Below, in pieces: positions 1 through 25,365 of a stretch of DNA of 25,365 nucleotides. Each line of letters starts with the position of its first letter. Positions within the stretch are counted from its first letter, which is position 1. The notes beneath the pieces are model-generated. The model was not told the origin of the DNA. It searched no databases and saw nothing but the letters and a program-made list of their open reading frames with translations. Origin of the DNA: Chloroflexota bacterium (GTDB lineage Bacteria; Chloroflexota; Anaerolineae; Caldilineales; Caldilineaceae); contig QEUY01000001.1 of the NCBI GenBank assembly GCA_003577365.1, positions 1 through 25,365 of the forward strand, read 5' to 3'. Both the position numbers and the translations under genes were made by a program.

Positions 1-2
1 CG

Positions 3-1592
3 CCGCCCCCGCTGCGGCTGCTCGACGCCGAGCTGTTGGGCGCGCCTGGGGTGCAGTCCGCCTGCGACCATCCACCCGAAGCCGAGATGAACTGTCACGG
101 CGCGGCCACCCAGCCCACTCTGGATGTGAAGCTCTCGGCCGCGACCTATGCGCGCTGGAGCCTGCAGTGGGATGTCGCAGATACGCCGCTGACCGGCGTC
201 GAAACGCTGGCGCTGGAACTGGCACGTACCGGCGACCTCATGCCCAACCTCTACCTGGTGGAGCGAGGGGGCAACCGCGTGGGCGTCAGTTTAGCGCGCT
301 TCTGGCCCGCCGACGGCGATGCAGGGGGCGTCGCCCAGGTGTATGTGCCGCTGCGTGAAGTCCGCACGCCCGAAGGGGTGCAGCCCGACTACGGCGCGCT
401 CAACGCGCTGCAACTGGTCTTTGAATGGGCCGATATGGCGGGCAGCCTGACGGTCTACAGCGCCCGCTTTGTGCCGATCTGGTCACAGGCCGCGCCGCTT
501 GACGAAACGAGCTATGCGCTGGCGGCTGGGCTGCAGATGCCGCCCGGTTTTGTGGCGCAGCCCTTGGCGCAAGACCTGGCCGGGATGACGCAGATCGAGT
601 TCACGCCCGGCGGCGACATGCTGGTCAGCCTGCAAGACGGGCGCATCTGGTGGTATATAGATCGAGATGGAGATGGGCAGTATGACAGCCGGCGGCTCTA
701 CGCCACCGGCTTTCCCGAGGTGGTCGGGCTGCTCTATGACCCCCTGGACGGCGCGGTCTGGGTAGGAGGCCGCGGCCAGTTGGTGCGCACGCTGGACGGC
801 GACGGCGACGGCGCAGCCGACCTCTTCGAGACGCGCATCAGCGGGCTGCGCTGGGGTCGCCACCAAAACAACGGCCTGGTCTGGAACCCTGACCCCGACC
901 CTTTCAGCGGCGAGACGGGCGGTCACTGGATCTATTTTGGCCTCGGCTCAGTGGACGACCTGGTGGTGGGTGACCCGTTAAACGCCGCCGTGCTGCGCTT
1001 CCCACGCGACGGGCAGAGCGCCGCCGATCTACAGGTGGTCAGCCAGGGCAACCGCAATGCCTACGACCTGGTCTGGGCCAATCTACCTGTCTACCCGGAC
1101 CAGCCGGGCGGGCCGCGGCAGTGGCAGCTCTTCGCCAGCGAGAACGGCCCCGACTTCAACGACGCGCCCGACGAGGTGAACCATATCCGCTGGGGCAAAC
1201 ATTACGGCTTCCCCGAGCAGTTTGGCCCGGTGACCCGCCCCGCCGCCGAAGGCGCGCCCTACAGCGGCCCCGTCTACGCCGTCGCACCCCATGCCAGCGC
1301 CGACGGCATGGCCTATATCGATCACCCCGCCTGGCCCGCCGAGTATCACACGCTCTATGTGACGCTCTTTGGCGAGGTCTTTAGCCCGGCACGGGTCGGC
1401 CATACGGTAGAACGCATCAACCTATACGGCGTGACACTCCCCGACGGCACGCTCACCTATCGAGGCGACCCAGCCGACTTTATCACCGGACTGGAGCGCC
1501 CGCTGCCGTTGGCGACCGGCCCCGACGGCCAGATGGTAGTGGGCGACTATGCCACCGGCGTGGTCTATCAGATCATTTACTCGCCTGGCTGA
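3..1592 (+). CDS. 5'-truncated protein: jelly-roll/CBM-like segment followed by a glucose/sorbosone (PQQ-dependent sugar) dehydrogenase-like beta-propeller
   Basis: Frame is open to the window edge (ORF track starts at 36). Propeller-type motifs: GFPEVVGL, HQNNGLVW, LYFGLGS-like IYFGLGS, SQGNRNAYDLVW, NGPD..DEVN.I..G.HYGFP, GLERPLPLATGPDGQMVVGD. Two DxDGDG Ca-binding-like loops. No CxxCH. Confidence 0.7.
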   Translation, partial: PPPLRLLDAELLGAPGVQSACDHPPEAEMNCHGAATQPTLDVKLSAATYARWSLQWDVADTPLTGVETLALELARTGDLMPNLYLVERGGNRVGVSLARFWPADGDAGGVAQVYVPLREVRTPEGVQPDYGALNALQLVFEWADMAGSLTVYSARFVPIWSQAAPLDETSYALAAGLQMPPGFVAQPLAQDLAGMTQIEFTPGGDMLVSLQDGRIWWYIDRDGDGQYDSRRLYATGFPEVVGLLYDPLDGAVWVGGRGQLVRTLDGDGDGAADLFETRISGLRWGRHQNNGLVWNPDPDPFSGETGGHWIYFGLGSVDDLVVGDPLNAAVLRFPRDGQSAADLQVVSQGNRNAYDLVWANLPVYPDQPGGPRQWQLFASENGPDFNDAPDEVNHIRWGKHYGFPEQFGPVTRPAAEGAPYSGPVYAVAPHASADGMAYIDHPAWPAEYHTLYVTLFGEVFSPARVGHTVERINLYGVTLPDGTLTYRGDPADFITGLERPLPLATGPDGQMVVGDYATGVVYQIIYSPG

Positions 1593-2169
1593 TCGGCTCG
1601 CCCGCCACCAAGACGAGCGCGTCTCCCTCCAAGGCCCATTGTTGGGTGGGGGCCTCCTCGCGGCAGCAGTCCGGTGCACGCGGCCCGGCCCGCAGAACCT
1701 GGAAGGTAATCTGCTCGTCCGCAATGGCAAGCCCCTCGACCTGCACGCGGTCGCCGAGCAGTGCCGTTGCCAAGTTGTGCGGCGCGCCCTCTGCCAGACC
1801 GACGGCCGCCAGATAGATAAAGGTGCCACTGCCGCCGGAGCTTTCGGCCAAGATCACCGCGGCCTCGTCCACGCCGTCGCCGGTCAGGTCGCCATAGGCC
1901 ACGGCGTTTGCCGCCAGCGTCACGGTAGGCCGCGAAGCGCCGCCGGCGACAAACGGCTCCCCCTCATAGCGCCCGTCGTGCAACGGCACCGGCTTATCAT
2001 AGATGCCGGTATAGGTCGCGTTTTGCAGCGCGGTGAGTTCCAGGCCGGCGGGCGCGCCGCTCACGGTGGCTGCTGCCGCCTCGCTGCCGGCAGCAGGCGT
2101 CACCGGCGGGGCAGCGCAGGCCCCCAAGCCAAGCAGGAGAGCAAACAGTGCAGCGCCAACCAGTCGCAT
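1573..2169 (-). CDS. Lipoprotein of unknown function (LppP/LprE-like, vicinal Cys-Cys motif)
   Basis: Signal peptide with lipobox LGAC, Ala/Pro linker, YGDLTGDGVDEA loop, APDCC motif. Purine-rich SD-like GAGGGGAAAGAGA lies before the ATG. The 3' end overlaps the previous gene by 20 bp. Confidence 0.7.
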   Translation of the reverse strand: MRLVGAALFALLLGLGACAAPPVTPAAGSEAAAATVSGAPAGLELTALQNATYTGIYDKPVPLHDGRYEGEPFVAGGASRPTVTLAANAVAYGDLTGDGVDEAAVILAESSGGSGTFIYLAAVGLAEGAPHNLATALLGDRVQVEGLAIADEQITFQVLRAGPRAPDCCREEAPTQQWALEGDALVLVAGEPISQASK

Positions 2170-2224
2170 TCTCTTTCCCCTCTCGTTGAGACCTGCTGAA
2201 AACTAGCGTTGGCAACAAGCTAAA

Positions 2225-2289
2225 TCCGCCCGCCCGGAGCCCGGAGCCAAAGCCTCCGGGCTAAAGGGCGACGCCCCCAAGGGGGGCTT
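2225..2289. repeat. REP-like two-hairpin repeat, copy 1
   Basis: 9-bp stem AGCCCGGAG/CTCCGGGCT, then GCCCCC-aag-GGGGGC. Closely matches 5285-5341. Confidence 0.8.
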
Positions 2290-2376
2290 GCGCGCCGGCG
2301 CGGTTTTCGGCGCACCTCGCGAAGTGGCGGCCGGTGCCGCTTGCGGCGCGCACGCTGTGACGCGCACAGGGTGACC

Positions 2377-2404
2377 CTCTCGGCGGCTGGAAAACCGCCG
2401 CTAC
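2377..2404. repeat. Degenerate GTAG-type REP palindrome
   Basis: ctct-CGGCGGct-ggaa-aaCCGCCG-CTAC. The right arm shares ACCGCCGCTAC with 17333-17343. Confidence 0.55.
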
Positions 2405-2470
2405 AATCTGCCACTTAGGCGCGCGGACGCACAGACCGCGATGATAGGCTATCTGAGGACAAGGGGCAAA

Positions 2471-3070
2471 TCAGCGCGCGCCGGGTTCAGGCGGCGTTGC
2501 AGGTCCAGGCGCGGGGGGGGACGCTGCCCCCGCGGAGGGAGCAGCCGAGCGCGTGGCGCGCAGCGCGGCCAGCCTTTGATCCAGGGCGTTGATCTTGCGG
2601 CTGAGGGCTTCGATCTCGCGGCGGGTGGGCACGCGCAGCCGCCCCCACAGCGCATCGACTCGGCTGCCGCGCGCACTGTCGCCGTCCATCGCCAGAGCAG
2701 GGTGCTGATGGTGTAGGTCATCTACCCAACGCTCCAGTTCTTCTTGGGCAAGCTCCGGGGTGACGCCGGGCGTCATGTCGCCGCGTTCGCCCAGCCGCTC
2801 GACAAAGTCGCGCGCCTCGTCGGCGGTCAGCGCCAGCGCACCCAGGCTCATCAAGAGCAGGCGGCGCACATTTAAAAAGAGGTTGGCGCACTGCACAACG
2901 GCAGTATCGACGCTCGCAGCGTCAACGCCCGCCGTATCAACTTTTTCGGCCACATTTCCGCCGGGGCGGTCTATGGCCGGCGCCGCGCCGGGCGCGGGCG
3001 GCTGCTCCGCCTGCGGCGTCTTGTCGTCCTCAGTGGCCGTTGGCTCAATGGCCGTTGGCTCGGTTGCCAT
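2471..3070 (-). CDS. PHA granule-associated protein (phasin, PhaI/PhaF-like)
   Basis: RRLLLMSLGALALTADEARDFVERLGERG and RLRVPTRREIEALSRKINALDQRL match this family. Start set at ATG 3070 (MATEP, AAGGA upstream); the ORF track start is 3175. Confidence 0.8.
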   Translation of the reverse strand: MATEPTAIEPTATEDDKTPQAEQPPAPGAAPAIDRPGGNVAEKVDTAGVDAASVDTAVVQCANLFLNVRRLLLMSLGALALTADEARDFVERLGERGDMTPGVTPELAQEELERWVDDLHHQHPALAMDGDSARGSRVDALWGRLRVPTRREIEALSRKINALDQRLAALRATRSAAPSAGAASPPAPGPATPPEPGAR

Positions 3071-3205
3071 TGGGTTGTCTCGTCCTTGCTCTATCAGATC
3101 CCCATCTGCCATGCTCTGTGTGGGCTGCCCTGATCCTAGACAAGACATCTTCTGGTGGAATTCTGGCTGAATCAAACGGCGCGGCCAACACGTGATACCC
3201 GCGCC

Positions 3206-3913
3206 CTACTGCACTGTGACGAGCGGGCGCAACTGCTCCAGCGTGGCCGGGCCGATGCCGGGGACGCGATCCAGATCGTCGACGGACGTATAGGGCCGGT
3301 TGGCAATGATCGCCTGCGCCTTACTGGGGCCGATGCCGGGCAGCGCCTCCAGTTCGGCAGCGCCGGCCGTGTTGACGTTGACCAGCCCACCCCCGGCCTC
3401 CGGCAGCAGGATCGGCGCGGCACGGCTCTCGCCGGAGACGCCGACGGCAGGCGGGGTCGCGCCCTCGGCCCGGCTCGGCACATAGACCTGCGCGCCGTCC
3501 CACAACGCCGCGGCCTGGTTGACGGCGACCGCGTCGGCATCCGGCGACAAGCCGCCGGCAGCCTCCAGCGCATTCACCACGCGTGCGCCGGCAGGCAGCG
3601 TATAGACGCCCGGCTGCAGCACCGCGCCGGCGACATGCACCACGACGGGCGCAGGCGTCGGCGATGGGGTGGGCAGCAGCGGGTCGAACGCCGGGTCGAG
3701 CAGGGGGGCCACGGTGGGCGGCAGTTGGATCGCGATCGGCGGCGGGCTGGGCCGATCCCAGAGCAGCAGCGCGCCGCCGCTCAGCAGCGCACCCGCCAGC
3801 AGCCCTGTGAGCAGCATGCTCCACTGGGGCCGCGGCGGCGCGTCTGCCGACGGCGACATGGGCGTTTGAGGCGCGGGGCTGGGCGGGCGGGGAGATGCGG
3901 GGGATGGGCACAT
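3206..3913 (-). CDS. comEA: ComEA family DNA receptor (TM helix, SLBB domain, helix-hairpin-helix)
   Basis: VVHVAGAVLQPGVYTLPAGARV..ALEAAGG, VNVNTA..AELEALPGIGPSKAQAII, DLDRVPGIGPATLEQL. AAGGA lies 7 nt before the ATG. Confidence 0.92.
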   Translation of the reverse strand: MCPSPASPRPPSPAPQTPMSPSADAPPRPQWSMLLTGLLAGALLSGGALLLWDRPSPPPIAIQLPPTVAPLLDPAFDPLLPTPSPTPAPVVVHVAGAVLQPGVYTLPAGARVVNALEAAGGLSPDADAVAVNQAAALWDGAQVYVPSRAEGATPPAVGVSGESRAAPILLPEAGGGLVNVNTAGAAELEALPGIGPSKAQAIIANRPYTSVDDLDRVPGIGPATLEQLRPLVTVQ

Positions 3914-3931
3914 GGCGAGATCCTTGCGGGG

Positions 3932-5116
3932 CTAGGCGCTTCCTTGGGAGCGGGCCAAGACGCTCTGCCCCAGGTGAACATAGAGTTGGTCGTCGTTCAT
4001 GGGGTGGTTGAGGCCGCCGCGCACATCGCGGTAATAGCGTTCCAGCGGCAGGCTGCGGCTCATGCCTGCGCCACCCACCACGCGCATACAGGCGTCGACG
4101 GCGGCCACGGCGTTGTTGGTGGCGGTATATTTGGCGACGAGGATCGATTCGGCCAGGGCGTCGCGGCAGTCGGGACGTTCATCCCACAGCGCCGCCGCCT
4201 GATAGAGCAGCACGCGCCCCTGGTGCAACAGCAGCTCGGCCTGGCCCAGCCGCCGCTGGATGCTCTCCAGTTCGGCGATCGGTTTGCCCAAAGCGGTGGG
4301 AACACGTTCATGGGCATAGGCGGCGGCGCTGCGCAGCGCCGCCGCCGCCACACCCAGATAGACGGCGCTGAGGGTGAGCGGGAACCAGGCATTGGTGCGC
4401 GGCTGGCCGCCTTTGCCGCCGGCGGGGATCAGGTTCTCGGCGGGTACAAAGACGTCGTGCAGCAGCACGTCATGGCTGCCGGTGGAGCGCATCCCCATGG
4501 CGTCCCAGGTCTCGACGATCTCGACGCCCGGCCCTACTTCGACCACAAAATTGCCGTTGGCGGCGCTGCCGTCCTCACGCGCCGCCAGGATCACCATATA
4601 GTCGAGCGCCGGGCTGAGGCTGGCGAAGTTCTTGCGCCCATTGATCAGCCAGCCCGCGGGGCGGTCACCCGTGGCGGGCACGGGTCGCGCCGTGGTTTTG
4701 GGCCTGCCGCCGCGGCTGGGGCTGCCCAGTTCCGGCTCGCTTGCCAGGGCGTTGATCAGCGCGCCGCGCTGCACCGCGGCCTCACAGACGCGGCGAAAGA
4801 GCGGCTGCGGCCAGTAGCGGCTCTCGGCGGCGCTGCCCAAGGTCTGCATATGCATGGTGACGCTGAGCGCGGTGCTGCCGTCGCCCACGGCCAGCGCCTC
4901 CACGGTGCGCAGTGTTTCTAGCAGGTTGGCGCCCCAGCCGCCCAATTCTGCGGGCACGATCAAGCTGGGCAGCCCGGCGGCGCGCACCTCGTCGATGTTT
5001 TCAAAAGGGAAGCTGCCGGCGCGATCATGCTCGGCGGCGCGGCGGCTGAAGCTGGCGGCCAGCCTGCGCGCAATGCCGATAAACCGCGCCTGCCGCTCGG
5101 TGATGGGGTAGATCAT
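3932..5116 (-). CDS. Acyl-CoA dehydrogenase-fold flavoprotein (YdbM/DszC-like, probable group D monooxygenase)
   Basis: AAEHDRAGSFPFE, INGRKNFASLS, WDAMGMRSTGSHDV, LERYYRDVR motifs. No IYEG catalytic-Glu motif; C-terminal LNHP instead. Confidence 0.85.
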   Translation of the reverse strand: MIYPITERQARFIGIARRLAASFSRRAAEHDRAGSFPFENIDEVRAAGLPSLIVPAELGGWGANLLETLRTVEALAVGDGSTALSVTMHMQTLGSAAESRYWPQPLFRRVCEAAVQRGALINALASEPELGSPSRGGRPKTTARPVPATGDRPAGWLINGRKNFASLSPALDYMVILAAREDGSAANGNFVVEVGPGVEIVETWDAMGMRSTGSHDVLLHDVFVPAENLIPAGGKGGQPRTNAWFPLTLSAVYLGVAAAALRSAAAYAHERVPTALGKPIAELESIQRRLGQAELLLHQGRVLLYQAAALWDERPDCRDALAESILVAKYTATNNAVAAVDACMRVVGGAGMSRSLPLERYYRDVRGGLNHPMNDDQLYVHLGQSVLARSQGSA

Positions 5117-5284
5117 GGGGTCAGTGTCTAGCCATTCACAAACTAGGACTTACGCAAAATCGACGTAAGATTTCGACACGAAATCGTGCACGCCACGAGT
5201 TGCACCGCAAACCGCACCTACACCATAGCCTGGCCGGGTTCGGACGCGGTTGTGGCTATGAGCCATCCCGGAGTTGGCTGCCGG

Positions 5285-5341
5285 TCCGCCCGCCCGGAGC
5301 TAACGCTGCCGGGCTAAAGAACGACGCCCCCAAGGGGGCTT
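5285..5341. repeat. REP-like two-hairpin repeat, copy 2
   Basis: TCCGCCCGCCCGGAGC...CCGGGCTAAAG..CGACGCCCCCAAGGGGGCTT is shared with 2225-2289. Confidence 0.8.
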
Positions 5342-5345
5342 TCTT

Positions 5346-5373
5346 GTAGATGCGGTTAGAAAACCGCATCTAC
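5346..5373. repeat. GTAG-type REP palindrome
   Basis: Perfect 12-bp stem GTAGATGCGGTT-agaa-AACCGCATCTAC. A lone right arm (AAACCGCACCTAC) lies at 5209-5221. Confidence 0.8.
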
Positions 5374-5377
5374 GCTT

Positions 5378-5429
5378 CTCTTTGCTCTGGCCTTTGCGTC
5401 CTTGGCGTCCTTTGCGGTGAATCCTCTGT
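5378..5429. repeat. Dispersed repeat with 9-nt internal period (CCTTTGCGT-like), copy 1
   Basis: 47/53 identical by manual alignment to 8467-8519. Confidence 0.8.
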
Positions 5430-5444
5430 GATCTTTCTGTGATC

Positions 5445-6449
5445 TTATCGGACTGCGGCCATCTCCTGCACGGTCTCGATCACGGCGCGGATATGCGCGT
5501 CGGGCGTGTTGGTCGGGATCACACAGCCCGGCCCGACCAAGATGCGCCGCCCGCCGGTCTGCTCGACGGCGTCGCGCGCCTGCCAGCGGATCTGGTCGAT
5601 CGGCCCTTCGGCAATCGTCACCTGGTCGTCGATGCCGCCGACCAGCAGCCCGTCGAAGCGGCTCTGTGCCTCCTTCAGGCTGGGCCAGGTCAAGCGGTCG
5701 TGCCAGTTGATCATCTCGACCGGATAGCTGGCGGCCAGGTCGAACATGATGTCGAAGCCGTGGACATGCAGCATATTGATCGTCTCGTCGCTGCGGATGG
5801 CGTTGAGCACTTTGATGTCATAGGTCGCGCCGAACTCGCTGTACTCCGCCTCGCTGAAGAGGCGATAGCTGGCCCCCTGCGTGGCGAAAAAGACGCCGTG
5901 CGCGCCCGCCTGCAAACAGGCCTGGGCAAAGCGGATCGTCACGTCCGCGATGATCTCCAGCCCCTGCTTGAGCAGGTCGGGGCGCAGCCGCATATCGCCG
6001 TGCACGCGGTCGCCCGCCAGCTTGATCGCCGTGGTCAGCGGGCTAAAGATGGTCTGCAGAATGGGCACGCTGCCCTTGAGTTCCTCGGCGGCCAGGCGGA
6101 TGGCCTCCACCTCCTGGCCGAGTGCGCCCTTGTGCGGGTCGAGCGTCGCCAGCTTGGGCCATTCTTCCGCCTGGGTCAGCCCCGGCTTGGTGGAGATGCG
6201 GTTGCCGCGGAAGCCGGGGTTATAGACCGTCTGCGTGCCCCAGTCATGCACGCCGTACATGCCGGTGGGCATAAATTTGACCAGGTCAAAGTCATATTGG
6301 CGCTGCCAGCGCACCATGGCGTTGGCAAGCCCTTGGGCGGTTTCATCCTCGACCGGCCAGTGCCGCCACAGGCTGACAGGCACGCGGTCGACCTCTTCGC
6401 CCTTGAGCGCGGCCCGCACGCGCTCCCAATGGTTCATGCTGGATGTCAC
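5445..6449 (-). CDS. Uroporphyrinogen decarboxylase / MtaA-CmuA superfamily protein (non-canonical, not HemE)
   Basis: ERVRAALKGEEVDRVPVSLW, QTIFSPLT, ACLQAGAHGVFFA, LHVHG, ILVGPGC. Lacks RQAGRY. GTG start with AAAGGAG 10 nt upstream; alternative ATG at 6437. Confidence 0.85.
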   Translation of the reverse strand: MTSSMNHWERVRAALKGEEVDRVPVSLWRHWPVEDETAQGLANAMVRWQRQYDFDLVKFMPTGMYGVHDWGTQTVYNPGFRGNRISTKPGLTQAEEWPKLATLDPHKGALGQEVEAIRLAAEELKGSVPILQTIFSPLTTAIKLAGDRVHGDMRLRPDLLKQGLEIIADVTIRFAQACLQAGAHGVFFATQGASYRLFSEAEYSEFGATYDIKVLNAIRSDETINMLHVHGFDIMFDLAASYPVEMINWHDRLTWPSLKEAQSRFDGLLVGGIDDQVTIAEGPIDQIRWQARDAVEQTGGRRILVGPGCVIPTNTPDAHIRAVIETVQEMAAVR

Positions 6450-6523
6450 GAGATTCCTGCTCCTTTCGGTTGCAGCGACCGGCGCTTATCAAGCGCCGGT
6501 CACTTCTTTGCTCATGGATAGAG

Positions 6524-7438
6524 CTAAATGGATTTCTGCCGCCGCGGGTCCAGCACATCGCGCAGACCGTCGCCCAGCAGATAGACCCCCAGCACCAGCA
6601 GCATGATCGCCAGGCCGGGGAAGATCGAATACCAGGGAGATTGGGACATATAGCCGCGCCCGATGCTCAACATCGACCCCCACGACGGCGCGGGCAGCGG
6701 CACGCCCAGCCCTAAAAAGCTCAACGACGATTCGAGCAGCACTGCGCCCGCAAACGAAACCGTCATCTGCACGATGATGGTCGCCAGGCTGTTGGGCAAG
6801 ATGGTGCGAAACAAGATGCGGCGGTGCGGCGCGCCGATGGCGCGCGCCGCGTCCACATAGTCTTTGTGCTTTTCGGCCAGCACATTGGCGCGCGCCAGCC
6901 GCGCAAAGATCGGGATGTTGACGATCGCCACGGCCAGCATGGCATTGCGCGCGCCCGGCCCCAACACCGCCAGGATCACAATCGCCAGCAGGATCGCCGG
7001 GAAGGCCAGCAGCGCGTCGAAGAAGCGCATGATCACCGCGTCGAACCAGCGCGACTCATAGCCGGCGACGGCCCCCAGCGTCACGCCGACCAGCGTGGCA
7101 AGCGCCACCGAGACGCCGCCCACGGCAAAGGCCACCCGCCCGCCAAAGAGCACCCGGCTCCAGATATCGCGGCCAAACTCGTCGGCCCCCATCGGATAGG
7201 CCGCCGAAGGCGCGGCAAAGCGGTCGGCGCTGTGCATCGCCACCGGGTCATAGGGGGCCAGCCAGGGCGCGGCCAGCGCCAGCGCAGCCATAGCCAGCAC
7301 CAAGATCAGCCCCGCCATTCCTGTGCGGTGGCGCACAAAGGCGCGCAGCGCGGCGCGGGTGAGGCTCTCTTGGGGTTGGCGCTCCACAGCCAGATCAGAT
7401 GTCTGGGTCTCGCGCAGGCTGAGATTGGCTGTTGACAT
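6524..7438 (-). CDS. Peptide/nickel-type ABC transporter permease (DppC/OppC-like)
   Basis: PMGADEFGRDIWSRVLFGGR, DYVDAARAIGA, ILPNSL, ESSLSFLGLGVPLPAPSWG. Confidence 0.95.
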   Translation of the reverse strand: MSTANLSLRETQTSDLAVERQPQESLTRAALRAFVRHRTGMAGLILVLAMAALALAAPWLAPYDPVAMHSADRFAAPSAAYPMGADEFGRDIWSRVLFGGRVAFAVGGVSVALATLVGVTLGAVAGYESRWFDAVIMRFFDALLAFPAILLAIVILAVLGPGARNAMLAVAIVNIPIFARLARANVLAEKHKDYVDAARAIGAPHRRILFRTILPNSLATIIVQMTVSFAGAVLLESSLSFLGLGVPLPAPSWGSMLSIGRGYMSQSPWYSIFPGLAIMLLVLGVYLLGDGLRDVLDPRRQKSI

Positions 7439-7445
7439 AGGATCG

Positions 7446-8396
7446 CTAGCCCTGATCCAAACGGATGCGCGGGTCCAACCAGCCGTAGGTCAGGTCGGTG
7501 AGCAGGTTGACCAGCAGAAAGGCCAAGACAATCAAGAGCACGTTGGCCTGCAAAAGCGCATAGTCGCGCCATTCGATGGCTTGGATCGTAAGCCGGCCCA
7601 CGCCGGGCCAGGCATAGATCGACTCGATGATGATCGCGCCGCTCAACAGGTCGCCCAGTTGCAGCCCAAAAACGGTGACGACCGGGATCAGCGAGTTGGG
7701 CAGCGCATGACGCCAGATCACCCGTTTTTCGGCCAAGCCTTTGGCGCGCGCTGTGCGCACATAGTCTTGGTTCAAGACCTCCAGCAGCGACGAACGCAGA
7801 TAGCGCACCAGGTTGGCCGCCACCCCAATGCCCAGCGTGAAGGCGGGCAGGATCACCGACTTGGCCCACAGCCCCGGCTGCTCTACCAACGAAGGCCGGC
7901 CCGAAGGCGGCAGCCAGCGCAGCTCTTGGCTGAAGAGCATGATCAAGAGGATCAACAGAAAGAAGCCGGGCATGGCAAACGACAGCGCCGAAAAGCCGGT
8001 GGTGATCACGTCGATCGTCGAACCGGGCCGCAGCGCCGCCAGAATCCCCAGGGGCAGGGCGATAAGCAGCGCGATCACCCCCGACACCAGCGCCAGTTCC
8101 ACAGTGGCCGGGACGCGCTGGGCAATCATCTTGCCCACCGGGTATTTGTTGATGTAGGAGACGCCCAGGTCGCCGCTGAGCACATTCTTGAGCCAGATGG
8201 CATACTGCGTCCACAGCGGCTGATCCAGCCCCATGCGCGCCTCGAGCGCGGCCAGTTGTTCGGGCGTGGCGTTTGGCCCGGCGACGATCTGGGCAGGGTT
8301 GCCCGGTATCAGATGGATGATCGAGAAGACGGCGACCGAGACGAGTAACATCACCGGCACCATCTGCCACAGCCGCTTCAGCGCATAGATGCCCAC
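7446..8396 (-). CDS. Peptide/nickel-type ABC transporter permease (DppB/OppB-like)
   Basis: LKRLWQMVPVMLLVS, LGLDQP-like MGLDQPL, DYVRTARAKGL, HALPNSLIP, YGWLDPRIR. GTG start with AAGGAG SD. Confidence 0.95.
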   Translation of the reverse strand: MGIYALKRLWQMVPVMLLVSVAVFSIIHLIPGNPAQIVAGPNATPEQLAALEARMGLDQPLWTQYAIWLKNVLSGDLGVSYINKYPVGKMIAQRVPATVELALVSGVIALLIALPLGILAALRPGSTIDVITTGFSALSFAMPGFFLLILLIMLFSQELRWLPPSGRPSLVEQPGLWAKSVILPAFTLGIGVAANLVRYLRSSLLEVLNQDYVRTARAKGLAEKRVIWRHALPNSLIPVVTVFGLQLGDLLSGAIIIESIYAWPGVGRLTIQAIEWRDYALLQANVLLIVLAFLLVNLLTDLTYGWLDPRIRLDQG

Positions 8397-8427
8397 AGGC
8401 TCAACTCCTTAAGAGGGGGAGTAGGGA

Positions 8428-8553
8428 GTAGGCAGATAGGCAGTGGGGGCAGAACTAGAAGGGTTACTCTCTGCTTTGGCCTTTGCGTTCTTTGCGGCCT
8501 TTGCGGTGAAATCCTCTGTCCCACTCCCTACTGCCCACTCCCTATCTGCCTAC
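8428..8553. repeat. Composite GTAG-ended inverted repeat (REPIN-like) enclosing copy 2 of the 9-nt-period repeat (8467-8519)
   Basis: Arm 8428-8447 GTAGGCAGATAGGCAGTGGG matches the reverse complement of 8534-8553 at 19/20. Arms are built from ~7-nt units (GGGAGTA/GGCAGTA-like). Confidence 0.8.
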
Positions 8554-10118
8554 CGATCCAGCCAGGTCTCGCCCAGCCAGAGCAGCCCGTCCATATCGAC
8601 GCGGAAGTCCTGAACCTCGCTCTTATAGGCATGGACGGTCTGATCCCACACGGTGGGGATGGTCCACGCCTGTTCCAGCAGGATTTCCAGCGCGCGGTGA
8701 TAGTGTTCCTTGCGCGCTGCCTGATCGTTTTCCTCGCGCGCTTGCAAGATCACCTGCTCATATTCCGGGAACCAGTCGTCCTGGTTTTCGGTGATGCCGA
8801 AGAAGTTGCGGAAGGGACGGCAGCAGGCCGCGCCTTCGAACAGACCGCTAGGGTCGACCGTGGCGTCGCCGGTGGCGTGCGAGACGATCGAGAAGTTGCT
8901 GTCGAAGAGCAGCGGCCAATATTGCGGCAGCTCGGTGGGTACTAGCTCCACCTGCACGCCGATGGCCGCCAACTGCTGTTGGAAGACCTGGGCCTGGTCC
9001 AGGTGGGGGCCGCCCGTGCCGCGGATCAACATCTGCACCGAGAAGCCATCCGGGTAGCCGGCCTCGGCCAGCAGCGCCTTGGCCTTTTCGGGGTCATAGG
9101 TGTAGTAGTCTTCCAGGTCCGGCGCATAGGCCCAAGAGGTCTTGGGATAGGGTACCAAGAGCGGCGTGGCTTGGCCGTGGAAGGCGGTCTCGGAGATCTC
9201 CTCGCGGTTGATCGCATATTGGAAGGCCTGGCGCACCTTGACGTTGTCAAAGGGCGGCGCGTTGACATTCATAATGAAGGCATAGAAGGTGAAGCCTGCC
9301 GGCGCCTCGCCGACGACCATGCCCTCTTCCTGGGCCAGCCCTGCCTTTTCACTCAGCGGAACGCCCACCAAGGCGTCGATGCTGCCGGACTTCAGATTCA
9401 CCAAGCGCGCCTGCTCGTCGGGGATCGGCTTGACGACGATCTTGTCGAGATAGGGCAGCCCCTCGCGCCAGTAGTCCTCAAAGCGCTCGGCGGTCATGCT
9501 GTCGCCGGGGATCCATTCGATGAATTTGAAGGGGCCGGTTCCCACAGGCACGGTGTCAATCGTCTCGGCGGCCTCCTGCGGGAAGATATAGAGGCGCGCG
9601 ATGCCGTCGAGCTGCGAAGCCGTGTGCTCGCTGTAGTTGATCTTGACCGTGTAGTCGTCGATCTTCTCAGCGCCGGTGCAGGTCTGGAAGCGGTCGCTCA
9701 GGTGATGGCCGATCTCCGTATTGCGCGCATAGTCGACCGACCAGACCACGTCGTCGGCGGTCAGCTCGCGCCCGTTGTGGAACTTGATCCCTTGGCGCAG
9801 ATGGAGCGTGACCGATAGCCCATCCTCGCCTTCTTCCCAAGATTCGGCCAGCCAGGGTTCAAAGTCGCCGGCGTCGCTGATACGGATCGGCGCTTCGAAA
9901 AAGACCGGCTTGATCTGGGCGTTGGTCACGTCATAATAAGGGTGGAAGGTGACGAAGTCGTCACCCAACGACAGCGTAAGCGTGCCTCCCGCCTTGGGGC
10001 CGGCAGGGGCGGCGGCTTCGCCTGCGGCAGGAGCGGCGGGCTGGGCCGCAGGGGCGCAGGCCGCCAACAGCAGCACAGCCAACAGCAACAGAGTCGTCAA
10101 CGTCGTGCGTTTTTGCAT
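8550..10118 (-). CDS. ABC transporter substrate-binding lipoprotein, family 5 (DppA/OppA/NikA-like)
   Basis: Lipobox LAAC; PWLAESWE, LRQGIKFHNGRELTADDVVWS, PVGTGPFKF, FDNVKVRQA. GAGGAG SD. Confidence 0.95.
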   Translation of the reverse strand: MQKRTTLTTLLLLAVLLLAACAPAAQPAAPAAGEAAAPAGPKAGGTLTLSLGDDFVTFHPYYDVTNAQIKPVFFEAPIRISDAGDFEPWLAESWEEGEDGLSVTLHLRQGIKFHNGRELTADDVVWSVDYARNTEIGHHLSDRFQTCTGAEKIDDYTVKINYSEHTASQLDGIARLYIFPQEAAETIDTVPVGTGPFKFIEWIPGDSMTAERFEDYWREGLPYLDKIVVKPIPDEQARLVNLKSGSIDALVGVPLSEKAGLAQEEGMVVGEAPAGFTFYAFIMNVNAPPFDNVKVRQAFQYAINREEISETAFHGQATPLLVPYPKTSWAYAPDLEDYYTYDPEKAKALLAEAGYPDGFSVQMLIRGTGGPHLDQAQVFQQQLAAIGVQVELVPTELPQYWPLLFDSNFSIVSHATGDATVDPSGLFEGAACCRPFRNFFGITENQDDWFPEYEQVILQAREENDQAARKEHYHRALEILLEQAWTIPTVWDQTVHAYKSEVQDFRVDMDGLLWLGETWLDR

Positions 10119-10140
10119 ACCATTCTCCTCATGGATAGTC

Positions 10141-10168
10141 TCTGCGTGACAGTTTCTGCGTGACAGTT
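10141..10168. repeat. Perfect 14-bp tandem duplication TCTGCGTGACAGTT x2
   Basis: Read directly. A partial third copy TGACAGTTC lies at 10369-10377. Confidence 0.85.
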
Positions 10169-10391
10169 CCTAAGCTCTATGTGAGTCCCTGCCGGATACC
10201 ATCGCTTACACTTGGGTCTGCGCAGGGCGACGCCCACCGCACGGATCTCATGACCGGGGGACAGGTTGCGGAACAGGCCGATCTCAAAACGCTGGACAAC
10301 CGGCGGGGGCCGGTCGATGCCCCGCCCGCACACGCGTTTTTACGATGGCTTGTTCCCACTGGTTCGGATGACAGTTCTGATGGCGCGCCCT

Positions 10392-10420
10392 ATTCTAACC
10401 AAAGACGCGCACTCCAACAA
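10392..10420 (-). promoter_or_regulatory. Possible proximal sigma70 promoter for the ABC operon
   Basis: TTGTTG-17 nt-TAGAAT on the minus strand. Confidence 0.4.
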
Positions 10421-10453
10421 ACGCTTACAACGGTGCGAGCAGGGCGCGGCGAC

Positions 10454-10691
10454 GGCCCATTCACTCAACCTGTTTGGCAGTGGTTTGGCTAGACCGGCTC
10501 GACAAAACCGGTTCAGCAAACCAGATACGGCCTCCGGCGCAGGATGCATCGCCGCGCAAAGCATGTTAGACTTCCATGCAGATGCCGGCGTAGCGATGCA
10601 GACCCGCACAGCCGGCAGCCCTGCGGCCCAGCATGGAGGGTCGGCGGCTGGGAGCCGATGACCGGCACACAGCAGGTTGAGTTAACGGGCC
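10454..10691 (-). ncRNA. Putative structured cis-regulatory RNA domain (unassigned family)
   Basis: Closing helix 10673-10691 with 10454-10472 (18 of 19 paired including one G-U on the minus strand). Nested helices at 10545-10552/10593-10600, 10561-10565/10575-10579 and 10481-10523. Confidence 0.5.
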
Positions 10692-10849
10692 TTCGTACAG
10701 GGGCAGGTACAGGGGCAGGTACAACAACCGGCGAGGTAATAAGCAGGGGCCAGGCAGAGGGCAGCACGGTGGGAGGTATGACGGGGCAGAGACACGGCGC
10801 GCGACAGAGCTTCGGGAGGCGCTGCCGGCGCAAGAGCTAGATGCTGCAT
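10682..10849 (-). CDS. 55-aa Cys-rich small ORF, candidate leader peptide
   Basis: GAGGA-6 nt-ATG. Translates to MQHLALAPAAPPEALSRAVSLPRHTSHRAALCLAPAYYLAGCCTCPCTCPCTKAR*. It is below the ORF-track size cutoff and its codon usage is atypical for the genome. Confidence 0.5.
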   Translation of the reverse strand: MQHLALAPAAPPEALSRAVSLPRHTSHRAALCLAPAYYLAGCCTCPCTCPCTKAR

Positions 10850-10956
10850 GGGGTTTCCTCGCTGGTTGGTACGATCACGATACGAGCAAAATCATGATAC
10901 GATCACAGACGAACATCCATACACGGATATCCGCCGGCGCAGCCGCCGGCTAGGGC

Positions 10957-10985
10957 AGTATACGAGCCGCCCCGCTTCCTGTCAA
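10957..10985 (-). promoter_or_regulatory. Near-consensus sigma70 promoter pointing toward the small ORF and ABC operon
   Basis: TTGACA (10980-10985), 17-nt spacer, TATACT (10957-10962). Predicted start site ~10950. Confidence 0.8.
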
Positions 10986-11039
10986 AGATGACCGATCTAC
11001 GAGCGTGTTTTTACAAGAACGTTTTTGCGAGAGTGCGCT

Positions 11040-11516
11040 ATGGACAACCCAATTGACAGCCGGCACAGTGACCAACACAGTGACCAACACGGTGACCGGC
11101 GTGATGAGATGAAGATCCGGGTCCTGGTGGCAAAGCCAGGGCTAGACGGCCATGACCGCGGCGCCAAGGTGGTGGCGCGCGCCCTGCGCGATGCCGGGTT
11201 CGAGGTGATCTACACCGGCATCCGCCAGACGCCGCAGATGATCGCCGAGGCCGCCCTGCAAGAGGATGTCGACGTGGTGGGGCTGAGCATCCTCAGCGGC
11301 GCGCATCTGACGCTCTGCCCCAAGGTGGTCGATCTGCTGCGCGCCCAGGGCCAGGGGCAGGTCGTCGTGGTGGTCGGCGGGATCGTGCCCGACGAGGATA
11401 TCCCCGCGCTGCAGGCGGCGGGCATCCGCGCCGTCTTTGGACCGGGGACCTCCACCCAAGAGATCGCCAGTTACATCCGCCAGGCCGTGGCCCAGGCGCA
11501 TCCGATGGACAACTAA
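11040..11516 (+). CDS. Cobalamin-binding domain protein (methylmalonyl-CoA mutase-type C-terminal/small subunit)
   Basis: [50 protein letters not shown]. Alternative start at ATG 11109. Confidence 0.92.
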
Positions 11517-12575
11517 ATGGGCCGCCAGATGGACAGCCCAATGCAGATGCGCCGGCACGCCGCGTCGCCGGCGGCGTTGGCCGAAGGGGTGCTGGCGGGC
11601 GACCGGCTGCTGCTGGCGCGCGCCATTACCCAGGTGGAGAACGAACAGCCCGACGCCCACGCCCTGCTGGCGCAGCTCTACGCGCACAGCGGGCGCGGCC
11701 ACATCATCGGCATCACCGGCGCGCCCGGAACCGGCAAATCGACCCTGGTCACCGCCTTGGCGCAGACCTTCCGCAGCCGCGGCGAGACGGTGGCGATCGT
11801 CGCCATCGACCCCACCAGCCCCTTTACGGGCGGCGCGATCTTGGGCGACCGTGTGCGCATGCGTGGCCTCAGCGGCGACGCCGGGGTCTTTATCCGCAGC
11901 ATGGCGACGCGCGGCAGCCTGGGCGGGCTGAGCAAGACCACGGGCGACGTGGTCACGCTGCTGGATGCGGCAGGCTATCAGCGCATTCTGGTCGAGACCG
12001 TCGGCGTGGGCCAGGCCGAGGTCGAGATCGCCAGCATGGCGCACACCACGCTGGTGGTGGAAGCGCCCGGCCTGGGCGACGAGGTACAGGCGATCAAGGC
12101 GGGCATCCTGGAGATCGCCGATATCCTGGTCGTCAACAAGGCCGACCGGCCCGGCGTGGAAAAGACGGTGCAGGCGCTGGAGATGATGCTAGAGTTGGAG
12201 TATGGCAGCAGCCGTCTGGTGCGCCATGAGGGGCAGTTGATGCGCGTCGAATCGCCGAGCGCCCCCGGCCAGGCGCGGCCTGCCGACGACTGGCGCGTCA
12301 CGGTGCTCAGGACCATCGCTGCCGACGGCACGGGCGTCGCCGCGCTGGGCGAGCGCATCGTGGCGCACCGCGCTTGGCTGGAGACATCCGGCGAGTTGGC
12401 CGTGCGCGAGCAGTTGCGCGTGGCGCGCACGCTGGAAAACATCCTGCGCGCCGAGTTAAACCGGCGGCTGCTGGCGCGCTTCCCCGCGGGCAGCCTCGAC
12501 GGGCTGGTCGAAGCCGTACATACCCGGCACACCGACCCCTACAGCGCGGCCCAAAGCCTCTTGGCGGCATGGTAG
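11517..12575 (+). CDS. meaB: Methylmalonyl-CoA mutase-associated GTPase chaperone MeaB/ArgK
   Basis: GITGAPGTGKST, DPTSPFTGGAILGDRVRM, ETVGVGQAE, VVNKAD. The exact start is uncertain among ATGs at 11517-11547. Confidence 0.93.
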   Translation: MGRQMDSPMQMRRHAASPAALAEGVLAGDRLLLARAITQVENEQPDAHALLAQLYAHSGRGHIIGITGAPGTGKSTLVTALAQTFRSRGETVAIVAIDPTSPFTGGAILGDRVRMRGLSGDAGVFIRSMATRGSLGGLSKTTGDVVTLLDAAGYQRILVETVGVGQAEVEIASMAHTTLVVEAPGLGDEVQAIKAGILEIADILVVNKADRPGVEKTVQALEMMLELEYGSSRLVRHEGQLMRVESPSAPGQARPADDWRVTVLRTIAADGTGVAALGERIVAHRAWLETSGELAVREQLRVARTLENILRAELNRRLLARFPAGSLDGLVEAVHTRHTDPYSAAQSLLAAW

Positions 12576-12614
12576 AGAGACGGCCCGCGATCCCAGCAAA
12601 AACCGCTATGCCGT

Positions 12615-12644
12615 TTCGCAATCCCCTTGCAGCACTGCTATACT
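12615..12644 (+). promoter_or_regulatory. Extended -10 promoter for pgm
   Basis: TGcTATACT at 12636-12644, with TTCGCA 18 nt upstream of the hexamer. Confidence 0.55.
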
Positions 12645-12699
12645 GGTCTGCAATCCAGCCGCACAGCATCCCTTGCCACCCCACGCCTGAGGAGGGTTC

Positions 12700-14145
12700 A
12701 TGAGTGACATCAAATTCGGCACCGACGGCTGGCGCGGGCGCATCGCCGACGACTACACCTATGCCAATGTGCGCCGGGCCGCGCAAGCCTTTGCCGCCTA
12801 TTTGACGCAGAGCGGCGCGCCCGCGGGCGGGCAGCCGGGCAGCGTGGTCGTGGGCTATGACAGGCGCTTTTCGGCAGAACATTTCGCCGCCGCCGCCGCC
12901 GAAGTCTTGGCCGCCAACGGCCTCAAGGTCTTTCTGACGCAGACGGCAACGCCGACACCGGTCATCTCCTACAGCGTGCCTGCCAAGGGTGCGCTGGGCG
13001 CGGTCAACATCACCGCCAGCCACAACCCGCCGGAGGACTGCGGCTTCAAGGTGCGCGATGCCCACGGCGGCGCAGTCGACCCTGCTGGCCTCAGCCGCAT
13101 CGAAGCCCACATCCCCCCGGCGCAGGAGCTCGCCGCCATCCGCCGCCTGCCGCTGGCCCAAGCCATAGACAAAGGCCGCGTCGAGGTCTTTGACCCCAAG
13201 CCCGCCTATCTGGCCCACCTGGCCGACCTGATCGACGTGCAGCCGATCAAGGATGCCGGGCTGAAGATCGTGGTGGATGCCATGTGGGGCAACGGCGCGG
13301 GCTGGCTCAGCGAGATCCTGGGCGGCGGCAAAACCGAGATCGTCGAGGTCCACGCCGAGCGCAACCCCATCTATCCGGAGATGAAACGGCCCGAACCGAT
13401 CCCGCCCAACGTGGACGCGGGGCTGGCCGTGGGCCGCCAAGTGGGGGCCGACTGTGTCTGCATCATGGACGGCGACGCCGACCGCTGCGGCTTTGGCGAC
13501 GAGCACGGCGAGTTTATCGACCAACTGCGCGTCTATGCGCTGCTGGCCTATTACATGCTGGAGATCCGCGGCTGGCGCGGCCCCATCGTCAAGACGATCA
13601 GTACGACCTCGATGCTGGACAAGCTGGGCCAACGTTATGGCGTGCCGGTGGTCAACACGGGGGTAGGGTTCAAATATGTCGCCCCGGCCATGATCGAACA
13701 TGACGCCATGATCGGCGGCGAGGAGAGCGGCGGCTATGCCTTCCGCCGCCATGTGCCGGAACGCGACGGCATCTTGGCGAATCTCTATCTGCTCGACTTT
13801 ATGGTGCGCACCGGCAAGACGCCGACCCAGTTGCTCAAGCGGCTGTTTGATACGGTGGGCGCGCACTACTATGACCGCATCGACACACGCGTCACCGACA
13901 ACGCCGTCAAGGCCGCGGCCAAGGCCAAGCTCGACGCCGCCCAAGCCGGCGGGCTGACGCTCGGCGGCCATCGCGTGGTCGACAAGGTAACGCTCGACGG
14001 CTATAAGTTTGTCATGGACGACGGCGGCTGGCTGCTGGTGCGCTTCTCCGGCACCGAGCCGCTGATCCGCGTCTACACCGAGACGACCGACCGCGCCGCC
14101 GTCCCTGCCATCCTGGCCGATGGGCTAAAGCTGGCAGGGTTATAG
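12700..14145 (+). CDS. Phosphoglucomutase/phosphomannomutase family protein
   Basis: [16 protein letters not shown] (phospho-Ser), DGDADR (Mg loop), GGEESGG, RFSGTEP. GAGGAGG SD. Confidence 0.95.
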
Positions 14146-14239
14146 GCGGTGAACAGGCAGGCAGTGCCGCCTCTGGCGGCTGTGCCTACCCCCTATTTCC
14201 CATATGCAAGCCGACCTACTTTAGACGCAGCGGCCTCTG

Positions 14240-14248
14240 TGATAAAAT
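14240..14248 (+). promoter_or_regulatory. Extended -10 promoter for the tatD operon
   Basis: TGaTAAAAT, 57 nt upstream of the tatD ATG. Confidence 0.5.
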
Positions 14249-14305
14249 GAACAAACGCCTTTGGCACAATCTTTGGCGCGTTTTTGATGAGGGATTGCAC
14301 AGCAC

Positions 14306-15196
14306 ATGTCCAGTTCGCGCAGCACGGCCCCGCTGGTCGATAGCCACTGCCATCTCGACCTGGCCCCATTCGACGAAGACCGGGCCGAGGTCTTGGCGCG
14401 GGCGCGTGCCGCCGGTGTGCAGGCCATCGTCGTGCCGGGGATCGACCTGGCCCAGTGTCGCCGGGCCTTGGCCTTGGCCGAGTCGCAGCCGGGCGCGGCC
14501 CAGCCCGAACTCGCTATCGCGCTGGGCATCCACCCCAACAGCAGCGACGGCTGGACGCCCGACGCGGCGGCAGAGTTCGCCGCGTTGGCGCGCAGCCCCA
14601 AGGTGGTGGCCTACGGCGAGATCGGGCTGGACTACTACTGGGACAAGGTCCCCCGCGCCCGGCAGTGGGCTGCGTTTGAAGCGCAGTTGGCCTTGGCCGC
14701 CGAGTTGGGTCTGCCCGTGATCATCCACAGCCGCGACGCCAACGACGACGTGGCCGCGATCTTGGCGGCGTGGGTGCAGGGCGCGAGCTTTGCGGCGTCG
14801 CCGCTGGCGGCGCGCCCCTTTGCCGGCGTGCTCCATGCTTTCAGCGGCGATCTGGCGCTGGCCCAGGCCGCCTATGATTGGAACTTTGTGATCAGCCTGG
14901 GCGGGCCGGTGACCTATAAAAACGCCCGCACGCTGCACGCGCTGGTTCCGCACCTGCGGCTCGACCGGCTGATGCTGGAGACCGATGCCCCCTATCTGAC
15001 GCCACATCCCCATCGCGGCAAGCGCAACGAACCAGCCTATGTGGCGCTGGTCTGCGCACAGATGGCGCGGCTGAGCGGGGTGACGCCGCAGGAGATCGCC
15101 CAGACGACGAGCGCGCTGGCCGGGCGCTTTTTTAGCTTGACGATCGCGCCGGTCGAGCCGCAGACGGCGCTGGGGGGAGGGCAGGCGAGCGGGTGA
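14306..15196 (+). CDS. tatD: TatD family metal-dependent DNase
   Basis: [44 protein letters not shown]. Confidence 0.93.
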
Positions 15197-16224
15197 TGAG
15201 CGTAAAAGCGGCGATCGATATTGGCAAGGTGCTGCAGCCCGTGCAGGCCGACCTGGCGCGCGTCGAAGCCAAGATGAAAAGCGTAGAGACATCGCTCTTT
15301 GCCCCGCTGGCGGTGGCCTTTGTAGATTTGATCGGCAGCGGCGGCAAACGGCTGCGCCCGGCGCTGGCGCTGATGGCGGCCAACGCCGGCAAGGCCGATC
15401 CCGCGCCCGCGCTCGACAGCAGCGTCATCGCGCTTGCCGCCTCGGTGGAGATGCTGCACACCGCGACCCTGGTACATGACGACGTGATCGACGGGGCGCT
15501 GCTGCGCCGCGGCGCGCCTACGCTCAACGCCATCTGGAACCGGGGCGCGACGGTGCTGGCGGGCAATTTTATGTTTGCGCGCGCCGCGCTCTTTGCCGCC
15601 GAGACGGGCAACATGCGCGTGATCCGCATCTTCAGCGACACGCTGGAGACGATCGTCAACGGCGAACTGCGCCAACTGCTGGCGCGCCACAACTTCCACC
15701 AGGTTAAAGACGACTACTACCAGCGTATCTATGCCAAGACGGCCAGCCTCTTTTGCGCCGCCACCGAAGCGGGCGCGGTGCTGGCCGGTCTGCCCGAAAC
15801 GCAGATCCAGCATCTGCGCAGCTTTGGCTACAATCTGGGCATGGCCTTTCAGATCGTGGACGACATCCTCGATTTTACCGGCGACGAGGCCACGCTGGGC
15901 AAACCCGCGGGCAGCGACCTGGCGCAAGGCACGTTGACGCTGCCCTTCTTCTACTTCCTGCAGGCGCTGCCTGCGCCGGAACAATTGATAGCGCAGATGG
16001 ATGCGGCGGTGGCCGAAGCCGACGCCGGCGACGAGCAGCCCTGGCAGGCCCTGGTGCCGCATCTGGTGCGCCAGGTGCGCGCCGGTCCGGCCATCGGCGC
16101 GGCGCGGCAGGAAGCCGCCGCTTTCTTGGCGCAAGCGCGCACCGATTTGGCTGCGCTGCCCGACACACGTTTTCGCTTCGCCATGCTGGAGCTGTGCGAC
16201 TTTGTCGTCCAACGCACCTACTGA
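15196..16224 (+). CDS. Long-chain trans-polyprenyl diphosphate synthase (HepT/IspB-like)
   Basis: [15 protein letters not shown] (FARM), [19 protein letters not shown] (SARM). TGATG overlap with tatD; GTG at 15193 is an alternative start. Confidence 0.93.
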
Positions 16225-17320
16225 CCCGCGACTCCCGCTGCGCCCAGCTTCCCCCCAAGCCTCCGCCCCGCTCGACCCGGCCCCGGTCGACCTGTCGATC
16301 CTCATCGTCAGTTGGAATGTCTGGGAGCTGCTGCGCGCCTGTCTACACAGCATCGAACAGGCCAGCAGCCCGCGCCCCGGCCCGCCGGACGTGCGCGTCT
16401 TTGGGCCAGAGGGGCGCGCCACGCTGGAAGTGATCGTCGTGGACAACGCCAGCCACGACGCCACGCCGGACCGGGTGGCGGCGCGCTTCCCCTGGGTGCG
16501 GGTGATCCGCAGCGCCACCAACTTGGGCTTTACCGGCGGCAACAACCTGGGCTATGCCGCCAGCCGAGGCCGCTTTATCTATTTCCTCAACCCCGACACT
16601 GAACTGGTGCAGGACCGGCTCCATGGCGACAGCCTGTGGGAACTGTATCACGCCGTGGCGGACGACGCGACGGTGGGGCTGGCCGGGCCGCAGTTGCGCT
16701 ATGGCGACAACAGCCTGCAGAGCAGCCGCCGCCGCTTTCCCACGCCGTTGACCGGCTTTTTTGAAAGCACCTGGCTGGGCCGCGCCTGGCCCGGCAACCC
16801 CTGGGCGCGGCGGCTGCACATGGCCGGCTGGCCCACGGCCTTTCGCCACGACGTCGATTGGGTGGTGGGCGCGGCCATGCTCGCCCGGCGCAGCGCGCTG
16901 GAGGCCATCCGCCAAGCCGAGTACGCCGGGCCGTTCGACGAACGTTTCTTTATGTACAGCGAAGAGTTGGATCTCTGCCGCCGTCTGAAGGCCGCGGGCT
17001 ACCGCGTGGTCTATGTGCCGGAGGCGTGGGTGGTGCATCACGAAGGGCGCAGCAGCGGGCAGGTGGTCGCCGCCCGCCATCTCCACTTCAACCGCAGCAA
17101 ACTGCTGTACACTGAAAAAGTCTTTGGGCCGCGCTGGGCCACGGCGCTGCGCCGCTATCTGCTGCTGGAATATCGCCTGCAACTGGCGCTGGAGGGGGTC
17201 AAGTGGCTGGCAGGCTACAAACGCAGCCTGCGCGCCCAGCGCATCGACGCCTATCGTCAGGTGATCGCCAGCGGGCTGCGCCATGAGTCTGCCAGGCCGT
17301 CCATTCACGATCCCTTGTAG
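16202..17320 (+). CDS. Glycosyltransferase family 2 (rhamnosyltransferase WbbL-like)
   Basis: [56 protein letters not shown]. Start placed at TTG 16202 (GGAG 10 nt upstream); the start is uncertain. Confidence 0.88.
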
Positions 17321-17343
17321 CGGCGGTACAATACCGCCGCTAC
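17317..17343. repeat. GTAG-type REP palindrome overlapping the GT2 stop codon
   Basis: Perfect 12-bp stem GTAGCGGCGGTA-caa-TACCGCCGCTAC. TAG at 17318-17320 is the stop codon. Confidence 0.8.
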
Positions 17344-17373
17344 GACTTAACCTTGGTCGTCTAAGGAACCCTT

Positions 17374-18051
17374 ATGCCTGCCACCTATCAAGCCGCCGTT
17401 GACCCGGTGGAACTGGCCGCGCTGGAGCGCCGCTGGGGGGCGCTGCCCGTTCGCCAACATCGGCTGGCGGTGGATCACCCCTTCCTCACCGGCGAGCATC
17501 AGATGTTGGTGAGCGATGGCCGCCGCGCCGAGATCTGCTATATCATGCACCGCGGCGACCCCGCCGCAGGGCTGCTGCTCCACATCAAGACCTTCTACCC
17601 GGCGGGCGCATACCGGCTGCCCACCGGCGGCATCCACCTGGGCGAAAGCGTGGAGGAGACGCTGGCGCGCGAGATCTACGAGGAGACAGGGCTGACCGTG
17701 GGCGGTGCGGAAAGCCAGGTGCAGGTGCAGCGCTGTCTGGGCGTGGTGGTCTATGCCTTGGCGCATCGCACGGCGGGGACGACATACCCCTTCGCTACCT
17801 ATCACTTTCTGGTGCAGATGCCCATCAACGGCGCGCCGGCCCCACTGGACCCCGGCGAGCAGATCGGCGGCTGGCAGTGGCGGCGGCTGGCCGAATTGGG
17901 CGATGTGGCGGCACGGCTGGAGACCGTCGGCCAAAGCCGGCGTGGGTGGGGCGATTGGGGGCAGTTCCGGGCGTTGAGCCACCGCTTTGTGGCCGCGCAG
18001 CTTGGGGCAGGCGCAGAGGCCAAGACGGGCCGGTTGGGGGCTACTGGTTGA
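17374..18051 (+). CDS. Nudix hydrolase
   Basis: Nudix box GGIHLGESVEETLAREIYEETGL. AAGGA SD. Confidence 0.9.
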   Translation: MPATYQAAVDPVELAALERRWGALPVRQHRLAVDHPFLTGEHQMLVSDGRRAEICYIMHRGDPAAGLLLHIKTFYPAGAYRLPTGGIHLGESVEETLAREIYEETGLTVGGAESQVQVQRCLGVVVYALAHRTAGTTYPFATYHFLVQMPINGAPAPLDPGEQIGGWQWRRLAELGDVAARLETVGQSRRGWGDWGQFRALSHRFVAAQLGAGAEAKTGRLGATG

Positions 18052-18769
18052 CTTCGACAGGGCCGCTGCCGGACTCCACCGGCGTCTCGCCGCCAGCAGA
18101 GGGCTGGGCGGGCGCAGGGTGGGCGCGCTTGACCGCATTGCGTGTGAAGAACAGCTCACACAACTCCACAATATCCTCCGGGCCGGCAAGCCAGCGCCAG
18201 TCGAGCACGGTGCTCATCTCGGTGTCGATGACGCCGGGCGTGGTGCGTACCCAGCTCATGACATAGCCGGTCAGCGCCGCGATGTTCTTGCCCAACAACA
18301 TCATATTCAGGTCGGAATCGTCGCGGTGATAGCAGTTGAGCAGCCAGACGCGGCGCACGTCGGGGTGGGGGGGCAGGTCGAGCAGCGCCTGGAAACAGCG
18401 CCGGTCCATCCCCGGCTGGATGTCGATCCACAGGCTGGCGGCGACCGTATGGCTGCTGGGGTTGACCTCCATCTCCAGTTCCAACAGCGCGTCGATATCG
18501 GCGCGCCCGCCAAAGCTGAGGGTCGTGCGCGTCTCGCGCACGCCGGTCACGCCGCGCACCACATCCAGCATAAAATCGTTGAACTCGGAGAGGTCGCGCA
18601 CCATGCAGACAAAGCGCAGGTCGGCGCGTTCACGCAGCCAGTTGACAAAAAGCGGGGCGACGCCGTTGGAGCGAAAGCGGCCTACATTGGCCAACAACGC
18701 CTCGCGTGCCAGTTCATCTTTGCCGCTGGCAAGGTCACAATCGATAAAGGCGAGGATGGGCTGCTGCAT
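18041..18769 (-). CDS. Protein with two tandem Lrp/AsnC ligand-binding-like (RAM, ferredoxin-like) domains and no HTH
   Basis: Two repeats ending DLRFVCMVRDLSEFNDFMLDVVRGVTGVRETRTTL and DLNMMLLGKNIAALTGYVMSWVRTTPGVIDTEMST, resembling the Lrp pattern D...v...d...l..f....l....GV..t.T. Alternative ATG at 18781. Confidence 0.7.
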   Translation of the reverse strand: MQQPILAFIDCDLASGKDELAREALLANVGRFRSNGVAPLFVNWLRERADLRFVCMVRDLSEFNDFMLDVVRGVTGVRETRTTLSFGGRADIDALLELEMEVNPSSHTVAASLWIDIQPGMDRRCFQALLDLPPHPDVRRVWLLNCYHRDDSDLNMMLLGKNIAALTGYVMSWVRTTPGVIDTEMSTVLDWRWLAGPEDIVELCELFFTRNAVKRAHPAPAQPSAGGETPVESGSGPVEVNQ

Positions 18770-18841
18770 GATGAATTCCATATAGCTGTTCAACAAGGGG
18801 CATCGGCGACAGGGTGCGGAGCGTTCAGGCGCTGCGCCCCT

Positions 18842-18869
18842 ATTGTACCGTCTTTAGCGCCAAACGCAA
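18842..18869 (-). promoter_or_regulatory. Possible sigma70 promoter for the tandem-Lrp-domain gene
   Basis: TTGCGT-16 nt-TACAAT on the minus strand. Confidence 0.45.
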
Positions 18870-18906
18870 CTTGGCCGCGCGGCCTCCCGCGCGGCCAAGT
18901 TGCGTT
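18863..18906. repeat. Perfect 20-bp inverted repeat
   Basis: AACGCAACTTGGCCGCGCGG-cctc-CCGCGCGGCCAAGTTGCGTT. Confidence 0.9.
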
Positions 18907-18914
18907 ATGCTGTG

Positions 18915-18947
18915 ACCCTCGCGGAAGATCAGAGCTTCCGCGAGGGT
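18915..18947. repeat. Perfect 13-bp inverted repeat
   Basis: ACCCTCGCGGAAG-atcagag-CTTCCGCGAGGGT. Confidence 0.9.
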
Positions 18948-18971
18948 ATCTACAACGCTATCTAGCGCCTC

Positions 18972-21089
18972 TTACGGGCGGCCAAAGAGATGCACGGCAT
19001 CGATCTCGTTGTAGCCGGGCACGGCGTCGGTATCCAGCACCAATCGGATGCGGTCGGTCTTGATGTCCAACGGCTCCAGTTCAAACAGGTTGATGCGGTA
19101 CGCTTCCTCGGCAGCGGCGGCCTCGCCTTGCCAGGCCGCGACCCAGGCGTCGCTGGCGGCGTCGTACAGTTCGACGGCAACCACGGCGCCGGGGTTGTAG
19201 CTCTCATAGACCTCAACGGCGTAGGGCGTGACAGGGTGCTCGTAGGTCAGTTCCAGCGTCTGCTCGCCGGCTTCGGGTTCACTGGCGGCCCAGGCGGTGG
19301 GGAAGTCGCCTGCCGCAAAGGTATCCTGCGGGCCGGTGGCCTGCGCCGCCGAGAAGGAGTCGTCGCCATATTGGGTGCTGGCCGTCGCCTCCACGGCCCA
19401 CTGGCCGCCGAGCAGGCTGGGGTCCGTCAACTGTGTGCGCAGGAAGTAGCTGGTGCTCTCCTCGGAGAAGTAGGAGGTGACCGAGACCTCATAGATGCCC
19501 GGCTCGGTGAGCAGTTGGGTCGCCACTTCCACCGAGCCGCCGGTCGTGCCCGACGCATAGGCCACCTGGTCGCCCTTGGCGTTATAGGCGGCGATCTGTA
19601 TGTCAAGGTCGACGTCGGGGTTGCCCACCAGGGCCAGCATCAGCAGTTGGCCGGGCTGGGTGACTTCCATGCGGTAGACATTGCGCCCGCTGGCCGCGAT
19701 CGTGTCCCAGAGAATGGTGTTGTTTTCCAGCGCAGGCGCCAGATCGCCCTCGGTCGCGGTCAGGGCATAGTTGCCTGTGCCGCCGTTGCTCTCGACCGTG
19801 ACGTAGTAGGTTCCGGCCACCGGGGCGACGAAGCGCAGCGATTCATTCGACCCCCACATGTAGGTGTACCAGATCTCCTCGCCCGGACGCAGCCCGGCGC
19901 TGACGCCGAAGTCGGTCTCTTGGCTGGTGGATTCGAGCAACACCTCCACCATGGCCCCAGCCTGGGCGACGTCAAAGGTGTAGGTCGCCGCGGCCTGCCC
20001 TTCCTCAAAGCTGGCTTCGGCGGCCACGCCGCTCTCCAACGCGACCAACGGCTGGCCGGCTGCCCCCTGCACGCTGAGGGTGAAGGGGAGATCCTCCGCC
20101 GCGGCTTCCGGCGCGCTCACAAAGACATAGTAGACGCCGGGGAAGAGATTCGGGATCTCGACCGACGGCTCGCCGTAGCTGTCGTAATCGACTTCCGCAT
20201 CGTAGTAGCGGTCGACCAGACGCACGCCCAGGCTTTCGTCGCTCTGCACCTCCACCACCAGATTGTCATAGGCGGTGTCGAGTTGGAGTTCAAAGACGGT
20301 CTGGGTGGCATCGGCGGGGATGACGGCATCCACCGGCGTGTCGACCGCGATCGGGGTGGGCCGCCCGCTGAGGAAGGCGATCACGGTCAGGGACGAGCGC
20401 CGCGCCATCGGCTCAGCGGTGATCAGATAGTCGCCGCCGTGCGACCAGAAGCTCAACAAATTGCCGTCGTCGGTGCTGAGGCTGACATAGCCGATGTCGT
20501 CCCCTTCGGCGCTGACAAAGAACGAGTCTTCCTCGCCCGGCTCCACATAGAGCAAGACCTGTTGGGGATAGGAGGTCGGCGGCACTGAGAGCAGCCCGTA
20601 GCGTGTCTCGCTGATGCGCTCTTCCGTGTAGACGCTGCCGGTGTTGAGCTTGCCCGGCTGTTCGGCATCGGCGGTCATGCCGCCGATCTGCCCCAGGACG
20701 ACAAACCACAGCTCGCCGTCCTCCACGGCGCTGAACTCCAGCGTCAAGACGCCCGGCTCCAGGTTCAACTCGACATTTTCAAAAATGTCGTCATACAGCA
20801 CATTGCCCCCGGCGTCGGTCACGACCACATCAAAGGCGTTGGCCGACGCTTCTTCGTCCACTGCGGTCACCAGATAAGCGCCGCTTTCGGGAATGGTCAC
20901 CTCATAGACGCGCGACTCTCCGCTGAGCATGGGTTGGTAGGCGTATTGGCCCAGGAGCAGCGACTCGGCCGCGCCGGCCTGCCCCAAAGGAGCTGCCAGC
21001 GCGTTCCCAAGCGGGAAGATCAAGAGCGCCACCAGCGCCAGCCCCCACCAGCGGGCTAGGCGGCGCGGGAAAGTACCGGGTCGAGACAT
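18972..21089 (-). CDS. Secreted acidic protein with repeated PPC-like beta-sandwich domains and a C-terminal discoidin/F5-8-like domain
   Basis: Sec signal (RRLARWWGLALVALL..LAA). Repeated units such as FVAPVAGTYYVTVES and LLTEPGIYEVSVTS. C-terminal QWAVEATASTQY..SAAQATG....TAWA...EQTLELTY...VEVYESYNPGAV. GAGGAG SD. Confidence 0.75.
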   Translation of the reverse strand: MSRPGTFPRRLARWWGLALVALLIFPLGNALAAPLGQAGAAESLLLGQYAYQPMLSGESRVYEVTIPESGAYLVTAVDEEASANAFDVVVTDAGGNVLYDDIFENVELNLEPGVLTLEFSAVEDGELWFVVLGQIGGMTADAEQPGKLNTGSVYTEERISETRYGLLSVPPTSYPQQVLLYVEPGEEDSFFVSAEGDDIGYVSLSTDDGNLLSFWSHGGDYLITAEPMARRSSLTVIAFLSGRPTPIAVDTPVDAVIPADATQTVFELQLDTAYDNLVVEVQSDESLGVRLVDRYYDAEVDYDSYGEPSVEIPNLFPGVYYVFVSAPEAAAEDLPFTLSVQGAAGQPLVALESGVAAEASFEEGQAAATYTFDVAQAGAMVEVLLESTSQETDFGVSAGLRPGEEIWYTYMWGSNESLRFVAPVAGTYYVTVESNGGTGNYALTATEGDLAPALENNTILWDTIAASGRNVYRMEVTQPGQLLMLALVGNPDVDLDIQIAAYNAKGDQVAYASGTTGGSVEVATQLLTEPGIYEVSVTSYFSEESTSYFLRTQLTDPSLLGGQWAVEATASTQYGDDSFSAAQATGPQDTFAAGDFPTAWAASEPEAGEQTLELTYEHPVTPYAVEVYESYNPGAVVAVELYDAASDAWVAAWQGEAAAAEEAYRINLFELEPLDIKTDRIRLVLDTDAVPGYNEIDAVHLFGRP

Positions 21090-21326
21090 CTGTATTTCTC
21101 CTCTGTAGACGGTCTGTAAACGGTTGGTAACGGTTGGAAAGGATTAAATGGACCTGCTGCGAAAAGTGAGCGGTTCAAGCAGGGGGCCATCAGCCGAACC
21201 GGCCACCGCCGGCCCGTGCTGTGTACCCCCACAGTATACACGCTTTGCCGCGCGGGCGCACCTGGCGGACTGACGCATGGCTGACGGACAAATGACTGAG
21301 GAACAGAAAATGGCGGGGAGATAGAA

Positions 21327-21367
21327 TTGACACACAATTGCAAAGGATACACAATTGGAGTTTGTGT
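21327..21367 (+). promoter_or_regulatory. Promoter/operator-like array upstream of the RPH-like gene
   Basis: TTGACA-17-CACAAT. ACACAATTG at 21332-21340 and 21349-21357; inverted TTGTGT at 21362-21367. Confidence 0.45.
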
Positions 21368-21443
21368 GGCATGCCATCCTGCCATCCGAGCAGGTGTCGG
21401 CTGTGGCTGAGGACCGCAAACTGCCGGCGTTCGACCCGGCGCG

Positions 21444-23087
21444 GTGGACGAAGAGGGATTGATTTTGTTCGACTATACGCTGCCGGGTACGCTGCCCGGC
21501 AACTCCGAATCGGTGTGGAGCAACCGCGCCATCCAGCCGGTCGCCGCCGGGCCGTTGACCCCGTTTAGCTTTACCGTCTTGGAAGAGATCATCCGCCGGG
21601 CTTGGGATACCTATTACGACCGGCTGGGCTTTGCGCCCCCGGCGCGGGCCAACGTGCTGCGTGCCTATCAGGGGCGCGCCTACCTCAACCTGTCGATCAC
21701 CGCCAAGCTGGAGGCGCAGCAGGCCGGAGTCGCCCCGATCATCCTGCGCGTCAACGGCACGCCCTGGCCGTTGGCCCCCTGGGAAAAGCCGGGGCTACTG
21801 GGCGGCTTTAAGTTCGCTCGCGCCCAAAAGAAGATCGACGAGCAGCTTGCCCAGCTAGCCAGCCAGATCGAGGCGACCACCCAGCAGGCGCAGATCTGGC
21901 ATATCAAAACACGCGAGGCGCACTGGAACCAGGCGGAAATTCTTCAGGTGATGGAGGAGATCGAGCGCGCCGGGCGCGACAGCATGATGGCCTTTTGGGC
22001 CGCACGCCACCAACTGACCAACCTCTATGCGCGGCTGCTGGCCGCCGGCGCCGAGGGGCATGACCCGCAGCAGACCTTGCTGCTGCTCAACAGCGCGCTG
22101 GCCGACCTGACCGGGCTGGTCGAATCGGAGATGGCAGCGGCGATCATCGACATCGCCGAGCAGGTGCAGAACCCCGACGCCGCCATCGCCTGGCTCAAGG
22201 CAGGCGACTATCAGAACTGGCGCACGGAATTCCCCAGCCGGCCTGCCGCCGAGGCCCTGGCGGATTTCTTCCTGCGCTTTGGCCACCGCGCCATGGGCGA
22301 GGGCGAACTCGCTAACCCGCGCTGGAACGAAGACCCGACCATGGTCATGCGCAGCCTGCTGGCCTGTATCGAATATCATCCCCGCCGGCCCGCGAAGATG
22401 CCCGCGGTGAACTATGCCCAAAAGGCCCTGGAAACGCTGCAGCCCGCAGCGCGCAAGGAGGGCCGGCAGATGCTGGAACGGCTGCACGAGATGCACACGC
22501 TGCAAAGCCGCGCCCTGCACGCGCTGGCCTTTATCTTGGCGGGGACGCGGCGCTGGGCCTTGGCCGCAGCGCAAGAAGCGATGAGCGACGGGCGGCTGCG
22601 CAGCCCCGACGAAATCTTCTTCTTCGAATTGGAAGAGATCAAGCTGATGATGACCGGCGAGTGGAACATCAGCGCGCAGGAAGAGATCCGCGCCACGCTG
22701 GCCCAACGCCAGGCGCAGCACGCCGCCCACCAGACCGGCTATCCATCTGATATGCTGATCGGCGAGCAGGAAGCGCAGCCTGTGCGCCAAGGGCTGCCCG
22801 GCGTGGCCGGCCATGCCGGCGGCCCCCTGCGCCGCTGGACGGCGACACGCAAGAACGGCTGCCATCACACGATCATGGGCGCAGAGATGCTCGACAGCGG
22901 CTGGGCATTGGGGCTGCCTCTGGCCGATGGCTTTGTGGCCGCGCTGGGTTCACCGCTCGACCCCTTGGTGGCGGCGGCGCGCGCCTGGCATCATCCGGTC
23001 GTGGTGGGGCTGGGCGATGCCTACCGCAGCATGATCGACGGCGCACAGACCACGCTCGACGGCGACAGCGCCACCGCCAGCCAGTAA
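21444..23087 (+). CDS. PEP-utilising enzyme family protein (RPH/PigC/PpsA-like substrate domain plus degenerate swivel domain), lacking ATP-grasp and phospho-His
   Basis: WSN...GPLTPFSF, GRAYLNLS, FGHRAMGEGELANPRWNEDP, DEIFFFELEEI. The swivel motif reads GSPLDPLVAAARAW instead of GGxLSHAAIVAREY. GTG start uncertain. Confidence 0.75.
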   Translation: MDEEGLILFDYTLPGTLPGNSESVWSNRAIQPVAAGPLTPFSFTVLEEIIRRAWDTYYDRLGFAPPARANVLRAYQGRAYLNLSITAKLEAQQAGVAPIILRVNGTPWPLAPWEKPGLLGGFKFARAQKKIDEQLAQLASQIEATTQQAQIWHIKTREAHWNQAEILQVMEEIERAGRDSMMAFWAARHQLTNLYARLLAAGAEGHDPQQTLLLLNSALADLTGLVESEMAAAIIDIAEQVQNPDAAIAWLKAGDYQNWRTEFPSRPAAEALADFFLRFGHRAMGEGELANPRWNEDPTMVMRSLLACIEYHPRRPAKMPAVNYAQKALETLQPAARKEGRQMLERLHEMHTLQSRALHALAFILAGTRRWALAAAQEAMSDGRLRSPDEIFFFELEEIKLMMTGEWNISAQEEIRATLAQRQAQHAAHQTGYPSDMLIGEQEAQPVRQGLPGVAGHAGGPLRRWTATRKNGCHHTIMGAEMLDSGWALGLPLADGFVAALGSPLDPLVAAARAWHHPVVVGLGDAYRSMIDGAQTTLDGDSATASQ

Positions 23088-23136
23088 AGCCCGGCCAGTC
23101 AGGAGCGGCGGATGACCATCAGTCCAGCGCCGGGGA

Positions 23137-23165
23137 TTGGGCATTTGGCCCGTCCGCCCTATAAT
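23137..23165 (+). promoter_or_regulatory. Promoter for a probable leaderless transcript
   Basis: TTGGGC-17-TATAAT, ending 6 nt before ATG 23172. Confidence 0.55.
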
Positions 23166-23171
23166 GACACC

Positions 23172-24203
23172 ATGAGCACCCAGACCCGCCTATCCGCACC
23201 GGCCCGCGATGCCCTCTTGGCGCCGCAAGCGCGCCCGCCCAAGCTCTCGGTCGTGATCCCGCTCTACAACGAGGAAGAGAGCATTCCCGACCTGCGCGCC
23301 GGGCTGCTCAGTGCGCTGGAGAGCTTCGACATCCCCTTCGAGGTCATCATCGTGGACGACGGTTCGCGCGACGGCAGCTTTGCGCTGCTGCGCGCCTGGG
23401 CGCAGGCAGACCCGCGGCTGACGGTGATCCGGCTGCGCCGCAATTTCGGACAGACCGCCGCCTTCTCGGCAGGCTTCGACCAGGCACGCGGCGAGGTCGT
23501 GGTCACCATGGATGCCGACCTGCAAAACGACCCGCGCGATATCCCGCTGCTCTTGGCCAAGATCGACGAAGGCTATGACATTGTCTCCGGCTGGCGCAAG
23601 GACCGGCAGGACCGTTTCTGGGACCGGCGGCTGCCCTCGATGATCGCCAACCGGCTGATCTCCAACGTGACCGAGGTGCGGCTGCACGATTACGGCTGTT
23701 CGCTCAAGGCCTATCGCCGCGACCTGCTCCAGCATGTGCGGCTCTATGGCGAACTGCACCGCTTTATCCCGGCGCTGGCCAGCCAGGTGGGCGGCACGGT
23801 GGCCGAAGTGCCGGTCAACCACCACGCGCGCCAGTTTGGCAAATCCAAATATGGCATCAGCCGCGCCATCCGCGTGGCGCTGGATCTGATCACGGTCTGG
23901 TTTCTGGGCGGCTATGCGACACGGCCGATCCACGTCTTTGGCACCATCGGCCTGGCCTCGGCGTCGGCTGGCCTGCTGGCGGGCATCTACTTAACCTTCC
24001 TCAAATTCGCGCTCGGCCAAAACATCGGCGGGCGCCCGCTGCTGCTGCTGGCGGTGCTGCTGGTGGTCATCGGCGTGCAGTTGATCACGATGGGGCTGCT
24101 GGGCGAGATGATCATCCGCACCTATCACGAAAGCCAGCAAAAGCCGATCTACTTTGTGCGCGAGATCGTCTCCGCCGCCCCGGAAGCCCACGCATCCACC
24201 TAA
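23172..24203 (+). CDS. GT2 polyprenol-phosphate glycosyltransferase (DPM1/ArnC/GtrB-like) with two C-terminal TM helices
   Basis: LSVVIPLYNEEE, VDDGSRDGS, RNFGQTAA, MDADLQNDP, DIVSGWR, DYGCSLKAY, HRFIP. An in-frame upstream ATG at 23112 has an AGGAG SD. Confidence 0.92.
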   Translation: MSTQTRLSAPARDALLAPQARPPKLSVVIPLYNEEESIPDLRAGLLSALESFDIPFEVIIVDDGSRDGSFALLRAWAQADPRLTVIRLRRNFGQTAAFSAGFDQARGEVVVTMDADLQNDPRDIPLLLAKIDEGYDIVSGWRKDRQDRFWDRRLPSMIANRLISNVTEVRLHDYGCSLKAYRRDLLQHVRLYGELHRFIPALASQVGGTVAEVPVNHHARQFGKSKYGISRAIRVALDLITVWFLGGYATRPIHVFGTIGLASASAGLLAGIYLTFLKFALGQNIGGRPLLLLAVLLVVIGVQLITMGLLGEMIIRTYHESQQKPIYFVREIVSAAPEAHAST

Positions 24204-24213
24204 AGCCTCCCCG

Positions 24214-25365
24214 CTACGGCCAGGCGAGCATCAGCGCGTCGCCGGCCAAGCGCGACCCCTGGTCGTCGACGGCGGGCAGACGCTCCCCGCTCTCTAACCG
24301 ATAGACGCCCACGGCGATCCGTTGCAGCGTATCCAGCGGTACGCCGCCGGGGGCCAAGGCACGGCGATCCTCGACGATCTGGCCGGCGCGCCAGGCATCC
24401 AGCGGATAACGGTTGGCATAGGGCGCGCCATCCACCTGCGCGATCAACTGTCCCGCGCCGTCGAGCAGATGGACAAAGATCGTCGTCCCTGCCTGGATCG
24501 GCGCAGCGGCGCGCCAGTAGAAAGTCACCGTCCCGGAACTGGGGTCGGGGCGCGCGCCCAGCAGTTCCAGGCTGTCGCCAAAGCGGGCCTGCGGCCCGGC
24601 GGGCGGGCGCGGGGGCCGGCGCGGCTCCACCCACACGCGGCCGATTTCACCTTCCGGCGCAGCGCCGGTCGCCGGCAGCCGCGCGCCGGTGCCCGCATCA
24701 TAGAAACCCACACGCAGCGCATACTGGATGGGGGGCGCATCGGCAGGCACAGCCAAGCGCAGTGGATTGCGCACATATTGCCCGGTCGCCCAAGCGGAAG
24801 TGGGGATGTCGCTGGGGTGCGTCTGATCGACCGTGGCGAGGGTCTCGCCGGCCACCGGGTCGTCCAGGTGCAGAAAGACGGCGTAGTCGGCGTCGAGCTT
24901 CTGCAGAGTGCGCCAGTAGGCAACCACCATGAGCGTCTCGCCAGGTGCGACCACGGGCGGAGCAGGGTCGATCCCCAACAAACGCAGTTGGCCGCCAAAG
25001 TCGGCCCGGCGCAGCTCTTGGGCGGGAAGCGCGCGGTCAGGGGGTGAATGGACCTGCCACCAATCGGGCAGCAGGCCGCGGGCCACCAACGCCAGCCCGA
25101 CCACTGCCGCCACGCCGAGCAGCGGCGCGACCTCGACATGCGGCTGCAGCGGGGGCCGCGGCGGCTGCGTGTGGCGCTGCGCGATCCAGATTAGGCTCAA
25201 GATGACCAGCCCGGCCCAGGTCACCGCCGACACCCAATCCAACGTGCGGCGCAAAGGCGTCTCGGCAAAGGTCAGCGTCAAGATCGACTCCCCCGCGGGC
25301 AAGTCCACATCCACCAGACCGGTGGCCGGGTGCGGGCGCACAGGCGTGGGGCGACCGTCGACCGC
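24214..25365 (-). CDS. 5'-truncated membrane protein: YfhO-like C-terminal motif, TM helices, then two related extracytoplasmic beta domains
   Basis: Frame is open to the window edge (AVDGRPTPVRP..TGLVDVDLPAGESILTLTF, a YfhO-type motif). Two repeats of FG..L.LLG...YWR....DY.VF.HL.D...P...W..G.....L....GxY, typical of Chloroflexota GT-C-associated proteins. Confidence 0.7.
   Translation of the reverse strand, partial: AVDGRPTPVRPHPATGLVDVDLPAGESILTLTFAETPLRRTLDWVSAVTWAGLVILSLIWIAQRHTQPPRPPLQPHVEVAPLLGVAAVVGLALVARGLLPDWWQVHSPPDRALPAQELRRADFGGQLRLLGIDPAPPVVAPGETLMVVAYWRTLQKLDADYAVFLHLDDPVAGETLATVDQTHPSDIPTSAWATGQYVRNPLRLAVPADAPPIQYALRVGFYDAGTGARLPATGAAPEGEIGRVWVEPRRPPRPPAGPQARFGDSLELLGARPDPSSGTVTFYWRAAAPIQAGTTIFVHLLDGAGQLIAQVDGAPYANRYPLDAWRAGQIVEDRRALAPGGVPLDTLQRIAVGVYRLESGERLPAVDDQGSRLAGDALMLAWP

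Follow-up and report, generated by a model that had tools for sequence, protein, structure and literature searches.

We have identified, upstream of an importer operon in the 5.4-Mb genome assembly of a member of the Caldilineaceae (Chloroflexota), a 55-codon open reading frame (ORF) that ends in a run of cysteine codons and probably acts as a ribosome-mediated cysteine sensor, in the manner of the mycobacterial "Cys ribulon." The locus lies in a 25,365-nt stretch of DNA (the window), and all of its elements (promoter, short ORF, helix, and genes) are on the minus strand. The first-pass annotation had named these elements, each of which we found where it had been placed, and had read them as a sulfur-starvation module of a new kind. 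The Cys runs of orthologous operons, the paralogous leaders, and the RNA contigs described below speak in part for that interpretation; the kind of system is not new, the helix is confined to one lineage, and the leader does not go with the full five-gene set.

The leader ORF and its promoter

The locus begins with promoter P1 (10957..10985), which, as had been claimed, is close to consensus (TTGACA-17-TATACT, 11 of 12 matches). It is followed by a 5′ untranslated region (UTR) of about 100 nt (10850..10950), in which a Shine-Dalgarno (SD) sequence, GAGGA (10860-10856), stands 6 nt before the leader ATG. Tandem repeats at 10867-10906 in this UTR occur only here and in G004, the nearest relative. 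The ORF itself (MQHL...GCCTCPCTCPCTKAR, stop TAA; 10682..10849) has no Pfam or NCBIfam match and encodes 7 cysteines, all but one within the final 15 codons. The proposed sensor is the run TGT TGT ACC TGC CCC TGT ACC TGC CCC TGT (10697..10726).

It might be argued that such an ORF has no function and arises by chance where a reading frame crosses a GC-rich tandem repeat. A 12-bp tandem repeat (10695-10718) does make up part of the Cys run, and off-frame stretches rich in Cys abound in this GC-rich genome: 575 stop-to-stop frames have 5 or more Cys within 12 residues. Cys-richness by itself is thus not significant. What stands out is the combination of features, since a genome-wide scan found a consensus promoter, SD, ATG, and C-terminal Cys run together at only 3 loci (exact TTGACA-N17-TATACT sites number 26 in the assembly, and 3 of these precede Cys-run ORFs). 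Moreover, although the nucleotide sequences differ, 3 genera preserve the reading frame together with its start codon, SD, promoter, and Cys run, and a chance frame is therefore very unlikely.

Conservation among orthologous operons

A short ORF with SD, ATG, and consensus promoter (TTGACA-17/18-TATACT or TATATT) precedes the binding-protein gene at 8 of 18 orthologous loci (G000, G004, G001, G005, G003, G007, G156, and G165), which represent 3 genera. P1 is conserved in all 8 (as TATATT in one), and every orthologous short ORF has GAGG or AGGA 6 to 9 nt before its ATG. The 10 other loci scanned have neither promoter nor short ORF, so that the two travel together; one further locus, outside the scan, lies on a contig that lacks the upstream sequence. 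A comparison of orthologs had been proposed as a check on the sensor reading, and its outcome was favorable: the upstream ORF (32 to 62 codons) retains its C-terminal Cys codons, 2 to 10 per ORF, and the remaining peptide diverges. Leader peptides other than that of G004 are only 21 to 43% identical to the window copy, set against 66 to 96% for the binding proteins. In all leader versions the Cys run lies 1 to 5 codons from the stop. Because the compared sequences are relatives, falling into about 3 independent leader families, such statistics overstate their independence.

The leader does not follow the five-gene set. UroD is missing from some leader-bearing loci and the flavoprotein likewise from some, and G155 has the full five-gene set without a leader; the leader therefore goes with the transporter.

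Codon usage and the sensed quantity

In 17 leader ORFs, cysteine is encoded by 88 TGT and 33 TGC codons (73% UGU). In the genome's genes TGT accounts for 27% of Cys codons, and within these leader ORFs the remaining two-fold codons ending in Y have T in 42% of cases. TGT-TGT pairs occur 28 times and TGC-TGC pairs once, and the genome's GC3 bias is absent from the leader ORFs (0.51 to 0.69). This preference for UGU implicates decoding by tRNA-Cys.

This bears on whether the leader might sense translation in cis and not cysteine supply, by responding to ribosome stress, to thiol or oxidative stress acting on tRNA-Cys or CysRS, or to slow Pro-Cys bond formation. The alternation of Cys codons with Pro and Thr codons (CPC, CCP, PCC) fits such a device, as does a paralogous target that is OsmC-like, from a family of thiol peroxidases, and the sulfur role of the operon is not proven. 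However, only Cys is kept across 19 of 19 ORFs, with Pro and Thr varying; another target, a rhodanese, matches the mycobacterial cysteine regulon; and tRNA-Cys decoding is what the UGU bias indicates. We consider a sensor of something other than cysteine quite unlikely.

Paralogous units in the same genome

The genome-wide scan revealed two further units of identical architecture. The first precedes a two-domain rhodanese of the thiosulfate sulfurtransferase type, the other an OsmC-like gene, and all three units have the exact TTGACA-17-TATACT promoter. The rhodanese leader ORF recurs in 4 genera, where it mostly ends CCxCLCS-stop, and is followed by a conserved long hairpin that begins 0 to 1 nt past the stop (83% of cells paired, versus at most 44% with the partner slid, and both-side changes in 3 pairs). 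No such leader precedes cysK. The two paralogous leaders support a tie between the device and sulfur/thiol metabolism.

They also bear on the possibility that the short ORF is a gene in its own right, encoding a small Cys-rich peptide (metal- or redox-binding, or a RiPP precursor whose core is of the Cys/Thr/Pro type), with the operon transcribed from its own internal promoter and the adjacency incidental. Many RiPP precursors have a variable N-terminal part followed by a C-terminal core rich in Cys, Thr, Ser, and Pro, a layout that the leader ORF matches; its strong promoter, good SD, and long spacer (221 to 592 nt) would also suit a free-standing gene. Against this, the three units have unrelated neighbors with no shared maturase or exporter, no maturase-like gene adjoins any of them, and no YcaO gene was found in the genome. 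There is no conserved leader-recognition motif, only Cys being kept, in varying number; codon use is atypical and biased to rare codons; and in every case the next gene follows the ORF immediately, in the same orientation and with nothing intervening.

The spacer and leader RNA

The untranslated spacer from the short-ORF stop to the binding-protein ATG measures 563 nt (10119..10681); those of the orthologs span 191 to 592 nt and are largely unalignable. The helix said to sequester the stop codon is present: an inverted repeat of 23 nt (I1, 87% complementary) has its 5′ arm, containing the stop, at 10673..10695 and its 3′ arm 200 nt downstream at 10450..10472. Its score of 16.5 (8.4 ± 1.1 in shuffles) is matched by an excess over shuffles only in G004, so that the helix is confined to these two genomes. 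Folding of the leader as a whole is more stable than that of shuffled sequences (z = -3.2), and no Rfam family matches it. A weak terminator-like hairpin (10498..10524; 7 pairs, 3 of them G-C) followed by UUUUG is likewise restricted to this genome and G004, and no conserved terminator/antiterminator pair or other expression platform was found across the leaders. Five leader-bearing genomes share a 31-nt block, AGTCTAnCAyGCTT-N8-GATGCAyC (10542..10572), for which we found no conserved pairing; it is unique within the genome, and pattern scans of metagenome and genome collections returned only these loci and chance matches.

Downstream of these elements lies a candidate internal promoter, P2 (TTGTTG-17-TAGAAT, 10392..10420), with a predicted start near 10385. 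A block comprising TA[GA]AAT and [AG]GGG is conserved in the window and in leaders L023, L025, and L009 (the last without a short ORF), L021 carries TAGAATAGAG, and L022 and L024 lack the block. These matches weakly suggest a second promoter between short ORF and binding-protein gene, which could possibly drive the operon alone.

In three metatranscriptomes, tiled RNA contigs cover the leader and continue into the binding-protein gene. Contigs of the three runs end at 10885-10937, just below P1, and the region from 10964 to about 11200 is uncovered, a pattern compatible with a transcript running from P1 toward the binding-protein gene. Contig depth in these runs shows no clear drop past the short ORF. 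Strain variants among the contigs change leader residues 24, 26, and 30, with no changes in the Cys run. In run X15, one contig (9500-10385) ends exactly at the predicted P2 start and has a depth of 9.6, versus 2.5 to 5.5 upstream. That contig, together with P2 itself, counts in favor of a stand-alone peptide gene; the absence of the block from L022 and L024 counts against it. With the evidence from the paralogous units, we judge that explanation unlikely and retain the cysteine sensor.

The operon genes

The first gene encodes a family-5 solute-binding lipoprotein (8550..10118; SBP_bac_5, 1.4e-98) with a signal peptide and lipobox LLAAC, whose best models (GsiB at 189 bits, Opp4A, DppA, and NikA) all score far under their cut-offs. 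After a dispersed intergenic repeat copy (8467..8519) come two ABC permeases, of the DppB/NikB/GsiC type (7446..8396) and the DppC/NikC/GsiD type (6524..7438); no ATPase gene was found among the scanned window ORFs. The fourth gene (5445..6449) encodes a URO-D superfamily protein that is MtaA/CmuA-like (98.8 and 89 bits, versus 24.7 bits for HemE), with MtaA as its best solved relative (4ay7, 7e-17). Compared with MtaA-type Zn methyltransferases, it keeps one Zn-ligand Cys: the HxC of MtaA aligns with HVH, GPGC is retained, and H228 and C309 do not vary among 6 orthologs. The operon, unlike MtaA-type systems, has no corrinoid protein gene.

The following gap (5117..5444) was described as filled with REP-like repeats, and it does contain two dispersed repeat families, which recur on over 50 further contigs. 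It also holds two stable hairpins, and a U-rich run comes after the second; in orthologs the corresponding gap is only 15 to 119 nt. The last gene (3932..5116) encodes an ACAD-fold flavoprotein that is probably a group D flavin monooxygenase. In structural superposition the closest match to its model is 5z8t, "Flavin-containing monooxygenase" (Z 46.7, 46% identity), with KijD3, DszC, DnmZ, and TdsC next and MsuC also among the group D enzymes compared, although the structural scores of true acyl-CoA dehydrogenases are nearly as high (Z 37 to 38). The reported lack of the catalytic Glu agrees with a Pfam match that stops at residue 366 and an invariant segment beyond it, GG.HP.NDD; that this segment replaces the catalytic base is our reading and not the product of a rigorous alignment.

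NCBIfam scores lie far under the cut-offs (SfnB, 118/431; DszC, 86/850; MtaA/CmuA, 89/235), no family model assigns a substrate to the operon proteins, and these proteins show no sulfur depletion. The importer may take in, and the operon dismantle, a sulfur-containing compound; a thiol or thioether cargo is a reasonable guess only.

Comparison with known systems

This is not a new kind of system, since Cys-run leaders have been predicted in Actinobacteria, shown in mycobacteria, and predicted before cysS in Rhodobacterales. In the mycobacterial Cys ribulon, polycysteine leaderless short ORFs have been demonstrated experimentally (Canestrari et al., bioRxiv 10.1101/834739; Mol Microbiol 2020), and a proven polycysteine attenuator controls a thiosulfate sulfurtransferase operon (bioRxiv 10.1101/834739). 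In both cases the first cistron is an unannotated short ORF whose 3′ end carries the Cys codons, and a genome has several such independent units upstream of cysteine/sulfur genes, including one upstream of a thiosulfate sulfurtransferase gene or operon. In both, too, the Cys tract persists in peptides that otherwise diverge. The Chloroflexota leaders differ in phylum and target genes, in having a 40- to 120-nt 5′ UTR and SD, in their greater length, in Cys codons that are mostly UGU and interspersed with Thr, Pro, and Ser, in a longer spacer (97 nt in the Cys ribulon), and in the absence of detectable pairing between the Cys tract and the SD of the next gene.

In Actinobacteria, Cys-run leader peptides were predicted before cys/cbs operons, with Rho-dependent, tna-like attenuation proposed (Seliverstov et al. 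2005, PMC1262725). Those leaders share with ours a Cys run near the stop, the lack of a conserved terminator hairpin, and the coupling model that we prefer, but they precede cysteine biosynthesis genes, whereas here cysK lacks such a leader ORF and the genes under the proposed control encode an importer, a rhodanese, and an OsmC-like protein. The uORFC-8-2 motif predicted before cysS in Rhodobacterales, read as ribosome-mediated attenuation (PMC8632094), likewise has a leader ORF with tandem Cys codons; there, a stem encloses two Cys codons, mostly UGC, and an intrinsic terminator with its U run comes after it, in contrast to 2 to 10 mostly UGU codons and no conserved terminator here.

The classical trpL, hisL, and leuL attenuators share with this locus a strong promoter, a translated leader in which the sensed codons are abundant close to the stop, and structure adjoining that stop. 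The preference for rare codons is reminiscent of CUA in the leu leader; the competing hairpins are undefined here, the first gene is several-fold farther away, and the sensed amino acid is cysteine.

Proposed mechanism

The response to cysteine and the step coupling it to the operon, as we infer them, would run as follows. P1, very strong and probably constitutive, would produce a long leader RNA, and the quantity sensed would be cysteine supply via charged tRNA-Cys. When cysteine is plentiful, ribosomes would read on through the UGU and UGC codons and leave the RNA at the stop, and the distant importer genes would be poorly expressed. When it is short, ribosomes would stall in the Cys run and cover the RNA around the stop, relieving the block. 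In tna logic, a ribosome beside the stop blocks Rho. Given a sensor, we tentatively prefer a coupling of this type, in which the stalled ribosome would mask a C-rich, G-poor stretch by the stop and so keep Rho from terminating the long untranslated leader. The leader ORFs are 36% C and 23% G, C exceeds G in the first 40 nt past the stop in 15 of 17 leaders, and a rho gene is present in the genome. An alternative coupling would be ribosome-dependent refolding of the leader. Several results described above weigh against the sensor reading: the restriction of the helix to one lineage, the lack of a conserved terminator/antiterminator pair and of Cys-tract:SD pairing, a long and variable spacer with the candidate P2, the missing leader at cysK, the unreduced sulfur content of the operon proteins, and the steady contig depth past the short ORF.

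A leader switch of this sort is known from mycobacteria and has not been described in the phylum Chloroflexota. In this organism the importer, rhodanese, and OsmC-like units, at least three in the genome, would make up a small cysteine/sulfur regulon coordinated by the ribosome.

Anatomy of the locus

The leader and operon lie on the minus strand of a Caldilineaceae (Chloroflexota) genome of 66% GC, and the elements listed by the first-pass annotation were all found there, in the order it had given. A consensus promoter, TTGACA-17-TATACT (10985-10957), precedes a 5' UTR of ca. 100 nt (from the -10 box to the leader ATG), in which a Shine-Dalgarno (SD) sequence, GAGGA, is set six bases before the ATG. 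The leader ORF itself (10849-10682) has 55 codons and the C-terminal end GCCTCPCTCPCTKAR; a spacer of 563 nt, which holds no convincing ORF, separates it from the gene for a family-5 solute-binding lipoprotein (SBP). Two DppB/C-type permease genes follow, then a gene for a URO-D family (UroD-like) protein and, after a gap of 328 nt (window 5117-5444), a gene for an ACAD-fold protein, with ComEA next; no ABC ATPase was found among the window ORFs scanned. The gap had been described as filled with REP-like repeats, and these prove to be short intergenic repeats of two families, dispersed over more than 50 contigs in the assembly, with further copies between the SBP and permease genes (8467-8519) and at 2239-2285. 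Divergently oriented from the operon, on the plus strand (11109-12575), are a methylmalonyl-CoA mutase B12-binding domain gene and MeaB, whose synteny with the SBP operon is retained in most genomes of the genus. Rfam searches of the leader, at gathering and at permissive thresholds, returned zero matches.

Conservation, codon use and expression of the leader ORF

By itself, a Cys-rich ORF does not go beyond chance, because the genome has 575 frames that carry 5 or more Cys within 12 residues. We nevertheless take the leader ORF to be real on account of its orthologs, its paralogs in the same genome, and its codon use. Orthologs of the SBP occur in 17 further Caldilineaceae genomes, at 55-96% identity, and the complete leader unit (promoter, SD, ATG, and an ORF of 32-62 codons with Cys-rich final codons) is found as 8 SBP leaders in 3 genera: in the window genome (G000) and its congeners G004, G001, G005, G003, and G007, and in G156 and G165, which represent two other genera. 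The promoters of the orthologs read TTGACA-17/18-TATACT, with TATATT in G156. Promoter and ORF are both absent at the 10 other ortholog loci scanned, a count that omits locus L070, whose contig carries no upstream sequence. Leader peptide identity to the window copy is 84% in G004 and 21-43% elsewhere, and conservation is confined to the start Met, one Pro, and the Cys residues. Cys runs preserved despite divergence of the upstream ORFs are the pattern that the first-pass annotation had named as support for its reading, and they are seen in all 8 SBP leaders across the 3 genera. On a finer scale, strain variants in the RNA contigs alter residues 24, 26, and 30 and leave the Cys run unchanged. 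The leader associates with the transporter and not with the full five-gene set; it is accompanied by only the SBP and permease genes in G156 and by these plus the UroD-like gene in G165, and it is absent from another genome of the family, G155, which has all five genes.

Within the window leader ORF, 6 of the 7 Cys fall in the last 15 codons, and two are consecutive (TGT TGT, codons 42-43). Over the 17 leader ORFs compared, there are 3-8 Cys in the final 15 codons, versus 0-5 in the remainder of each ORF. Their Cys codons comprise 88 UGU and 33 UGC, set against a UGU share of 27% in the genes of the genome and, within these 17 ORFs, against a T-ending share of 42% for the remaining two-fold pyrimidine-ending codons; these are related sequences, and P values for codon use are thereby overstated. 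Adjacent Cys pairs are UGU-UGU in 28 instances and UGC-UGC in 1. A rare, wobble-read codon such as UGU is what one would expect of a stalling sensor.

RNA from environmental communities also bears on the leader. Of the sequence words sampled from the leader stretch, 45-70% are present in six RNA libraries made from sludge and bioreactor communities. In three of the four RNA runs examined, contigs begin at 10919, 10937, and 10885, some 20-70 nt downstream of the -10 box, and together cover the leader and reach into the SBP gene, with 10964 to ca. 11200 uncovered; in the fourth run, one contig spans the promoter. Contaminating DNA might have produced such coverage, but the uncovered stretch argues for RNA as its source. 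The RNA contigs are compatible with a short ORF in a 5' leader behind the promoter, their depth being too crude for attenuation to show. The operon may also have a second promoter. A candidate is TTGTTG-17-TAGAAT (10392-10420, minus strand). Its -10 region belongs to a block of TA[GA]AAT and [AG]GGG, 279 nt upstream of the SBP ATG, that is conserved in several orthologs, one of which lacks the short ORF, and a contig from one metatranscriptome (X15) ends exactly at the predicted start, 10385, and has higher depth. It is this conserved -10-like block, together with the end and depth of the X15 contig, that points to a possible second promoter.

Further leader units in the genome

We scanned the genome for loci that combine a promoter, SD, start codon, and C-terminal Cys run and obtained only three, namely, those of the SBP, an OsmC-like protein, and a rhodanese. 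Each has the exact TTGACA-N17-TATACT promoter, a sequence that occurs 26 times in the whole assembly. In the rhodanese unit (contig C1026), a leader ORF reading MMYLSPRG...CCCSSCCPCLCS stands behind TTGACA-17-TATACT, ca. 330 nt upstream of the gene for a two-domain rhodanese (ORF at 2680-2835 of extracted locus L031 and gene at 4481-3633 of L030, both on the minus strand). Rhodanese leaders number 10, from 4 genera (seven genomes of the genus and three further genera), and their C terminus is mostly CCxCLCS followed by the stop. The OsmC unit (contig C830, locus L029, plus strand) has a leader ORF, MAVSIG...CSCCTCPCCPCSCCTR, at 125-280, behind the same type of promoter and 227 nt upstream of the OsmC-like gene (507-1025); leader ORFs are absent at the OsmC orthologs of two further genomes, G017 and G018. 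cysK has no leader ORF, and no leader-like ORFs for other amino acids were found behind 87 consensus-like promoters.

We also considered that the short ORFs might encode RiPP precursors of the azol(in)e or thiopeptide type. This seems unlikely: no YcaO was found in the genome, which is 89.5% complete, and the neighbors of the three units are unrelated. Two additional Cys-rich frames were set aside. One, on contig C51, results from off-frame reading of a signal peptide. The other, on contig C10, may be off the transcript, because its ATG lies inside a promoter-like site, TTGTCA-N-TATACT, and it was not counted; this frame (..CDCAAYCCACCCLCSNTLS, around 1681-1800, plus strand) lies 27 nt before a sugar-phosphate isomerase-like gene. 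As a separate observation, three consensus or near-consensus promoters, on contigs C789, C826, and C863, carry GAAC-N4-GTTC (AGAACAAATGTTCG) within their spacers; two are exact TTGACA-17-TATACT sites and one has an 18-nt spacer. These look like LexA/SOS boxes.

Leader structure and a possible mechanism

The first-pass annotation had placed the stop codon of the leader ORF in a long helix. Such a helix (10695-10673 with 10472-10450) is present, far beyond chance in the window leader and notable in G004, and nothing comparable occurs in the other four congeners. Pairing of the Cys tract with the downstream leader would offer a different route to control; its best duplex energy is no better than that of shuffled sequences, and the duplex is not at the SD. 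When the Cys tract of the window leader is masked, as by a ribosome, predicted SD accessibility is unchanged; the SD opens in some of the other leaders. No conserved terminator was found across the leaders, the sole terminator-like site being weak and restricted to the window lineage.

A conserved hairpin abutting the stop is seen in the rhodanese paralog only. It is long, begins 0-1 nt after the stop, and has a CU-rich loop and compensatory changes. We built a covariance model from the rhodanese tail plus hairpin and ran it on 151 genomes. Eight of the 9 genomes of the genus each yield a single match, and the other genera of the family that were searched yield none. The model does not match the SBP leader and scores just 8.8 bits on the OsmC leader, which gives no sign of an expression platform common to the units. 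The SBP leaders of five congeners share a 31-nt block, AGTCTAnCAyGCTT-N8-GATGCAyC (10542-10572, minus strand), which is unique in the genome and stands in flanking sequence that is unalignable across congeners. When collections of metagenomes and genomes were scanned for this pattern, only low-GC chance matches turned up besides the known loci, and on our own reading of the comparisons we rejected the block as a conserved mini-ORF or conserved pairing. Short tandem direct repeats of 10-14 nt, different in sequence in each genome, lie immediately 5' of the SBP and rhodanese SDs (window 10134-10161; also in loci L021, L024, L025, L026, L031, L037, and L038).

What the leaders have in common is simpler. 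In all of them, the Cys run lies 1-5 codons from the stop; the ORFs are C rich and G poor (36% C, 23% G), C outnumbers G over the 40 nt that directly follow the stop in 15 of the 17 leaders, and a long untranslated spacer follows. Rho is encoded in the genome. Given the position of the Cys run, the C-rich, G-poor stretch, the long spacer, and the presence of rho, we favor a tna-like model, in which a ribosome stalled beside the stop codon would hinder Rho loading.

Operon enzymes and cargo

The UroD-like protein is closer to MtaA/CmuA than to HemE and is below all cutoffs. Against the MtaA/CmuA model it scores 89.4 bits (cutoff, 235.4); in the alignment, HVH stands opposite the HxC zinc-ligand motif of MtaA, and the C-terminal GPGC is retained, with its cysteine invariant. 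The protein thus departs from the MtaA/CmuA zinc methyltransferases both in score and in their His-x-Cys ... Cys ligand set. The ACAD-fold protein shares its fold with the sulfur-acquisition flavin monooxygenases SfnB and DszC and does not reach the family cutoffs (117.8 bits against 430.9 for SfnB and 86.5 against 850 for DszC). Its predicted model is good (pLDDT 82) and superposes best on 5z8t, a "Flavin-containing monooxygenase" (46% identity), and then on KijD3, DszC, DnmZ, and TdsC, with true dehydrogenases scoring close behind; we found no literature on structures 5z8t/5gj7, and the source names of the homologues are generic. The protein had been annotated as a flavoprotein lacking the catalytic Glu. 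Its C-terminal segment GG.HP.NDD is invariant, and in our reading of the sequence this segment would occupy the position of the dehydrogenases' catalytic Glu. An Atlas lead for this protein is YdbM, whose gene is among the listed sulfur-starvation/CymR genes of S. aureus (PMC13689551, PMC5480029). The Cys-plus-Met content of the operon proteins is ordinary and not sulfur poor (the SBP is at the 16th percentile). Because the enzyme assignments fall below cutoffs and the proteins are not sulfur poor, it is the leader alone that suggests a sulfur-related cargo.

Comparison with known systems and significance

As in known leader-peptide attenuators, the units comprise an apparently translated short ORF in a 5' leader, on the same strand and behind the promoter, with codons for the putatively sensed amino acid enriched at its 3' end, and in the SBP and rhodanese leaders these codons are kept while the peptide diverges. 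Cys-run leader peptides without terminators have been predicted in Actinobacteria, for which a Rho/tna-like mechanism was proposed (PMC1262725), and in Rhodobacterales a two-Cys uORF and an intrinsic terminator precede cysS (PMC8632094). A further parallel is the mycobacterial Cys ribulon, whose polycysteine leaderless ORFs were shown to be translational attenuators, with base pairing between the Cys tract and the SD of the following gene; its several units include one before a thiosulfate sulfurtransferase operon (10.1101/834739). Both systems have two or more consecutive Cys codons at the 3' end and several units per genome before cysteine- or sulfur-related genes (three here). They differ in that the mycobacterial start is leaderless, whereas the window leader has a ca. 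100-nt UTR and an SD, and in the pairing of Cys tract and SD, which was not detected in the window leader. In the literature searched, we found no paper on such Cys-run leaders in Chloroflexota.

A putative cysteine-sensing role for the leader ORF is well supported on these comparative grounds, and tna-like coupling to Rho is the mechanism that we would prefer for it. A far more ambitious, and in our estimation rather improbable, proposal is that Caldilineaceae possess a ribosome-coordinated cysteine regulon of SD-led, UGU-biased Cys-run leaders that act through Rho, and not through hairpin terminators or SD pairing, and that one target, an importer with a UroD-like zinc enzyme and a flavin monooxygenase, would constitute an undescribed route to cysteine sulfur from an organosulfur compound.

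Experimental demonstration of cysteine sensing by leader ORFs has so far come from mycobacteria only. Apparent use of the same principle by a second, unrelated phylum with other components (an SD before each ORF, the rare codon UGU, spacers of great length, and no terminator that could be recognized) suggests that ribosome-based cysteine regulons are widespread and arise easily, and the UGU bias may bear on which codon design sets sensitivity. In the leader-bearing bacteria, which are plentiful in activated sludge, the leader singles out the transporter/UroD-like/flavoprotein gene set, and with it the rhodanese and the OsmC-like protein, as probable participants in a response to cysteine limitation.

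Follow-up and report, generated by a model that had tools for sequence, protein, structure and literature searches.

What is the function of a 55-codon ORF that precedes an importer operon and places six cysteine codons just before its stop codon? The ORF, which carries no annotation, lies at 10682..10849 on the reverse strand (−) of a 25,365-nt stretch of DNA (the window; the genetic features described below are all on this strand), and its translation ends in GCCTCPCTCPCTKAR. The window belongs to the MAG of an uncultured member of the Caldilineaceae (89.5% complete, contamination 7.8%, 65% GC). The host bacteria occur in sludge and bioreactor samples. An initial annotation, made from the letters alone, had preferred a cysteine-sensing leader peptide over a metallothionein-like peptide, a RiPP precursor, and a chance ORF. 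These readings were weighed here against comparative data.

The predicted peptide contains seven cysteines (residues 32, 42, 43, 45, 47, 49, and 51), encoded by UGU in four cases. Six of them fall within ten codons (10697..10726), and this Cys tract, the proposed site of ribosome stalling, closes four codons ahead of the stop codon. An SD (GAGGA, 10856-10860) is spaced 6 nt from the ATG. Overlapping the tract is the tandem repeat GTACAGGGGCAG (10695-10723; period 12, 2.4 copies, 100% matches), which is in frame. In all of these points—the ORF itself, its SD, the clustering of six of seven cysteines, and the 12-bp repeat—the initial annotation had read the DNA correctly. Its suggestion that the copy number of the repeat tunes sensitivity found no support; the codon count is equal in a related genome (G004, see below), and no indel occurs here in the contigs of two RNA runs. 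A Pfam scan of the peptide matched no family, a search of a 5.8-billion-sequence protein database returned no match, and a signal peptide is absent.

The consensus promoter that had been noted ∼100 nt upstream of the ORF is TTGACA-N17-TATACT (10957..10985; 11/12 matches), and the end of its −10 hexamer is 107 nt from the ATG. The region contains two promoter-like sites, compared with 0.3 expected from shuffled sequence. The same string constitutes the housekeeping consensus of this genome, where it occurs in 42 exact copies (e.g., before rpmH, efp, and lexA-like genes), and no leader peptides for other amino acids were seen behind these 42 promoters. Transcription would start at about 10950, which yields a 5′-UTR (10850..10950) that includes the SD. 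Contigs from two RNA runs span the ORF and end at 10919 and 10937, that is, 13–31 nt short of the predicted start and 70–88 nt upstream of the ATG. At 10964-11074, a gap covering the promoter, depth was zero in all four RNA runs, and the spacer downstream of the ORF is bridged piecewise by further contigs (9048-10508, 10330-10666, and 10125-10523); this evidence consists of assembled metatranscriptome contigs of low depth, with no DNA control for the region. The strain variants that these contigs reveal inside the ORF (three non-synonymous, one synonymous) all lie outside the Cys tract.

Searching upstream of the orthologous genes for the solute-binding protein (SBP), as the initial annotation had advised, recovered a Cys-tailed ORF on the same strand in six of nine genomes of the genus: G000, which is the genome analyzed here, and G004, G001, G005, G003, and G007. 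The build is common to all six, consisting of a perfect promoter, an SD, 48–62 codons, and a Cys tract 0–6 codons before the stop. Their tails include CCTPCCTSCCTAN, CCCPCCASCCPAGCCPDC, and CCTSNCCTPCCTSC, and their N-termini are unrelated. In three genomes of the genus and in two related genera, the SBP gene is present without the Cys ORF. Between G000 and G004, the promoter is 100% identical and the Cys tract 93.8%, compared with 86.7% for codons 1–40 and 86.9% for the 5′-UTR; between G000 and the more divergent G001, the tract is 75% and codons 1–40 are 57% identical. The block CAACYAGCGAGGA plus the ATG are kept in both G004 and G001, and in the latter the frame is preserved across a 3-nt gap.

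The same arrangement recurs elsewhere. G000 contains two further ORFs of this build and, thus, three Cys-leader loci: the second precedes a gene for a rhodanese/3-mercaptopyruvate sulfurtransferase (3-MST), the third a pair of genes that encode an OsmC-like protein and, after it, an aldo-keto reductase. A scan of G000 at lower threshold returned the same three credible Cys ORFs and no more, and beyond promoter, SD, and Cys tract the three leaders share no homology. The rhodanese-linked ORF was found at 16 of 30 loci of the family, distributed over nine genera, and was absent from all 26 loci taken from 14 further families of the class. The OsmC-linked ORF was not found in nine other genomes that have an OsmC orthologue; it is either specific to G000 or sits on a contaminant contig, given the 7.8% contamination of the MAG. 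Together, these loci form a set of 23, selected by the presence of at least five Cys in 15 residues, in all of which the last 25 codons contain 5–10 Cys codons. The ORFs of this class are 32–62 codons long and have 5′-UTRs of about 40–160 nt, and identical perfect hexamers precede 22 of the 23 (the 23rd is cut off by a contig end). Their Cys codons are UGU in 116 cases and UGC in 45 (72% UGU), whereas UGU accounts for 31% of the Cys codons in the long ORFs of the genome. No tRNACys gene was found in the MAG, which at 89.5% completeness is uninformative.

Might the ORF nevertheless have arisen by chance, from a tandem repeat in GC-rich DNA between two genes? The 12-bp repeat does supply part of the Cys run, and Cys-rich frames are common in this genome: 432 stop-to-stop segments have at least five Cys in 15 residues, mostly in alternative frames of CTG-rich genes. 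Yet the orthologous ORFs are Cys-tailed in six genomes that do not share this repeat, and two more such loci in G000 and 16 rhodanese-linked ones in the family stand against 0/26 in the outgroup. As six divergent genomes keep a Cys-tailed ORF at the orthologous position, and as the outgroup control is negative, chance can be dismissed with very little residual doubt.

The gene that follows the ORF, and the first one proposed to be regulated, encodes a family-5 solute-binding lipoprotein (8550..10118; Pfam SBP_bac_5, E 1e-98). Its best NCBIfam match is GsiB (glutathione), at 189 bits and under the cut-off of that model; among its closest solved relatives, whose ligands are glutathione or dipeptides, are YliB/GsiB, DppA, and HbpA. 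Genes for two ABC permeases come next (7446-8396 and 6524-7438; Pfam BPD_transp_1, OppC_N), followed by one for a putative MtaA/CmuA-like thiol methyltransferase of the URO-D superfamily (5445..6449) and one for a flavoprotein with acyl-CoA dehydrogenase fold by Pfam (3932..5116), possibly the last gene of the unit. The NCBIfam matches of the flavoprotein include 3-sulfinopropanoyl-CoA desulfinase, SfnB, and DszC. For SBP, MtaA-like, and ACAD-like protein, all NCBIfam matches are under the curated cut-offs.

Methanobactin uptake employs a family-5 binding protein, and the Cys/Thr/Pro-rich C-termini of the small peptides resemble the cores of thiopeptides, linear azoles, and methanobactins. The ORF could, accordingly, encode the precursor of an azole-, thioamide-, or methanobactin-like RiPP, the product of which is handled by the adjacent SBP and ABC system. 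As the initial annotation had stated for radical SAM, YcaO, and LanM, maturase genes are missing from the vicinity: the ORFs scanned with Pfam in the 25-kb window and beside the two paralogous loci include none for radical SAM, YcaO, MNIO/DUF692, LanM, or peptidase proteins, and no maturase is common to the three. Moreover, a conserved motif for recognition is absent from the leader region, the N-terminal 40 codons are unrelated between loci and drift like UTR, and the operon comprises an importer and no exporter. A RiPP precursor is, thus, a very improbable reading.

A functional Cys-rich small protein that partners the products of its neighbors, such as a carrier of thiols or persulfides or a metal buffer akin to metallothioneins, deserves more attention. 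In its favor, the ORF is conserved, led by an SD, and driven by a strong promoter; the neighbors at all loci belong to thiol chemistry (rhodanese, OsmC-like, GsiB-like SBP); and the recurring Cys–Thr and Cys–Pro patterns (CCT, CPC) show more order than Cys codons alone need. The way in which the ORF changes argues otherwise. The first 40 codons drift at the rate of the flanking UTR, and the codon differences between G000 and G004 are non-synonymous in nine and synonymous in three cases, which is not the signature of purifying selection on a peptide. Among the orthologues, number and spacing of the cysteines vary freely, and the three peptides of G000 are unrelated outside the tract. Neither a signal peptide nor a Pfam family or database homologue speaks for a protein function, and the preference for UGU and the excess of C over G (see below) are nucleotide-level features that a role of the protein leaves unexplained. 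A small protein, metallothionein-like or other, is therefore considered unlikely.

The conserved features are limited to promoter, SD/ATG, Cys tract, and a C-rich, G-poor composition. This pattern of constraint is apparent from the alignments; that selection maintains it, we infer. Because the SD/ATG and the stop-adjacent Cys tract are conserved while the remaining peptide drifts, the comparison supports the reading that the initial annotation had put first, in line with the occurrence of paralogous ORFs before rhodanese and OsmC-like genes: judged from sequence, the ORF is probably translated and acts in cis, as a leader peptide gene by which the supply of charged tRNACys is sensed.

The RNA around the ORF might itself be the conserved element, as a riboswitch or a protein-binding leader, with the open frame incidental or minor. 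The leader is long (∼830 nt), and the MFE folds predicted for both G000 and G004 contain a 19-nt helix that closes a domain of about 200 nt. Its 5′ arm (10673..10691), which holds the UAA stop codon, pairs with 10454-10472 (the 3′ arm) through 17 Watson–Crick pairs and one G-U pair, with one mismatch, and the duplex has a z of −2.75 relative to shuffled arms. A conserved block, AGUCUAYCAYGCUU, is followed by a hairpin with a loop beginning AUGCA (10534..10572); both are found in five of six SBP leaders. The block occurs only once in the whole genome, and the stem sequences of the hairpin differ among genomes. Between G000 and G004, 10282-10581 is 91–96% identical, which is above the value for the ORF body. 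A second ORF starting at the block (AUG in most genomes, ML..MHP) was considered and rejected, as G003 has ACG and G004 loses the frame.

What weighs against RNA structure as the primary element is that SD, ATG, and the Cys tract beside the stop are retained at 23 loci with RNAs that do not align outside these features, and that the frame survives a 3-nt indel in G001. The ∼200-nt domain is missing from G001, yet the ORF is kept; there, the 5′ arm survives within a local hairpin, which shows two compensatory changes. Rfam searches of the whole window gave no match at gathering thresholds, and those of the leader only noise at E up to 10. We regard this reading as quite unlikely. A second, ligand-sensing element that acts together with the leader ORF is compatible with the data.

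For the leader peptide reading, the position of the helix is of interest. The stop codon is within a helix in G000, G004, G001, G003, and G007, and across the 23 loci the mean pairing probability is highest 0–20 nt past the stop. When the stop region was tested for long-range duplexes with downstream RNA, the mean z was −0.9, with 4 of 23 loci below −2, which indicates that the long-range form of the helix is specific to some loci. The leaders do not contain a conserved terminator/antiterminator pair, and a conserved hairpin plus U run is absent from the alignments of 6 SBP and 16 rhodanese leaders. Scanning for terminators yielded one weak terminator-like site, no more than in shuffles, and the MFE structures fold otherwise. 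A GC-rich hairpin at about 10305-10335 was rejected as terminator, as its pairing is lost in G004 and in the strains of the RNA runs without compensation.

If not by an intrinsic terminator, how could translation of the leader control the operon? The initial annotation had likened the C/U-rich ORF to a Rho loading site. A C-rich, G-poor stretch indeed covers ORF body, Cys tract, and the 60 nt after the stop (10622..10802), making it a candidate Rho loading site or anti-SD: with 77 C versus 42 G between −120 and +60 around the stop, it ranks in the top 0.4% of the 180-nt windows of the genome. The same interval contains more C than G at all 23 loci (C/G ratio up to 2.1). An untranslated spacer of 563 nt (10119..10681) separates the ORF from the first structural gene, the spacers at the other loci measure 214–592 nt, and the genome encodes Rho (Rho_RNA_bind, 116 bits). 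Thus, the compositional part of the proposal holds and extends to the other loci, and for the action of Rho itself composition is the argument. With plentiful cysteine, too, a rut site would be shielded if it lay within a well-translated ORF, so a Rho model needs extra assumptions.

The alternative is that the leader sequesters the SD of the next gene over a long range. In constrained folding, masking the Cys tract increased the predicted accessibility of this SD slightly, from a mean of 0.39 to 0.47 (14 loci), and from 0.35 to 0.42 at the locus studied here. Pairing of the downstream SD with the ORF is predicted at 8 of 18 loci; here, the partner is the ORF body (0.40). The predicted partner is inconsistent between loci, and CCUCC/CUCCU motifs occur in the tract of 12 of 16 rhodanese leaders and none of 6 SBP leaders. 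The repressive step is considered most likely to be a tna-like one, in which Rho terminates transcription prematurely within the 563-nt spacer.

Translation of the ORF, stalling on it, the direction of regulation, and dependence on Rho are all presumed in the following model of the leader peptide switch. The strong constitutive promoter would give rise to a leader RNA of about 830 nt, on which ribosomes would initiate at the SD-led AUG and translate ∼40 C-rich, G-poor codons, the amino acid sequence being immaterial, before meeting six Cys codons, mostly wobble-read UGU, right before the stop. With plentiful Cys-tRNA, ribosomes would complete the ORF and dissociate, so that neither the pyrimidine-rich RNA nor the stop-codon helix would be occupied, and the operon would be held down. 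With scarce Cys-tRNA, a ribosome would stall on the tract and others would queue behind it, covering the pyrimidine-rich stretch and opening the stop-codon helix; the importer operon (GsiB/Dpp-like SBP, two permeases, MtaA-like enzyme) would, as a consequence, be derepressed.

The tnaC-tnaA operon of E. coli is subject to Rho-dependent attenuation, in which TnaC stalls at its stop codon when free tryptophan acts on the nascent chain. The Caldilineaceae loci share with it a leader peptide followed by a long untranslated spacer, and here, too, a held ribosome would mask a C-rich Rho region by the stop. In contrast to TnaC, the proposed signal would be a shortage of charged tRNA instead of free tryptophan, and Rho is a putative participant.

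The closest parallel is the "Cys ribulon" of mycobacteria, a multi-locus regulon of polycysteine attenuators encoded by leaderless sORFs (Canestrari et al, 2020, bioRxiv 10.1101/834739; Mol Microbiol 114:93), and the model operon of the proven mycobacterial attenuator includes a thiosulfate sulfurtransferase (Canestrari et al, 2020, bioRxiv 10.1101/834739). In that class, the Cys tract pairs with the RBS of the following gene, and stalling of a ribosome on the tract sets this RBS free. Both sets consist of unannotated short ORFs that end in a Cys tract, the sole conserved part of the peptide, behind a constitutive promoter, with several loci per genome, one of which controls an operon with a thiosulfate sulfurtransferase/rhodanese. 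The Caldilineaceae ORFs differ in that they are not leaderless (5′-UTRs of about 40–160 nt plus SD), are longer (32–62 codons), and lie 214–592 nt from the controlled gene, whereas the mycobacterial ORFs adjoin its SD. They are also set in a C-rich, G-poor stretch, prefer UGU, have no sequence homology to the mycobacterial ORFs, and belong to another phylum (Chloroflexota); and while the mechanism is proven in mycobacteria, in the Caldilineaceae it is presumptive. As the outgroups are without Cys ORFs, the origin in Caldilineaceae is probably independent of that in mycobacteria.

Runs of Cys codons near a stop codon had already been described upstream of cys/cbs operons of Mycobacterium, Propionibacterium, and Bifidobacterium (Seliverstov et al, 2005, PMC1262725). 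These candidates, like those reported here, are devoid of a conserved terminator hairpin, and Rho-dependent, tna-like attenuation was proposed for them, too; their targets are actinobacterial cysteine biosynthesis genes, compared with importer, rhodanese, and OsmC-like genes in Caldilineaceae. The uORFC-8-2 motif upstream of cysS in Rhodobacterales, a candidate ribosome-mediated attenuator (Brewer et al, 2021, PMC8632094), likewise has tandem Cys codons in a short uORF. Its Cys codons number two, are mostly UGC, and lie within a stem, and the motif includes an evident intrinsic terminator with U run. The Caldilineaceae ORFs differ in their 5–10 Cys codons, mostly UGU, their long spacer, and the lack of a U-tract terminator. 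In the literature, no report of a Cys-sensing leader switch in Caldilineaceae was found, and the switch most likely belongs to an already known kind.

More speculatively, the Caldilineaceae may possess a cysteine "ribulon" that evolved independently of the mycobacterial one and works by queue sensing. The C-rich, G-poor ORF body would then itself be the repressive RNA (Rho loading site and/or anti-SD), and nothing but a queue of ribosomes held up by a stall on the UGU-rich terminal tract would inactivate it. The locus-specific RNA element at 10534-10572 might provide additional input. We hold this extension to be tentative and rather doubtful; queue sensing would account for leader ORFs 2–4 times longer than classical ones, for the invariably C-terminal position of the tract, and for the length of the spacer.

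To our knowledge, cysteine belongs to the small number of amino acids for which control by leader peptides was long thought absent, and such control by cysteine has been proven in mycobacteria only. A second multi-locus set in a distant phylum, again with a rhodanese operon included, suggests that ribosome-based sensing of cysteine is recurrent. The loci may also serve as a natural system in which to ask whether a leader ORF can accommodate a Rho loading site. For the Caldilineaceae, at least 23 unannotated and presumably translated small ORFs are added to the genomes, and for the uncharacterized operon of importer, MtaA-like protein, and flavoprotein, cysteine shortage is proposed as the physiological cue.

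The leader ORF, an unannotated frame of 55 codons on the reverse strand (10682-10849), starts with ATG and terminates in GCCTCPCTCPCTKAR. The initial annotation had its anatomy right in every respect: the frame itself, a GAGGA Shine-Dalgarno (SD) motif 6 nt 5′ of the ATG, a promoter (TTGACA-N17-TATACT; 10985-10957, reverse strand; 107 nt from the end of the −10 hexamer to the ATG), six of the seven Cys codons confined to residues 42-51, and a perfect 12-bp tandem repeat (2.4 copies, 10695-10723) supplying part of this Cys tract. Exact copies of TTGACA-N17/18-TATA(A/C)T occur 42 times in the whole MAG to which the window belongs (G000), for example, 5′ of rpmH, efp, and lexA-like genes, and thus represent the consensus of housekeeping promoters in this Chloroflexota lineage. 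Within the leader 5′-UTR, the stretch 10870-10930 (reverse strand) contains direct repeats of CTCGTATCGTGATCG-like units, of which G004, another genome of the genus, has one additional copy and G001, a further one, has none.

In G000, a Caldilineaceae MAG (GC content 64.7%, completeness 89.5%, contamination 7.8%), a divergent intergenic region of ∼1 kb contains the leader ORF. Downstream, the same strand encodes a family-5 solute-binding lipoprotein (SBP; 8550-10118), a pair of ABC permeases, a URO-D/MtaA-CmuA-like protein and, beyond a gap, an acyl-CoA-dehydrogenase (ACAD)-fold flavoprotein; a methylmalonyl-CoA-mutase-type B12-binding subunit (ATG at 11109) and MeaB are encoded divergently on the forward strand. 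The best curated family for SBP is the glutathione-binding GsiB, with a score below the cut-off of that family, and among its closest relatives of solved structure are YliB/GsiB, DppA, and HbpA. The importer unit (3932-8396 plus SBP) comprises the binding protein and two permeases without an ABC ATPase gene, in place of which the MtaA/CmuA-like URO-D-fold protein and the ACAD-fold flavoprotein (weak SfnB/DszC-type matches) are encoded. Between SBP and the first permease gene is a gap of 153 nt (8397-8549), and three strains from the RNA runs carry a 14-nt insertion behind 8519. Beside the RBS of SBP, 19-50 nt 5′ of its start codon, a 14-bp tandem repeat (AGTTTCTGCGTGAC, 2.3 copies, 10137-10168) is present as a single copy in G004; it could be an operator or merely a strain-variable repeat. 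Another 12-bp tandem repeat (CACAGTGACCAA, 2.8 copies, 11064-11097), directly 5′ of the B12-binding subunit gene, is absent from G004.

An SBP orthologue was found in all eight other genomes of the genus, and the search 5′ of these genes for Cys-rich small ORFs, a check proposed in the initial annotation, proved positive: five of the eight, in addition to G000, have an ORF of 48-62 codons with a Cys tail there, in the same orientation as the SBP gene. All six have an SD and identical perfect promoter hexamers, their N-termini are unrelated, and their Cys tails vary (e.g., CCTPCCTSCCTAN, CCCPCCASCCPAGCCPDC, CCTSNCCTPCCTSC, PCTCPCI). Between G000 and G004, whose SBPs are 96% identical, identity is 86.7% in codons 1-40, 86.9% in the 5′-UTR, 93.8% in the Cys tract, and 100% in the promoter, and the codon differences within the ORF comprise nine non-synonymous and three synonymous ones. 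Compared with G001, the Cys tract is 75% and the ORF body 57% identical, and the sole gap within the ORF is 3 nt long. As tract and promoter are more alike than the body, and the gap is in frame, the ORF is conserved in its existence, start, and Cys tract but not in its amino-acid sequence. A conserved element acting as RNA only, with no role for the frame, cannot explain why SD, ATG, frame, and Cys tract are conserved.

A scan of the entire MAG G000, excluding long ORFs, for frames with a Cys tail yielded three that also have a promoter, an SD, and an ATG, among them the leader ORF of the window. The other two, both unannotated, with 52 and 51 codons, are L018 (contig C1026, 4812-4970, reverse strand) and L017 (contig C830, 125-280, forward strand); the genes behind them encode a rhodanese/3-mercaptopyruvate-sulfurtransferase (3-MST) in one case, and an OsmC-like protein followed by an aldo-keto reductase in the other. 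The three leaders can be aligned only in promoter, SD, and Cys tract. The OsmC-linked Cys ORF is restricted to G000. Of 30 orthologous loci sampled in Caldilineaceae, 16, from nine genera, have the rhodanese-linked one. All 26 loci representing 14 other families within the class lack it, as do three genomes of one further Caldilineaceae genus; together, these double as a control for chance occurrence. The comparative data exclude a chance ORF, the last reading offered in the initial annotation. That the Cys-rich peptide is itself functional, as a thiol carrier or, as in its metallothionein-like reading, a metal buffer, is disfavored, because the body of the ORF shows neutral drift, the pattern of Cys residues is variable, the three peptides of G000 are unrelated, and a database search found no homologue of the leader peptide. 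Likewise disfavored is its proposal of a RiPP precursor, as Pfam scans revealed no maturase gene at any of the three G000 loci and the leader part of the peptide lacks a conserved motif. The leader ORF is a real, conserved, and most likely regulatory small ORF.

Near-identical sequence was found in four public metatranscriptomes, as assembled contigs of low depth that lack a DNA control for this stretch. RNA contigs cover the leader ORF (10561-10919 and 10581-10937), ending 13-31 nt short of the predicted transcription start, and further ones span the spacer (leader stop to next gene) in pieces and reach into SBP. Depth is zero at 10964-11074, the interval separating the two divergent transcription units, in all four runs. 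Four sites within the leader ORF vary between strains, three of them non-synonymous and one synonymous; the Cys tract is free of such variants, and no indel in its 12-bp repeat was observed among the contigs. Short high-depth RNA contigs pile up at 9045-9077 inside SBP, probably a segment common to other organisms.

Over 23 loci (six SBP, 16 rhodanese, and one OsmC-linked leader), Cys is encoded by 116 UGU and 45 UGC codons (72% UGU, compared with 31% in long ORFs of G000). From −120 to +60 nt around the stop, C exceeds G at all 23 loci (C/G up to 2.1); the locus of the window, with 77 C and 42 G, ranks in the top 0.4% of genome windows. As UGU preference opposes this local C-richness, it does not result from composition. 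Spacer lengths are 214-592 nt. A predicted 19-nt helix (10691-10673 pairing with 10472-10454), whose 5′ arm contains the leader stop codon, closes a ∼200-nt domain in the predicted folds of G000 and G004. In G001, the arm persists in a local hairpin that carries two compensatory changes, the stop is in or beside a predicted helix in G003 and G007 of the same genus, and pairing probability across loci peaks 0-20 nt past the stop. Neither the window nor the leader matched an Rfam family, and terminator scan, leader alignments, and folds revealed no conserved U-tract terminator. The sequence AGUCUAYCAYGCUU and, after it, a hairpin with AUGCA at the start of its loop (10534-10572, reverse strand) are shared by five of six orthologous SBP leaders, with differing stem sequences. 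This block occurs once in G000, is found in neither the rhodanese nor the OsmC leaders, and may be a second, locus-specific regulatory (RNA) input.

The repressive element may be the pyrimidine-rich RNA of the leader ORF, either by loading Rho, as in tna, or by acting as an anti-SD. G000 contains a rho gene. Anti-SD-like CCUCCU motifs are present within the tract of 12 of 16 rhodanese leaders and none of the six SBP leaders; masking the Cys tract in silico made the SD of the next gene only slightly more accessible, and the predicted SD partner was inconsistent. A ribosome stalled at the C-terminal UGU tract, and the queue behind it, would cover the pyrimidine-rich RNA; such an arrangement would account for an unusually long ORF with its tract at the C-terminus and for the length of the spacer.

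Leader ORFs with Cys codons were predicted in Actinobacteria (Seliverstov et al, 2005; PMC1262725), where, as here, terminators are absent and Rho was likewise suggested. They were proven in M. smegmatis, where several loci form one regulon (Canestrari et al, 2020; 10.1101/834739); its model operon holds a thiosulfate sulfurtransferase, and Caldilineaceae leaders, too, precede a rhodanese gene and occur at several loci per genome. In Rhodobacterales, a cysS uORF is accompanied by a terminator (Brewer et al, 2021; PMC8632094). A literature search retrieved no paper on Cys-codon leaders in Chloroflexota. Unlike the leaderless mycobacterial ORFs, those of Caldilineaceae are SD-led, far from the controlled gene, within C-rich RNA, and UGU-biased; they are two to four times as long as classical leader peptides and, again unlike the mycobacterial ones, limited to one Chloroflexota family. 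The mechanism of the Caldilineaceae leaders is possibly distinctive.
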